Both the position numbers and the translations under genes were made by a program. A stretch of 64,000 nt of DNA, taken from an uncultured cyanobacterium. GTDB lineage: Bacteria; Cyanobacteriota; Cyanobacteriia; Pseudanabaenales; Pseudanabaenaceae. The DNA is taken from positions 4,416,001 through 4,480,000 of the forward strand of contig OY969811.1 in NCBI GenBank assembly GCA_963703315.1, in the 5' to 3' direction. The notes below the pieces were generated by a model. That model was not told where the DNA came from. It made no database searches and saw only the letters and a program-made list of their open reading frames with translations. This document shows positions 1-64,000 of the stretch, in pieces. Position 1 is the stretch's first letter, and each line of letters begins with the position of its first letter.

Positions 1-624
1 AAAGTGCTTTGGACTTGGGAAGCCCCGCGAAAACCTGATGGCTCAGGCTTTCGATCAGCCAATGTTTTAGGAGATACGCTCTTCTATACCTCAGATTTCG
101 ATAATAGCAAGATGCAGTCATCAGAAAGACTCCGTGCGATCGACCTCAAAACTGGCAAAGAAAAATGGTCGTATGTCATTACTGACCAAACTAATTGGCG
201 AACTAAAGCTGTTAGCGATCGCGAAGTTTTGCTCTGGGAATCACAAAATAATGTTGGTGGTAATTTTGTGGTGTTAGACAAGGAAACTGGCAGATTCTTA
301 CGCAGATTTACAGTGCCACTTGGCTATTATGCGGCGTTTAAACCTTTAACTTGGGCAGATGGTCGGATTTATATAGAGGCGCTAGAACCCGAAAATGAGA
401 CACTAAACTTTTCCGATTCTGTTAGAAATAGATGGTTAGGAGCCTTTGACGATAAAACTGGCAAATTAATATGGCGAACTCCCTCTTTGATAAATAGCAG
501 TAATGACTATCCACCTGTTATTAGTGCTGTAGCCGATAAAGCTGAAAAGAAACGTTTGATTTTTGCTAGCAATTTCTTTGGTATAAAAGGTGGTAGTAAA
601 ATTCAATCTTTTCTTATTCCCTAA
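1..624 (+). CDS. PQQ-like/BamB-type beta-propeller repeat protein, 5' end outside the window
   Basis: Repeats such as 'LRAIDLKTGKEKWSY', 'VVLDKETGRFL', 'AFDDKTGKLIWRT'; paralog of 831..2168. Confidence 0.8.
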   Translation, partial: KVLWTWEAPRKPDGSGFRSANVLGDTLFYTSDFDNSKMQSSERLRAIDLKTGKEKWSYVITDQTNWRTKAVSDREVLLWESQNNVGGNFVVLDKETGRFLRRFTVPLGYYAAFKPLTWADGRIYIEALEPENETLNFSDSVRNRWLGAFDDKTGKLIWRTPSLINSSNDYPPVISAVADKAEKKRLIFASNFFGIKGGSKIQSFLIP

Positions 625-661
625 ACCAATAAAGGCATCGTTTCGCGATGCCTTTATTGGT
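625..661. terminator. GC-core hairpin downstream of first propeller gene
   Basis: accaataaaggcatcg-tttcg-cgatgcctttattggt; same aaaggcatcg core recurs at 2199..2235. Confidence 0.7.
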
Positions 662-830
662 CGTGGCAAGACATCATTCGCCAGTGTGGATAGAAGGTTT
701 GATGAGACTGATCGTGCCTGTAAAACTTGTGTAATATTTTGCCATACCAAAGGTAAGGGAAGATGTCACTAAGACATCGGCTTCTAAATTATAATCTTGA
801 AAATTATTGAGAAATATCGCGATCGCCGTT

Positions 831-2168
831 ATGAACTTAATACTCACAAAATTTAAACTGCCTGATTCGCGAAAATTAATTAACTTTGGGAAATACTTTC
901 TAATTTCCTTAGTACTGATGCTAGGCTTGCATCTTGTCGCCCATGCTAGTAATCCTGACGTTATAATTCAGCCTGAATGGAGTGCTGATCTAGAAACGAG
1001 TACAAAACTTGTTGCGACCGATCAGCAATTATTTGTGATCAGTTACAAGAAAGATGGTGAGGGCTATTTGTCAGAACTATTTGCCCTTGATATTGCATCA
1101 GGAAAAGTGCAATGGAAGCAAAAACTACCCCCCTATCGGAATACTTTTCGTCGTAGTTTAGTTCTGGACAATGGAACGATTTATGTTAGTCATGACAATG
1201 GCGTGGTGGGATTTGATCCTAAAACTGGCTCTCCCAAAGCATTATTTAAGTATGAGGAATATGAGGGGGGCAGCCAAGACGATCGCACGATGGGTATATA
1301 TCAAGGCATCGCTGTGTATGGTGATGCTAAATCAACCCGCGATCGCAACTACAGAAGCACTTATCGCATTGAGGTGTTTGGAATCAATCAGAATAAAACG
1401 ATCTGGTCATACAAACCCAATGCTAATGGACTGATTGGTATTTCTGTAGCCCATGATTCGATCAAACCAGTTATCCAGAATGGATTACTATTTTTACCTA
1501 ATTTTAATAACACTCCATCAGGACGCAGCGAACAATTTACAGTGATTGATGTGACATCAGGTAAAGTTCTTTGGAAATGGGAAGCGCCTCAAAATCCTGA
1601 TGGCTTATGGTCAGCCAAAGTTTTCGGAGATACGATTTATACTTCTGTCTTTGGTAATAGTGATATGAAACCATCGGGAAGACTGCGTGCGATCGATCTC
1701 AAAACTGGCAAAGAAAAATGGTCGTATGTGATCACTGGCAAAGCCAAAGCTGTTAGCGATCGCGAAGTCTTTGTGTGGCAATCTCAAGGTAATTCTGGTA
1801 ATAATTTTGTGGTGCTAGACAAGGAAACTGGCAGATTTTTACGCAGATTTGCACTGCCTCGCATCCATTATGATGAACCTCAAAATTTAACTTGGTCAGA
1901 TGGTCTCATTTACGCGCCTGATATGGAAATCAAAAATGCGACCTTCGGCTTTTATGGCTCTGCCGATAACAATAGTTGGGTCAGTGCCTTTGACGATCAA
2001 ACTGGGAAATTAGTCTGGCGGACTCCAACTTTGATGAATAGCCATATTTACTATCCACCAGTAGTTAGTGGTATCGCAGATAAATCTGCAAAGAAACGTT
2101 TGATTTTTGCTAGCAGTTTCCTGAGAACGAAAGGAAGTAGCAAAGTTCAAGCTTTCTCTATTCCCTAA
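831..2168 (+). CDS. Exported PQQ-like beta-propeller repeat protein (start could be 807)
   Basis: Signal-like hydrophobic segment ending AHA-S; multiple AxDxxTGKxxW repeats. Confidence 0.8.
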   Translation: MNLILTKFKLPDSRKLINFGKYFLISLVLMLGLHLVAHASNPDVIIQPEWSADLETSTKLVATDQQLFVISYKKDGEGYLSELFALDIASGKVQWKQKLPPYRNTFRRSLVLDNGTIYVSHDNGVVGFDPKTGSPKALFKYEEYEGGSQDDRTMGIYQGIAVYGDAKSTRDRNYRSTYRIEVFGINQNKTIWSYKPNANGLIGISVAHDSIKPVIQNGLLFLPNFNNTPSGRSEQFTVIDVTSGKVLWKWEAPQNPDGLWSAKVFGDTIYTSVFGNSDMKPSGRLRAIDLKTGKEKWSYVITGKAKAVSDREVFVWQSQGNSGNNFVVLDKETGRFLRRFALPRIHYDEPQNLTWSDGLIYAPDMEIKNATFGFYGSADNNSWVSAFDDQTGKLVWRTPTLMNSHIYYPPVVSGIADKSAKKRLIFASSFLRTKGSSKVQAFSIP

Positions 2169-2169
2169 T

Positions 2170-2235
2170 TTGTGGCGCAAAGCGCCACAACTCTCTTTAA
2201 AAAGAAAGGCATCGCTTCGCGATGCCTTTCTTTTT
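2170..2235. terminator. Two adjacent hairpins between convergent genes
   Basis: ttgtggcgc-aaa-gcgccacaa and aaaaagaaaggcatcgc-ttc-gcgatgcctttcttttt. Confidence 0.7.
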
Positions 2236-2236
2236 C

Positions 2237-2791
2237 TTAAACCTTGCTACGGAGAATATCTCGACTGATCGCATTTTGGAAATCTTCTAAATGTGACTTA
2301 TGCTGTGGTAGCCAGACATCTCCTGTGGCGATCGCCATCGGTGGCAAAACATCATAAATTGGCTCTTGCAAAAAGTAAGTATCTTTTAACTGCACTAACC
2401 ATGCCGCTTGTCCTTGGTCTTGTACCCTTGATTGAATATCAATGAGACTAGTGGGGGCAATATCCAAATGTTGATCTAGCTCGAAATCTACTTCTAAGTT
2501 GCTGCGATCGCAGGGAAATATCGAGGCGATCGTGGCTAGTCCTTGAAGGGCAAAGGCAGGAAAGGTGTCAGTATCAAAGCCAAACTCATCCATGAGTTGC
2601 CGACAGATATGGGCAGATTCGGGATTGTCAGGATAGCCGAGGGAATGAATTAAGACTCTAGTATCAGTCGCAGTTTTGATAAATTCAGGCGGATTGAAAA
2701 TAACTAAGGTGGTATACACCCGCGCTAAGTAACAAACTGCCTCTTCAGGGCATAGAGAAATGGCTACGGTGATTGCTGCTTGGTCAAGCAT
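2237..2791 (-). CDS. Hypothetical protein, possibly ASCH/PUA-like (start uncertain; ORF open to 2839)
   Basis: ~185 aa ORF; N-terminal 'AISLCPEEA' loosely resembles the start of ASCH domains. Confidence 0.5.
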   Translation of the reverse strand: MLDQAAITVAISLCPEEAVCYLARVYTTLVIFNPPEFIKTATDTRVLIHSLGYPDNPESAHICRQLMDEFGFDTDTFPAFALQGLATIASIFPCDRSNLEVDFELDQHLDIAPTSLIDIQSRVQDQGQAAWLVQLKDTYFLQEPIYDVLPPMAIATGDVWLPQHKSHLEDFQNAISRDILRSKV

Positions 2792-3033
2792 GATGCAGAA
2801 ATGCAAGTACTTTTGATGTTTAAGCTGATCAGCATACAACGATTCTGAGGTTTGCGCGTTGCTGCAAATGACTTAATCTTGCACCAAAATCGCTAATTTA
2901 GGGCGAAGACTGACTATTTTGCTTAACGTAAAACTTTGAGTAAAAAATCGTTATATATACTGACTACCTCCTTGACGAAGAGTTCACAAAGTTGTTGCCA
3001 TCCAATGATGATAGGGGTTGCAAAGCGCCGCTA

Positions 3034-3456
3034 TCATCTTTTTGAGAAGACAAAGTGCTGCTTAATTACATCAAATTTAGTGCATTTCCAATAGTCAATA
3101 TGGGAAATAATTAATTCGCGATCGCCCTGCCCTTCACCTAAACCATCAGCAAAATTTTCCAGAGTGAGATCGCTCCAGCCTGTAACACTGATCCGAGGTT
3201 TCCAAGGAAAAGGTGCATCCCAACTCATTGTCCAACGGGCTGTGACTAAATTATCAGTACGTTTAATCTCATGGAGATCCAGCTTGAGATTTTTAAACCA
3301 AAAGGTAATAAACCCAATCATCTTTTGATATTGCTTGATCCCCCGAAAGTTATAGACAGGATCTTTAAAATAGACATCTTCGCTATAGATGCTATAGGTT
3401 TGCGCTTCAGGGAATTTTGCATAATCTGCTGTAATTATGTCGAGAATATTAGTCAT
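3034..3456 (-). CDS. DUF2358 / SnoaL-NTF2-like protein
   Basis: 'YSIYSEDVYFKDPVYNFRGIKQY', 'WKPRISVTGWS', 'SHIDYW'. Confidence 0.8.
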   Translation of the reverse strand: MTNILDIITADYAKFPEAQTYSIYSEDVYFKDPVYNFRGIKQYQKMIGFITFWFKNLKLDLHEIKRTDNLVTARWTMSWDAPFPWKPRISVTGWSDLTLENFADGLGEGQGDRELIISHIDYWKCTKFDVIKQHFVFSKR

Positions 3457-3606
3457 TTTGTGATCGCCTCCTATGAAATTCTTAGAGCCAAGACACCAAA
3501 GAGAGTTGCACCGCAACTCTCTTTGGTGTCTGCATTAGCTTTTGATAATAACCTTGAGGACGCGCAACGCTAAGAATCTCAAGAGAGATTAAGGACTTAC
3601 AGTAAA

Positions 3607-3663
3607 ATAAAGAACCAGTTTTGGTAGCGCGGCAAAGCCGCGCTACCAAAACTGGTTCTTTAT
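3607..3663. repeat. Perfect 27-bp-arm GC-core palindrome
   Basis: ataaagaaccagttttggtagcgcggc-aaa-gccgcgctaccaaaactggttctttat. Confidence 0.9.
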
Positions 3664-3677
3664 CAGAGGAGATTCTT

Positions 3678-4142
3678 ATGTGGGCTAATGCGATCGCTGC
3701 CTATTTACATTATTTGAGCTTAGCGCTGATTTTTGCAGCCTTATCTACGGAATTATTTACGTTAAAACAAGACTTAACTAATAAAGAAGCGTGGCGAATT
3801 CTGATTGCTGATAGCATCTATGGGCTGGCAGGAATCACTGTCTTAGTCACAGGAATTTTGAGGGTTTTATACTTCGAGAAAGGTGCTGACTATTACACCC
3901 ATCAGCCTGTTTTTTGGATGAAAATATCGGTGTTTATTGTCGTCGGTTTGTTGTCGCTATATCCCACGTTCTCATTCTTGATGTGGATTAAAGCCCTTCG
4001 TGCCGAAAAGCCCCCTGAAGTCAGTCCCGAAAAAATCAAAACGCTCAAAACTATCGTTCATATAGAACTGTTTGGATTTAGCCTCATTCCCCTCCTAGCC
4101 TCAATGATGGCAAGAGGTATTGGCGCAAACTGGTTCCATTAA
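3678..4142 (+). CDS. DUF2214 family membrane protein
   Basis: 'AYLHYL', 'D..YG', 'KG..YY...P.FW.K', 'LLSLYPT', 'MARGIG'; RBS gaggag upstream. Confidence 0.85.
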   Translation: MWANAIAAYLHYLSLALIFAALSTELFTLKQDLTNKEAWRILIADSIYGLAGITVLVTGILRVLYFEKGADYYTHQPVFWMKISVFIVVGLLSLYPTFSFLMWIKALRAEKPPEVSPEKIKTLKTIVHIELFGFSLIPLLASMMARGIGANWFH

Positions 4143-4172
4143 TCGCAAAAGTGTCGCTTTGCGGCACTTTTG

Positions 4173-4499
4173 TTAAGACAAAGCATCCCGCAGCATCGCT
4201 AATTTTTCAGGCAAAATGCGATAGTAAATCCAAGTCCCACGTCGATCTTTGGTGAGTAAACCTGCTTCATAGAGGACTTTGAGATGGTGACTCACTGTTG
4301 GTTGCGATAAACCCAGAGTCTCCACCAATTCACAAGCACATACCTCTTGACTTGGCTGAGCCGCAATTAAGCTCAAGATTTGTAAACGCGCAGGTTCTCC
4401 CAAGACACGAAATATCGTGGCTAAATAGTTAGCATCGCTAGAAGTCAGACGACCTTCTAGCAAGGGTGGACAACAGATAATTGATTGATTTGACTTCAT
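4173..4499 (-). CDS. arsR: ArsR/SmtB family transcriptional repressor
   Basis: 'LGEPARLQIL', 'EVCACEL', 'SQPTVSHHLKVL..AGL'; divergent from acr3. Confidence 0.9.
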   Translation of the reverse strand: MKSNQSIICCPPLLEGRLTSSDANYLATIFRVLGEPARLQILSLIAAQPSQEVCACELVETLGLSQPTVSHHLKVLYEAGLLTKDRRGTWIYYRILPEKLAMLRDALS

Positions 4500-4531
4500 A
4501 AACTTATACTGCCATGAATGAAGACTAGATC

Positions 4532-4565
4532 ACAAATATCGATTATTATAAATATTGATATTTGT
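4532..4565. promoter_or_regulatory. Inverted repeat between arsR and acr3, candidate ArsR operator
   Basis: acaaatatcgat-N10-attgatatttgt (11/12 match). Confidence 0.55.
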
Positions 4566-4585
4566 CGATATCAGGTAAATCAATC

Positions 4586-5638
4586 ATGGCACATATACAG
4601 CCGATTAAACGACTATCAATTCTCGATCGCTTTTTGACCGTCTGGATTTTTCTGGCAATGGCGGTAGGTGTGACGATCGGCGCACTTTTTCCTGCTGTTG
4701 ATCGGGTAATCAATCAGTTTCAAGTTGGGACTACCAATATTGCGATCGCGATCGGTTTAATTTTGATGATGTATCCACCTTTCGCGAAAGTGCGTTATGA
4801 AGAATTAGGCGATGTCTTCCGCAATGGCAAAATCTTGGCTCTAGCCCTATTCCAGAGTTGGATCATTGCGCCGAGCCTGATGTTTCTATTGGCGATCGCC
4901 TTTTTTCGAGACTCACCCGAATATATGGTTGGTTTGATGTTGATTGGGATTGCGCCATGTATCGCGATGGTAGTGGTATGGAGCGATCTCGCTAAGGGCA
5001 ATTCTGAATATACGGCGGGATTAGTTGCCTTTAATAGTATCTTCCAAGTTCTATTTTATAGCTTCTATGCTTGGTTTTTTATTACCGTATTACCGCCGCT
5101 ATTTGGCTTACAAAGCACTGTGGTGAATGTAAGTATCATCGAGATTGGACAAACTGTTTCTATCTATCTCGGTATTCCTTTTATTGCAGGATTTTTGACG
5201 CGATTTTTCCTGAGCAAAATTAAAGGGAAAAACTGGTATCACAATGTATTTATTCCTAAAATCAGCCCAATCACCCTCATTTCATTGCTGTTTACGATTG
5301 TGGTGATGTTCAGTCTTAAGGGAAGCTTGATGTTAAAAATCCCTTTGGATGTCGTTAGGATTTCGATTCCATTGTTGATTTACTTCGTTGCGATGTTTGT
5401 AGTCAGTTTTTATCTTGCTTGGCTCATCAAGGCAGATTATGACAAGGCGGCGAGTGTGGCTTTTACGGCGGCAAGTAACAATTTTGAACTTGCGATTGCG
5501 GTGGCAGTCGGTGTATTTGGCATTAATTCAGGTGCAGCTTTTGTGGCGGTGGTTGGACCTCTCATCGAAGTTCCAGTTTTAATTAGTCTTGTGAATCTAT
5601 CTTTCTGGTTCAAGCGACATTACTTTGATCCTAAATAG
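4586..5638 (+). CDS. acr3: ACR3 family arsenite efflux transporter
   Basis: '[13 protein letters not shown]', 'MMYPP', 'APCIAMV', '[11 protein letters not shown]', 'GPLIEVPVL'. Confidence 0.95.
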
Positions 5639-5788
5639 GATTTCGTAACCCAACCAAGAACTCAAGTTCTTGGCTCAAAGCTCAAGTCGGCTAAAGCAGA
5701 CTAAAAAGACCTTTTCTCTGATCAACCCGTTTTAACGGGTTTAAGCTTTCAGCCCGTAATTTATTACAGGGCTATTGCGTAAGTTATA
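5636..5788. mobile_element. ~150 bp MITE-like element with IS701-like ends and four internal hairpins (copy 1)
   Basis: Inverted homolog at 41149..41298; ends taggatttcgta / tgcgtaagttata resemble the IS TIR taggacttacgca. Confidence 0.7.
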
Positions 5789-5801
5789 TCAACTTTTGGT
5801 G

Positions 5802-5871
5802 TTGACAGATTCCCACAGGTATAGCCAAAATAAATATATTGATTAACATAAATATTTATTTTAATCAATAT
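5802..5871 (+). promoter_or_regulatory. Candidate promoter (-35 TTGACA at 5802) and 36-bp palindromic operator upstream of gap-arsJ
   Basis: atattgattaa-c-ataaatatttat-t-ttaatcaatat at 5836..5871; ATATTGAT half-site shared with the acr3 inverted repeat. Confidence 0.55.
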
Positions 5872-5900
5872 TTAAAATATACTTAACCTTTAGATAATTT

Positions 5901-6920
5901 ATGGCTGTGCGAGTTGGTATTAATGGGTTTGGCAGAATTGGCAGACTGGTGCTGCGGGCTGGTTGGGACTTTCCCGAATTAGAATTTGTGCATATCAATG
6001 AAATCAATGGCGGCATCGAAGCGGCAGCGCACTTGCTCAAATTTGACTCAGTACATGGTCGTTGGTTGCCTGATGTGAGATTAGAAGGCGATCGCCTAGT
6101 CATTGACGATCAAAAATCAATTCAAAAAATCAGCTTTAGTGAATATGCCAAACCCGAATTAGTTAACTGGCAAGAATTAGGCGTAGATCTAGTTCTGGAA
6201 TGTTCTGGCAAATTCCGCACTCCCGAAACCCTAAGTCCCTATTTCACCAAAGGCGTAAAGAAAGTCATCGTCGCGGCTCCCGTGAAGGAAGAAGCACTAA
6301 ATATTGTGATGGGAATTAACGATCATCTCTACGATCCCGATCAGCACCATCTTCTTACCGCAGCATCCTGTACCACCAATTGTCTCGCGCCTGTAGTGAA
6401 AGTTATTCATGAAGGTCTAGGCATTAAACATGGTGTAATTACCACGATTCATGACAATACAAATACCCAAACCCTTGTCGATGCACCACATAAAGATCTG
6501 CGCCGTGCTAGGGCTTCGGCTTTATCATTAATTCCGACTACAACGGGATCGGCAACTGCGATCGCCATGATTTATCCCGAGCTCAAGGGCAAGTTGAATG
6601 GACTAGCCGTGCGTGTACCTTTGCTGAATGCTTCGCTTACCGATTGTGTGTTTGAGGTAGCGCGATCGACAACCATTGAAGAAGTGAATAGTTTGTTGAA
6701 ATCTGCCGCCGAAGGTGAACTGAAGGGAATTTTAGGTTATGAAGAGCGTCCTTTAGTTTCTATTGATTACAAAGATGATTCGCGATCTTCAATTATTGAT
6801 GCTCTCTCCACAATGGTTGTAGATGGAACTCAGGTCAAGATTTTAGCTTGGTATGACAACGAATGGGGCTATTCCTGTCGCATGGCAGAATTAGCGAGAA
6901 AAGTGGCAATCTCTTTATAA
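5901..6920 (+). CDS. gap: ArsJ-associated glyceraldehyde-3-phosphate dehydrogenase (Gap3 type)
   Basis: '[10 protein letters not shown]', '[11 protein letters not shown]', 'WYDNEWGY'; directly upstream of arsJ. Confidence 0.95.
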
Positions 6921-6981
6921 ACGCAAAATTGAGCGTGCAAAGCACGCTCAATTTTGCTGCAAATATTCTTTAAGAAAACCT

Positions 6982-8241
6982 ATGACCTCCTCTACTGCAT
7001 CTCAAGCGAACTTCAAAAATTATGTGCTTGTTACCCTCACCTATTGGGGATTCACGATTACCGACGGTGCTTTGCGACTATTGGTACTGCTCTATTTCAA
7101 TAACATTGGCTATACACCAATTCAAATAGCTTCTCTGTTCCTATTCTATGAAGTCTTTGGAGTTTTCACTAACTTCTTAGGTGGATGGATTGGTTCACAA
7201 TTAGGGCTGAAGGTGACACTCTATACAGGGATAAGCTTACAGGTATTCTCGTTGGTAATGCTATCCTTTCTCAATCTAGAATGGGCGCAATGGTTAGCAG
7301 TTCTCTATGTGATGATCGCTCAAGCTTTTTCAGGCATTGCTAAAGACTTAACGAAGATGAGTACGAAAAGCGCAATTCGCTTAGTTGTGCCGCAAGATGC
7401 TCAATCGGCTCTGTTTAAATGGGTTGCCATTCTCACAGGTTCTAAGAATGCTCTCAAAGGCGTGGGCTTTTTTATTGGCAGTGCTTTACTAGGATTATTT
7501 GGCTTTGTCAATTCTCTATGGATTATGGCGGGAGGACTTTTTCTACTCTTATTTACAGGCTTATTTCTGCCCAAAGGCATGGGTAAAATCAAAGCAAAAG
7601 TCAAGTTCAAACAACTCTTTTCTAAAAGCCCTGAAATCAATCTTCTATCTGCTGCCAGATTCTTTCTATTCGGCTCCAGAGATGTTTGGTTTGTGGTGGG
7701 ATTGCCTGTATTTTTGCGAAGTGTTTTAGGCTGGTCGTTTTATCAAGTTGGTGGATTCCTCGCCTGTTGGGTAATTGGCTATGGTCTGATTCAATCCCTT
7801 GCACCGACATTAATTAAGCGCTTTGGTAATGGTCAGCCGCCGCGATCGCACACTGTGCGATTTTGGACAACTTCCCTCATTGCCGTCCCTGCATTAATTG
7901 CGATCGCTTTACAATTAAATCTCCCAGCAAACCTAGTAATCATCGTCGGCTTACTGATTTTTGGTGTCGTCTTTGCCTTCAATTCATCGGTGCATTCCTA
8001 TCTAGTTCTCGCCTTCACTGACGATGACAAAGTAGCTCTAAATGTTGGCTTCTATTACATGGCAAATTCGGGCGGACGTTTAGCAGGAACAGTTCTTTCT
8101 GGTTTGATTTATGAATTTTATGGCTTAGTTGGGTGTCTATGGGTATCAGCAATCATGGTTTTAGCGGCTGCCTTAGTTACTCGCAAGTTGCCCGATCCAG
8201 AGACGAGTAAGGCGATCGCATGGAAATCCGATAGAGAATAG
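6982..8241 (+). CDS. arsJ: Organoarsenical efflux MFS transporter ArsJ
   Basis: 'YWGFTITDGALR', 'SGIAKDLTKMS', 'LTGSKNALKG', 'RDVWFVVGLPVFL', 'VGFYYMAN'. Confidence 0.92.
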   Translation: MTSSTASQANFKNYVLVTLTYWGFTITDGALRLLVLLYFNNIGYTPIQIASLFLFYEVFGVFTNFLGGWIGSQLGLKVTLYTGISLQVFSLVMLSFLNLEWAQWLAVLYVMIAQAFSGIAKDLTKMSTKSAIRLVVPQDAQSALFKWVAILTGSKNALKGVGFFIGSALLGLFGFVNSLWIMAGGLFLLLFTGLFLPKGMGKIKAKVKFKQLFSKSPEINLLSAARFFLFGSRDVWFVVGLPVFLRSVLGWSFYQVGGFLACWVIGYGLIQSLAPTLIKRFGNGQPPRSHTVRFWTTSLIAVPALIAIALQLNLPANLVIIVGLLIFGVVFAFNSSVHSYLVLAFTDDDKVALNVGFYYMANSGGRLAGTVLSGLIYEFYGLVGCLWVSAIMVLAAALVTRKLPDPETSKAIAWKSDRE

Positions 8242-8395
8242 TTCGGTAGTAGACTCTTTAATCTAAAATAGTGCAATAGTCGATTATGTGGCAACAACAT
8301 TTGTTACGAAAAGAAGCAAAATAAAATAACATTGGGAAATGCTTTAACTTTGTCAAAACATTCAACTCTGCGGGAGAAATTATAGGAGCTATATT

Positions 8396-10168
8396 GTGCT
8401 GAAGTTTTCTACCTTTAAATCAGGCTTCCAAGAATTGGTAAATGAACTAAGGGGATTCGCAATCTCTATAACTGGATGGTTAAAAAAAGTTTTGCTATCA
8501 TGCAAATGGCTATTATTATCGATTATAGTCTTTTTGCTTTGTATATCACCAAGCTTCAGTCAGGATAGTTTCACCATAGATATAGACAGTGTGTCTCGTG
8601 GAACAACAATCACAGTTTCCATCAGTAGTTCTTTCATCACAGAAAAAAATACTGTGCCTAGACTTACCCTGATTGGTGAGAACGGTGAAGAGAAAATTAA
8701 GTTAAGTCAGTCAGACTCACTAAAGAAATCTTTGGAATTTACTATTCCTCAAAATTTAGCATTGGGTGAATATAACGCTAAAATCGACATTCTTCCTGAT
8801 GGACAGCCCAACGCTAAACCACTGAAATCCATCTCCGTTATTAATTCAAAGTCTCCAAACAAAAAACTTAGAATAAATAGCGAAGTGGGAGAATTATCCC
8901 CTAAGATCGAGTCCGTATTTCCCCGCATTATTTTTCCAAATAATAATGGCACTTATTCTTTTAAAGTGTATGGGAGTGGGTTCAGTACAACAGGAATAGA
9001 TAACAGTCTAATAATTTCAATAAAGAATCAAGACAATAGTTTCAGCCAAGTTTCCGAAATAAAAAATACCTGCTTGCCTGACAATACGCAATGTAAAAAG
9101 CTTCATCAAGACAAAATCATAGCTATAGGTACTCGGCAACTTAATTTAGTGAATATTCAACATTATTATGCGGGAGAAATTGGTATTCAAATAAAAGTTG
9201 GAGAGAAGGTTTCGGAGCCACCATACACCATCACTCTGTCTAGGGTTGGCTACTGGACACCTATAATTTGGGCTATCGTTATTTTAATAGTTTTATTAGC
9301 GATTATCTTAACTATGCTTAGGGTGGGAAATGGCAAGACAAAACTACTCAAGTCATTTTTCATTGATAGCGATACTAAGACCTATAGTCTATCACAGCTC
9401 CAATTTTATCTTTGGACATTAGTTGCTATTTTGAGCTATCTATACCTGTTCCTTGCCAGAAGTTTGGCTCAGGGCAAACCCGAATTTATTGATATACCTG
9501 ATGGATTACCCAGCATTATGCTGCTTAGTGCTTCAACAACTACTTTTGCAGTAGGCATAAGTAATACTACAGGGAATAAGGGTTCTGGTCACATCAATCC
9601 TCGATTTTCAGATTTCATTACTTCAGGAGGAAATGTCGTCCCCGAACGATTACAGTTCTTTGTATGGACAATTATTGGTGTCATTGTTTATCTATGTATC
9701 GTAATACTTCAAAATGCTGGACAAATTCAGAGTTTGCCTACAGTTCCCCAAGGTTTTTTGCAATTATCAGGGATCAGCTCCTTGGGATATTTGGGTGGTA
9801 AGCTTGCTCGTAAACCTGGACCTGCAATCTCCAGCATTTCTAAGGCTATTTATGATCAAGACAAGCTCAGATTGTTAATTAGCGGCAGTAATCTTTCTAA
9901 GGATGCTAACTTTAATATTGAGATAGATAAGACAGATACGGAAGATGGTAAATCAAAAAGTACAATTAACTTACCTCGCGAAGGTGATTTTGAGGCTAAC
10001 ATCATAGAAGCAGAAGTGAATGATTCAAGTCTAGCAAAGATCCTAGAGATTAAAATCCCTAATGCTGAAACAAACGGTTATTTTAACAATAAAGACAACT
10101 ATCAATTAACTATTTATAATCCTGACGGGCAGTTTGCGGTCTGGAAGTTTGATAAGCCCTCACTATAG
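8396..10168 (+). CDS. Hypothetical membrane protein with Ig/IPT-like extracellular segments and a duplicated TM-hairpin module
   Basis: 590 aa; 'PKIESVFP...FKVYGSGF' and 'PAISSI...ISGSNL' are IPT-like; two 'LQF..WT...YL...P..P' helical units. Confidence 0.6.
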   Translation: MLKFSTFKSGFQELVNELRGFAISITGWLKKVLLSCKWLLLSIIVFLLCISPSFSQDSFTIDIDSVSRGTTITVSISSSFITEKNTVPRLTLIGENGEEKIKLSQSDSLKKSLEFTIPQNLALGEYNAKIDILPDGQPNAKPLKSISVINSKSPNKKLRINSEVGELSPKIESVFPRIIFPNNNGTYSFKVYGSGFSTTGIDNSLIISIKNQDNSFSQVSEIKNTCLPDNTQCKKLHQDKIIAIGTRQLNLVNIQHYYAGEIGIQIKVGEKVSEPPYTITLSRVGYWTPIIWAIVILIVLLAIILTMLRVGNGKTKLLKSFFIDSDTKTYSLSQLQFYLWTLVAILSYLYLFLARSLAQGKPEFIDIPDGLPSIMLLSASTTTFAVGISNTTGNKGSGHINPRFSDFITSGGNVVPERLQFFVWTIIGVIVYLCIVILQNAGQIQSLPTVPQGFLQLSGISSLGYLGGKLARKPGPAISSISKAIYDQDKLRLLISGSNLSKDANFNIEIDKTDTEDGKSKSTINLPREGDFEANIIEAEVNDSSLAKILEIKIPNAETNGYFNNKDNYQLTIYNPDGQFAVWKFDKPSL

Positions 10169-10275
10169 CTATACTTAAGTAAGTGAAGCTTCCTGTACTT
10201 AGTTTCAAAACGAGTACACACTCATTTAAGAACTGGTATAGTTTGGTAGATTTTTGGTGATTTAAGGTTATTAAG

Positions 10276-13050
10276 TCATGTTTTCGTAAGTTCTGCTTGA
10301 TTAGAATCTGGAATGAAAACAGCTTTTAAGATTCCTTCCTCTGGATCGGGTTGCAATTGAAATCCTAATTTCCGACAGATAATTTGCATATTATGGTTGC
10401 TATGGAGAATATAACCAACGATCGCATCGAGTTTTTCCTCCTTACCAACTGCGAGAAGTTGCCGTAGTAACTCCGTACCAAGTCCTTGATGTTGATAGCG
10501 ATCGCTGACAATTAGTGCAAATTCTGCCTCATTTGTGCCATGTAACTTACTCAGTCTGGCGACGGCAATAATCTCATGGTCGGCGGTGTCAGGATCTTTA
10601 TAGTCAGCAGCGAGGACAATTTCGCGATCGTAATCAATGAAACAAATACGGGTTAAGCGTTCATGGGCAATGCGCTGCTTTAGTTTGACCATGTGGGCAT
10701 AACGCAAATAGACACTCTCTTCGGAGAGATCTTGATGGAATTTCACCATCAGAGGCTCATCTTCAGGACGAATCGGGCGAATCGTGAGGCGATCGCCTTT
10801 CCGTGATTGCCATTCCCGTACATACTTAGTGGGATAAGGACGAATTGCAGGGATCAGACGCTGGGCAATATCGACGGTGGTATGCAGCAAGACTCGCGCA
10901 TCTAGCGCAATCATTCCATCAGGGGAAACCATCAGAGGATTGATATCAATTTCCCGAATCTGAGGCTGTTCGACAACCAACTGACTGAAGTTAACCAATA
11001 ACTGCTCCAGTTTGGCAAGATCGATCGCCTTTCTACCTCTAACTCCTTGCAAGGCCTTATAGATTTTGGTCTGCTCCATCAACCGCTTCGCCAGCGTCGT
11101 ATTTAAGGGTGGTAAAGCCAAAGCTCGATCCTGAAAGATCTCCACTAGTTGTCCACCCATCCCAAATAACATCACTTCACCAAATTGGGGATCGAGACTG
11201 CTACCCAAGATCAATTCATAGCCTTCCATTTTCACCATCGGCTGCACAGTTACACCCAAAAAGGCAGTTGGGTCGATGCTCCGTACTTTAGCCGCAATCA
11301 CCGCAAAGGCACGACTGACGGCTCCTGCATCACCAAGATTGAGACGCACACCGCCCACATCGGTTTTATGGGTAATTGTTTCTGAATGGAGTTTGAGAAC
11401 CACAGGATAACCAAAGCGATCGGCAATTTCCACCGCTTCGAGATCACTAGTCGCAATTTCTGTCGGTACGGTGGGAATCCCATAGGCAGCCAGTAATTTC
11501 TTTGATTCATATTCTGTTAATAGACTGCGATCGCTATTAATTGCTGGTGCTAAGATTTTCTCGGCAAGCAGGCGATCGGGTGCGTGTTGATCAGAGTCCG
11601 CAGGTAAGGAAGGTGTTTCATAGATGCCGCGCAAGTTGTAGGTATACCGCCACATATAGTTAAACAAGCGTACAGCCGTATCGGGATAGGGAAAGGTGGG
11701 AATATTGGCTTGATTGAGAATTTGTGTCCCTGCGGCAATTTCGGCTCCCCCCATCCAACTGGATAGAATTGGCTTGCCTAATTGACTATAAGCCTTGAGT
11801 TGCTCCGCCGTTTGCGTCGGATTTGTCATTGCTTGAGGAGTCAAGATCACGAGCAATCCATCACTATTGGGATCGTTGGCAACTACTTCTAAGGTCTGGG
11901 CATAGCGATCGCTACTCGCGTCCCCTAGAATATCAATGGGATTGTGATGGCTCCACTGAGCAGGTAAAAATTGATTGAGTTGCTGAATCGTTTCGGGTGC
12001 GAGTTCAGAGAGTTCACCACCACCGCTAATCAGCGCATCCGTAGCGATCGCCCCAGGTCCTCCCGCATTAGTGACAATCGAAAGGCGATTACCTTTAGGT
12101 CTAGGCTGTTTAGCCAGAATTTCCGCCATATCAAACAGGTCAGAAATCGTATGTACGCGCAACACCCCGCACCGACGGAAAGCCGCATTTAAGACTTCAT
12201 CACTACCCGTCAAAGCCCCTGTATGCGAAGCCGCCGCCTTTGCTGCCGCCTCCGTATGTCCCACCTTCAGCACAATAATGGGCTTATCCATCGCCACTTC
12301 CCGCGCCGCCGAGAGAAAGGCATGGGCATCACCAATAGATTCCATATACAACACAATACTGTGAGTATGGGGATCATCACCGAGGTATTCAATCAAATCT
12401 CCCCAGCCCACATCCAACATCGAACCGATGGAAACGAAAGCACTAAATCCAACATTCTCGCCAATACTCCAGTCTAAGATCGAAGTACAGAGCGCCCCAC
12501 TTTGGCTCACAAAGGCAACATTACCCGCACGGGCGCTTGTACCTGCAAAAGTCGCATTCAAACCCGCCAAAGGATTCATTAAACCTAAACAATTCGGACC
12601 AACAATTCGCATTCCCCCTTTACGCGCTTCTGTCAAAATCTCTTGTTCTAAAGCGGCTCCTTTTTCCCCTATTTCTTTAAATCCTGCTGAGATAATAATT
12701 GCCCCCTTGACTCCCACCGCCACACATTCACGGATTACCTGTGGTACGGTCACCGCAGGAGTAGCAATGATCACCAAATCCACTACTTCAGGAACACTAG
12801 CAATATCAGGATAGGACTTGATCCCTAATATGCTACGACGTTGAGGATTGACAGGAAAAACCGTGCCACCAAAGGGACTGCGGATCAAGTTCCATAGTAA
12901 TGTTCTGCCGACACTTCCTTCTCTTTCACTTGCCCCAATTACCGCAACAGAACGAGGATGAAAAATACAATCAAGAGGATGACGTTTGCCTTTCCAAACA
13001 TCATGAGCAGGATCGCATACAGAATTTTGATTTTTTAAGTACTTATCCAT
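10276..13050 (-). CDS. Acetate-CoA ligase (NDP-forming)-like / GNAT fusion, Pat/PatZ-type protein lysine acetyltransferase
   Basis: '[10 protein letters not shown]', 'GPNCLG', 'SQSGA', 'SHTGAL', 'HKTDVGGV', C-terminal 'IRPIRPEDE...QGLGTELL' GNAT. Confidence 0.9.
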
Positions 13051-13227
13051 ATCATTCTCCGATTCAGGAACTTCCACAGATACTCACACTGTCCATCTAA
13101 ACCATGCATCTAATGGTTAGTTCCTTGAGATTAACGGCACAGAATATTTTTATTCTGTAATATTTAAGATTTTACCATTGCGTTCTAGATACTTTAACAA
13201 ACAGACAAAGAGCTTAACAATTGCCAA

Positions 13228-13309
13228 TATAGCGTTTCAGAGTCTATTGTTTCCCCGCCGAAGGCGGAGAAACAATAGACTCTGAAACGCTTGCTTAAAA
13301 AGCGCTATA
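13228..13309. mobile_element. TATAGC-ended MITE-like element with long hairpin (homolog of 14658..14752)
   Basis: tatagcg...cgctata ends; core attgtttccccgcc-gaa-ggcggagaaacaat. Confidence 0.65.
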
Positions 13310-13316
13310 GCTGATT

Positions 13317-13365
13317 TATATATTTTAGAGTGGCGGCGCAAAACGCCGCCACTCTAAAATATATA
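13317..13365. terminator. GC-core palindrome after the 13369 gene
   Basis: tatatattttagagtggcggcg-caaaa-cgccgccactctaaaatatata. Confidence 0.75.
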
Positions 13366-13368
13366 GCT

Positions 13369-13917
13369 TTATTTAGCTCGATATTTCACTAATAAAGTAT
13401 CTAACTTTCTCTTCAATTCTTCTGTTTTAGCAAAAATATGATTTTCAAACTCTACAGACCATTTGACCTGATCAAGCTGGCTCAAATGCTCAGGAAGGTA
13501 ATGCTGCTCTGATCTTGTGCAGTACATTCCCCATATCGTCGCAGATGTCATAAAGTTAATAAACGCAGGAGGAAATTCTGCTCCATCCATCAAATGTGCT
13601 TTGGTTTTGAGAATATGCGTAATTTCGTCATTTTGTTGTTTAAACAAAGCAATGATATCGCGATCTACTTCTTTTAAAGTTCCATTCATCCACAGTGGAT
13701 AAATCTCTGAACTTAATTTTAAAGATGCATAAATAGGACCATAGAACTCTTCTACTTGCTGTTTTCTAAAATCAAGATCTGCTTGAGCTAAAAGCATTTC
13801 TTTTTGGAGAGCTTTTTGCAGTCCTGTCTCAATAATTTTTTCAGCAGAGAATTTGAGAAATGTACCTGCCCCTAGAGCGCCAGCTAGAAAAAATCCTAAT
13901 AGTTGCGCGATTTCCAT
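13369..13917 (-). CDS. Hypothetical protein with N-terminal membrane anchor
   Basis: 182 aa ORF, hydrophobic N-terminus then helical region 'QQVEEFYGPIY'. Confidence 0.65.
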   Translation of the reverse strand: MEIAQLLGFFLAGALGAGTFLKFSAEKIIETGLQKALQKEMLLAQADLDFRKQQVEEFYGPIYASLKLSSEIYPLWMNGTLKEVDRDIIALFKQQNDEITHILKTKAHLMDGAEFPPAFINFMTSATIWGMYCTRSEQHYLPEHLSQLDQVKWSVEFENHIFAKTEELKRKLDTLLVKYRAK

Positions 13918-13938
13918 CTAGAATCTCTTATCTTTACT

Positions 13939-14304
13939 TCAGAGTACTTGAAACTTGGGATTATTTTTGAGAGAAGTGGCATCAAAACTATACGCCCAAT
14001 TTAAAAACTTGTCATCAATAATTTCACTCTGGGGTTCGATCAGCAGAGCTAAATAATTTCCTTGCTGCTTGATCACCACAGCAGTATATTCTTTGCCATG
14101 AATTACGGCATAGGTAAAATTTTCTACGGGTAACGAAGCTGCTAATAATGACTTTAAACCCAGCGCTTGGAAAATTGGTTGTACCCAAATGATGCTTTTA
14201 CTCCCATCAACAAGGGTGTAATACTCCTTAGGAAGACCGCTTAAATCAAAGGTTGCGGCTCCAAGGGTGTAGGCTTCAAATGGTTTGTTTTCTAAGGCTG
14301 TCAT
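13939..14304 (-). CDS. Hypothetical protein, possible roadblock/profilin-like fold
   Basis: 121 aa; 'LGAATFDLSGLP' followed by a helix and three short strands. Confidence 0.55.
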   Translation of the reverse strand: MTALENKPFEAYTLGAATFDLSGLPKEYYTLVDGSKSIIWVQPIFQALGLKSLLAASLPVENFTYAVIHGKEYTAVVIKQQGNYLALLIEPQSEIIDDKFLNWAYSFDATSLKNNPKFQVL

Positions 14305-14657
14305 ATTTATGATGGCAATTAATCGACTCGTTTCATTGAGTTAATGAAGACTGAGTGTTTAAAAATTAGTTTTTTAATCAGTTATTTTGGCGATCGCGAC
14401 GTAAGCTTGCATTTCTCCCTTAACCTTAATCATTATCGTGCGGCGATCGGCAAAACGATATTTATTTTGCAAGATTATATAACTTGATTACAGGCTGTCA
14501 TGCCGTCCCCCCACTTCATCGGTTTGCAATGTCATCATTGGGTGAAATTGTAAACTCCTTTGTTTTTGACGAATCAAATCTGCGACAAGTTTCAAATTTT
14601 TAAGCAACTTTATTCAATCGTAGCCATGTAATCATAGCAACCGTCATAGTGCTTAGA

Positions 14658-14752
14658 TATAGCGCTTTTCAAGCAAGCGAGTTATATAGGATTGTTTCCC
14701 CGCCGAAGGCGGGGAAACAATCCCGTACTTCACTAGACTGAAAAGCGCTATA
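14658..14752. mobile_element. IS630-like MITE with TA target duplication
   Basis: TA-tagcgcttttca...tgaaaagcgcta-TA; central hairpin; intact copy of the target context (agtgcttagataaaca) lies immediately to the right. Confidence 0.75.
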
Positions 14753-14798
14753 AACAAGTGCTTAGATAAACAAAAGGGGCGCAACGCCCCCCTTTTGT

Positions 14799-16157
14799 TT
14801 ATCTTAATGCTGAGTTTTTGGACTTTTCGATTTCGCGATCTTTTTTGCCGCGCCAGATAAATCGCAGAGGTGTACCTTCAAAACCTAAGGACTTACGAAA
14901 TTGATTTTCGATATAACGCTTATAGTTGTCGTTAAAACGATGAGGATCGTTGACAAAAAGAATCACTGTAGGAGGGCTGTCGGAAATTTGGGTGCAGTAA
15001 TAGACTTTACCTTGCTTACCACCACGACTGGTGGGAGGTGCGTGCCATGTGATTGCCTCAGTCAGTGCTTCATTTAAGATGGCAGTGGGGACTCGGCGTT
15101 TGTGCTGCTCAGCAGCGATATCTACGCGATCGAGGATTTGGGTCACGCGCTGACCTGTGAGCGCACTGACAAAGATAATCGGCGCATAATCTACAAACAT
15201 GAGGCGATTTTTGACTTCCGCCGTGTAGTCATAAATGGTGTAGGAATCTTTTTCGATCGCATCCCATTTATTGACCACAATTACGCAAGCTTTGCCTTCG
15301 TCGTTAATTCTGCCAGCCAGCTTTTGATCTTGATCGGTAACACCATCAAGGGCATCAATTACCAATAAAACCACATCAGAACGCCCGATCGCTTTAAAGG
15401 CACGGTTAATACTAAAAAATTCGATGCCGTAATCAATGTTCTTTTTGCGGCGTACACCTGCGGTATCAATTAGGCGATATTTTTTACCATCGCGCTCAAC
15501 GGACATATCGATCGCATCGCGGGTTGTGCCAGAGATGGGGCTGACAATACTGCGATTTTCGCCGATGAAGGAATTTAAGAGGCTGGATTTGCCAACGTTC
15601 GGACGACCAATAATCGCCACTTTAATTTCATCACTTTCTTTGATGACTTCTTCAGGGGGTGGTAAATGCTTGACTAATTCATCGAGTAATTCGCCCGTAC
15701 CGTTACCATGAATGCCTGACATGGGAATCGGTTCGCCTAAACCCAGATTCCAAAATTCGGCGGCTAAGGACAGTCCATATTTAGAGCCTTCGCACTTGTT
15801 AACTGCTAATAGTACAGGGATATTTTGTCGCCGTAACCAGCCCCCCAGTTGCTCATCAGCATCGGTAATGCCTGCCATGCCATCAACTACAAAAATTACC
15901 GCCGCAGACTCACGAATGGCGATCTCCGCCTGTTCACGAATCATCGGTAAAAATTCAGTCTCATCATCAAATACTAAGCCGCCCGTATCTACGACTTGAA
16001 ATTCATGCGCTCCCCAAAAACATTCGCGGTAAACGCGATCGCGGGTTACACCTGGTTGATCGTAGACGATCGCATATTGCTCACCCGACAAGCGGTTTAC
16101 GAGCGTAGATTTGCCCACATTGGGGCGACCGACAACGGCAACAATCGGTAGGGGCAT
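14799..16157 (-). CDS. der: Ribosome biogenesis GTPase Der (EngA)
   Basis: Two 'GRPNVGKS' P-loops, 'DTGG'/'DTAG', 'NKWD', C-terminal KH-like 'GFEGTP'. Confidence 0.97.
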
Positions 16158-16250
16158 GGCTTTACAGTTTTGGAATTCCGAACTCATTAATATAGCTTTA
16201 AATTAATGCGATCGTCAATACCCTAATAAGATTTAGGGCGTGGCACTTTG

Positions 16251-16365
16251 TATAGCTGTCGCCAAGTGTATCAGGACATAAAACCCAAAAGAGAGTTGCG
16301 GCGCTTCGCGCCGCAACTCTCTTTTGGGTTTTGATTTTGTCCTAACATGACTGGCGGCAGCTATA
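16251..16365. mobile_element. TATAGC-ended MITE (115 bp) carrying a GCGGCGC-core hairpin
   Basis: TIR tatagctgtcgcca / tggcggcagctata; internal aaaacccaaaagagagttgcggcgc-ttc-gcgccgcaactctcttttgggtttt. Confidence 0.75.
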
Positions 16366-16419
16366 CAAATCCTTAACCTTACTCAGGTAAGCTAAGCGTG
16401 TAGAAAATTGTGTACCAAA

Positions 16420-17334
16420 ATGTCGTTTATCGTTTCCACGATCGCCTCATTAGCTTCAATCTTGGTCTTTCTCAATAGTCAACGCCTAGTCGATCACCGC
16501 CCCACTCAATTAATAATTAAGGCGATCGCAGGATTGATTGCCTTGATTACCACTGTCCATGCTCTGAGCCGTTTATTGGTGGTCATTCCTGCGGGAACTG
16601 TTGGGGTAGAAGATTTTCAGGGTAAAGTCAGCGAACGGACTCTCCCCGCAGGTGTCCATGTAATTAATCCATTTGCGGATGTGGTGCAATTTTCCACCAG
16701 ATTGCGCGATCTTAAAGAAGAAATTGCGGCAACCTCCAAAGAAGGATTAGCACTGGGGATTGATGTCAGTATTCAATATCGGGTTGATCCTGCAAAGGCA
16801 GCAAGTATTTATCAAAATATTGGCATCGAAGAGCGGGAAATTGTCGTTTCTCGATTTCGGGCGATTTCACGGGAAATTGTTTCTGGATACCATGCTGAAG
16901 ATGTCTATGCCGCTAAACGCGAAGAAATCAGCTTAAAACTTGCCGAGAAATTGCGATCGCAACTTGCACCCATTGGTTTTATCGTTGATGAAGCGCTCCT
17001 CCGCAATGTGAAAGTCCCTGAAACCCTGCAAGCAGCAATTCAGCAACGACTCAAGGCAGAACAAGAAAACCTGCAAATGAAATTTATCTTAGAAAAGGAA
17101 AAACAAGAAGCCGATCGCAAACGTATTGAGGCAAAAGGCAGTGCTGATGCTCAAAAGATTTTGGCGGAAGGGTTAACACCTGCGGTATTGCAATTACGAG
17201 CGATCGAGGCGACCGAAAAACTAGCCCAATCGCAAAACTCGAAATTGGTAATCTTGGGCAATAGTCAAAATACGCCCCTAATCTTGCCTGTTGATCGAGA
17301 GACGAGTAAAGCCATTGCGCCCACACAACCATAA
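16420..17334 (+). CDS. SPFH/prohibitin (band 7) family protein
   Basis: 'VIPAGTVGV', 'SKEGL', 'AIQQRLKAEQ', 'EADRKRIEAKGSADAQ'. Confidence 0.9.
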   Translation: MSFIVSTIASLASILVFLNSQRLVDHRPTQLIIKAIAGLIALITTVHALSRLLVVIPAGTVGVEDFQGKVSERTLPAGVHVINPFADVVQFSTRLRDLKEEIAATSKEGLALGIDVSIQYRVDPAKAASIYQNIGIEEREIVVSRFRAISREIVSGYHAEDVYAAKREEISLKLAEKLRSQLAPIGFIVDEALLRNVKVPETLQAAIQQRLKAEQENLQMKFILEKEKQEADRKRIEAKGSADAQKILAEGLTPAVLQLRAIEATEKLAQSQNSKLVILGNSQNTPLILPVDRETSKAIAPTQP

Positions 17335-17379
17335 AAAGTAGAGTTGCGGCGCTTCGCGCCGCAACTCTACTTTTTATGG
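17329..17379. terminator. 24-bp-arm GC-core palindrome overlapping the SPFH stop codon
   Basis: ccataaaaagtagagttgcggcgc-ttc-gcgccgcaactctactttttatgg. Confidence 0.8.
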
Positions 17380-17492
17380 CTTTTTTGCAGATTACTGATA
17401 GGTGAGGTTACTCAAACTGTTAAAATTTTTTGAAGGTTTAAATACATTACTTTACGATTTTTAGTCATAAAGCTTAAATAGGATCGCAAATA

Positions 17493-18536
17493 GTGAGAAT
17501 TGCCGTAGATGCGATGGGTGGAGACTTTGCCCCACGCGAAGTGATTGAAGGAGCAATACTAGCTCAGACTCAGTTAGGTGTAGATATAGCGCTAGTTGGC
17601 GATCGCGATATTCTCGCGAACTACCTCAAGCAACATAACTATCAAGAAAGCGATCGCCTAGAGATCGTGCCATCAGAAGGCATCATCGAAATGGATGATG
17701 AACCCCTTGAAGGATTGCGCCGCAAGCCCAACTCCTCGATCGCCGTTGCTATGAATTTAGTTAAGCGCAAGCAAGCGGATGCTGTGATTTCCGCAGGACA
17801 TTCTGGTGCAGCGATGGCAGCCGCGCTCTTGCGACTAGGGCGCTTATCTGGTGTAGATCGTCCTGCGATCGGGGCATTATTTCCCACACAGGTTCCCCAT
17901 AAGCCTGTCTTATTGCTAGATGTTGGTGCAAATGTGGACTGTCGCCCGAAGTTCTTAGAGCAGTTTGCAATTATGGGATCGCTCTATAGCAAATATGCGA
18001 TCGGGATCCAAGAACCCAAAGTTGGCTTGCTCAACATCGGTGAAGAGGATTGTAAGGGCAACGAACTCGCAATTCGGGTGCATCAAATCCTCAAAGAAAA
18101 TCAGCAAATTTTGTTTGCTGGCAATGCCGAAGGTCGCGATATTCTCAAAGGTCAGTTTGATGTGATCGTCTGTGATGGTTTTGCAGGTAACATCGTATTG
18201 AAATTTGCAGAAGGCGTGGGTAGTGCCGTCATGCAAATTCTCAAAGAAGAATTGCCTAAGGGCTGGCGCGGCAAACTCGGTGCATTAATTTTGAAGCCTA
18301 ACCTCAAAAAAGTTAAAGAACGCATTGATGCCGATGAGTATGGCGGGGCGTTATTGCTTGGGGTTGCAGGTGTATGTGTGATTAGTCACGGTAGTTCCAA
18401 TGCCATCAGTATTCGCAATGCCATCCGTGTTGCCAAAGACGCTGTTGACAATGAAGTACTCGATCGCATCCGTAGTCAAATCAAGCCTAAAGTTGCTGTT
18501 CCTGCGGATGACACCCCTGACGATCCGCCGACTTGA
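17493..18536 (+). CDS. plsX: Phosphate acyltransferase PlsX
   Basis: 'IAVDAMGGDFAP', 'LLLDVGANVD', 'CDGFAGN', 'SHGSS'. Confidence 0.97.
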   Translation: MRIAVDAMGGDFAPREVIEGAILAQTQLGVDIALVGDRDILANYLKQHNYQESDRLEIVPSEGIIEMDDEPLEGLRRKPNSSIAVAMNLVKRKQADAVISAGHSGAAMAAALLRLGRLSGVDRPAIGALFPTQVPHKPVLLLDVGANVDCRPKFLEQFAIMGSLYSKYAIGIQEPKVGLLNIGEEDCKGNELAIRVHQILKENQQILFAGNAEGRDILKGQFDVIVCDGFAGNIVLKFAEGVGSAVMQILKEELPKGWRGKLGALILKPNLKKVKERIDADEYGGALLLGVAGVCVISHGSSNAISIRNAIRVAKDAVDNEVLDRIRSQIKPKVAVPADDTPDDPPT

Positions 18537-18608
18537 TCCTAGTTAGGTTTGCGCCGAAGGGTAAAACCTAACTTTCTTAGCCAGCCATTCTGAATGTAAA
18601 TATAGCCC

Positions 18609-19592
18609 ATGACTTATACTGAATCTTCTCTCCTTGGAGTACGTTTTATTGGTAGCGGTTCTGCTGTTCCCGATCGCGTACTTACCAATCACGATCTCGC
18701 CCAAATGGTTGACACCACTGACGAGTGGATCGCCTCACGTACAGGCATTAGAGAACGTCATATTGCCGATGGTGAGACTGATTCAGTAGCAAATCTGGCG
18801 GCACTAGCTGGACAAAAGGCGATCGCGGCGGCAGGATTAACGCCCCAAGATATTGACCTGATTATTTTGTCAACTTCAACTTCTGATGACCTGTTTGGGA
18901 CAGCAGGAAGAGTCCAAAAAATCTTAGGGGCGGAACGAGCGGTCGCTTTTGACTTAGTGGCAGCTTGTTCAGGCTTTGTGTTTGGACTAGTCACCGCTTC
19001 GCAATATATTCGTACTGGGCTTTACAAAAATGTCTTGCTGATTGGGGCAGATGTGTTATCGCGCTGGGTCGATTGGCAAGATCGGCGCACCTGTATTTTG
19101 TTTGGTGATGGTGCGGGGGCGATCGTTTTGCAAGCGACAAATCAAGAGCATCCCCAAAATAATCTCTTAGGCTTTGAGATGCGAAGTGATGGCAAAGGTA
19201 ATGATCTGCTGAATATCAACTATTTAGGACGCAGCACCTTTGAGCCAATTACGATGAATGGACAGGAGGTTTATCGTTTTGCAGTGCGGCGTGTGCCAGA
19301 AGTAATCGAGAAATCACTGCACTACGCCAATCTCGAAGTTCATGATCTAGACTGGCTGATTTTGCACCAAGCCAATCAACGCATTATCGATGCAGTAGTT
19401 AATCGTTTTGGGATTGATCCTGCTAAGGCAGTCAGCAATATGGGCAAGTATGGCAATACTTCCGCCGCCTCGATTCCGATCGCCCTTGATGAGTGGGTAC
19501 AAGCAAATAAAATCCAAAAAGACCATTTAATTGCGATCGCTGGTTTTGGTGCTGGCTTAAGTTGGGGTTCGGCAGTATTTCGTTGGGGATAA
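18609..19592 (+). CDS. fabH: Beta-ketoacyl-ACP synthase III
   Basis: 'AACSGF', 'FGDGAGA', 'HQANQRI', 'GNTSAASIP'. Confidence 0.97.
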   Translation: MTYTESSLLGVRFIGSGSAVPDRVLTNHDLAQMVDTTDEWIASRTGIRERHIADGETDSVANLAALAGQKAIAAAGLTPQDIDLIILSTSTSDDLFGTAGRVQKILGAERAVAFDLVAACSGFVFGLVTASQYIRTGLYKNVLLIGADVLSRWVDWQDRRTCILFGDGAGAIVLQATNQEHPQNNLLGFEMRSDGKGNDLLNINYLGRSTFEPITMNGQEVYRFAVRRVPEVIEKSLHYANLEVHDLDWLILHQANQRIIDAVVNRFGIDPAKAVSNMGKYGNTSAASIPIALDEWVQANKIQKDHLIAIAGFGAGLSWGSAVFRWG

Positions 19593-19625
19593 ACAAAATT
19601 TATTAGTTATATCGTTAGTTGCCAA

Positions 19626-19702
19626 AGATCCCCCCCAGCCCCCCTTAAAAAGGGGGGAGAATTCTCTTCTTCCCCCTTTTTAAGGGGGATTGAGGGGGAT
19701 CT
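19626..19702. repeat. C/G-run REP-like composite hairpin
   Basis: agatccccc...ccccttaaaaagggg...cccctttttaagggg...gggggatct. Confidence 0.7.
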
Positions 19703-19805
19703 ATACTCTGAAACAAAGACAGAGAGACTTGTATATACACGGTAGCTTCTTTTGTTTATGACCATAGTAAAATTGTATTTCTAAGACAAGATTCCCCAGT
19801 AAACA

Positions 19806-20540
19806 ATGACCTTGCAAACCGACATTGACAACGCCGCCGCTCAACTCAGAGGCAAAACCCCTCAAGAAGTTCTCACATGGGCGCTCGGTAACTACCAAAA
19901 TATCGCCCTTGCCTCTAGTTTTGGAGCCGAAGATGTCGCCTTGATCGATATAATCGCCAAAATTAAACCCGATGCCCATGTATTTACGCTCGATACAGGT
20001 CGTCTCAATAGCGAAACCTATGACGTAATCGCCAAAGTCCAACAAAAATATCCTCAACTACAATTGCGAATTATGTTCCCACAGGCAGAAGCAGTGGAGC
20101 AGATGGTCAGTGAGAAAGGGATTAATCTTTTCTATGACAGTGTGGAAAATCGTAAGCAATGTTGTTATATCCGTAAAGTCGAGCCATTGGGTCGGGCAAC
20201 TAAAGGTCTTGACGCATGGATTACAGGACTACGCCGTGATCAAACTGCTAACCGTTCGACGATGGAAACTGTTGAATTAGACGGCGATCGCCAAATTGCG
20301 AAGATCAATCCCTTGATTGATTGGACAAATGAGCAGGTTTGGGAATACATTCGTGCTAATGATGTTCCTTATAACGCTCTCCATGACCAAAACTTCCCTA
20401 GCATTGGTTGTGCGCCCTGCACCAGAGCCGTCCAAGCAGGAGAAGATCTGCGTGCTGGTCGTTGGTGGTGGGAAATGAGCAATCAAGAATGTGGCTTACA
20501 CGTCAACAGTGATGGTCAATTGGTAAGAGCAAAAGGTTAA
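19806..20540 (+). CDS. cysH: Thioredoxin-dependent APS/PAPS reductase with Fe-S Cys motifs (APS-reductase type)
   Basis: 'LDTGRL', 'QCCYIRKVEPL', 'SIGCAPCT', 'RAGRWWWE', 'ECGLH'. Confidence 0.93.
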   Translation: MTLQTDIDNAAAQLRGKTPQEVLTWALGNYQNIALASSFGAEDVALIDIIAKIKPDAHVFTLDTGRLNSETYDVIAKVQQKYPQLQLRIMFPQAEAVEQMVSEKGINLFYDSVENRKQCCYIRKVEPLGRATKGLDAWITGLRRDQTANRSTMETVELDGDRQIAKINPLIDWTNEQVWEYIRANDVPYNALHDQNFPSIGCAPCTRAVQAGEDLRAGRWWWEMSNQECGLHVNSDGQLVRAKG

Positions 20541-20588
20541 AAGATAAATGCGGCGCGTTGCGCCGCATTTATCTAATTATGGAGAGCT

Positions 20589-21470
20589 ATGCATAAAGCT
20601 ACGGGGCTACAATATGGCGATTGGGATTTTCAGGGATGGCGATCGCATTATGGATTTTGTCCAGCGCAAAATATTGATCGTAATAAGCCACCGATCCTGT
20701 TAATTCATGGTTTTGGCGCAGCGATCGATCATTGGCGCGGTAACATACCTGCCTTAGCCCAAGACCATGATGTATATGCGATCGATTTACTAGGATTTGG
20801 CGGATCAGAGAAACCAGCGATCGCCTATTCGATCTATTTATGGGTAGAACAGGTGTTGAGTTTTTGGCAAAAATTTATTGGTGTGCCAATGGTGATCGTT
20901 GGTAACTCCATCGGAGCTTTAGTAGCCGCGATCGCCGCCAGTCATCATCCCCAAATTGCGGCGGGAGTCGCTACCCTGAGCTTGCCAGATATTGAGGCTT
21001 TTCAGAACTTAGTTCCCAAATGGCTTCAGCCTTTGGAACGCGCTGTCAAGGCGATCGTTAACGTCTTGCTAGTCAGACCTCTATTCTATCTCTTCCGTCA
21101 ACCTTGGATGATTCGCTTCGTTCTCAAAGCGATCGTTTATAGCGATCATCGCCGTGTGGATGATGAGCTAGTGGAAATCATTGCCAAACCTGCCCGCGAT
21201 CGCCAAGCCGCCTCAGCCTTTGTCAGTCTCAATCGCAGTCTCAATCAACCAAATTATTCACCTAGCCTAACGCAGGCTCTTTCAAATCTACAAGTTCCAT
21301 TATTGATTTTATGGGGTAGTCGCGATCGCTTAATCCCTCCATCAGAAGGTAAGCGCTTAGTCCAATATGCTCCTGATGCCACGCTCATCTATTTGGAGGG
21401 ATTGGGACATTGCGCCCATGACGAAAATCCTGAGATTTTTAATCACGAAATTCTGAGGTGGCTAGCATAA
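20589..21470 (+). CDS. Alpha/beta fold hydrolase
   Basis: 'LIHGFGA', 'DLLGFGGS', 'GNSIG', 'GHCAHDE'. Confidence 0.92.
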   Translation: MHKATGLQYGDWDFQGWRSHYGFCPAQNIDRNKPPILLIHGFGAAIDHWRGNIPALAQDHDVYAIDLLGFGGSEKPAIAYSIYLWVEQVLSFWQKFIGVPMVIVGNSIGALVAAIAASHHPQIAAGVATLSLPDIEAFQNLVPKWLQPLERAVKAIVNVLLVRPLFYLFRQPWMIRFVLKAIVYSDHRRVDDELVEIIAKPARDRQAASAFVSLNRSLNQPNYSPSLTQALSNLQVPLLILWGSRDRLIPPSEGKRLVQYAPDATLIYLEGLGHCAHDENPEIFNHEILRWLA

Positions 21471-21485
21471 GCCCCAAGCATTAAT

Positions 21486-21559
21486 GTAGCGTTTGAGCAT
21501 TTGCGCCACTATTTCTCAACTTCCCACTAAAATCTCCATCTGCAAATGCTCAACCCTTT
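21486..21559. repeat. GTAG-headed REP-like element (copy 1)
   Basis: 74-bp homolog at 35196..35269; arms gagcatttgc / gcaaatgctc. Confidence 0.75.
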
Positions 21560-21719
21560 TAGCTTTGAATTAATCTCACTAGCTAAACCAAACCTTTAGT
21601 TTTTCTTGAGCTTTTTTTATATTCTGGCTTAATATGAGCAGTAACTATTGAATAACTAATTGTTTTTGATAATATTTCAATTCCAAATTATATACGATCA
21701 AAACAAATACTTTTATCGC

Positions 21720-21759
21720 TGTCAAACCTAGACTTATTATTGATTGGGAAGTAGGCGAT
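21720..21759 (+). repeat. Cassette-boundary direct repeat R1
   Basis: TGTCAAACCTAGACTTATTATTGATTGGGAAGTAGGCGAT. Confidence 0.85.
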
Positions 21760-21765
21760 ATGTAT

Positions 21766-22137
21766 TTATAGCTTTGTCTGATGACGCGCTATCTCTAAAA
21801 GCACTTGATCTAGACTTGGTTCAGCGCTGTCTATAATATTCTCTCCATCATGCTTGTGATGTGGAAAAGTAGAAACATTTGCATGGTGAGGAGCGTTATC
21901 ATAGCGAAAAATCATTACCTGATCTTCATTCATGTAGTGATATCGATATTTTATTTTATTCAAGATTTCAACATTCTTGACTTCTACAAAATCTAAGCGA
22001 TGATTATTCTCAAAAATAATTGAACCGCTAATATATCCCTGCAAAATATTGTAGATTTTCTTAGTCAACGAGACAAAACGCACATTAGGAAACTCTTTAA
22101 TAATCCCTTCAAGCTGTGCAAAATACTCTTCAATCAT
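21766..22137 (-). CDS. DUF6516/TumE-like putative toxin
   Basis: 'KYRYHY...IFRYDNAPHH..VSTFPHHKH'; start overlaps upstream gene stop (ATGA). Confidence 0.8.
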   Translation of the reverse strand: MIEEYFAQLEGIIKEFPNVRFVSLTKKIYNILQGYISGSIIFENNHRLDFVEVKNVEILNKIKYRYHYMNEDQVMIFRYDNAPHHANVSTFPHHKHDGENIIDSAEPSLDQVLLEIARHQTKL

Positions 22138-22442
22138 CTTAGTTCGCTAAGCTGGGCTTGATTTTGACAAAGCATTTCATACAATCCCGCCCAAATCATA
22201 AAATCTGCTTCATCTTCTAAAAGCCCATCTGAGAAACTTTTGTAAAACTCAGCAGATGTCATATTATACTTTCTTTCAAAATCATCTAATTCCAGCCGTA
22301 GATTTAGAATTCCCTTTTGTAATTCAGAAACTTGGTAAGCAATAATATTTAGGGCAAATACTTCTGTATTTTTAACTTGGCTAAGGATTTTTTTTAATCT
22401 TCGTTCTGTTTGTGGCTGCACAGATAGCTGAAAATCCAACAT
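22134..22442 (-). CDS. Putative antitoxin (TumA-like)
   Basis: 'LDDFERKYNMTSAEFY...G..EDEADFMIW'; coupled upstream of the DUF6516 gene. Confidence 0.7.
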   Translation of the reverse strand: MLDFQLSVQPQTERRLKKILSQVKNTEVFALNIIAYQVSELQKGILNLRLELDDFERKYNMTSAEFYKSFSDGLLEDEADFMIWAGLYEMLCQNQAQLSELR

Positions 22443-22501
22443 ATTAATCTCTGGCTCCCTATTTGTTAATAAATACTACTGTGAGTATAACAAATAAACT
22501 C

Positions 22502-22546
22502 TGTCAAACCTAGTTCTAGTATTACTTGAGATGTAGGCGATCGCCT
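22502..22546 (+). repeat. Cassette-boundary direct repeat R2
   Basis: TGTCAAACCTAGTTCTAGTATTACTTGAGATGTAGGCGATCGCCT. Confidence 0.85.
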
Positions 22547-22621
22547 GAAAAATGAAGTGACTAGCGATCGCCATGATTTAAAAAAGCTAAAATAACAGCA
22601 CCCCTCTATATTTACTTGACC

Positions 22622-22930
22622 ATGAACGAACTGAAAATCTTTACTGAATACCCCGATCGCGCGATAGAGATCCTCCAAAAAACAATCCGTGCTGAAATCC
22701 TGCGAATGGAACAGGGAAAAAAACAGATAGAACAAAAATTAAAAACATTCGAGCAGAAATATCAAATCTCCTCTCGTGAATTTGTCATCTCTTGGACAGC
22801 CGATAATCTAGAAGGCAAAGACTTAGAATATGTCGAATGGTTTGGTGAATATCGCTGTTTAGAAAATATTACTCAAGACTTACAGATTCTCCTAAGCTTA
22901 CAAAATATTAGTCAAAATGTCAGTATTTAG
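22622..22930 (+). CDS. Putative antitoxin (TumA-like)
   Basis: 'LKTFEQKYQISSREF...DLEYVEW'; overlaps downstream toxin gene. Confidence 0.7.
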   Translation: MNELKIFTEYPDRAIEILQKTIRAEILRMEQGKKQIEQKLKTFEQKYQISSREFVISWTADNLEGKDLEYVEWFGEYRCLENITQDLQILLSLQNISQNVSI

Positions 22931-23303
22931 CTATTTTCAGGACTTAGTTCTTGCAGTTTCTCGGCTAGAAGATTACGGCTTAGCCAAAACAATTACATCC
23001 AATAGCGAATCTCGTCCATCAGGTGAACTCTTTATTAATATCAAAGCAGAGCTAATTGATAACTCTATACTTTTTATTCGAGAATACATTTCCGATCAAC
23101 AGGAACAGATCGAACATTTCAGCTATGCCTACCAATATCAAGCGGCAGATGAAAGCCTAATTTTTCGTTACGATAATGCTGCTCACAAACCACCGCTATC
23201 GGACAAAGAACATAAACACCTACAGAATGGAGAAATCATCGTTTATCCACTCCCAAGTATCGAATTGATAATTGACGAGATTTTAGCTTGGTTAACAACC
23301 TGA
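22917..23303 (+). CDS. DUF6516/TumE-like putative toxin
   Basis: 'YAYQYQ...LIFRYDNAAHK...HKH'. Confidence 0.8.
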   Translation: MSVFSYFQDLVLAVSRLEDYGLAKTITSNSESRPSGELFINIKAELIDNSILFIREYISDQQEQIEHFSYAYQYQAADESLIFRYDNAAHKPPLSDKEHKHLQNGEIIVYPLPSIELIIDEILAWLTT

Positions 23304-23318
23304 TCAATTAGACTTAGA

Positions 23319-23363
23319 TGTCAAACCTAGAGCTAGTATTGATTGGAAAGTGAGCGATCGCCT
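23319..23363 (+). repeat. Cassette-boundary direct repeat R3
   Basis: TGTCAAACCTAGAGCTAGTATTGATTGGAAAGTGAGCGATCGCCT. Confidence 0.85.
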
Positions 23364-23490
23364 AATGCACGAAAAAGTTGGCGAAGGTAAAGTCCTGAAT
23401 TTATCAGGTACAGAAAATAACACGAAGCGCTGAATAATTTATTTCATGTTATCTTCATGGTGGTATCTCCCCGATAGAGCTAAACTCGAC

Positions 23491-25173
23491 ATGAAATATC
23501 TCATAGACGCGATCGCCAATATCTCTCGCCAACTAGTTCCTCGATCTGCGGCTTTAATGATTTTACTGAGTGCGATTGGTGGATGGGCGATCGTCAAGCC
23601 TAGTGAAGCCGCCGAAACTGTCAATTTTCGCTTTAATATTTTTGAAGTCTCAGTTTCCGTTGATGACTTGGAAACCTTTTCTAAAACTGGGGAATTGCGC
23701 GGCGCATTGGATATGGCATCACGGTATATTTCTGCGTCAGATATGGCAACCTTTCGACGGATCTTGACAGAGAGAGCCAATGTTCCCATATCTTTATTGT
23801 CTAGATTTCTCTACACATCTCAAGGAGAAAGATCCCTAGATATTTTAGGAGACTTTATCAAAACAGGACCGACTCTATCAGGTAATCGAGCTATTCGCGC
23901 CGCCGCAGTTTTGGCGACCGCCGATAAGCAGAATGGTTTATCTTTACTCAACTTTTTACGGAAATTCCCCACATCCGATATCTACTTTGATATTCAAGCA
24001 GGACTGCAAACTGTTGGTGAATTAAGTGATTTACTTCAGAATACTCAAAGAACTGTCCAATTGGTCAATGACGAGGCTACAAAACAAGCCACTGCTACAC
24101 CAGCGCCTACACCAATTGAGTTAGCTGATTTACGGGAGAAAGGGAGCTTGCAATGGGATCGCTATAGCCTCAAAGCCCCTGCCCTAAATAATAAATATGA
24201 GATTCCGTTCTATTTATTTATTCCCAAATTTGCTAATACAAATGTAACTAATATTCCTACGATCGTGATCTATCCTGGACTCATCTCGAATCGTGAACCA
24301 TTACTCTATCTTGCCGAGCATCTAGCTTCCTACGGTTTTGCCGTGATCCTAACGGTTTCGCCTAATAGTAGTGAGGAACAATTAGATAAATTGATTATTG
24401 GGGCGGCGACTGAAATTGCACCACCAGAGAGCTTTGTTGAGCGTCCGCAAGATATCACGGCGGTTCTCAACTATCTAGAAAAGTCGCCACAAGTCGATAA
24501 TCCTGCTAGCTCTAAGATTAATTGGAAGAACGTGGGTATAGTTGGTCATTCCTTTGGCGGTTATGCGGCGCTAGCGTTGGTAAGTGATGCCCAGATTCAG
24601 TTTGCAGATTTACAGGAAGCTTGTCAGGGGAAATATAAATGGAATGCTTCGCTATTACTGCAATGTGTAGCTCTAGGATTGCCCAATCAGACCTATAAGT
24701 TAGGAGATCCGCGTATTACCGCCGCGATCGCTGTTAATCCTGTGACTAGTCATGTATTAGGCAAGTCGATGTTGAGTAAAATTACTGCACCGATCGCCCT
24801 AGTAGCAAGTTCCGATGATACGTTTGCCCCTGCGGTCGCTGAGCAAATTGTACCGTTTACATGGTTGACTAGCGCTAATCGCTATTTGGTCTTACTAAAT
24901 CGCGCAGGACATACGGCAGTGACCGCAATTACATCCAGCGATCGCCTGAGTCCTGAAGTCAGCAGTGTGTTAGCAGGACCAAATCCGATCGCCTCACAGG
25001 ACTACCTCAAATTACTAAGTGTGGCTTTTTTCAAAACCCATCTAGTGCAGGAATCTAGCTATGCGAACTATCTGACTCCCGCCTATTTTGCGAACATCTC
25101 AACGCAATCAGCGCAAGTGAGTTTGTTGCGATCGCTCAGCATTGAACAAATCAATGTAGCGATCGGTAATTGA
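23491..25173 (+). CDS. DUF1400-domain alpha/beta hydrolase, exported (start could be 23446)
   Basis: Signal 'SEAAETV', 'SVSVDDLETFSKTG', 'AEHLASYGF', 'GHSFGGY'. Confidence 0.85.
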   Translation: MKYLIDAIANISRQLVPRSAALMILLSAIGGWAIVKPSEAAETVNFRFNIFEVSVSVDDLETFSKTGELRGALDMASRYISASDMATFRRILTERANVPISLLSRFLYTSQGERSLDILGDFIKTGPTLSGNRAIRAAAVLATADKQNGLSLLNFLRKFPTSDIYFDIQAGLQTVGELSDLLQNTQRTVQLVNDEATKQATATPAPTPIELADLREKGSLQWDRYSLKAPALNNKYEIPFYLFIPKFANTNVTNIPTIVIYPGLISNREPLLYLAEHLASYGFAVILTVSPNSSEEQLDKLIIGAATEIAPPESFVERPQDITAVLNYLEKSPQVDNPASSKINWKNVGIVGHSFGGYAALALVSDAQIQFADLQEACQGKYKWNASLLLQCVALGLPNQTYKLGDPRITAAIAVNPVTSHVLGKSMLSKITAPIALVASSDDTFAPAVAEQIVPFTWLTSANRYLVLLNRAGHTAVTAITSSDRLSPEVSSVLAGPNPIASQDYLKLLSVAFFKTHLVQESSYANYLTPAYFANISTQSAQVSLLRSLSIEQINVAIGN

Positions 25174-25210
25174 GTAGAAGTAGCGCTTTTAGCGCTACTT
25201 CTAGTTGATT

Positions 25211-25666
25211 CTATCGGACAACACCAACTTTGCCAGATTCCATAATCGGATGAAACCAATGGGGACGCATGAGCATTACGGTGTCAATGACATGAATAAT
25301 GCCATTATCTGCTTCAATATCAGCCGCAATTACCGTAGCATTATTTGCCTCAAAGCCGTCATCGGAAATATCTATATCGATTTGGGAACCTTCTAGAGAA
25401 GTAAGAGATTTAAGACCAATCAAATCCTCCTTCTTATATCTTCCTGCAACTACGTGATAGGTCAAGATCCTTGATAGTTGGGGAATGTTCTGAACAAGCG
25501 TTGTAATTGTACCAGCAGGGAGTTTTGCAAAGGCAGCATCATTGGGAGCGAATACGGTAAAAGGACCTGGACTTTGTAAGGCTTCCACTAAGCTTGCCGC
25601 CGTGACTGCGGTGACTAAAGTCGAGAATCCTTCATTATTAACGGCAATATCAACAATTGTGGTCAT
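25211..25666 (-). CDS. cupS: Fasciclin-domain protein CupS
   Basis: '[13 protein letters not shown]', 'ILTYHVV', 'NGIIHVID'; last gene of the ndhF3 operon. Confidence 0.88.
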
Positions 25667-25687
25667 AGTTAGTTCCTGAATAATTTA

Positions 25688-25727
25688 CTCCCTCGCCTTG
25701 CGGGAGAGGGGGCTGGGGGGTGAGGGC
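25688..25727. repeat. C/G-run REP-like element between cupA and cupS
   Basis: ctccctcgccttgcgggagagggggctggggggtgagggc. Confidence 0.6.
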
Positions 25728-25748
25728 AGATCTTCGCGCCACAAATAC

Positions 25749-27065
25749 TTAACGATAGTTTTGATCTTGAATCATGGTGATTCTAGCTGCCTTATCCATG
25801 CCATATTTAGGGTTACAAAAACGATTTAACTGTCCCTCAAAATAATGGCGATTGGCTAAGAGATGTTTAGGATTAGGATCATCGAGAGGATAAAGAAAAG
25901 CAGCTCGACCTGCCTGAATTACCGCCGAAGTGACGTTATACATTGATCGCTGAAAACTCACAGCTAATTGAATCAGCGTATCATCTTCACCACGACAGAA
26001 TTGTTTGTAATAGTCCACCAGATATTGCGGCAAGAAGTGGTACATATCTTGATGCAATAGAGTCGGCGGAATCCCTGCGGAGCCTACGGGGAATTTGTCA
26101 GCGTAGAGAATTCCGTAATGAAAATCATTTTGATCGGTGGGAATTTCATTGGCTTGGGCATTGTAGGACTTAGTGCCTCGGAATGGCGAAGTACGATAGA
26201 AAACTGCCTCAACGTATGGGAAAGCAGCTTCATAGAGCCAAGTAAATCCTTTGGATTTCGGCACAATATCAATCCATTCACCACCAATATTGACACGATG
26301 ATAGATAGGACGACCTGCGATCGCAAAGATACCATTTACCAAAAAGTCCATCGCATCAGGAACGCCTTTAAATCCGCCTTCATCATAAATATCGGACATC
26401 TCGAAGAATACGGGAGCCATGATTTCCCAGAATAGCCCCAATACGGAAGTCATCGTCGATTGCCGACATTGCTCTAAAAACATTTCAGGGAAAAGCTTAT
26501 ACAGTCCCAACATCACAGGATTGTTTTTAAAGAAAGCACGAATCGCGCGATCGCAGTTTTGGCGATATTCCTCAGAATCCATATAAGGCTCTAACTCACC
26601 GCCCATATTTCGATGCCACAGCATGGCTCGCATACATTCTTCAGCGAATTCCATATTGATGCGATCGTGATACAGATGATGGAAGATTTTGGGAATCTTG
26701 GTTTTAAGCTCTCCCTTTTCCATAAATTCCAATAACTCAGGGTGTGCGGTCGCCTGACCACGCCAGAACCGAAGGTCTGCGTCATCACCTGCATAGTGAT
26801 TAGGCAGATCGAGATATTCCTGAGATATAAAATATTTGAAAGCAGGAATTGGCTCTAGAAAAACCTGTTCAGCGATATACAGCAAATCTCGCCAATAAAA
26901 ATCCATCGGCACGGCATAGGCTTTATAAAGCCCAATTATTTGCATCAGGTTTTCGGGAGTATCGGGCAGCATCGATCCGCCAGCCTCTAAACGATGGATC
27001 ACCTCCGCATAGGGATGAGTGGAGGGTGGTAGTTTTGTGTCTAGTTCTGTTAATGTAGCAGTCAT
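25749..27065 (-). CDS. cupA: CO2 hydration protein CupA (ChpY)
   Basis: 'HRLEAGGSMLPDTPENLMQIIG', 'HDRINMEFAE', 'PFRGTKSYNAQA', 'GIPPTLL'. Confidence 0.95.
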   Translation of the reverse strand: MTATLTELDTKLPPSTHPYAEVIHRLEAGGSMLPDTPENLMQIIGLYKAYAVPMDFYWRDLLYIAEQVFLEPIPAFKYFISQEYLDLPNHYAGDDADLRFWRGQATAHPELLEFMEKGELKTKIPKIFHHLYHDRINMEFAEECMRAMLWHRNMGGELEPYMDSEEYRQNCDRAIRAFFKNNPVMLGLYKLFPEMFLEQCRQSTMTSVLGLFWEIMAPVFFEMSDIYDEGGFKGVPDAMDFLVNGIFAIAGRPIYHRVNIGGEWIDIVPKSKGFTWLYEAAFPYVEAVFYRTSPFRGTKSYNAQANEIPTDQNDFHYGILYADKFPVGSAGIPPTLLHQDMYHFLPQYLVDYYKQFCRGEDDTLIQLAVSFQRSMYNVTSAVIQAGRAAFLYPLDDPNPKHLLANRHYFEGQLNRFCNPKYGMDKAARITMIQDQNYR

Positions 27066-27068
27066 GGT

Positions 27069-28580
27069 TTATACCTCTGGATTAGATTTTAGATTTTTGT
27101 TAGCAATGACTTCTATCGGTAGGCGATCGCTAATCTGCACAGTTGCTTTTTCGCTCCATCGGGTTAACCATGTGGGTTGAATGCCCAAAAATACAATGAT
27201 TCCCGTCAAAATCAAGGCTGGCAAATGCTCTAGTCCACTTACTTTAGGGTAATAAGCCGTAGCATTGTCTAATTTGCCGAAACAGGTACGATTGAGAAGA
27301 ATAACGAAATAAACGGCGGTTAAACCTGTGCCAATAATCGCAAAGATTGTAGGAATAGGGAACTTGGTAAAACTACCTTGAAAGACTAGAAATTCAGCAA
27401 TAAAACCAACTAATCCAGGAATACCCGCGCTTGCCATGCCTCCCAAAATTAATAGGGCGCTCGTCGTAGGTAACCCACGCAAAGGATTTAAAAGTCCATT
27501 GAGAACGTCTAAATCTCTTGTGCCGACTTTCTCTTCGATGACACCAACGAGATAGAACAATAGAGCTAAAACCAAACCGTGACTGACCATTTGGGCAATC
27601 CCTCCGACGAGGCTGAGGGGTGTGGCGGCGGCGGCGGCTAAGAGAATATAGCTCATGTGACCGATGGAACTATAGGCCACCATCCGCTTGATATCTTTTT
27701 GGGCGATCGCAATCATCGTTCCATACAAAATCCCTAAACCTGCCCACACAGCGATGTAGGGAGATAGTAGCGACCATGCATCGGGAAATAAACCAACACA
27801 AAATCGAAATAGTCCATAGGTTCCTAATTTGGCAACGATACCACCTAGCATCATGACGGTGGGTGTAGTGGATTCTACATAGGTATCAGGGAGCCAAGTA
27901 TGGAAAGGGACGAAGGGTGCTTTGATGCTAAATCCTAATAAAAGAACGATCAGGAGCGTAATTTGAATTTCTAAAGGTAATGAGATCGTTTGGAGGGTGG
28001 AATAGTCGAAGATGGGGGTGGGGTTAGCAGTGAGCCATCCTAAAGCTAAAAATCCAACTAAAATGAGAATGCCTGAAATGGCTGTAAAGATCAGGAATTT
28101 CATCGCGGCATAGCTACGCTGTGCGCCTCCCCAGACTGCGATTACGAGATATAGGGGGATTAATTCGATCTCATAGAAAAGTACGAATAATAGGGTGTTG
28201 GTGGAAAGGATTGCGCCGCTCACGCCTGCGTGAATCAAGAGCATTAATACTTGGAATAGTTGAGAACGCTCTTTAATTTGGCGTTCACAAAAACAAATAA
28301 TCAACCAAGTGAGTAAGCCATTGAGAACAACTAGGGGCAAGGAGAGTCCATCTACGCCGAGGCTATAGTTTAGCCCCAAATTTTCCAGCCAAGGCAGATT
28401 TTCCGTCAGTTGGAAAGCAGGGAGATTAGTGTCAAATTGTCGCAAAAGCAAGAAATCGAGGATGAGAACCGCACTAGAGACGATCGCTGCTCCGCGTTTA
28501 GAGAGATGTTGTGGTAGCAGGGCGATCGCTAAAGCACCAATTACTGGCAACCAAATTAAAGCACTGAGGATATTGGGCAT
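27069..28580 (-). CDS. ndhD3: NDH-1 subunit D3 (NuoM-like)
   Basis: 'LGVDGLSLP', 'PFHTWLPD', 'KRMVAYSSIGHM', 'GLLNPLRGLP'; operon context. Confidence 0.93.
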   Translation of the reverse strand: MPNILSALIWLPVIGALAIALLPQHLSKRGAAIVSSAVLILDFLLLRQFDTNLPAFQLTENLPWLENLGLNYSLGVDGLSLPLVVLNGLLTWLIICFCERQIKERSQLFQVLMLLIHAGVSGAILSTNTLLFVLFYEIELIPLYLVIAVWGGAQRSYAAMKFLIFTAISGILILVGFLALGWLTANPTPIFDYSTLQTISLPLEIQITLLIVLLLGFSIKAPFVPFHTWLPDTYVESTTPTVMMLGGIVAKLGTYGLFRFCVGLFPDAWSLLSPYIAVWAGLGILYGTMIAIAQKDIKRMVAYSSIGHMSYILLAAAAATPLSLVGGIAQMVSHGLVLALLFYLVGVIEEKVGTRDLDVLNGLLNPLRGLPTTSALLILGGMASAGIPGLVGFIAEFLVFQGSFTKFPIPTIFAIIGTGLTAVYFVILLNRTCFGKLDNATAYYPKVSGLEHLPALILTGIIVFLGIQPTWLTRWSEKATVQISDRLPIEVIANKNLKSNPEV

Positions 28581-28632
28581 AGTTTTATTTGCACAGTTTT
28601 ATTTGCATAGTTTTTCAATGGGAAGTCCAGAT

Positions 28633-30468
28633 TTAAAGGGGACGATTGAACAACAACAATAGGAGGATGCCAATACCGACCAAGATCGTCAGGGTATAAA
28701 GTTGTAGCTGTCCAAAGGTGCTATAGCGCAGGTTTTGACCACTAAAGAGCGTGGCTAATCCAAAGAAATTGCCCACACCATCTACGAAAAAGCGATCGAA
28801 CCAATACATACTCCTTGATATGACAGCTACTAAGCCCACAATCGTGACCTTATAGAGTTTGGGAGTATAGAAGTCATAGGCAAAGAAGTTTTGCAGTCCT
28901 TGCCAAGGAAGTTGAATCGGCTTGGTCACTTTCTCATTGAGATGTAAATATCCACTTGTGGCTAGACCAACGATGCTGGAACCGATTAGCAGCAAAGCAT
29001 CGGGTTGGGTTAAGGCTGACCAGTCAGAGATAATTCCCCAAGCGGTGAATAACTGCGGAGTATGTAAAACTAGCCCTGCAAGGATGGTCATTGGGAGGAC
29101 GATTAGCCAGAGCGGTTCTACGGATCTTTCGGTCATCTGTTTGGGTTTACCGCCCCAAATCAGTCCAAAAACGCGCATTAAACTAAAAGCAATCAATCCA
29201 TTAATCAGTAGCAATAATTCTGCTAAAGGAGCATTCTTTTCCCAGAGATGGGAGATTAAATCTAACATTGCCCAGAATCCGCCAAAGGGAGGGAAACCAA
29301 TCAGCCCTAGCATTCCGATTAAGAAGCATATTCCAGTGATGGGACGGCGGCTCCATAGTCCACCGACTAAGGTGAGGTCTTGGGTAATGGTGTTAGAAAT
29401 GATGCTGCCAATGGACATTAGTAGTAAGGCGATCGCTAAGGCATGGGCAAAGATCAAAGTATAGGCACTATGGATTTCCCCGACACCAACGGCGATGAAG
29501 ATTAAACCCATAAAGGCACTAGTGAGATAGGACAGCGATCGCTTGACATCAATTTGAGCAATGGAGATTAAGACAGCTCCAAGGGCGGTGGCGGCTCCGA
29601 TCGCAATGACTGCTTGCTGAGTAAAGGGCGATAGGGCAATTAAAGGCTGTAGTTTAATCAGCACCCAAGCACCTGTTGCCACAATTACAGAATTACGCAA
29701 AATCGTACTAGGTAAAGGTCCCTCCATTGCTTCATCTAACCAAAGATGCAAGGGGAATTGAGCGCATTTACCCATAGGACCTACCATCAGAGCTAAGGTG
29801 ACTAGGGTAATGGTGGTTGGATTTACGTCTGTACTTTTCGCCCATTCCGCGAGTTCGCTAAAATTCCAAGTTCCAGTCAAAGGCAGTAAGCCAACGACAC
29901 CAACTAGGAGAAATAAGTCACCAACTCGCTTAGTTAAAAAGGCATCCCGCGCCCCTGAGACTACAAGGGATTGGTTGTACCAAATGCCCACGAGGAGATA
30001 GGTTCCGAGGGTGAGGATTTCGAGAATAACGTAGCTAAAAAAGAGAGAATCACAGATTACTAAGGAAGTCATCCCTGCCTCAAATAGAGCCAAGAGCGCA
30101 AAGAATCGCCCCCAAGCCCAATCCATCTCCATATACCCCACTGCATAAATTTGGGCGAGGAGATTTAGCCCTGTAATTAAAGCGATCGCTCCAATATTCA
30201 GATCAGAAATCTGTAAGTCAATGGTGAAATTTAGCCCACCGACAGCTAACCAAGGAAAAGATAACTCATAGGCTGGCTGTCCCCAAGCTACGGTCAAGGC
30301 GGCGATCGCATGAACAAAGGAGAAAAATGTCATCAAAATATTGACGTAGCCTGCTGGTCTTGGTCCCGTTTTGCGCGTAATCGCGGGAAACCAAATAATC
30401 GAGAGCATTGCCCCGATCAGGGAATAGCAGGGAATTAGCCAGATATTGTCCAGCCAGTTGTTTATCAT
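28633..30468 (-). CDS. ndhF3: NDH-1 subunit F3 (NuoL-like)
   Basis: 'RKTGPRPAGYVN', 'ARDAFLTKRVGD', 'KCAQFPLHLWLDEAMEGP'. Confidence 0.93.
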   Translation of the reverse strand: MINNWLDNIWLIPCYSLIGAMLSIIWFPAITRKTGPRPAGYVNILMTFFSFVHAIAALTVAWGQPAYELSFPWLAVGGLNFTIDLQISDLNIGAIALITGLNLLAQIYAVGYMEMDWAWGRFFALLALFEAGMTSLVICDSLFFSYVILEILTLGTYLLVGIWYNQSLVVSGARDAFLTKRVGDLFLLVGVVGLLPLTGTWNFSELAEWAKSTDVNPTTITLVTLALMVGPMGKCAQFPLHLWLDEAMEGPLPSTILRNSVIVATGAWVLIKLQPLIALSPFTQQAVIAIGAATALGAVLISIAQIDVKRSLSYLTSAFMGLIFIAVGVGEIHSAYTLIFAHALAIALLLMSIGSIISNTITQDLTLVGGLWSRRPITGICFLIGMLGLIGFPPFGGFWAMLDLISHLWEKNAPLAELLLLINGLIAFSLMRVFGLIWGGKPKQMTERSVEPLWLIVLPMTILAGLVLHTPQLFTAWGIISDWSALTQPDALLLIGSSIVGLATSGYLHLNEKVTKPIQLPWQGLQNFFAYDFYTPKLYKVTIVGLVAVISRSMYWFDRFFVDGVGNFFGLATLFSGQNLRYSTFGQLQLYTLTILVGIGILLLLLFNRPL

Positions 30469-30495
30469 ATAAACTCTATTGCTTTTTAAAAAACC

Positions 30496-30568
30496 ATAAT
30501 TAATTATCTATGATTATTGCAAATATATCTCTAAATGAAAATACTACTAATCATCAGTATTTATCTAT
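30496..30568. promoter_or_regulatory. Two candidate LysR-type (NdhR/CcmR) boxes upstream of ndhF3
   Basis: ATAA-N8-CTAT at 30496..30511 and ATCA-N8-CTAT at 30553..30568, resembling ATAG-N8-CTAT. Confidence 0.5.
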
Positions 30569-30690
30569 GAATACTATAAGAAAACACTACTATTACATTT
30601 TGTCAGGGCAATCAATCGCTACTAAATGTTATGCTTATTAAACAAATTTGTGATTTTTTCACAATATAAGCTTTTAACTAGCAAAAGTTT

Positions 30691-31974
30691 ATGCTTATTG
30701 AGTTCAGCGTTGGCAACTATAGATCTTTTAAAGATAAGGTCACTTTCAGTATGGTGGCTGCAAATCTTAGTGCTAAAGATAAGAAACTTGATGAAAATAA
30801 TATCTTTGCTGTAGATGATGACTTAAATTTGCTCAAGAGTGCTGCCATTTATGGAGCAAATGCTAGTGGTAAAAGCAATATTGCCAAAGCTTTAGATTTC
30901 ATGAAAGACTTCATTATCAATTCATCTAAAGAAACCCAAAGTACGGATGAAATAAATGTAGAGAATTTCAGGCTTAGCACAGAAACTGAGGATAAGCCTT
31001 CTTTTTTTGAGTTAGTGTTTCTATTAAATGGACAAAGATATAGATACGGATTTGAAGTAGATCAAAGTAGAGTTATTTCTGAGTGGTTATTTTTCTTTCC
31101 TTTATTCAAGGAAAGAAGATTGTTTGAGCGCAATACTGATACCTTTAAGATTTCTCGAATCTATAAGGCTAATAGAATTCAGGAGCTAACTAGAAATAAT
31201 GCACTTTTTCTATCTGTTTCTGCTCAGTTCAATATTGAAATTGCAAAGCAAATTTTGGCATGGTTATCTAAACAGTTAAACATCATTTCTGGCTTAGAAG
31301 ATGATACTTATTTAGGATATACTCTCAATTACTTATCAGAAGAAGAAAATAAAAGTGAGATTTTACAACTAATTAAGAAATTAGATGTAGGTATTAGCGA
31401 TATAGAAATTGGGCATACAGAAATCACTTCTGATATACTTCCTGATTGGATGTCTGATGAAGTTAAAAAATCAACTATTGAGAGTGGAACTAAGGGGATA
31501 ATAGTTAGTACATTACATAAAAAATTTGACGATAACGGTAAGCATTTATCAAATGAAAAGTTTTATTTAGTCTACGATGAATCTGAAGGAACTCAGAAAT
31601 TGTTTGCCTTAGCGGGACTATTAATTGATACACTCAAAAATGGTAGTGTGCTTATTTTTGATGAACTAGATGCAAGACTTCATCCATTAATTAGTCTAGC
31701 GATTGTTGAATTATTTAACTCAAATGAGACAAATCCTAATAATGCTCAATTAATATTCATGACCCACGATACTAATTTGCTTAGCAATAAGATTTTTCGT
31801 AGAGATCAAATATGGTTCACTGAAAAAGATAAATATGGTGCAACAAATTTATACTCTTTAGCCGAATATAAAGTACGCAATGATGCCTCATTTGAGAATG
31901 ACTATATAAAGGGTAAATATGGCGCAATACCCTATATTGGCAACTTAAATACTTTAATCAGTTCCCATGAATAA
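30691..31974 (+). CDS. AAA_21 / RloA (AbiLi-like) ABC-type ATPase
   Basis: 'FSVGNYRSFKD', 'YGANASGKSN', 'ESEGTQKLF', 'DELDARLHP', 'QLIFMTHD', 'RRDQIWFTEK', 'GKYGAIP'. Confidence 0.88.
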   Translation: MLIEFSVGNYRSFKDKVTFSMVAANLSAKDKKLDENNIFAVDDDLNLLKSAAIYGANASGKSNIAKALDFMKDFIINSSKETQSTDEINVENFRLSTETEDKPSFFELVFLLNGQRYRYGFEVDQSRVISEWLFFFPLFKERRLFERNTDTFKISRIYKANRIQELTRNNALFLSVSAQFNIEIAKQILAWLSKQLNIISGLEDDTYLGYTLNYLSEEENKSEILQLIKKLDVGISDIEIGHTEITSDILPDWMSDEVKKSTIESGTKGIIVSTLHKKFDDNGKHLSNEKFYLVYDESEGTQKLFALAGLLIDTLKNGSVLIFDELDARLHPLISLAIVELFNSNETNPNNAQLIFMTHDTNLLSNKIFRRDQIWFTEKDKYGATNLYSLAEYKVRNDASFENDYIKGKYGAIPYIGNLNTLISSHE

Positions 31975-32563
31975 AAGGAAAGTCAATTCTCGTGGTTATT
32001 CATCAAGAAAGATTGATACGAGAGAAGTTAAACAGAGATTTTTAATTGTCTGTGAGGGAGAAAAAACAGAACCTAACTACTTTAGAAGTTTTCGTGTCCC
32101 TAAAAATGTCATAGATGTACGTGGAGTTGGAGAAAATCCAAGTAGATTAGTTCAAAGTGCCATAGATCTAAAAAATCAAGATGAATATGATCAAGTTTGG
32201 TGTGTATTTGATCGCGATGATTGGTCTGAACATGATTTTAATAACGCCATTAAAAATGCCAAAAAGGAAGGCTTTGAAGTCGCATATTCTAATGAAGCAT
32301 TTGAATTATGGTATCTCCTCCATTTTGAATTTCTAAGCACGGGGATTCCTCGCAGAGACTACATCCTGAAATTAAACTCTTTCCTAGGACATAGATACAA
32401 GAAAAATAGCGAGTCCATCTATGATGAATTATTGGAGAAACAATCTACTGCTATTAAAAATGCTGAAAATCTTGTCAAAGAATATAATCCTCATGTTCCA
32501 TCGAGAGATAATCCATCTACAGCGGTGCATTTGTTAATCAAAGAACTCAATAAATTTATTTAG
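31967..32563 (+). CDS. RloB family (TOPRIM-like) protein
   Basis: 'LIVCEGEKTEPNYF', 'VWCVFDRD', 'SNEAFELWYLLHF', 'NPST.V'. Confidence 0.9.
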   Translation: MNKRKVNSRGYSSRKIDTREVKQRFLIVCEGEKTEPNYFRSFRVPKNVIDVRGVGENPSRLVQSAIDLKNQDEYDQVWCVFDRDDWSEHDFNNAIKNAKKEGFEVAYSNEAFELWYLLHFEFLSTGIPRRDYILKLNSFLGHRYKKNSESIYDELLEKQSTAIKNAENLVKEYNPHVPSRDNPSTAVHLLIKELNKFI

Positions 32564-32682
32564 CGATCGCCTGATTCACAGAATTAAGCGCTCAATCGCA
32601 TCATATTATAGTGACTTTTGCATGAATAATATAAGACAAAGATTGGTGGTGTAATTTGTCTTAGCAAGTAATATAACTAGAA

Positions 32683-33815
32683 TAGGACTTACGCATTGAC
32701 AGAAATAGCGAGATATGAAGTCAAACTGAGACAGATTGTGTGAGATTTTCCAAGATAAATTGACGAATGACAGGTATAAATAAATCCCTCGATACCTGAT
32801 ACAAATTATCGATTAAGCCATCAATTCGCATCTTTTGTAACTTGGCAAAAGCACGGAGGGAGCAAAAGAAATGATTACGAATCGCTTGTGTATCCCTGAC
32901 CTGAAAGCGCTCAATATTACAAACTTGCTTGATAACCCTGTGGAAACATTCAATTTGCCAATGTCTGTCATGGACTTGTTTGAACTCTATGCGAGTGAGT
33001 TGTTTGAGTGCTTCTAAATCTTGGAGGTGAAGGATGTAATATCGAGCTTCGTTTTTGAAGTCCTGACGAAACACCTTGACCCAGCCGAATTCTTTGAGAT
33101 AGACCACTAACCCACTATCAGTAATCTCCAAGGTTTGTATCTGAACTTCTTTGCCTTGTTCTTGAGAAACTTTACGATTGTTGGCAACTCCAACTAGAAA
33201 ACCTACCCCCTCGTTTCTGAGGAATTTCAGATTCTCAAGACTTGCATACCAACTATCACCCGTCACCCAATTCGGCTTCAGACCCCAGTCTCGGATTTGT
33301 CTCATCATCTCTAAAAAATAGTCGTTTTTAGTCTTGCCCTCCTGTTTATCATAAATCCGAAAGTTCACTGGATATGCGTTTCCTGCTATATCGGTGTAAT
33401 ACAAGGTAATCAGGTTGAGACCCTTAACGGTTCGTTTGTGTTTCCCTGACCAAAAGTATCCCAATAACTCTGTTCTTTTGAGGTCACGGTAAGGCTTATC
33501 CACGACACTATCATCAATACTCGCTGTTCCTCCTTCAAAAATAAGTTCCCCTTTCACCTCGTCAAACAAGTCTTGGGGTGTGTAATTTTCCCGCAATAAA
33601 AAACGGTTCACACTGTCGTGACTCAACTCTGACATGATCTCCGCTAGGCGCAGACAACTCACATACTTTGGTTCAGCCAGCAAATATAAAGTGTAGAGGT
33701 TGCAATTACACTTAGCTGTTGAGGGTTTTGACTGTTCTCTCACTCCAACACCATCAGATAAACGCTTGCTTTACAATCATCATATCTTTACTATTTTGTC
33801 AATGCGTAAGTCCTA
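32683..33815 (-). mobile_element. Complete IS701-family insertion sequence (1133 bp)
   Basis: TIRs taggacttacgcattgaca(g)aaatag / ctattttgtcaatgcgtaagtccta; 5-bp direct repeat TAGAA at 32678..32682 and 33816..33820. Confidence 0.9.
32721..33743 (-). CDS. IS701-family DDE transposase
   Basis: 'SHDSVNRFL', 'IDDSVVDKPY', 'WSGKH', 'GDSWY', 'WQIECFHR..KQ'. Confidence 0.9.
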   Translation of the reverse strand: MREQSKPSTAKCNCNLYTLYLLAEPKYVSCLRLAEIMSELSHDSVNRFLLRENYTPQDLFDEVKGELIFEGGTASIDDSVVDKPYRDLKRTELLGYFWSGKHKRTVKGLNLITLYYTDIAGNAYPVNFRIYDKQEGKTKNDYFLEMMRQIRDWGLKPNWVTGDSWYASLENLKFLRNEGVGFLVGVANNRKVSQEQGKEVQIQTLEITDSGLVVYLKEFGWVKVFRQDFKNEARYYILHLQDLEALKQLTRIEFKQVHDRHWQIECFHRVIKQVCNIERFQVRDTQAIRNHFFCSLRAFAKLQKMRIDGLIDNLYQVSRDLFIPVIRQFILENLTQSVSV

Positions 33816-33868
33816 TAGAAATCTATATTATTAGGAATTGCCTGCGCTAAGATAGAGCAAAAACTGAT

Positions 33869-35113
33869 ATGTCAAATAGTTCTAGCGATCGCCGCCAACG
33901 TAGTTCTAAATCCAAAAAAGTTTCGCGACTCAAACGCTTTTTTAAATGGTTAGAATGGCGATTTGCGACACCAGAATTTATTGGGGGAATGTATAGTGCT
34001 TTAACAGTGTTCTTCTTTATGGCGGCGACTAATACCCTTGCGGGTTGGTTGTATGTGATTAGTGGCGTGAGTTTTGCGCTGTTGATTGTGGGGGCGGTGA
34101 TGCCCAAGAGGTTACTGGCAGAAATCGTGGTAGGGCGATCGCCGATTGATCCTGTCAGTGTTGGCGATGATTTATGGATCGATTTGATTATTCAGAATAC
34201 AGGTCGAACGGAGAAGCGGTTATTGGAAGTGCGCGATATTTTGCCAGAGGGTATTTCCAATATTTTGCAGCAAGAAGTAGTCATTGAGTTAATTGCACCG
34301 CTTCAGGAATATCGCTGGACTTACGAAGCCCCAACCACAAAACGCGGCGTGTTTTTATTTCGATCTACAGAAATTGCGACTTCCAGTCCATTAGGTCTAT
34401 TTCGGAGTCGTCGCGCCTGTCCATCAGGGCAGAAGGCGATCGTTTATCCTACTGTACTGCCCTTAGATCGTTGTCCCCTAGTTGATCAATTGGGAAGTGA
34501 TACCAATCCTCGCCAGTATAGTGATGATCAGATTTATAGTAATGCGACAGAAGGCTTAACGAAGACCTTGCGTCCCTATCGCTGGGGTGATCCGACCCGA
34601 CTAATCCATTGGCGAACTAGTGCTAAATTTGGCGAATTGCGGGTGCGTGAATTGGAAGTTACCATCGGTGGTCAAGAAGTGGCGATCGCCCTTGATACTT
34701 CTACAGGATGGCAATCTGAAGCCTTTGAGGAGGCAGTAGTGGCGGCGGCTTCTCTCTACTTCTACGCGCAGAAATCGAAGTTGAGTGTTAGGCTGTGGAC
34801 ATCAGACACAGGGATCGTACAGAGCGATCGCGCTGTATTAGAAACTCTTGCCGCCGCAAATATTTCTGATGCCGCAACCAAAGTCGATCTGCTGAAGGAT
34901 TTGCCTGATTTACCTGTGGTGTGGCTGTCTCATCGTAATGACAGTATCGCCTATCTGCCCTTTGGGAGTCGCTGGGTACTATGGCAAAATTCTGCAAAAG
35001 TAAATATTCCCAATCAGCGATCGCTAGGTTTAACAATTGAAACTATTTCTGATCCTGATGACGCAAGTTATAGGTCTTTGCGATCTCAACTTCAAGAATA
35101 TTTAATGCCATAG
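33869..35113 (+). CDS. DUF58 domain membrane protein
   Basis: Two N-terminal TM helices; 'PLGLF', 'LRPYRWGDPTRLIHWRTSAK'. Confidence 0.9.
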   Translation: MSNSSSDRRQRSSKSKKVSRLKRFFKWLEWRFATPEFIGGMYSALTVFFFMAATNTLAGWLYVISGVSFALLIVGAVMPKRLLAEIVVGRSPIDPVSVGDDLWIDLIIQNTGRTEKRLLEVRDILPEGISNILQQEVVIELIAPLQEYRWTYEAPTTKRGVFLFRSTEIATSSPLGLFRSRRACPSGQKAIVYPTVLPLDRCPLVDQLGSDTNPRQYSDDQIYSNATEGLTKTLRPYRWGDPTRLIHWRTSAKFGELRVRELEVTIGGQEVAIALDTSTGWQSEAFEEAVVAAASLYFYAQKSKLSVRLWTSDTGIVQSDRAVLETLAAANISDAATKVDLLKDLPDLPVVWLSHRNDSIAYLPFGSRWVLWQNSAKVNIPNQRSLGLTIETISDPDDASYRSLRSQLQEYLMP

Positions 35114-35195
35114 TTCCCAACTTCAAAGGCAAGATCTCCGACTTTTTCTGTGAATAACGCTAAGTACAGGACAAAAATCTGCAAACAATTTTGAC

Positions 35196-35269
35196 GTAGG
35201 GGTAGAGCATTTGCGCCACAATTTCTCAACTTTTCGCTAGAATCTCGATCCGCAAATGCTCTACCCTTT
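35196..35269. repeat. GTAG-headed REP-like element (copy 2)
   Basis: gtaggggtagagcatttgcg...cgcaaatgctctaccc; homolog of 21486..21559. Confidence 0.75.
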
Positions 35270-35341
35270 CCGCAGTTGAGGATTAGCCTGCGATTGCGTT
35301 AAGTTTAGGGCAGAGCATTCCTGTGTATAAATACAAGCTTC

Positions 35342-36517
35342 TTACAAATTCTCATATAAGTCGGCAATGATGATGTTAGAGAATAACCAGCCATCGGGAG
35401 CAATTAACATGATCCGAATATCTTCTGATTGCTCCACAAATTTGACCCAATGCTTTGCTTGATAAGGATTGAGAATCTGTAAGGCGCGATCGCAAAGTTC
35501 CTTTCCATACCTTAATTGCAGTGCATTTAAACTTAACCCTGCTGCTAAGCGTAAACCCTGCATCAGCGTATCCATTAACTCTTCTCTGTCATCAATTACA
35601 GGAACCGTGAAGCCTATGCCTGACTCTTGCCATTGCGCGATCGCCTCTAGATATTCACGCATCTTCCGAGGACGATCAATTCTTTGACGATTGATATAAC
35701 TAGTTGCGCCCATACCCATGCCATAAAAGGGTTGGTTGTACCAATAGGTCAAATTATGCTGTGCTTGATAGCCAGATTTCGCGTAGTTCGAGATTTCATA
35801 ATGCTCATAACCCATAGAGGGCAGCAACTCATGGGCGGTGACATACATGGCAACGGTACGATCTTCGGTGGGTAATGGCTGATCCCCAGCTTGATAGCGC
35901 TTTCCAAAGGCAGTTCCTTCTTCGATAGTCAAATCATAAATTGATAGATGGGTGGGATGGAGAGCGATCGCCTCTTGTAGCGACTCTTGCCAATCCGTCA
36001 TCGTTTGATGGGGTAATCCTGAAATTAAATCTAAACTGAAGTTCTCGAAACCGACCTGTTGAATCGCATCCACTGCTTCATAAATTTCCGCAACGCTGTG
36101 ACCACGACCACAGACATCTAATAACTCTTGCTGAAAAGCCTGTGCGCCCAAACTGATGCGATTTACGCCCAAATTGCGATAACCTTGCAAACTCTCGACA
36201 CTCACAGTTCCTGCATTAGCTTCGAGGGATATTTCCGCATGAGGGGCGATCGCGAAGTATTTGGCGATCGTTTCTAGAATTTGCTCAAGCTGCTGGACTG
36301 ATAATAATGATGGCGTACCACCACCAAAAAAGATCGTTTGCAACGGCTCAACGGGCGGAATTTCCGCCACAGTCAGCGCAATTTCTTGACACAGCACATC
36401 TACATATTGTTGTTTGAGATTCTCACCACCTGTCGTAATTGCGAAGTCACAATAAAAACAGCGTCGTTTACAAAAAGGAATATGCAGATATAGAGATTTG
36501 GGGAGGATTTGATTCAC
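35342..36517 (-). CDS. hemW: Radical SAM heme chaperone HemW (HemN-like)
   Basis: 'YLHIPFCKRRCFYCDF', 'FFGGGTPS', 'YEISNY', 'HNLTYW'. Confidence 0.9.
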   Translation of the reverse strand: MNQILPKSLYLHIPFCKRRCFYCDFAITTGGENLKQQYVDVLCQEIALTVAEIPPVEPLQTIFFGGGTPSLLSVQQLEQILETIAKYFAIAPHAEISLEANAGTVSVESLQGYRNLGVNRISLGAQAFQQELLDVCGRGHSVAEIYEAVDAIQQVGFENFSLDLISGLPHQTMTDWQESLQEAIALHPTHLSIYDLTIEEGTAFGKRYQAGDQPLPTEDRTVAMYVTAHELLPSMGYEHYEISNYAKSGYQAQHNLTYWYNQPFYGMGMGATSYINRQRIDRPRKMREYLEAIAQWQESGIGFTVPVIDDREELMDTLMQGLRLAAGLSLNALQLRYGKELCDRALQILNPYQAKHWVKFVEQSEDIRIMLIAPDGWLFSNIIIADLYENL

Positions 36518-36575
36518 AGGCTTGAGGATATCACAAATTAGTGAGGGCGCGGCTTCGCCGCGCCCTCACTAATCT

Positions 36576-37211
36576 TTAAGGATGGACTTGTCCTAAGATT
36601 GCACCGAGGCGATCGTAGTCATCTTTGAGTAAAATACTGAGCTTGCGTCCTGCTTGAACTAACCAATTGCGATCGCATTTTCTGACTTGATAGACATTGC
36701 GTAATACTGCCGCAATTAGCTCATCCACAGGCGCATTAGCCATTTGCACTAGGGTTCTCAAAAAATTTAACTCTTCCGTAAAGTTCTCAATTTCTGACTC
36801 TTCACAAGCATAGACGGCTTGATGGATTTGTGGTGGTTGCGAAGGTAAATGTTGATAGATATTGCCAATGGAGCTAAACCCCAGTAACACGACTTTAATT
36901 TCCGAACGGAGCATTGCAAAGATTTGAGGCTGCTGCTCGCGTAACTCTTGGAGACTCAAGCCTAGAGCTACAGCCCGATGTACTGAATCAATCGGTGCGG
37001 TAGTAGCATGATAAACCACACCATAGGAAATGATCGCGCTATTTTCATCCTGTTGCGACTTCACCCAACTTCCAAAAGCTGGCATCAATGGAAAATCGAG
37101 ATTATTCGGCTCAAGACATTGAGCCAAAAACTCGGTAGTGGAAGTTGCGACTACTTCTGCCAGATGATTGGGATGGCGATCGCGGTTAGATGGATTTGCA
37201 GGTAAGAGCAT
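36576..37211 (-). CDS. Cyanobacterial HAS-barrel-like conserved protein
   Basis: 'AEVVATSTTEFLAQC', 'PAFGSWV', 'EQQPQIFAML', 'LLKDDYDRL'. Confidence 0.7.
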   Translation of the reverse strand: MLLPANPSNRDRHPNHLAEVVATSTTEFLAQCLEPNNLDFPLMPAFGSWVKSQQDENSAIISYGVVYHATTAPIDSVHRAVALGLSLQELREQQPQIFAMLRSEIKVVLLGFSSIGNIYQHLPSQPPQIHQAVYACEESEIENFTEELNFLRTLVQMANAPVDELIAAVLRNVYQVRKCDRNWLVQAGRKLSILLKDDYDRLGAILGQVHP

Positions 37212-37269
37212 GAATTACAGCATGAAGTTAAATTAATAATAATTTCCCTCGCGGAGCGAGGGAAATTAT

Positions 37270-37716
37270 TTAAATATCAAATACGCTATCAGCAGATCTC
37301 CTACCGCCCCAGCGTTTCACGATTTCATCATCATAGATATCGGCACTTTCTAAAACCTCAGTTAATGCCAGTTTAAATTCGTTTTGTTGACAAGAAGTAC
37401 CCAGCAAAGTCACATGAAATCTGATATCACCTTCATCTTCCATGCTAAATCCGCCAAAGCGAAAATGATTATTTTGTTTAAGAAGATATAGCAATAAATC
37501 AGTGTGAACTTCTACACCTGTGGCAACATAAGCCCAAATATAAATAATTGATTCTATTTGCTGAAAGAGACGGATTTCCACAAGCACGGTGGCGGAACCA
37601 AACTGCAAACTAAAGATGGGACTATCAGCTAATGAACTGGCTCGATCGCAAAGTTCGGGTAGCCAATTAGCTACTTTTTGATAACAGTCTTGCTGTGCCT
37701 CGGTGACAAACTTCAC
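37270..37716 (-). CDS. YbjN / T3SS-chaperone-like protein
   Basis: 'FGSATVLV', 'LLKQNNHFRFGGFS', 'ADIYDDEIVKRWGG'. Confidence 0.8.
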   Translation of the reverse strand: MKFVTEAQQDCYQKVANWLPELCDRASSLADSPIFSLQFGSATVLVEIRLFQQIESIIYIWAYVATGVEVHTDLLLYLLKQNNHFRFGGFSMEDEGDIRFHVTLLGTSCQQNEFKLALTEVLESADIYDDEIVKRWGGRRSADSVFDI

Positions 37717-37783
37717 GCCTAAAACTTAACCACTAAATAAAAACTCTTAAGAGTTTACCGCAATCTTATTGTTTCAAACATGA

Positions 37784-37897
37784 CATAGCAAAGAAAGTTT
37801 TGCTGAGGACATAAAACCAGCAGTGAATAGCTACACTTATCGCCGCCCCTCACTTCTGGGATTTTGATTGGTAATAGCTAACTCTTGCTTTGCTATA
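37784..37897. mobile_element. Degenerate TATAGC-ended MITE (114 bp)
   Basis: Ends catagcaaag / ctttgctata; shares aggacataaaacc and ttttgatt with 16251..16365. Confidence 0.55.
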
Positions 37898-37951
37898 TTT
37901 TAAGTTAAAGATCGTTTAAGACTTCTGCAAGAATGACGTAAAAGATTGATT

Positions 37952-38395
37952 TTAAAGACTCCGATCTAGCGCCCTCTCTCCACCCCAAGTTTCCATAATC
38001 GCATCATCATATTTGTCAGCCGTTTGCAGGACGGAGGATACTGAGGTTTGCAATTCATCGCGATCGCAAGTTGAACCCACTAAGGTCGTATGAAAACGAA
38101 TATCGCCATCATCGTCGATACTAAAAACCCCAAACTGAAGTTCAGAATTCTTTTTAAGTAAAAATTTCATTAGATCTTGAGTGATCTCGGCTCCTGTCAC
38201 CACATAAGACCAAGTGGAAATGATCGCTTCAGTGTTTCCCCAAGGCAAGACCTCTACAGTTGCCGTCGCTGAGCCGAGGGGCAAAATAAACACAGGCATA
38301 TCGTAGGGAGGCGAATACACATTTTCATATAAGTCATTCAACCAAGGCTGAATCTTTTCATAACAAGCTTGCTGTACGGGTGTCTCGAATTTCAT
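37952..38395 (-). CDS. YbjN / T3SS-chaperone-like protein (tandem paralog)
   Basis: 'MKFETPVQQACYEKI', 'LLKKNSELQFGVFS', 'ADKYDDAIMETWGG'. Confidence 0.8.
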   Translation of the reverse strand: MKFETPVQQACYEKIQPWLNDLYENVYSPPYDMPVFILPLGSATATVEVLPWGNTEAIISTWSYVVTGAEITQDLMKFLLKKNSELQFGVFSIDDDGDIRFHTTLVGSTCDRDELQTSVSSVLQTADKYDDAIMETWGGERALDRSL

Positions 38396-38561
38396 TGCAG
38401 TACCTAAGATTTCAGTCTTGATTCTATCTGCCTAAATGTAACGATTCTGATTGATAAACTTTAGCATCATTAATGTCTCTAAAATGTGTCTAAAATATCT
38501 CTAACTGCGCTTATCCCAACAAGAGAGTTGCGGTGCAAAGCGCCGCAACTCTCTTGTTAAC

Positions 38562-39917
38562 TTAACGTGGTTTCATGCTGCTGATCTTTTGCGATCTGAG
38601 ATATTGTTCAGGGCGATCGGGATCAAAAGTGGCGTTGTCAAAAAAGGTTTCAATGCCGCGTGAAGTCGCAATGGGAATATTCGTGTCAGGTACACCGATC
38701 GCTTTGGCGGCATTTTTCCACAGGTCTTCACGATTCACAGCATTGATTATTTCTGTTGTCTCGATCGCATTAGGCAAAAATCCCCATCGACGATATTCCG
38801 TTAAAAACCATAGGTCATGACTCTTATAGGGATAGGAAGCAGAAATGCCATCATTTGACCAATATTTAATCGGGAACCGCGAAGCATTCAAGTTATCGAT
38901 CTTGAGGATGCCATTTTTCTGTTTAGGACTGTTTTTAAATAGTTCTGAAAACATTTTCATCGGTTCGGAAATGAGATTTCTCCCATCCGTAAAACTTAAA
39001 GCTAGCAAGGTATTTAACTCGATCGCATTCGCAGGATTATCACACCAGATCTGCGCTTCCATAATTGCTTGCAATATTGCTTGAGTCGAGATGGGATATT
39101 TATCGACCCAATCCGCCCGTAGCGCTAATATTTCCCCGGGATAGTTGCGCCAAATTTCGCCCGTAGCGATCGCGGGATCAGCAAGTTTCGCTTCGATTAC
39201 TTGGAATGTGCGCCAACTATCTAGACATAATAAATCAGCTTTATTTTGTTTAACTTGAGCAACGACTTCATCTAAGGGAATTCGCAGAATATCGATATTT
39301 TGTTTGGGAATGATATTCATCGAAGCTAGCCAATACCTAAGCCAGAGATCATAATTACTGCCGATTTCGGCGATCGCCCCATTCATCGGATTACCTAATA
39401 ACTTTGCCACATCTTGAAATGGCGAAAAAGGAGCGCGTTGTAATTGAATACCAAAGGGCTTTAATCTTTTTGTAGCCATGATAAAACTTCCGTGAGTATG
39501 CAAACGCATCAGCACATACATCGCGGTTTTGGTATTGTACCGCCTTGTCATCCCCTCATTCAGCAGTTCTGGTAAAGGACTATAGAAATGTCCGCCATCA
39601 ATACCATCATCATTGGAGCCTAAGACAGTGCGATCGCGGATCGCTCGCCATGATTTGAAGGGAACTAGCTCCACATCAGTCATGCCATATTTGGCGAAGA
39701 GTTTTTGACTTTTGGCAACTAAAAGCGGTGCAACTTCTAGGGAGGGGATAATCCCTAAACGCACAGATTGAACTTCAGGAATATCCGAAATCGCTGCGTA
39801 ATTAGCAAGCTGCAATGAATTAGTTGGCAAAGAGTTGGACGTACAGTTATTAAGCAATACTGTACTTGCAGCCATACCCGCCGTTGCCAGAAATTTGCGT
39901 CTGGAAAGTTGATTCAT
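38562..39917 (-). CDS. NrtA/CmpA-family ABC substrate-binding lipoprotein, divergent
   Basis: Tat-like 'SRRKFL' plus Cys; 'FAKYGM', 'DLWLRYWLA', 'SYPYKSHDLWFLTE..RWG', 'VNREDLW', 'SRGIETFFD'. Confidence 0.85.
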   Translation of the reverse strand: MNQLSRRKFLATAGMAASTVLLNNCTSNSLPTNSLQLANYAAISDIPEVQSVRLGIIPSLEVAPLLVAKSQKLFAKYGMTDVELVPFKSWRAIRDRTVLGSNDDGIDGGHFYSPLPELLNEGMTRRYNTKTAMYVLMRLHTHGSFIMATKRLKPFGIQLQRAPFSPFQDVAKLLGNPMNGAIAEIGSNYDLWLRYWLASMNIIPKQNIDILRIPLDEVVAQVKQNKADLLCLDSWRTFQVIEAKLADPAIATGEIWRNYPGEILALRADWVDKYPISTQAILQAIMEAQIWCDNPANAIELNTLLALSFTDGRNLISEPMKMFSELFKNSPKQKNGILKIDNLNASRFPIKYWSNDGISASYPYKSHDLWFLTEYRRWGFLPNAIETTEIINAVNREDLWKNAAKAIGVPDTNIPIATSRGIETFFDNATFDPDRPEQYLRSQKISSMKPR

Positions 39918-39938
39918 AGTGTTTGACAAGCAACACTT

Positions 39939-39987
39939 TAAAGAAAGATATTTGGCGCGGCGAAGCCGCGCCAAATATCTTTCTTTA
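39939..39987. terminator. 23-bp-arm GC-core palindrome downstream of wecB
   Basis: taaagaaagatatttggcgcggc-gaa-gccgcgccaaatatctttcttta. Confidence 0.75.
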
Positions 39988-40002
39988 TTTTACTGTGAGT
40001 TT

Positions 40003-41112
40003 CTAAGCTAAAAAGGAATGCACTATCTCTAGGATACGCTGACTAGATTTACCATCGCCAAAGGGATTAGCCACATTTGCCATCTGCTCATAAGCGGCGC
40101 GATCGCTCAATAACCTAGAAGCAGCCGCCACAATATCTTCAGTTTCTGTGCCAACTAATTTACTTGTCCCTGCGGCGATCGCCTCTGGTCGTTCCGTAGT
40201 AGAGCGTAATACTAAAACAGGTTTACCGAGACTCGGTGCTTCCTCTTGCAAGCCCCCTGAATCGCTCATGATCAAGTAACACCTTTGCATCGCCGCCACT
40301 AGTTGCTCATAATCAAGGGGTTCCACTAAGAAAATGCGAGGATGATTACCTAGCTTTGCCATTAATGGTTCACGCACCACAGGATTGAGATGCATCGGTA
40401 ACACCAAAGCCACATCAGGAAAATCTGTCAAGATTTTGAGCCATGCTTGGATAATCTGCTGCAATGGTTCCCCCCAGTTTTCGCGGCGATGCACCGTTGC
40501 CAAAATCACCCGATGGGATGACCAATCTAAACCACTAATCTCGCATATAGGCGATCGCCCCGATACATACAACAGCGCATCAATTACCGTATTGCCCGTA
40601 TGGTGAATGCCAGTTTTGACACCTGAAACTTGGAGATTTAACACTGAGGCAAGGGTGGGTGCAAAATGAAGCTGAGCAATTTGAGAAACGAGGCGACGAT
40701 TTGCTTCTTCGGGAAATGGATTAAATAGATTGTCGGTACGCAGTCCTGCTTCGACATGACCGACAGGAATTTGCTGATAGAAGGCTGCCAGAGCCGCCGC
40801 AAACGCAGTAGTTGTATCACCCTGCACTAACACAATATTTGGCTGAATCTCTTGATATAACTTCTCTAAGCCGATCAAACTATTGCAAGTAATCTGAGTC
40901 AGAGTTTGCTTAGGTTGCATGATTCCCAAATCATAATCTGCTTTTATTTCAAATAACTGCATCACTTGCTCCACCATTTCCCGATGCTGCCCAGTTAAAA
41001 TCACCGAGGTTTGGAACTGGGGATTATTTCTGAATAAATGGATGATTGGTGCAAGTTTAATCGCTTCGGGACGAGTTCCTAAAGTGACGCAGACATGAAA
41101 TTGAGTTGACAA
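40003..41112 (-). CDS. wecB: UDP-N-acetylglucosamine 2-epimerase (non-hydrolysing)
   Basis: 'GTRPEAIK', 'TGQHREM', 'HVEAGLR', 'DSGGLQEEAP'. Confidence 0.96.
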   Translation of the reverse strand: MSTQFHVCVTLGTRPEAIKLAPIIHLFRNNPQFQTSVILTGQHREMVEQVMQLFEIKADYDLGIMQPKQTLTQITCNSLIGLEKLYQEIQPNIVLVQGDTTTAFAAALAAFYQQIPVGHVEAGLRTDNLFNPFPEEANRRLVSQIAQLHFAPTLASVLNLQVSGVKTGIHHTGNTVIDALLYVSGRSPICEISGLDWSSHRVILATVHRRENWGEPLQQIIQAWLKILTDFPDVALVLPMHLNPVVREPLMAKLGNHPRIFLVEPLDYEQLVAAMQRCYLIMSDSGGLQEEAPSLGKPVLVLRSTTERPEAIAAGTSKLVGTETEDIVAAASRLLSDRAAYEQMANVANPFGDGKSSQRILEIVHSFLA

Positions 41113-41148
41113 AATATCTTTCCTAAGCAGTTTCTCAGAATATAGTTA

Positions 41149-41298
41149 TAGAACCTACGCAATAGCCCTGTAATAAATTACGGGCTGAAAGCTAAAACCC
41201 GTTGAAACGGGTTAATCAGAATCGTTTTTTAGTCTGCTTTAGCTGACTTTAGCTTTCAGACAAGAACTTAAGTTCTTGGTGTGGTTGCGTGAGTCTTA
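41149..41298. mobile_element. ~150 bp MITE-like element with IS701-like ends (copy 2, inverted)
   Basis: Ends tagaacctacgca / tgcgtgagtctta; flanks agtta / aatta (4/5 match); homolog of 5636..5788. Confidence 0.72.
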
Positions 41299-41300
41299 AA

Positions 41301-42116
41301 TTATAGCAATAGGGCTTGAGAAGCAGATGTAGCTTTGGGAGCTTTGCTAGTACCAAAAACTGCATGGATGCCTCTCAGTGTGACAATAATAATCACACAA
41401 ACAACTATATATTGAGCAAGCTGAATTAAAAAGTTTTGGCTTGTAAGTAGGTTTTGCAAAGACAATTGATTAGCCGAAAAACCTTTCTCCGACTGGAAAT
41501 CACTAATTTCAGGACTGTCTGGAATTGCGGGAATATCTGAAAGCAATAAAAAGTCTGAATCCTCAGAAAATCGAGTATTTTCTGAATTGGAACCTGAATT
41601 AGTTAAAGGTACAGGAGAACTGATTTCGCCAAACATTTCATCTAGATCGGGACTAGATGAGGCGGAACGGTTTTCACTAAGGGCGCGATCGCTAGAATCT
41701 GGCATAGATTTTTGCGTAAATACTGGTAAAGGAGGTATTTTAGGGCGTTGTTGTGGTTCGGTGATTCCGCCATTTTGAGGAATATCCGCATCTGCTGCCA
41801 CTCCTAAATTAATTTCCTCTGTCCATGCGGGTTCCTCGAAACCCGTTTGTTGCCAAGAAATTTTGATACTAGAAATGTTCTGTACTTCTAAAGTAATAAA
41901 CCATTTCTTGAGCATTCCCACTAGGACTTGTCTCTTGGGTATCCGCACCTCGTCATCTAGAGATCGCAGGTCAGACTCGATTAATATCTCTAAGCGATCG
42001 CCTTCACCCTCAACATTTGCTAGCATTCCTTGAGACTTGAGCAAACGATTCATTAATGATGCGATCGCATTCACATCGCCCTGTTTAGCCTTTTCGACTA
42101 ACGGATTTGCTGCCAT
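41301..42116 (-). CDS. Hypothetical cyanobacterial membrane protein
   Basis: N-terminal 'AKQGDVNAIASLMN..L' domain, low-complexity linker, C-terminal TM helix. Confidence 0.7.
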   Translation of the reverse strand: MAANPLVEKAKQGDVNAIASLMNRLLKSQGMLANVEGEGDRLEILIESDLRSLDDEVRIPKRQVLVGMLKKWFITLEVQNISSIKISWQQTGFEEPAWTEEINLGVAADADIPQNGGITEPQQRPKIPPLPVFTQKSMPDSSDRALSENRSASSSPDLDEMFGEISSPVPLTNSGSNSENTRFSEDSDFLLLSDIPAIPDSPEISDFQSEKGFSANQLSLQNLLTSQNFLIQLAQYIVVCVIIIVTLRGIHAVFGTSKAPKATSASQALLL

Positions 42117-42195
42117 AGTAGCAACCTCAAATTTTTACCCTAAAGTATCTTTTAAACTAAGCCAAATGTATCAGATCTCTGTAACTTTCTGACTA

Positions 42196-42300
42196 TAAGT
42201 AGCTAAGCGCAATTAAATACAAAACCCCAAAAGCTGTAGAGCACGCTGCGCGTGAGCTACAGCTTTTGGCTCTGTTTTTTAATTAGGAAGTAGATTTTTA
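42196..42300. repeat. Degenerate hairpin-carrying MITE-like repeat
   Basis: taagtagct...caattaa left end; hairpin ccaaaagctgtag...ctacagcttttgg at 42227..42269. Confidence 0.45.
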
Positions 42301-42333
42301 TTTAGTGTCGCAGCTACGTCGAGTCACTAACAA

Positions 42334-43230
42334 CTATTTCTTTTGCTTATTCTGCCAATGCTTAAATGCGGCAATCCCACCTAGCGCTAGCAAACCATAG
42401 GTTGGCGAAAACTCAAACGGCACAGGTGTTAAGTCTAAATTCACTTCACCTAGTGTAAAAGTCCCTGCCGCTTGGCTTGTAGTATCACCTAAAGATATGA
42501 AGCTATTTGTTTGGTAGGGGTTAAAGCCAGGTGGCAGTTCGGGACTATTGGAAACTTGACTAAAATCATATACTTTCAGATCTCCCTGTATAATCGGCGT
42601 TTCAAGATTATCTGATGAATTTAATAAGTATTTACCACGCCCAACAGTAAGTATATAAGTGCCTCCAACTTCAGGAGCGATGTTTGTTGATCTCTCTGAA
42701 GAAGTACCAAAATCAGACGATTGAGCGAAAACTTCGCCAGATCTAAATCCAATCTCGATTCCTTTAAAGTCAACACTATTGGTTATAGCAACAATACTAA
42801 AAGAGGCTCTTTCTGACAAATCATTAAAAATGGTGTCCAATTTAACCGTAAAGGTAATTCTGAAACCGTCAGTTAGACTGAGTGTATCTGCAACAAAATC
42901 ATTAAGGTAATTTCCAGTCGATACGTTGTAATTACTATAACTAGCATACTCTGCTGGACTTATTGTAGCTCCTGTGTCTGGATCATTGTAATCTCCTCTT
43001 GTGTTGACAGTAACGTTTCCACCTGATGGTGATTCTCCAACAAAAGGTGAAACGACATTACCAACACCATCGATCGCATTCATTTGGAGGTATGCACTAG
43101 CTCCATCATCGCTAGGAAGTCCTGTCCCGTCATATAAAACCGTGTATATACCAATTGCACTGACGCTCTCAGTGATAACTCCAGTGAATAAAGCGGTACA
43201 AGCGATCGCAGATGCCCAAAAAGTCTTCAT
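42334..43230 (-). CDS. Exported protein with PFE-CTERM-type sorting tail (choice-of-anchor Y-like domain)
   Basis: Signal peptide; 'RASFSIVAI...GIEIGF', 'NPYQTNSFISLGDTTSQA'; tail 'PVPFEFSPTYGLLALGG...KQKK'. Confidence 0.7.
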   Translation of the reverse strand: MKTFWASAIACTALFTGVITESVSAIGIYTVLYDGTGLPSDDGASAYLQMNAIDGVGNVVSPFVGESPSGGNVTVNTRGDYNDPDTGATISPAEYASYSNYNVSTGNYLNDFVADTLSLTDGFRITFTVKLDTIFNDLSERASFSIVAITNSVDFKGIEIGFRSGEVFAQSSDFGTSSERSTNIAPEVGGTYILTVGRGKYLLNSSDNLETPIIQGDLKVYDFSQVSNSPELPPGFNPYQTNSFISLGDTTSQAAGTFTLGEVNLDLTPVPFEFSPTYGLLALGGIAAFKHWQNKQKK

Positions 43231-43509
43231 ATATTAATGATGTCTCTAGACATTGGTAATGGACATAAAATAACGTAAATAAACTGACAATGCAATAATT
43301 GTGAAAATAACAGAATAGAAGCTTGGCTTAAGACAAATCAAGGCAAATATATCTTAAATATATCTTTTGTATAACTTTTTGCTGATGAAATAAATACATT
43401 TATAGTATAATCACCATTATCTCATGTCCTAGAGAAAGCTAAGCAATTAAACTCAAGGACAGGTTTTCAATTAGTCGGTTCTCTGTCCATATTTTAGACG
43501 ATTTATTCT

Positions 43510-44397
43510 ATGAAAACACTGCTTCAAAGTTTAGCTGTTAGCGCTTTATCTCTGACAAGCTTAGGCGCGATCGCTACTGCTCCTGTATCCGCCGCATCGA
43601 TCACTGGCGTAGCGATCGGTGGGTCTGCATCTAGTGACTATTATGTGTATGACGTTAGTGGCAACAATACTGTGCGTAACTTAACACCAACAGTAAGCGA
43701 CATCCAAAATGTCTTAGGCGGTAATGCCGCGAGTCCTACTGGAAATGTCGAGCTAGCGGCTAGTAGTGAGCAAGGTGGATTTGATTTCACAAAAAATACT
43801 ACTCTCTCAGGAGAGATCGGCGGTAAATCGATCACTTTAAGTAGCCTTACGGCATCAGACTGGACAAGTGTAGGTCAAACATGGTTTAACGCGGCTCTTA
43901 CTGCTAATGGCTATGGATCAGTATTAAGTAACTCTTTTATATACAACACTGCTTGGAACAGATTTATTAACAATGGTGGTAGACAACGCTTTAGCGATCC
44001 CAATATTTCTTATGTCAATCAAGACTCTGATGGTTTGATTCGGATTGGGTTAGCAGGTCACTATGATGCTACTGATCTTTTGCTTGGTAGTCTAAGTACC
44101 TTTGAAAAGAATTTGATCAACTCACTGCGTGATCCTCTGAAAGTAGGTACACCCATCCAAGCCAGTGAACTTGTTAAATATACTTATGATGGTCAAACTA
44201 GCTATTTGTATAGTTTTTATGCGACTCAATCAGGGCTAATCTCTGCTGATCCTACCAAGTCCCATAATGGTAACTACGAAGTAACCTTCCAAGGTTCTAA
44301 GCCTGTTCCTGTCCCTGCTGCGTTTATTGGTATTGCCTTTGCAGGGGCGATCGGGGCAACTAAACTAAAGCGTCGTAAAGTAACTAGCAAAGTTTAA
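43510..44397 (+). CDS. Exported PEP-CTERM-like protein (VPVP tail variant)
   Basis: Signal peptide; 'GNVELAASSE', 'RFSDPNISYVNQ', 'IGLAGH'; tail 'PVPVPAAFIGIAFAGAIGATKLKRRK'. Confidence 0.75.
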   Translation: MKTLLQSLAVSALSLTSLGAIATAPVSAASITGVAIGGSASSDYYVYDVSGNNTVRNLTPTVSDIQNVLGGNAASPTGNVELAASSEQGGFDFTKNTTLSGEIGGKSITLSSLTASDWTSVGQTWFNAALTANGYGSVLSNSFIYNTAWNRFINNGGRQRFSDPNISYVNQDSDGLIRIGLAGHYDATDLLLGSLSTFEKNLINSLRDPLKVGTPIQASELVKYTYDGQTSYLYSFYATQSGLISADPTKSHNGNYEVTFQGSKPVPVPAAFIGIAFAGAIGATKLKRRKVTSKV

Positions 44398-44434
44398 ACA
44401 AAAAAGAGGTTCGCTTAGCGAACCTCTTTTTTGT

Positions 44435-44437
<3 letters not shown>
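44395..44437. terminator. Bidirectional palindrome spanning both stop codons of a convergent pair
   Basis: TAA-acaaaaaagaggttcgc-tta-gcgaacctcttttttgt-TTA. Confidence 0.85.
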
Positions 44438-45418
<981 letters not shown>

Positions 45419-45594
45419 TTATTAACTTTGCTGCTTAGAATTTTACAGTGATTTGGACTAATGTGAAACTCAAGAATTTTTGCTAAAACTGTCACTTGCT
45501 AAAGCTTTCAGCACAAATAGTTAAGGATTTTGCTGAAGTCCATCCTTTCAAAGCTCAAAAGATTGATAGCGGCGCGAAGCGCCGCCATTAATTT

Positions 45595-46371
45595 CTAAAA
45601 ATCATCGCTTTGATCGGAATTAGTATCTCGTCTTAACAAATCATCGATATTCTGCCAATTGACAAGACTAACTTCCTCATCTTGGATTAGTTGCCCCTTA
45701 TGTAGACAAACTAGGCGATCGCACCATGTTTTTAATAGGTCAAGTTGATGGTTAATCATGACGATGGTAACGGGTTGTGATAACTGAGTTAACTCGGTCA
45801 AAGTATCGAGGAGCAAATGCGATAAACCGCGATCTAGGGCTGAAGTTGGCTCATCTAGTAATAATATTTCTGGTTCCATGACTAAAGCTCTAGCGATCGC
45901 AATCCATTGTCTCTGACCAAGGGATAATTCCATTTCTGAGCGATTAAGTAATTTACGATCAATCTGTAATTTATCTATCCATTTTTGTAACCGTGATTCA
46001 ACTTCACTTTGAGGGAAATTTTGGAGTTTTAGAGGATAGCTAATGGCTTCAGTTACATTCATTCCTAATAAGCTTGGTTCCTGTGGTACAAGCATGATTC
46101 GCCGCCGCAAAGTTTGAATAGGAATCTCTTGAATGTTTTTACCACTTAGGGAAATTATGCCGATGGATGGATCGGTCAGGCGATTGAGCAAACGTAAAAA
46201 TGTAGTTTTTCCTGATCCTGTTGCGCCAATTAATGCAGTTTTGCTACCTTTAGCGATCGCTAAAGAAATATTGGCTAACAGTGTGCGAAATTTTGTTTGG
46301 TAACTGACCTGACTGATTGCGATCGCCACATGATCGGGTATTGGTTGAGAAATAAATGACAGCTTGTGCAT
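45595..46371 (-). CDS. ABC transporter ATP-binding protein
   Basis: 'GATGSGKTT', 'LSLGQRQ', 'LLLDEPTSALD'. Confidence 0.9.
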   Translation of the reverse strand: MHKLSFISQPIPDHVAIAISQVSYQTKFRTLLANISLAIAKGSKTALIGATGSGKTTFLRLLNRLTDPSIGIISLSGKNIQEIPIQTLRRRIMLVPQEPSLLGMNVTEAISYPLKLQNFPQSEVESRLQKWIDKLQIDRKLLNRSEMELSLGQRQWIAIARALVMEPEILLLDEPTSALDRGLSHLLLDTLTELTQLSQPVTIVMINHQLDLLKTWCDRLVCLHKGQLIQDEEVSLVNWQNIDDLLRRDTNSDQSDDF

Positions 46372-46448
46372 AATGTACGATTTTTGGCGATCAATTGCGA
46401 TCAATATGGTTGAGGTACTTTGTTTATAGGTATGATCAGGATTTTGAT

Positions 46449-47138
46449 ATGCACCGAGTTTGTTTGCTCTACCAAAGCGATCGCCCCATCCCCTATCTAA
46501 CTGCATGGCAATGGCAAAAGCAACTAGTTGAGGAGCGTAAACAGTCAAGGCGTGAAGGGAAAGACTTGCCTGATGTGTTGTTGTTAGTCGAACATCCTGC
46601 CGTTTATACGCTGGGACAGGGATCGAGTTTAGAGTTTTTAAAATTTAACTTAGAAGATGCCAATATCGAATGTCATCGCATTGAGCGTGGGGGGGAAGTG
46701 ACCCATCATGCGATCGGGCAACTAGTGGCTTATCCGATTCTCAACCTCGATCATCATCAGCATGATTTGCATTGGTATTTACGCCAACTCGAAGAGGTAA
46801 TCATTCAAGTGCTAGCTAGGTATGGTGTGTCTTCGCAGCGTATTCAAGGTTTAACGGGGGTATGGATTAATCAAGCGGGACAATATCAAAAAATTGCTCA
46901 AGTTGGGATCAAGGTCAGTCAATGGATTACGATGCATGGATTTGCCTTGAATGTAAGTATGGATTTATCAGGTTTCGATCGCATTGTTCCCTGTGGCATC
47001 TCCGATTGTCAGGTTTGTAATCTTAATCAGTTTGTGCCTGATGTTGAGTTTGTACAAGTGAAAGAGGCGATCGCGCAGACTTTTGCTCAAATATTTAATT
47101 TAGAAATGCAATTGCAAAAGTTTGATCTAAAAGCTTGA
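46449..47138 (+). CDS. lipB: Lipoyl(octanoyl) transferase
   Basis: 'EHPAVYTLG', 'RGGEVTHH', 'GIKVSQWITMHGFALNV', 'IVPCGI'. Confidence 0.95.
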   Translation: MHRVCLLYQSDRPIPYLTAWQWQKQLVEERKQSRREGKDLPDVLLLVEHPAVYTLGQGSSLEFLKFNLEDANIECHRIERGGEVTHHAIGQLVAYPILNLDHHQHDLHWYLRQLEEVIIQVLARYGVSSQRIQGLTGVWINQAGQYQKIAQVGIKVSQWITMHGFALNVSMDLSGFDRIVPCGISDCQVCNLNQFVPDVEFVQVKEAIAQTFAQIFNLEMQLQKFDLKA

Positions 47139-47297
47139 TCTAGTAAGTGTCGCCAGTCTTAACCCAGATGAAAGTGGCGGCGCGAAGCGCCGCCACTTTC
47201 ATCTGGTGTTTGGGGTAGCTCATTTTCATGGGATCGCTACCTGACCCAAAAAATTTGGTATAGACTAGGGATTAGTTGTTATCAAGGAGCTAAATCT

Positions 47298-47636
47298 ATG
47301 ATCTGTGAAAAAATTTCTGTGGCAATTTCTGTGGCGGCAATCAGCCTTGTGTCAGCAGCAGTGTTAATCCCCACTGGTGCGATCGCCCAAACCACTACTA
47401 CAACCACACTCTCGGAACAAACTTTACGGGAAGCCCAACAACAGGAAAGAAGCTCTCTTAGTGTTGGTGGTAGCAATCTGAACTTATTACAGTTAATTAA
47501 CAATATCAATCTTGCTGGTGGACGGTCACCTGAGCAATTTCGAGCTAATCAATCTGAATCAATCGATGAGGCTGTTTCCAGCTTTAAAGATCAACAACGC
47601 CGTGAAATTAAATTTTCGATGCCTACAAAGCCATAA
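47298..47636 (+). CDS. Small exported hypothetical protein
   Basis: RBS aggag, signal peptide ending AIA-Q; 'QSESIDEAVSSFKDQQ'. Confidence 0.7.
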   Translation: MICEKISVAISVAAISLVSAAVLIPTGAIAQTTTTTTLSEQTLREAQQQERSSLSVGGSNLNLLQLINNINLAGGRSPEQFRANQSESIDEAVSSFKDQQRREIKFSMPTKP

Positions 47637-47672
47637 AAAAATCGGCGCTTTGCGCCGATTTTTTTATGGCTT
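47628..47672. terminator. Palindrome whose arm includes the last two codons and stop of the upstream gene
   Basis: AAGCCATAAaaaaatcggcgc-ttt-gcgccgatttttTTATGGCTT. Confidence 0.8.
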
Positions 47673-47703
47673 AACGTAACCAGATCGACTCATCAAGCAA
47701 ATG

Positions 47704-50115
47704 TTAACTTCTCAATGTGGCTTGAAACTTCTCTTCTAGCAAATCACGCACTTTTTGATGAACAGGGTTGATATCCGCATCAGTCAGAGTGCGATCGCTA
47801 GCTCTGTAGACCAATCGAAATGCCAGACTACGGGAACCTTCGGGGACACCTTTACCAATATATTGATCAAATAGCGTGACCGAATCGAGCAACTCGCCGC
47901 CCACATGGGTAATCGATCGCTGAATATCGGCAACCGTGAACTTGAGTGGTGCAAAAAAGGCAATATCGCGATCGCTAGTGGGATAGGAGGAGAATGGTTG
48001 GAAGGTGGGAATGGAATTCTTCATCATCGCATCTAGCAAGGTATAGAAATCTAGCTCGAAGGCATAAATCTCATCGGGAAGTTCCTTTTCAGAGCGGAGT
48101 TGGGGATGCAATTGTCCGAACGTGCCAAGACGTTCACCAGAAATCCACAGCGAGGCAGTGCGCCCAGGGTGTAAGCGCTCATCCTTCTGATCGGGTTGAT
48201 ATTCCACCGTTACCGAGAGATTGTGGAAAACAGAATCTAGCAAGCCTTTGGCTTCGTAGAAATTCATCGGTTTAGAATCATGTTGCCATACGCCAACAGT
48301 GGGATCACCACCAAAAATCCCTGCAATGCGATCGGTTTCATCGCTACCAGCTTCATCGAGCCAAAACACGCGCCCAATTTCAAATCCATTCAAGATGCCA
48401 TTGCCTTGATTGATGTTAAAAGCACTAGCTTCGATCAAGTTGGTTAATAAATCACCTCTGAGCGCTCCATATTCGATCGCCACAGGATTGTTAATTTTGA
48501 CCTGATGGGACTCAGTGGGGCTACAGAGGGACATATGCATCACTTCTGTTAGCCCAACCGCACGGAATGCGGCGCGAATTAATCTGCCACCCTCTTGATC
48601 GGCGGAAAGGAAGCCAAACTCAGTACGGGCGGGTAAAGTCTCTACAAATTTGTCATAGCCATAGATCCGCGCAATTTCTTCGACAAGGTCGATTTCACGC
48701 TCAATGTCGGCATAGCGATAGGGGGGAACCGTGACCTTCCAAATGGCGTAACTACCCTCTTCGATCGGCTGCTTTTCTAGCTCAAAGGACAAGACTTTGA
48801 GAGTTTGTTCCACTTCTGCTTCTGACAATAGGGGTAAAGCACTTTCATCTTCGCGATCGACTTCACCTAATACTTGCCAAACTTTTGTGAGGCGCAAATC
48901 AATGACGCGAACTTCTTTAGAACGAGAATCCACAATGCTTTGGGCAACGACTTCACCACCAGCAAGTTCCACAATTAATTGCAACGCTTTAGTTGAAGCT
49001 GACTCGATCGCCGCCTGATTCACACCCCGTTCATAGCGTGCCGATGCCTCAGTGCGTAAACCCTGAGCGCGGGCGGATCGCCTTGTTGTCACTTGAGTAA
49101 ATAGTGCCGCCTCTAACACAATATTTGTGGTTTTGGCAGAGACTTCGGTTTCTGCACCACCCATGACACCCGCGATCGCGATCGGTTTGTCCCCTGACGT
49201 AATCAAGAAATTTTGACTCGTGAGAGTGCGTTCCACATCATCAAGGGTTTTGATTTTTTCACCTGACTTGGCAAAGCGCACACCAATATTGATATCAGCA
49301 TCTAGAGTGTCCGCATCAAAGGCATGGAGGGGCTGTCCCCATTCCAGCAAAATGTAATTGGTAATATCGACAATATTATTGATTGATCGCATCCCTGCCG
49401 CTTCAACACGACGCTTTAACCATTCTGGCGAAGGCGCAACCTTTACACCTTTGATCAATGTTCCAATATAGGCGGAACAGGATTTAGGATCTTCCACTGT
49501 GATCCAATTGGCAGATTTAGGCTGAAAATCTTGGGTTGCGAGGGGTAGACGGACTTCTTTACCAACGATCGCCGCCACTTCACGGGCAATGCCCACCACG
49601 CTGAGGGCATCGGCACGATTAGCGGTTGAGGTGACATCGAGAATCGCGTCATCTAGCCCTAGTAATGGACGCACATCGCTACCAACGGTCACACCTTCAG
49701 GAAACTCATGGATGCCACTGGACTCTTTGGCTAGTCCAATCTCAGCGAGTGAGCAGATCATCCCCTCCGATCGCTCGCCCCGTAATTTAGTGGGGCGTAA
49801 TTTCAAATCAATCGTTGGTAAATAAGTGCCAATCGTGGCTACAGGCACAAATAAACCCTGTCGAGCATTGGCAGCACCGCAGACAATCTGTAGGGGTTCG
49901 GGTGTGCCAATATCGACTTTACATACCTGTAATTTGTCAGCATTAGGATGGCGATCGGCGGTGAGGATATGACCCACGACTACGCCCTCAGCCCATGTCC
50001 TGCGGTCTTCAATCGACTCCACTTCAAAGCCTGCCATAGTCAGTTTTTCTTCTAGCTCTTGAGGCGAGAGGTCAAAGTCTACAAGTTCGCGGAGCCAATT
50101 CAAAGAGATACGCAT
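47704..50115 (-). CDS. pheT: Phenylalanine--tRNA ligase beta subunit
   Basis: 'HPNADKL', 'IVCGAAN', 'NNIVDITNY', 'RYERGV', 'EREIDLVEE', C-terminal FDX-ACB. Confidence 0.97.
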
Positions 50116-50210
50116 TGGAAATTTATGGAGAAAGGATTGTTAAGAAATATTCAGGTTATATTAGTCTACCAAAATCCACACTGCAAACTGGCAAATTATG
50201 GGGTTAAATC

Positions 50211-51209
50211 TTGAACTCTAATAATAGGCACTTCACCAAGTTATTACGTGCCGAGTTAAATGCTGTCCTGCGATCGCAAAATCTCTTACCCAAAGAAGCA
50301 CATTTATTGATTGCGGTATCAGGTGGACAGGATTCGCTATGTTTAGCCAAACTTCTGTTAATGCAGCAGACTAAACATAATTGGAATTTAGCGATCGCCC
50401 ATTGCGATCACCAGTGGCGGAGTGATTCCAGTGCGAATGCTAGTCATGTCGAGAAACTTGCAAAGGAATGGGGAATTGATTTTTGCGTGAGAGTTGCGGA
50501 AACGCCGCCCAAAAGTGAAGCAAGTGCGAGGGAATGGCGCTATAGGATGTTGGTGGAAATGGCTCAAGTTAACCAATGCAGCTATGTAGTGACGGGACAT
50601 ACCCGTAGCGATCGCGTGGAGACTTTGTTATATAACTTGATGCGTGGTAGTGGAGCCGATGGCTTAGCCTCTTTAACTTGGCAGCGATTGCTGACTCCTG
50701 AAATTAAATTAGTTCGCCCTTTATTAAACGTCAGTCGTCATCAAACGGCTGAGTTTTGCCATGAAAATCAAATTCCGATTTGGGAAGATAGCACCAATCA
50801 AAATCTCGACTATCGCCGCAATCGTTTACGTCTAGAGACAATTCCCTATTTACAAGCAAATTTTAATCCCCAGCTAGAAACAGCGATCGCCCAGACCGCC
50901 GAACTTCTGCACAGTGATGTGAGCTATTTAGAGAGTCAGGCTAGGAATTTTTTTGAGGAGAATACATCTGTAATTTGGGATGATCAGCAGCCATGTTTAC
51001 ATCGTCAACTTTTGCAAGATCAGCCTCTAGCCTTGCAAAGAAGAATTGTGAGACAGTTTCTATCGCGCTATTTAATCCATCAGGTAAATTTTGAGGATGT
51101 AGAGCGCTTCTTGAACTTATTAAATGCGCCAAACCGATCGCAGAGTGAGCCATTTAAGGGAAATATCTCCGCCTTTGTCGAACATCCTTGGATCTACCTC
51201 CGTAAATAG
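50211..51209 (+). CDS. tilS: tRNA(Ile)-lysidine synthetase
   Basis: 'AVSGGQDS', 'TGHTRSDRVET', 'RPLL', 'WEDSTN...RNRLR'. Confidence 0.95.
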   Translation: MNSNNRHFTKLLRAELNAVLRSQNLLPKEAHLLIAVSGGQDSLCLAKLLLMQQTKHNWNLAIAHCDHQWRSDSSANASHVEKLAKEWGIDFCVRVAETPPKSEASAREWRYRMLVEMAQVNQCSYVVTGHTRSDRVETLLYNLMRGSGADGLASLTWQRLLTPEIKLVRPLLNVSRHQTAEFCHENQIPIWEDSTNQNLDYRRNRLRLETIPYLQANFNPQLETAIAQTAELLHSDVSYLESQARNFFEENTSVIWDDQQPCLHRQLLQDQPLALQRRIVRQFLSRYLIHQVNFEDVERFLNLLNAPNRSQSEPFKGNISAFVEHPWIYLRK

Positions 51210-51238
51210 AGAGTTCGCAAAGCGAACCCTCTATTTAC
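51202..51238. terminator. Palindrome spanning both stop codons of the convergent tilS / CPBP pair
   Basis: gtaaaTAGagagttcgc-aaa-gcgaaccctCTAtttac (one mismatch). Confidence 0.85.
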
Positions 51239-52805
51239 CGCCTAGTGCGATCAGCGCGAGGAAACTACCACTATTCCAAAGGCAATGTAATAGCATCGAA
51301 GAGAGCAGGTTTTTGGAGCGCCAATAGACAAAACCCATCACCATTCCTAAAACGCTCAGGGGAATAATATCGGCAAGATTTAAGTGGGCTAATGCAAATA
51401 AGAATCCACTTAAGGCGATCGCCCCCCAGATTGGTAAAAACTTGGTTAGAGATGGCAATAGAAATCCGCGAAAGAGATATTCCTCAAAAAAGGGCGCAGC
51501 GATCGCGAGGGTTGTCCAGAGTAGGAACTTTGGTAAAACATTCTGGCTTTCTGTCAAAATTGGTAATAGAGGATTGCCACCGCCTTGTCCTTGGAGGAAT
51601 TTTTGGCTAATTACGGAAACAATCAGCACTAAGGGAACTGCTGCAAAATAGCCGCCAATTCCCCATACTAACCACTGAGGTGAAGTGAATTTGAAGCGAA
51701 ACCAACCTTCAGGAAAAGGTCTATAACCAGCAAGACTAAACCGTAAAATTGGCAGCATGGGGATTACAGAAAGTGTATAGGGAATCAGTACCAGTAAAGC
51801 CTGTACCGTAAAATCTTCCCGCGCTCTTGATTCAATTCCTAATAGTTCAAAGCCTAAAGGAAGTAATAATTGCGTCATCAAACAAAAGGCAGTAAACCAT
51901 AAAACCATGACTTCCCAAGTTGTCTCGATTCCCCAAGGGACTTGCCAAGTAAGTTGATTAGATTCTGCTTCTAGATCATTCTTAGCAGAAAACGGAGAAG
52001 ATTTGCGAAAGAAAATCCATTGGACTAGTAATCCTAACCATATTAAAACTCCGACACTACCACCAATGAGAGGGATCGAGTTGACAATGACTAAACGATT
52101 AATCGCAGAATTTACTTCTATTTGTGCTTGTTGTTCGAGATTAGATAATAGTTCTGTTCTTTGTTGAGCTTGATAAAGTTTGGTCAATGCGAATTTGCGA
52201 TACCACCCATCCAGAGTTCGTCGAAGCTGGTTTTCGGCATTGGGGAATAGCATGGTCGGCTCTGACCATAAGCCTTTGAGGATTTGGGCAGTTAATCCAT
52301 GGGTACTCATCGATTGACCTTCCAGTTCACTAATGCTTGACCATGTAGCGATCGCCCCTTGAATGTCCCCTGTTTGGACTTGGAGCAATCCTGTCCGCAC
52401 TGTGATTTCACTCACACTAGTCAGCTTCTTTTGTCGTTGTTTAGCAATAAATTGCGAATCATCGGCAGTAGTTATTTTTTCTGAAGATAGGCGATCGAGA
52501 GTAGATTTACTTGCCTTCAGTACTTCTTGATAACTGGTCAGAGATTGGCGATAAATATCTTGTGGTTTACCATCACTGAGTAAAGATTGGAAGATATCTC
52601 CAGATTTATCGGTTACTGAATCTGGACTCTGGATAGCCTGCAAAATCAAATCTGTTTGTAATAAATCTAATTTTGTCTGCTCCTGTGGATTGTTCCAACT
52701 TGCCTGTAGTGTGAGGACAATAAAAAAAACAGACAATAAGCTGAGAACGCTTAATAGTAATGACTTTGCATTCAAAGATTTATCGTTTAACGGCTTAGAA
52801 TCCAT
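51231..52805 (-). CDS. CPBP (Abi/CAAX) family intramembrane metalloprotease
   Basis: 'APFFEEYLFRG', 'FALAH', 'HCLWN'. Confidence 0.9.
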   Translation of the reverse strand: MDSKPLNDKSLNAKSLLLSVLSLLSVFFIVLTLQASWNNPQEQTKLDLLQTDLILQAIQSPDSVTDKSGDIFQSLLSDGKPQDIYRQSLTSYQEVLKASKSTLDRLSSEKITTADDSQFIAKQRQKKLTSVSEITVRTGLLQVQTGDIQGAIATWSSISELEGQSMSTHGLTAQILKGLWSEPTMLFPNAENQLRRTLDGWYRKFALTKLYQAQQRTELLSNLEQQAQIEVNSAINRLVIVNSIPLIGGSVGVLIWLGLLVQWIFFRKSSPFSAKNDLEAESNQLTWQVPWGIETTWEVMVLWFTAFCLMTQLLLPLGFELLGIESRAREDFTVQALLVLIPYTLSVIPMLPILRFSLAGYRPFPEGWFRFKFTSPQWLVWGIGGYFAAVPLVLIVSVISQKFLQGQGGGNPLLPILTESQNVLPKFLLWTTLAIAAPFFEEYLFRGFLLPSLTKFLPIWGAIALSGFLFALAHLNLADIIPLSVLGMVMGFVYWRSKNLLSSMLLHCLWNSGSFLALIALGGK

Positions 52806-52851
52806 TCTTTTATTTTAGACAAGAGGACAGGGCAAAACACTGCTCATCCTA

Positions 52852-53172
52852 TCATTTCGAGCTTGTAAACCGCAAACCAGCTATGCCGAAAACAATTAGG
52901 CTGATACAGACAAATCTTGGCAAGTCGCGAGGTTCTCCTAAAAATAGGGAGCCAACGATCGCCGTTCCCACGACCCCGATACCTGTCCATACGGCGTAAC
53001 CTGTGCCTACGGGTAAGGTTTTTAAAGCTTGAGCAAGGAGAATAAAGCTGGCGACAAGAGTGGAGAGAGTAAGCAAACTAGGTATAGGCTTGGTCAAGCC
53101 ATCAGTATATTTGAGGCTGCTAGCCCAGACAATTTCCAAAAGTCCCGCAATAATTAAATTAATCCAATCCAT
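52852..53172 (-). CDS. SMR family transporter, SugE/Gdx-like
   Basis: 'AGLLEIVWA..LKY', 'LPVGTGYAVWTGIG'. Confidence 0.88.
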   Translation of the reverse strand: MDWINLIIAGLLEIVWASSLKYTDGLTKPIPSLLTLSTLVASFILLAQALKTLPVGTGYAVWTGIGVVGTAIVGSLFLGEPRDLPRFVCISLIVFGIAGLRFTSSK

Positions 53173-53236
53173 TGTTATATTTTTTCCTAACACTAAAAGT
53201 AAAAATGGCATAGCCATTTTTACTTTTGAAAACCAT

Positions 53237-53273
53237 GATGAGGTAGGCGGCGCTTTGCGCCGCCTACCTCATC
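53237..53273. terminator. Palindrome mirroring the last 10 nt of the P1B-ATPase gene
   Basis: gatgaggtaggcggcgc-ttt-gcgccgcctacctcatc. Confidence 0.8.
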
Positions 53274-55630
53274 TTCTTCAATGATAGCGAACTCATAACC
53301 ACGCTTACGGAACTTAGAGCCATTGCTAAACCTGCGATCGTGGGATTGAGAGAGATGCCGAAACTAGGATAGAGAATTCCTGCGGCAATGGGGATCGCCA
53401 AAGTGTTGTAAGCAAACGCCCAGAACAGATTTTGGCGAATTTTATTAAAAGTAGCGCGGCTAAGCTCGATCGCAGGGACAACATCGCTCAAACCATTACG
53501 CATTAACACAATATCGGCGGTTTCCATTGCCACATCGGTTCCTGAACTGAGGGCAATGCCAACGGTGGCACTGGCGAGGGCAGGGGCATCATTCACGCCA
53601 TCACCCACCATCGCCACACGCTGACCATCATTTAATAATTTACGGATCGCCTCAGCTTTACCATCGGGTTTGACTTCCGCGATCGCCCGTTCTGGAGAAA
53701 TACCTAACTGTTGGGCGATCGCCTGAGCCGTTTCTTGGCGATCGCCTGTGAGCATCCACACCTGTAAACCCATTGATTCAATTTGACGGATAACTTCATT
53801 GGCTTCAGGTTTGAGGCGATCGCGGATGGCAATGATGCCCAATAAATCCAAAGTATTAGCCCCAATTGCTACAAATATCGGAGTTTTCCCTGCTTGGGCT
53901 AGCTGCTGCGATCGCGCTGACATCTCGCTCGGAATTTCCACTTGGCGATCGCCTAACCATGCCGCATTACCCACCAAAATCGTTTCACCAGTTACAAGTT
54001 GAGCTTCCACGCCACAACCTGCCACAATTTGCGAAGACTTAGTTGGTAATAGCTCAATATTTAACTCTTGAGCTTTCGCGATCGTCGCTGCACCAAGAAT
54101 ATGATTTGCGCCAACCTCAGCACTCGCCGCTAGTTGTAAAACTCTTAAGGCTGATGTCGGCACTTCGCGATCAACGAGACTTTTAAAAGTGGTTTGATCG
54201 ATCATTGTGCGCCCAAAAACGATTAAGTCATTGGTAAGAACATCCGTAACTTCAGGCTTACCCGTTGTTAAAGTACCAGTCTTATCAAAAACTACTGCTG
54301 ATAGCTGATCAATTTTTTCGAGGCTTGCCCCACCTTTAATTAAAATTCCTTTTTCTGCGCCCATGCCTGTACCGACCATGATTGCTGTCGGTGTGGCTAA
54401 ACCCAAGGCACAGGGACAAGCTACTACCAAAACCGCGATCGCTAAGCGCAAACTAAATACGATCTCTGCATGAAGTAATCCGTACCAAATCAGAAAAGTC
54501 AAAGCCGAGATTGCCATTACCGAGTAGGCAAAATATCCCGCCACGCGATCGGCTAAGTACTGGATTGGGGCTTTGCTTGCCTGTGCCGACTCCACGAGCG
54601 ACACAATTCGCGCCAAGGTTGTGTCTGCACCAGTTTGTAAAACTTGGACAGTGATTGCCCCTGTCAAATTGAGGGTTGCGCCTGTCACCTTTGCGCCGAC
54701 TTGCTTAGCAACGGGCATTGATTCGCCTGTGAGCATTGACTCATCAACGCTAGAACTACCGCTAATAATTTCGCCATCGACAGGAATTTTTTCGCCAGAC
54801 CACACCACAATGCGATCGCCGACTTGCAAATCTTCTACCGCCATCGGCACTTGGATTTCGCCATCGGTAGAATTTACGAGCAATCTGGCACTAGCGGGCT
54901 GTAGCTCCATTAGAGATCGGATTGCATTGGAGGCTTTCCCCTTAGCTCGTTCTAATAATGCTTGCCCCAACAGCACGAACCCCAAAAGCATCACTGGCTC
55001 TTCAAAAAAGCATTGCCAACCTAGCTGGGGTACATATAAGGCGATCGTGCTGGCTAAATATGCGGAAATCGTCCCTAGTCCCACCAAGGAGTTCATGTTT
55101 GGGGCGCGATACCACAAAGACTTCAAGCCATCCCACCAGATTGGGCGACCGACCCAGCCGAGGGCTACGGTCGAAACTAGCCAATGGACGTACATATTGC
55201 CCAATAGAGGCAAGTCCACCACGCCGATTAGTCCCAAATGTCCCGCGATCGCCAAAATTACTAACGATGCAGGAATCGCGATTTCTTGATTAATGCCAAA
55301 CCACAAAGTTTTTGGCACTGCGGTCGAACTCTGAGATTTAAGCTTTGACTGGCGATCGCGTTGATCAATCAACTCTGCTGCAAAGCCTGCCTTAGCGATC
55401 GCCTCAATTAACGGTGGTGCAAAATCCTTTGGTGCGGCTTCACTGCCATAAACTACAGTTGCTTTCTCGGTCAGTAAATTCACACTTGCTGCCTTGACCC
55501 CATCACAGGCAAGTAAGCGTTTTTCCACCACTCCTACACAGCCCGCACATTTCATTCCTGCGATCGCGAGGGTCAGAGAACTAGACTGCGAATTGATTGT
55601 TTCTATTGCGATTAATTGAGTCACTGTCAC
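53264..55630 (-). CDS. Cu(+)-type P1B heavy-metal ATPase (CtaA-like)
   Basis: 'GMKCAGC' HMA, 'TGES', 'CPCALG', 'DKTGT', 'GDGVND', 'YN', 'MALSS'. Confidence 0.92.
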
Positions 55631-56124
55631 AAACTTGTATCTAAACTTATCGGAAAAAATTTAATGAAGTGTGGCACTTTGCGCCGCACTTTATTTTTTT
55701 AAGTGTGATTTTGCTATGTCTAGCTAGTACTAAAAGCTGATAGCCACAGAGCAGTACATAGAGTTAGCATATACGGAAATCTAGTGCGATGGATTGGGTC
55801 ATTATTTCTAATACAGACTTTCAATGTTTTGCTTTTTGTCTAATTTCCTAGCTCCACCTGTGTGACTGCTAAACTTATAAGTAGGCTAAGGTTATCGGAA
55901 GAAGCACGATCTGCTACTAATACTAGCCTCTAGTTCGATACAACTTATAAAACAATTAAAAGTCGTCAAGAGCTACAAAATTGATAATGCCGCCTAAATA
56001 TCGATTTTTTGTATTTGCGCTATTCAAAAATTATGGGTAAATATTTGCCCCTAGTTTATCCAAAATTTCGCTAGGTTTTAGGCTTGACCCAATGGTTCAA
56101 AATTCTCTGACACTGAGTTAGCTA

Positions 56125-57009
56125 ATGTCCATTTCTGACAGCGAGTTTTCTATTTATTTTTGGGGTGTGCGCGGTAGCATAGCTACACCTGGTTCAGATA
56201 CGGTGCGCTATGGTGGTAATACTCCATGTGTAGAAGTGCGCTGTCAAGGTAAACGGATTATTTTTGATGGTGGCACAGGAATTAGGGTTTTAGGTCAGCA
56301 TTTATTAAAACAAATGCCCGTTGAAGCTAGTATTTTCTTTACCCATAGCCATTGGGATCACGTTCAAGGATTTCCTTTTTTTACGCCTGCTTTTATCAAA
56401 GGCAATCTTTTCAAGATTTACGGCAAAATTGCGCCTACTGGACAAACGATGCAAGATCGTCTAGAGGAGCAAATGCACCATCCTAATTTTCCAGTTCCCT
56501 TACGGGTAATGGCCTCCTGCCTTGAGTTTTTTGATGTTGATGTACCGAGCGTCATCGAGATTGGCAATGGCGTAAAGGTGGAGACGGGACTGCTCAATCA
56601 TCCTGGAGAGGCAACGGGGTATCGAGTGAGTTGTGGCGATCACGCTGTGGTTTATGCCACCGATACAGAACACTTTAGCGATCGCCTTGATGAAAATCTG
56701 TTATATCTAGCGCGTAATGCTGATGTCTTGATCATGGATGCGACTTACTCTGATGAGGAATATTGGTCAAGTTCATCGCCAAAAGTGGGTTGGGGACATT
56801 CAACATGGCAAGAGGCGATCAAGATTGCTGAGGCAGCCAATGTCAAAACTCTAGTCATTTTTCACCATGATCCTTTACATAGTGATGATCATTTAGATGA
56901 AGTTGGGCGGCTCGCTAAAGAAAAATTTGGTGGGGCAGTGATTGCAAGGGAGGGTATGTGTATTTCGATTCCGATTCGTGCGGATGCCAAGCCTTTGGTG
57001 AGGGTCTAA
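56125..57009 (+). CDS. MBL-fold metallo-hydrolase
   Basis: 'FWGVRGS', 'YGGNTPC', 'THSHWDH', 'WGHS', 'FHHDP'. Confidence 0.9.
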   Translation: MSISDSEFSIYFWGVRGSIATPGSDTVRYGGNTPCVEVRCQGKRIIFDGGTGIRVLGQHLLKQMPVEASIFFTHSHWDHVQGFPFFTPAFIKGNLFKIYGKIAPTGQTMQDRLEEQMHHPNFPVPLRVMASCLEFFDVDVPSVIEIGNGVKVETGLLNHPGEATGYRVSCGDHAVVYATDTEHFSDRLDENLLYLARNADVLIMDATYSDEEYWSSSSPKVGWGHSTWQEAIKIAEAANVKTLVIFHHDPLHSDDHLDEVGRLAKEKFGGAVIAREGMCISIPIRADAKPLVRV

Positions 57010-57082
57010 TCTGGCAGTAGGTACAGGGCAATTTATGGCGATCGCGATAAAATAGGGCTAGCAAATAAACTAGCTCAGCAAA

Positions 57083-57583
57083 ATGATCTCTTCGCAGATA
57101 AAGACTAACCCCCATCTAGACAACTCCTCAACTTGGACCATTAATTGGAAAATTAAGCTGCTATATGACGGTGCTTGTCCCCTCTGTGTGCGCGAAGTTA
57201 ACTTTTTAAAACGCAAAGATGGCGATCGCGGGTTGATTAAATTTGTGGATATCGCCGCCGATGACTATGACCCTGTGGATAATGCAGGGATTGACTTTGA
57301 GACGGCAATGGGACGGATTCATGCCATATTGCCTGATGGTGAAATTATTCAAAATGTCGAAGTATTTCGCCAAACCTACGACATTCTTGGCATTGGTTGG
57401 ATTTATGCGATTACCAAATTGCCACTGGTCGGACGCTTAGCCGATGCTCTCTACGGAATTTGGGCAGACTACCGCCTCTTGCTCACAGGACGTACCGACT
57501 TAAAAACTATTATTGCGGAACGGGAGCAAAGACAAAAAGGTTGTCATGATAATTGCGCGATCGCCAATCAGGAAACATCATGA
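57083..57583 (+). CDS. DCC1-like thiol-disulfide oxidoreductase (DUF393)
   Basis: 'LLYDGACPLCVREV', 'AMGRIH'. Confidence 0.88.
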   Translation: MISSQIKTNPHLDNSSTWTINWKIKLLYDGACPLCVREVNFLKRKDGDRGLIKFVDIAADDYDPVDNAGIDFETAMGRIHAILPDGEIIQNVEVFRQTYDILGIGWIYAITKLPLVGRLADALYGIWADYRLLLTGRTDLKTIIAEREQRQKGCHDNCAIANQETS

Positions 57584-58053
57584 TTATTGCTTGGTTAGCG
57601 ATCGCGGTGATGTGCTTGGCAATTGGCTTTGCATTGAATAAGCTTTATCCTGCGGACTATAAATGGTTTATGCGATTACGCCGCCCCCGATGGCTCACCT
57701 TTGAGAAGGCAATTCCCTTAATTTGGATCGCGATTTTTATCTGTGGGATCACTTCTGCCGCAGTGTTATGGCAGACCCAACCAGCGACGGTTAGCACGTG
57801 GTTATTCATGGCTGGCTATGCGATCGTGGAAATTGCGGTTTTAGCCTATACCCCAGTGATGACTCGTTTACGAAATGTGAGGATCGGGGCAATCACGGGA
57901 GCGATCGGTTTTATATTAGGAGGGATTTTAACGGCACAGGTTTGGCAAGTTTCCAGCTTGGCAGGATGGCTTTTAGTGCCATATTTGCTATGGAGTCCTG
58001 TGGGTACTTATGTAACGTGGGTGATGGCAAGACTCAATCCACCCGAAATTTAG
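57580..58053 (+). CDS. TspO/MBR family protein
   Basis: 'WF.RLRRPRWLTFE..IP.IW', 'LLVPYLLW...LN'; ATGA overlap with upstream gene. Confidence 0.88.
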   Translation: MIIAWLAIAVMCLAIGFALNKLYPADYKWFMRLRRPRWLTFEKAIPLIWIAIFICGITSAAVLWQTQPATVSTWLFMAGYAIVEIAVLAYTPVMTRLRNVRIGAITGAIGFILGGILTAQVWQVSSLAGWLLVPYLLWSPVGTYVTWVMARLNPPEI

Positions 58054-58118
58054 TTCTATCAGGAGAGGCGGCGCGAAGTGCTGCCTCTCCTGAATATACA
58101 AGATAGGAAAATCCGAGT

Positions 58119-59153
58119 ATGACAGTTAAGCATTTAAAGATTCTGCACCAGCATAATTTGTCGATAAATCCCACGTTTGAAAAAGATGGTCATGACGTTG
58201 TTCAAGGATTAACGGCAATTCCCAAAACTCTTCCGCCCAAATATTTTTATGATGATCGCGGCTCGGAGTTATTTGAGCAAATTTGCGAACTTCCTGAATA
58301 CTATCCAACGCGCACCGAAGCATGGATATTGAATGAATATGCTGATGAAATTGCGGCAATTACAGGCTCCTGCGAATTAGTAGAACTAGGTAGTGGAAGT
58401 TCGACAAAAACCAATTTTCTGTTAAATGCTTATCAAAAAGTAGCTAATTCTTTACCTGAACAAATACCTAATGCTTTTAGTTATATTCCCATTGATGTAA
58501 GTGGCGGGATTCTCAAAACTACGGTCTTACATTTACAGGGTAAATATCCCAAGCTCACCCTTGAAGGCTTAATTGGTACATACGAAGAAGCGTTGTTGTA
58601 TCTTGGCAAAAACCATCAGCGATCGCGCATGATTTTCTTTTTAGGTAGTTCCATTGGTAACTTTACAGAAGTCGAATCTAACGACTTCTTAAGCAAAGTT
58701 TCCCATGCGTTAACTCAAGGTGATTACTTCTTATTAGGAATTGATTTGCAAAAGCCTAAAGGTATTTTGGAAGCTGCCTATAATGATGCTCAAGGAGTGA
58801 CGGCTGCCTTTAATTTGAATATGCTTGCTCATTTGAATTGGCGTTTTCAGGGCAACTTCGATCTTGACTTGTTTAAACATCAGGCAATTTATAATGAAGT
58901 CGATCATCAAATTGAAATGTATTTGCATTCTCAAGGCGCTCATCAAGCATCTTTAGATATTCTCGATCTTACAGTTCAATTTGAAGCTGATGAAAGTATT
59001 CTCACAGAAATTTCCCGTAAGTTTGATCTAGAAGATATGCAAACACAACTGCGATCGCAAGGTTTAGAAACTGTCAAAATCTGGACAGATCCTCAAAAAT
59101 GGTTTGGCTTAGTTCTTTGTCAAGTTCCCCATAAGCACCTCGAAAACATCTAA
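58119..59153 (+). CDS. egtD: L-histidine N-alpha-methyltransferase EgtD
   Basis: 'PPKYFYDDRGSELFEQI..LPEYYPTRTE', 'ELGSGSSTKT', 'AYNDAQGVTAAFNLN', 'TEISRKF'. Confidence 0.92.
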   Translation: MTVKHLKILHQHNLSINPTFEKDGHDVVQGLTAIPKTLPPKYFYDDRGSELFEQICELPEYYPTRTEAWILNEYADEIAAITGSCELVELGSGSSTKTNFLLNAYQKVANSLPEQIPNAFSYIPIDVSGGILKTTVLHLQGKYPKLTLEGLIGTYEEALLYLGKNHQRSRMIFFLGSSIGNFTEVESNDFLSKVSHALTQGDYFLLGIDLQKPKGILEAAYNDAQGVTAAFNLNMLAHLNWRFQGNFDLDLFKHQAIYNEVDHQIEMYLHSQGAHQASLDILDLTVQFEADESILTEISRKFDLEDMQTQLRSQGLETVKIWTDPQKWFGLVLCQVPHKHLENI

Positions 59154-59186
59154 AACCTTTGGCGCACGTGCGCCAAAGGTTTTAGA
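59149..59186. repeat. Perfect 38-bp palindrome overlapping the egtD stop
   Basis: tctaaaacctttggcgcac|gtgcgccaaaggttttaga. Confidence 0.9.
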
Positions 59187-59212
59187 GTTTGAATAATTTT
59201 GGATTCATTCTT

Positions 59213-60556
59213 ATGCAACCACCAGATCTCCACTATTGCGATCGCCAAGATATTCTTGCTTATTTTCAACGTGCTTGGCAAATTGAAGATCAGTTAATGA
59301 GAAGTTTAATTAGTCCCCAGACTTTTTATCTCAATCCTGATCCCTTACGCAATTTATTGATTTTCTATTTAGGACATTCTGCTGTTTTTTATATCAATAA
59401 ATTAGTCAGAGTTGATCTATTTACCCAAAGAATCAATCCTCATTTTGAAAGTCTGTTTGAAATCGGAGTCGATCCCGAAAAGCCCGAAGAAATTGCCAGT
59501 ATTTTCGATAATCTTCGTCAAGTTAAGGTTGTTGACGTTTGGGCATATCGTCAGCAAGTCCATGACAGAGTTAGCGAATTTATTAATAATTTGGCGATCG
59601 CCTTACCAATCAGTCCAGCGCATCCACTCTGGGCATTGATGATGGCGATCGAGCATCAGTATATCCATATTGAAACTTCATCAATGTTGATTCGCCAATT
59701 ACCTGTTGAGACGTTACAACGTCCTGAAGGTTGGCAATATGCCCCCGCTAATGGCTACACCAAACCCAATGAGATGATTGAGATTACAGGCGGGACTGTG
59801 TGCTTCGGTAAACCGCAGGATTCTCGTATCTATGGTTGGGATATCGAATATGGCGATCGCACAGTGAATGTGGCAACTTTTCAAGCTAGTAAATATCTGA
59901 TCACGAATGCTGAGTTTCTCGAATTTGTCAAAGATGGTGGTTATGAGAATCAAAACTATTGGCATGAATCAGCATGGCAATGGAAAATTCAGCACAATAT
60001 TAAGCATCCTAAGTTCTGGATTCCTCTAAACAATCAGCAACCTGATGAGTATCCCCAGTACAAATATCGCGCTATGTTTGATGAAATTTCGATGCCCTTT
60101 GACTTTCCTGTGGAGGTCAATCATCATGAGGCGATCGCCTATTGTCGTTGGAAAGGCAATAACTTCCGTCTCATGAGTGAAGCAGAATATAATCTCGCAA
60201 CCTACGGAACTTCAGGTTTACTCTCACCACAAGCAACAGATAATTCTAATTTTAATCTCAATTTAAAATTCAGTTCGCCCAATCCTGTGGGATATCTAGA
60301 AACATTGCCAAGTCCATCAGGACTATCCGATTTACGAGGTAATGTCTGGGAATGGTTGAGCGATCATCTAACACCTCTCTCTGGCTATCAATCCCATTAT
60401 TTGTATGAAAACTATTCCGCTCCATATTTTGATACTAAGCACAATATGATGGCTGGAGGCTCATGGATTACCAGTGGTACAGAAGCTTGTCAATATTATC
60501 GCAACTGGTTCCGTCCGCACTTCTATCAACACGCAGGGTTTAGAATAGCTAAATAG
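59213..60556 (+). CDS. Short OvoA-type sulfoxide synthase (DinB-like + FGE-like), no methyltransferase domain
   Basis: 'LRNLLIFYLGHSAVFYINKL', 'FEIGVD', 'EHQYIHIETSS', 'YGWDIEYG', ends at 'FRPHFYQHAGFR'. Confidence 0.85.
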   Translation: MQPPDLHYCDRQDILAYFQRAWQIEDQLMRSLISPQTFYLNPDPLRNLLIFYLGHSAVFYINKLVRVDLFTQRINPHFESLFEIGVDPEKPEEIASIFDNLRQVKVVDVWAYRQQVHDRVSEFINNLAIALPISPAHPLWALMMAIEHQYIHIETSSMLIRQLPVETLQRPEGWQYAPANGYTKPNEMIEITGGTVCFGKPQDSRIYGWDIEYGDRTVNVATFQASKYLITNAEFLEFVKDGGYENQNYWHESAWQWKIQHNIKHPKFWIPLNNQQPDEYPQYKYRAMFDEISMPFDFPVEVNHHEAIAYCRWKGNNFRLMSEAEYNLATYGTSGLLSPQATDNSNFNLNLKFSSPNPVGYLETLPSPSGLSDLRGNVWEWLSDHLTPLSGYQSHYLYENYSAPYFDTKHNMMAGGSWITSGTEACQYYRNWFRPHFYQHAGFRIAK

Positions 60557-60595
60557 GTTGATGGGCGGCGCAAAGCGCCGCCCATCAACCTATTT
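60551..60595. terminator. Perfect palindrome spanning both stop codons of a convergent pair
   Basis: aaaTAGgttgatgggcggcgc-aaa-gcgccgcccatcaacCTAttt. Confidence 0.88.
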
Positions 60596-61726
60596 GATGA
60601 CAGGTAATTCGATATTTACAGTTGTCTCTCGACCATAGATACTCGATACCGAAAACTTACCTCCATGAATTTCAATGATTTTCTTCGCTATTTTTAAACC
60701 TAGTCCAATCCCTTGCTGTTCATAATACCTGCGTTCAAATTGAATAAAAGCACCGATTCTATTAATTTGTTCTTCAGTCATGCCCCTACCGCGATCGCAA
60801 ATTGACAGATGCAATACATCATTTTCCACGCGACTTCTAATAGTGACAGGAGTATTTACTTGAGAAAATTTCAAAGCATTGTCTACTAATTCATTAATCA
60901 AGCTGAGAAAATATTTGTCATCCATCGCAATTTCTGCGGGTTCTAGATCTAATACTAGATCATCCAAACGATTACTAGTTATAGATCTACAAGCATTAGG
61001 AATAAATATATGCGTTGGAAGATTTACATAAGGCTTATAGTATCCTTGCTCAATTTTGGGATTAAGTGCAAGAGTCTCCAGCTTGGCATATTGTAAAAAC
61101 CTTTTAGTTAAATTTTCTAGCCGTCCAATTGATATTTGTGCTAGGGTCAACCATTCCTGAATCTCCTCTGACTTCATACTTTGGTGTTCATTCATGACAA
61201 TCCCCAAAGCACCAAATACCCCATTGAGAGGTGTACTAAGTTCATGGGGAAGTGTAGAAGATAAATTTCCGCACAATTCATCCATGTTGTTTTGTAGGAG
61301 ATTAATCGTGTTTTCTTGTAGTTTTGATAAAGTACTAATCTGATCGTATTGTTGCTTAATTCGCAACATCGATTTAATTCTTGCCCCCAGTTCTATCCGA
61401 TCAACAGGTTTACTGATAAAGTCATCTGCCCCCGACTCTAAACATAGTGCAATATCTTTCTTGGCAGTAAGTGCCGTCACCATGATAATGGGTATATGCT
61501 TCCATTCTGTCATTGATTTGAGGCGACGGCAGACTTCAATCCCATCGATTTTAGGCATCATCACATCGAGCAAAATTACATCAGGCTGATAATCCCCAAT
61601 TGTATCTAGGGCTTCTTGTCCACTGGATACATAATGTAATTGATAGGCTTGATTGCTCAAAAGCACTTGAATTACATCAAAATTGTAGATTTCATCATCA
61701 ATTACTAAAATAGAAGACATATTCAT
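60590..61726 (-). CDS. Hybrid response regulator / histidine kinase (REC-HisKA-HATPase)
   Basis: 'ILVIDD', 'LLDVMMP', 'HELSTPLNG', 'DNALKFS', 'GIGLGL'. Confidence 0.92.
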   Translation of the reverse strand: MNMSSILVIDDEIYNFDVIQVLLSNQAYQLHYVSSGQEALDTIGDYQPDVILLDVMMPKIDGIEVCRRLKSMTEWKHIPIIMVTALTAKKDIALCLESGADDFISKPVDRIELGARIKSMLRIKQQYDQISTLSKLQENTINLLQNNMDELCGNLSSTLPHELSTPLNGVFGALGIVMNEHQSMKSEEIQEWLTLAQISIGRLENLTKRFLQYAKLETLALNPKIEQGYYKPYVNLPTHIFIPNACRSITSNRLDDLVLDLEPAEIAMDDKYFLSLINELVDNALKFSQVNTPVTIRSRVENDVLHLSICDRGRGMTEEQINRIGAFIQFERRYYEQQGIGLGLKIAKKIIEIHGGKFSVSSIYGRETTVNIELPVIK

Positions 61727-64000
61727 GAGTTGATCTTTTGATTTCCTAGAAACTGCTGAATTGTGATTTCTAGTTGCTTTATTTTAACTGGTTTTGCTAA
61801 ATATTCATTAGCCCCTGCTTCGAGACAGCGATCGCGATCGCCAGCCATGACTAGGGCTGTAATTGCAACAATGGGCGTATGCATCAAATGGGGATCAGCA
61901 CGAATTTCCTTGATTGCCTCAATGCCATCCACCTTAGGCATTTGAATATCCATCAAAATCAAATCGGGTTTGTGAAGTCTGGCATAGTCAATCGCCTCTT
62001 GACCATCCTTAGCTACTAAAAAATGATAACCCTTAGTTTTCAGGCATTGAGAAAACATACTGATATTAGCGGCATTGTCTTCTACTAATAAGATCAGAGA
62101 GTTATCCACAATATTTGCATCAATCGAAAAAGTTTCGGCAGCCAAATTATCGTCTTGTTTCTCATCAATAATCGGGCAGATGGGAATATAGGGAAGGTCG
62201 ATGGTAAAGGTGCTACCTATATCAACTTCACTAGTCAGTCCTACCATGCCCCCATGCATTTCCACAATCCGCTTGACGAGGGCGAGTCCTAATCCTGTTC
62301 CATTATATTCACGATTTAGAGAACTATCGATTTGCATAAATGGTTGAAAGAGCTTATGGATATTTTCAGGTAAGATCCCAATGCCTGTATCAATTACGGC
62401 AATGCGTAAATATTGATGCGGCTTCAAGTCATCGGTTAATTCATCGGTTAACAGAGATGCTTCTAGTCTGATGTGTCCTCCCTCGGGTGTGAATTTAACA
62501 GCATTGTTGAGGAGGTTAATCAGTACTTGACGAATGCGGCGCTCATCCACCAGTATGTTAGGCAAATTGAATTGGAACTTGAATTCTAATTGAATCCGTT
62601 TCTGTAATGCCTGTTGCTTGATAAAAGTAAGACTAGCCTGACAAAGATGATTGACAGGAATGGAGATCATATCTAACTCAATTTGTCCAGATTCAATCTT
62701 GGCAAGATCAAGGATATCGTCAATTAATTCCAGCAGGTGAGAACCACTACTCTCAATTATCTGTAAAGCCGCGATTTGTTGTTCGTTGACTGTGCCGAAA
62801 AAATGCTCCTTTAGTCCATCGGTCATACCTAAGATTGCATTGAGTGGCGTACGGAGTTCATGACTCATATTTGCCAGAAATTCATCTTTGAGTCGGGTAA
62901 CACGGGCAAGTTCTTGGTTTGTGTGTTTTAGTTCTTTGGTGCGTTGCTCAACTTTAGATTCTAGATCTTGATTAAGTTGATGTAGTTCTCTTTCGGCTTT
63001 TTTGCGATCGCTAATATTCCGAATCATAAATAAAACTTCATCATCACCATACTTGAGTACTCTAACTTCTTCATCTTGGAGGCGATCGCGAACTTGAAGC
63101 TGCTGCTCATAAATTTGTAACTCACCTGTCTCTAAAGCTTTACGCAAATAATGCAACTGTTGCTCAGCAATGTCTGGAGGCAAGACATTCTTAACTGCCA
63201 TACCAGCTATATTTGAGTCTTTTGCGAGTAGTCCAAAATCTTGATAGGGGGTGACATAATCACGATAGATTCCATCTGCACCGACTCGAACCATGATGTC
63301 GGGAATAGTAGCTAAGATCGCTCGACTTTGGGCTTCACTTTGGCGTAGGCGCATTTCTGCTAACTGACATTCATTAAGGCGTTCTTGCAACTTTTGATTG
63401 ATTGTGACTTGATGTAGGGCGATCGCCAAATGTACTGATAGAGATTCCAATAATTCAATCTCTTCTTCTTCCCACTCGCGAGACTTCTCACTTTCAGTCG
63501 CGCTAAGAAAGCCCCATAATTCATCAGCATATAAGATTGGGACTAAAATCTGGGCGCGAATCTGAAGTTTATCGATAATGGTATGTCCATAGGCTGACAT
63601 GATGGTTGCATGAATGTCTCCTACCGCACAACGTAGACACTTTGCATCACATCCCACCTGCCGAAATTGATTTGTGTCAATTCCATTTACGACTTGTCCT
63701 AAAGTCGATAGGTAGGAGTCGGTAGATTCAGCAACAATAATGTTTTGATCGGCTTCAAGTTGAATAATATTAACGCGATCGCATTTCAGCAGTTGCCGCA
63801 CACGCTCTACAGTCGTGTCGAGAATAGTTTGCAAACTCAAAGAAGAACGAATCTGGATCGATAGCTCAGCAAGTAATTTTTCACGTTTCACCTTTTCTTG
63901 AAGCTCAAAAGTTCGAGCTTCAACCTGCCTCTCTAACTCAAGATTGCGGTTAGTGAGTAACTGCATCTTCTCTGACTCTAACTGGATAACTTTCTGCTCT
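61723..64000 (-). CDS. Hybrid sensor histidine kinase (GAF-PAS-HisKA-HATPase-REC), 5' end probably outside the window
   Basis: 'FLANMSHELRTPLNAI', 'NNAVKFT', 'GTGLGL', 'LMDIQMP'; frame stays open from 63966 to the window edge. Confidence 0.92.
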   Translation of the reverse strand, partial: EQKVIQLESEKMQLLTNRNLELERQVEARTFELQEKVKREKLLAELSIQIRSSLSLQTILDTTVERVRQLLKCDRVNIIQLEADQNIIVAESTDSYLSTLGQVVNGIDTNQFRQVGCDAKCLRCAVGDIHATIMSAYGHTIIDKLQIRAQILVPILYADELWGFLSATESEKSREWEEEEIELLESLSVHLAIALHQVTINQKLQERLNECQLAEMRLRQSEAQSRAILATIPDIMVRVGADGIYRDYVTPYQDFGLLAKDSNIAGMAVKNVLPPDIAEQQLHYLRKALETGELQIYEQQLQVRDRLQDEEVRVLKYGDDEVLFMIRNISDRKKAERELHQLNQDLESKVEQRTKELKHTNQELARVTRLKDEFLANMSHELRTPLNAILGMTDGLKEHFFGTVNEQQIAALQIIESSGSHLLELIDDILDLAKIESGQIELDMISIPVNHLCQASLTFIKQQALQKRIQLEFKFQFNLPNILVDERRIRQVLINLLNNAVKFTPEGGHIRLEASLLTDELTDDLKPHQYLRIAVIDTGIGILPENIHKLFQPFMQIDSSLNREYNGTGLGLALVKRIVEMHGGMVGLTSEVDIGSTFTIDLPYIPICPIIDEKQDDNLAAETFSIDANIVDNSLILLVEDNAANISMFSQCLKTKGYHFLVAKDGQEAIDYARLHKPDLILMDIQMPKVDGIEAIKEIRADPHLMHTPIVAITALVMAGDRDRCLEAGANEYLAKPVKIKQLEITIQQFLGNQKINS

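Follow-up and report, generated by a model that had tools for sequence, protein, structure and literature searches.

Decayed pcrA fragments around two TumE-type gene pairs of a cyanobacterium point to displaced gene tails joined near HIP1

Two predicted toxin-antitoxin gene pairs in the window (the whole 64-kb stretch of DNA analysed) stand between three short repeats. Each repeat is a decayed stretch from the 3' part of pcrA. Alleles with and without cargo occur at pcrA, at dnaK and at an McrBC array, gene tails are duplicated, and HIP1 is enriched at the joins. Why should pieces of a helicase gene lie between toxin genes? The explanation we favour, with a probability of roughly 60%, is that homology-anchored recombination combined with a second join close to HIP1 left an old gene tail behind, and that the pcrA relic was reused as a joint. 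A wider reading is tentative: HIP1 may be the working break and join point of a phylum-wide, integrase-free capture in which toxin-antitoxin and defence islets settle downstream of nearly any conserved gene, joined at HIP1 in the last 30-200 nt with the gene restored, and the displaced tails may serve as reusable joints that build arrays without attC or IntI.

The repeats and the gene pairs between them

An earlier note on this DNA had described three repeats on one strand, spaced 782 and 817 nt apart, and alignment bears this out: R1, R2 and R3 are 45 nt each, align without gaps, and share 71% (R1) and 80% (R3) identity with R2 (Table 1). HIP1 is complete in R2 and R3 (23354-23361 in R3) and truncated in R1, again as the note had read it. 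The exact 12-mer of the repeat occurs four times on the two strands of the 4,565,174-nt genome (G000; other G-numbers are compared genomes), three of them within the array. The genome has 8,189 HIP1 octamers, a number that identifies it as cyanobacterial. A profile of the three copies scores its own copies at 59-64 bits, the next match at 37.0 and the rest at 18.3 or less, a gap from which it follows that the repeats are not chance.

Table 1. Features of the array and its flanks (window positions)
Feature	Position	Strand	Description
Left flank alpha/beta hydrolase	20589-21470	+	Outside the element; different downstream neighbours in relatives
R1	21720-21764	+	Decayed pcrA fragment, reads VKPRLIIDWEVGD; truncated within HIP1 at cassette 1 start
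TumE-family toxin 1	21766-22137	-	123 aa; PF20126 82.7 bits; NCBIfam TumE 77.4, below cut-off 90
TumA-like antitoxin 1	22134-22442	-	102 aa; overlaps toxin 1 start; NF045776 E 4e-9, below cut-off
R2	22502-22546	+	Decayed pcrA fragment; in-frame stop; full HIP1 22537-22544; right end of cassette 1
Left arm of cassette 2	22547-22615	+	Holds second HIP1
TumA-like antitoxin 2	22616/22622-22930	+	102-104 aa; NF045776 E 2e-6, below cut-off
TumE-family toxin 2	22917-23303	+	128 aa; PF20126 64.6 bits
R3	23319-23363, to 23411 with 48 nt extra	+	Displaced pcrA tail relic, codons 733-763, Tudor domain start
Right flank DUF1400 hydrolase	23446-25173	+	Outside the element

Where does the repeat come from? 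The match at 37.0 bits lies inside a 791-aa helicase gene (genome 4038492-4040867, minus strand), about 400 kb from the array; the orthologue of this helicase in G047 scores above the PcrA equivalog cut-off and has a Tudor domain at aa 743-790. The repeat corresponds to pcrA coding sequence VKPRPSVNWQVGDR, in which HIP1 sits on the GDR codons. R3 runs 48 nt further than first described, and with this extension it aligns with intact pcrA over 92 nt at 77.2% identity (E 3e-12), or over 31 aa at 64.5%. Since the sole other strong profile match falls in pcrA and the alignment of R3 extends along that gene, the repeat is a decayed pcrA fragment; decay from a gene was one of the findings that the earlier note had named as refuting its own reading. 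A fragment in G010 likewise extends into pcrA sequence. Duplication of the repeats in situ was considered and rejected: R1 is nearest to the left-hand cassette 1 site of G021 (35/37 nt, versus 31 to R3 and 29 to R2), and R2 and R3 have no clearly nearer partner. The TTGACA noticed on the minus strand of the repeat is present, but it falls in none of 13 promoter-like sites (7.9 +/- 3.1 in shuffles). As a -35 element it was also rejected, since 12 nt separate the TTGACA of R2 from the nearest TATACT, where a promoter would have 16-18.

Each repeat interval holds one gene pair, in opposite orientations, with a PF20126 toxin downstream of a coupled partner in both (cassette 1 between R1 and R2, cassette 2 between R2 and R3). 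The pairs are as diverged as had been claimed, the toxins being 34% identical over 93 aa and the antitoxins 29% over 59 aa. The DUF6516/TumE-like assignment of the toxins stands as well: both exceed the Pfam TumE (PF20126) cut-off of 23.4 bits. None of the four proteins reaches the NCBIfam equivalog cut-offs, the toxins scoring 77.4 and 47.3 against 90 for TumE and the antitoxins 36.4 and 27.9 against 100 for TumA. The stop of toxin 1 lies 6 nt from R1 if counted, as it had been, to the truncated GCGAT, and 1 nt from the end of the 45 nt; that of toxin 2 lies 15 nt ahead of R3. With five TumE genes in G000, the two pairs are themselves ordinary. By family they are predicted translation-inhibiting type II systems; in other bacteria TumE-TumA is a validated translation-targeting type II family, with toxicity and neutralisation shown for six gammaproteobacterial pairs (PMC10584680). 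The window pairs resemble that superfamily in their bicistronic partner-toxin layout and PF20126 domain; they differ in scoring below the equivalog cut-offs, and their toxicity is predicted from the family.

The repeat had been read in the earlier note as the capture site of an integron-like platform, with no recombinase in the window. The absence was read correctly, as neither a tyrosine recombinase (PF00589) nor a resolvase (PF00239) matches in the 64 kb. The platform itself did not survive, for want of attC structure and because replacement at the repeats is imprecise. A hairpin or attC site was rejected on the fold and on comparison with attC-like sites of the genus: the 45-mers fold no better than shuffles on either strand of all three repeats (z -0.14 to +0.62), and the best G000 match to the integron integrase model TIGR02249 reaches 32 bits against a cut-off of 265. 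The intI loci of the genus served as a positive control: 29 classical attC-like sites of 81-88 nt lie in 18 stretches taken from them. These stretches contain no full pcrA-derived site (one partial match to its HIP1 end) and no TumE gene. A profile of the 29 sites finds two strong matches elsewhere in G000, none in 21401-23500 and none in the loci with orphan sites or cassettes.

Alleles with and without cargo, and duplicated gene tails

How far has the repeat spread? Searched at E<1e-4 with a sequence model of 20 orphan copies and two native alleles, the 48 genus genomes gave 71 matches, namely 46 intact pcrA genes and 25 orphans in 13 genomes; 20 of the orphans match by construction and five are new. 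The profile search that had been proposed thus recovers the array and copies at module edges, but also pcrA, from which they derive. Orphan copies mark the right ends of cassette 1, cassette 2, an McrBC module (five genomes) and several other neighbours, edging at least five kinds of cargo. Most aligned orphans have in common a base that is absent from the genus pcrA alleles examined, and therefore one copy spread.

Cassette 1 DNA is present in 17 of 47 other genomes. The site is present at the antitoxin end of its close copies in 7/7 cases and, where these are full-length, also on the left in 3/5, in unrelated contexts. The more distant copies (about 74%) occur in 10 genomes, none with the site, which speaks against a dedicated capture site. 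Cassette 2 occurs in 20 of 47; the left-hand site is found at none of the 19 loci examined, and the 14 loci that include the toxin end divide into five with a full or truncated site, three with its right half only, two with traces seen by eye and four with nothing (small G005 fragments are left out of this tally). The left arm of cassette 2 also follows the site ahead of other genes in G021, G023 and G052. G006 and G047, whose genomes are complete, have the two cassettes about 1.5 Mb apart. Alignments often end at HIP1 (21754, 22543-22548, 23362-23363) and otherwise within the site, and breakpoints as a whole are scattered along and beyond it (21718-21754, 22543-22548, 23338, 23349-23363). To its left, the ends of several unrelated cargos fall no more than about 20 nt from one point.

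Some alleles differ in content. G006 and G047 have the order pcrA, Uma2, cassette 1, site, GDSL lipase, and in G008, G016, G043 and G058 pcrA lies 37-250 nt from the GDSL gene. The layout in G006 and G047 is the one expected if cargo entered the end of pcrA and displaced the old tail downstream. At the McrBC array, G001 reads McrBC, site, cassette 1, site, MazEF and G006 reads McrBC, site, MazEF, 785 nt standing for 121 nt. Finally, in a contig of sequencing run X2 (about 98% identical, at depth 5), position 22544, with which HIP1 of R2 ends, is followed by 40 other letters and then by 23338 in the middle of R3; the 40 letters replace cassette 2 and half of R3. Content thus changes at the repeats, but imprecisely, as insertion with deletion and not as clean excision. 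The suggestion that the repeat is a capture or recombination site is borne out in that content changes there, with many breakpoints at HIP1; the precise exchange it implied is not. The inserts between pcrA and the GDSL gene of G052 and G046 show no tail copy.

An empty allele between the two hydrolase genes that flank the array, a comparison the earlier note had proposed, was not found in the relatives examined, because the two genes are not neighbours there. The DUF1400 hydrolase gene adjoins one constant other gene in 13/13 relatives' loci. Since both flanks have other neighbours in relatives, what stands here is a junction formed by rearrangement and not an old platform. An inversion joining the array to pcrA was tried; orientations fit, but the neighbour genes of relatives give it no support.

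Copies of the pcrA tail are found outside the array too. Of 401 genomes of the class, seven contain a second match to a query with the C-terminal part of pcrA (in G213 a second pcrA-like match has E 5e-4). In G202, from another family, a 148-nt copy at 99.3% identity lies 7.6 kb downstream, starts at the HIP1 of the GDR codons and ends at the last codon ahead of a different stop. The 61-nt copy in G012 is 100% identical and starts just past a second HIP1, and that in G294 (212 nt at 90.6%) starts about 25 nt before a HIP1 and is possibly a tandem unit. G011, found apart from this query, has a tail copy starting at the GDR HIP1. Altogether, G006, G047, G011, G012, G202 and G294 have an intact pcrA and a displaced fragment in direct repeat around cargo. 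Against this, longer stretches downstream of pcrA, the TA-rich zone of G000 included, contained a same-strand tail copy in 0/18.

Is pcrA exceptional? We scanned G000 for non-coding copies of pieces of genes (ORFs of at least 150 aa) within 25 kb of the parent. Of 26 copies, nine lie upstream and 17 downstream; all 17 are on the same strand, none on the opposite one, and 15 of them are gene tails where 1.1 would be expected. By Pfam, parents of tail copies include narB-, ppsA-, sufD-, gnd- and dnaK-type genes, to which we would add what we take to be dnaE-N-, sbcC- and cobN-like genes. A dozen other genes show the same anatomy with unrelated sequences, around inserted units of 0.5-8 kb. Toxin-antitoxin or defence-type genes are present in 8 of 12 scanned inserts; the narB insert has a third TumE pair at its end, directly against the displaced tail. 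There is also a 20-kb insert at genome 2.76-2.78 Mb.

An HIP1-like octamer stands within 6 nt of the join in 8/15 tail copies versus 2.5 expected (P about 8e-4), in a test whose parameters were set after the list had been seen and whose list includes two matches at one gene and a few likely paralogue artefacts. Among copies of at least 94% identity the octamer is at the join in 6/7; 7/15 joins overall lack HIP1 in their vicinity. Independent checks agree with the bias. A duplicate of the gnd tail is present in 5/48 genomes, with three different cargos, and four of these copies begin at or just past one HIP1. At dnaK, the intact gene of 4/7 loci examined runs straight into the flank that in G000 follows the displaced copy. 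The anatomy is that of homology-facilitated illegitimate recombination (HFIR), in which a homologous sequence anchors one side, the join on the other is short or illegitimate, and resident DNA is often lost.

How cargo may enter at a gene end

Similar leftover gene ends flank the inserts, and an integrase-free intake of DNA with one join at HIP1 is likely. The donor would be DNA of related cyanobacteria, taken up by natural transformation; ComEC and DprA are encoded in the genome, and Synechococcus 7002 is transformed more efficiently when the homology arms contain HIP1 (10.1101/2024.09.10.611283). Incoming DNA would pair with a conserved gene and supply an equivalent tail with cargo, and its other side would be joined to the resident strand at or near HIP1 in the tail, leaving the gene restored and the old tail displaced downstream of the cargo. 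Host recombination, with no integrase, would perform the joining, and survival of the gene would select events near gene ends. Each TumE module may have become tied to a single pcrA relic and have travelled from then on as an HIP1-bounded unit; the common relic of about 40 nt would act as a short homology joint and could have stacked the two modules where they now lie, at a rearranged locus 400 kb away from pcrA. Persistence of such islets could be aided by the TumE-TumA pairs.

Why HIP1? In several cases HIP1 stands at the join in the gene copy only and not in the displaced copy, which therefore does not fit simple shared microhomology. That HIP1 is often in the resident gene alone suggests a break there, and directed cutting at HIP1 has been proposed (PMC4390886). 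The excess of third-position differences (73/122) does not tell for the favoured route alone, being expected also where only the in-gene copy stays under selection.

Could the units instead have travelled as circles? A gene tail with its cargo would loop out, with HIP1 sites or earlier repeats at its ends, and would re-enter by one crossover in a gene tail or a relic. We consider this unlikely, although it is the likeliest of the alternatives. It counts against the favoured route that HFIR, as described in PMC3240628, normally yields deletions, and that the partial gene duplications seen in E. coli came from single crossovers of circularised donors; PMC4390886 cites plasmid recombination linked to HIP1 in Synechococcus 7002. 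The clean HIP1 starts in G202 and G011 would fit, as would the site-cargo-site anatomy of G000, G001, G021 and G056. Both available allele comparisons, however, show resident DNA replaced and not a clean addition, and the back-joint of an excision circle was found in no contigs of four of the eight runs, contigs being prone to drop rare forms.

A site-specific recombinase acting in trans, whether host Xer-like or on an unseen element, with the pcrA sequence as its attachment site in the manner of islands that restore the gene they target, is quite improbable. It would account for the 25 orphans with their varied cargo, for left edges of several copies that agree within about 20 nt and for the base by which one copy can be seen to have spread. 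The clustering of unrelated cargo ends to the left of the site is poorly explained by chance joining, and these unexplained ends close to the relic's left edge are what keeps a recombinase in play. Against it, breakpoints are scattered, other pcrA tail copies start elsewhere, and the dozen other genes repeat the anatomy with unrelated sequences. G000 has only a Xer-like gene at 1.754 Mb and a sub-threshold match at 4.368 Mb, with no resolvase; a recombinase 4 kb from pcrA in G057 was set aside as an orthologue (77%) of the host Xer-like gene. The G202 insert has a 116-aa ORF with a weak PF07508 Recombinase match.

The site might also be a passive relic, with tails arising by local or target duplication, the fragment hitch-hiking and single-site alleles being deletions between repeats. 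The site's lack of structure or promoter role speaks for this, as do its absence from the 10 distant cassette 1 copies and from 4/14 cassette 2 copies with a toxin end, the 100% identity of the G012 copy and the tandem look of the G294 unit. Yet 9/15 tail copies end within 3 nt of the stop codon, and the stop itself can differ, as in G202. The sbcC-like copy has 22 synonymous changes among 26 differing sites. Three of the five full-length close copies of cassette 1 carry the left-hand site in unrelated contexts. On balance the passive reading has little probability. An array of integron cassettes (CALIN), its attC-type sites being recombined by IntI, could claim the gene-pair-plus-repeat layout, the TA cargo and IntI-family genes above cut-off in 23/48 genus genomes; it has a negligible one and is refuted on site structure. 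Against it stand the missing hairpin and attC-like matches, a G000 without IntI above cut-off, and intI loci free of full sites and TumE genes.

Comparison with known systems

Integrase-encoding islands restore the tRNA or protein gene that they target and leave a displaced fragment. The anatomy here is alike in its intact gene, cargo and displaced 3' fragment in direct orientation, and at pcrA the island layout fits, but the window fragments lie 400 kb from that gene. Unlike such islands, the units examined have no integrase, use many target genes and show several start points per gene. Integrons and CALINs (PMC4889954) likewise have TA modules separated by repeats, whereas the site here derives from coding sequence, has no attC structure or link to intI, and is exchanged imprecisely. 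The array is a member of neither class.

A close likeness is to HFIR, in which one homologous anchor and an illegitimate join suffice and no dedicated integrase takes part (PMC3240628). As described there, an anchor is combined with a short or illegitimate join, insertion goes with loss of resident DNA, and the hosts are naturally competent. In our material, read from anatomy alone, the second join often falls inside the anchor gene, which leaves two copies of the tail where a deletion would be usual, and HIP1, a single methylatable motif, is where joins cluster. The C-terminal displacement arrays of Rhs, CDI and Vibrio cholerae T6SS effector-immunity loci (PMC5361080) are built by sequential insertions that push the old 3' piece downstream, with toxin-related modules separated by gene fragments, and HFIR has been proposed for them too. 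In those arrays the toxin gene itself serves as anchor and has its C-terminus altered; here the anchors are housekeeping genes whose ends are restored unchanged, and the cargo is unrelated to them. Restored housekeeping anchors and the bias to HIP1 are what is new with respect to HFIR and C-terminal displacement. In a search at title and abstract level, with subscription literature mostly outside its range, we found no description of an HIP1-initiated gene-tail duplication or of a pcrA-derived joint.

HIP1 is still described as having an unresolved function (PMC5861425, PMC13756078). HIP1-linked recombination and insertion of SDR5 into HIP1, as cited in PMC4390886 and PMC5861425, together with the effect of HIP1 on transformation (10.1101/2024.09.10.611283), likewise make it a favoured point of joining or insertion; those cases concern plasmids, very short repeats and engineered donors, whereas the present ones are natural gains of several genes with restoration of a tail. 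In the literature as we saw it, a role in gene transfer is supported by engineered transformations and a phylogenetic correlation. Gene-tail duplications that start at HIP1 are natural footprints which can be counted in any cyanobacterial genome, and they open the question to direct test. Such duplications would also account for the way in which small TA and defence modules accumulate behind housekeeping genes although they carry no mobility genes. Short repeats between cyanobacterial TA genes should be compared with host coding sequences before they are labelled att sites. A different, unrelated unit of about 40 nt is present in several copies, one of which adjoins a displaced gene tail.

Gene order and repeats flanking the array

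On both sides of the array of TumE-TumA pairs (window 19806-21470 and 23446-25173), gene order is unlike that of the relatives, in which cysH-hydrolase usually faces fabH and the usual neighbour of the DUF1400 gene is one that we take to be chlP-like. Because both flanks depart in this way, the array marks a rearrangement breakpoint. Two repeats lie nearby (table): a palindromic, dispersed one, presumably REP-like and also found left of cassette 1 in the relatives G006 and G047, and a hairpin that separates the fabH-like gene from cysH.

HIP1-bounded units and duplicated gene ends

The genome containing the window (G000, contig G000:C1) holds a second unit of ~40 nt, unrelated to the pcrA-derived repeat, that spans HIP1 to HIP1 in at least seven copies, one of which follows the displaced tail (downstream 3'-end copy) of gene 2737895-2738377. 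In six genomes, a ~200-nt segment with HIP1 boundaries lies downstream of the pcrA-derived site; read on its reverse strand, it looks like the C-terminal portion of an XRE-type antitoxin. Downstream of intact pcrA in G000, the TA-rich zone is closed by an internally deleted cassette 2 remnant, which starts at HIP1 and has a HIP1-like deletion joint. The mirror case of tail duplication is a radical SAM gene of G000 whose first 106 nt are repeated 4 kb upstream, with Uma2, HEPN-nucleotidyltransferase and transposase genes between the duplicates.

Features by location (L-numbers, fetched stretches)
Feature	Location	Remark
Palindromic dispersed repeat	window 21470-21570	~30 matches in genome
36-nt inverted repeat hairpin	window 19626-19702	~16 matches in genome
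Second ~40-nt HIP1-to-HIP1 unit, copies	G000:C1 974138, 976137, 2731741, 2734378, 2737256, 2738357, 2746717	
~200-nt HIP1-bounded segment	L057:4080-4290; also L055, L058, L104, L106, L111	
Radical SAM 5'-end duplication	G000:C1 1016570-1023320 (L162)	
TA-rich zone (Uma2 and others)	G000:C1 4031300-4038480 (L132)	3' of intact pcrA
Orphan attC-like sites	G000:C1 653037-653124, 2747822-2747909, 2746935-2747018	attC-like-site search of genome
intI-locus stretches	L286-L303	integron integrase genes in G006, G045, G022, G017, G056, G021 and others

Integrons in the genus

Within this genus of cyanobacteria, integrons appear to be frequent: of 48 genomes, 23 encode an integron integrase that scores above the TIGR02249 cut-off, those named in the table among them, and 81-88-nt attC-like sites are arrayed next to several of the integrase genes. 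G000 lacks IntI and carries orphan attC-like sites, possibly CALIN remnants.
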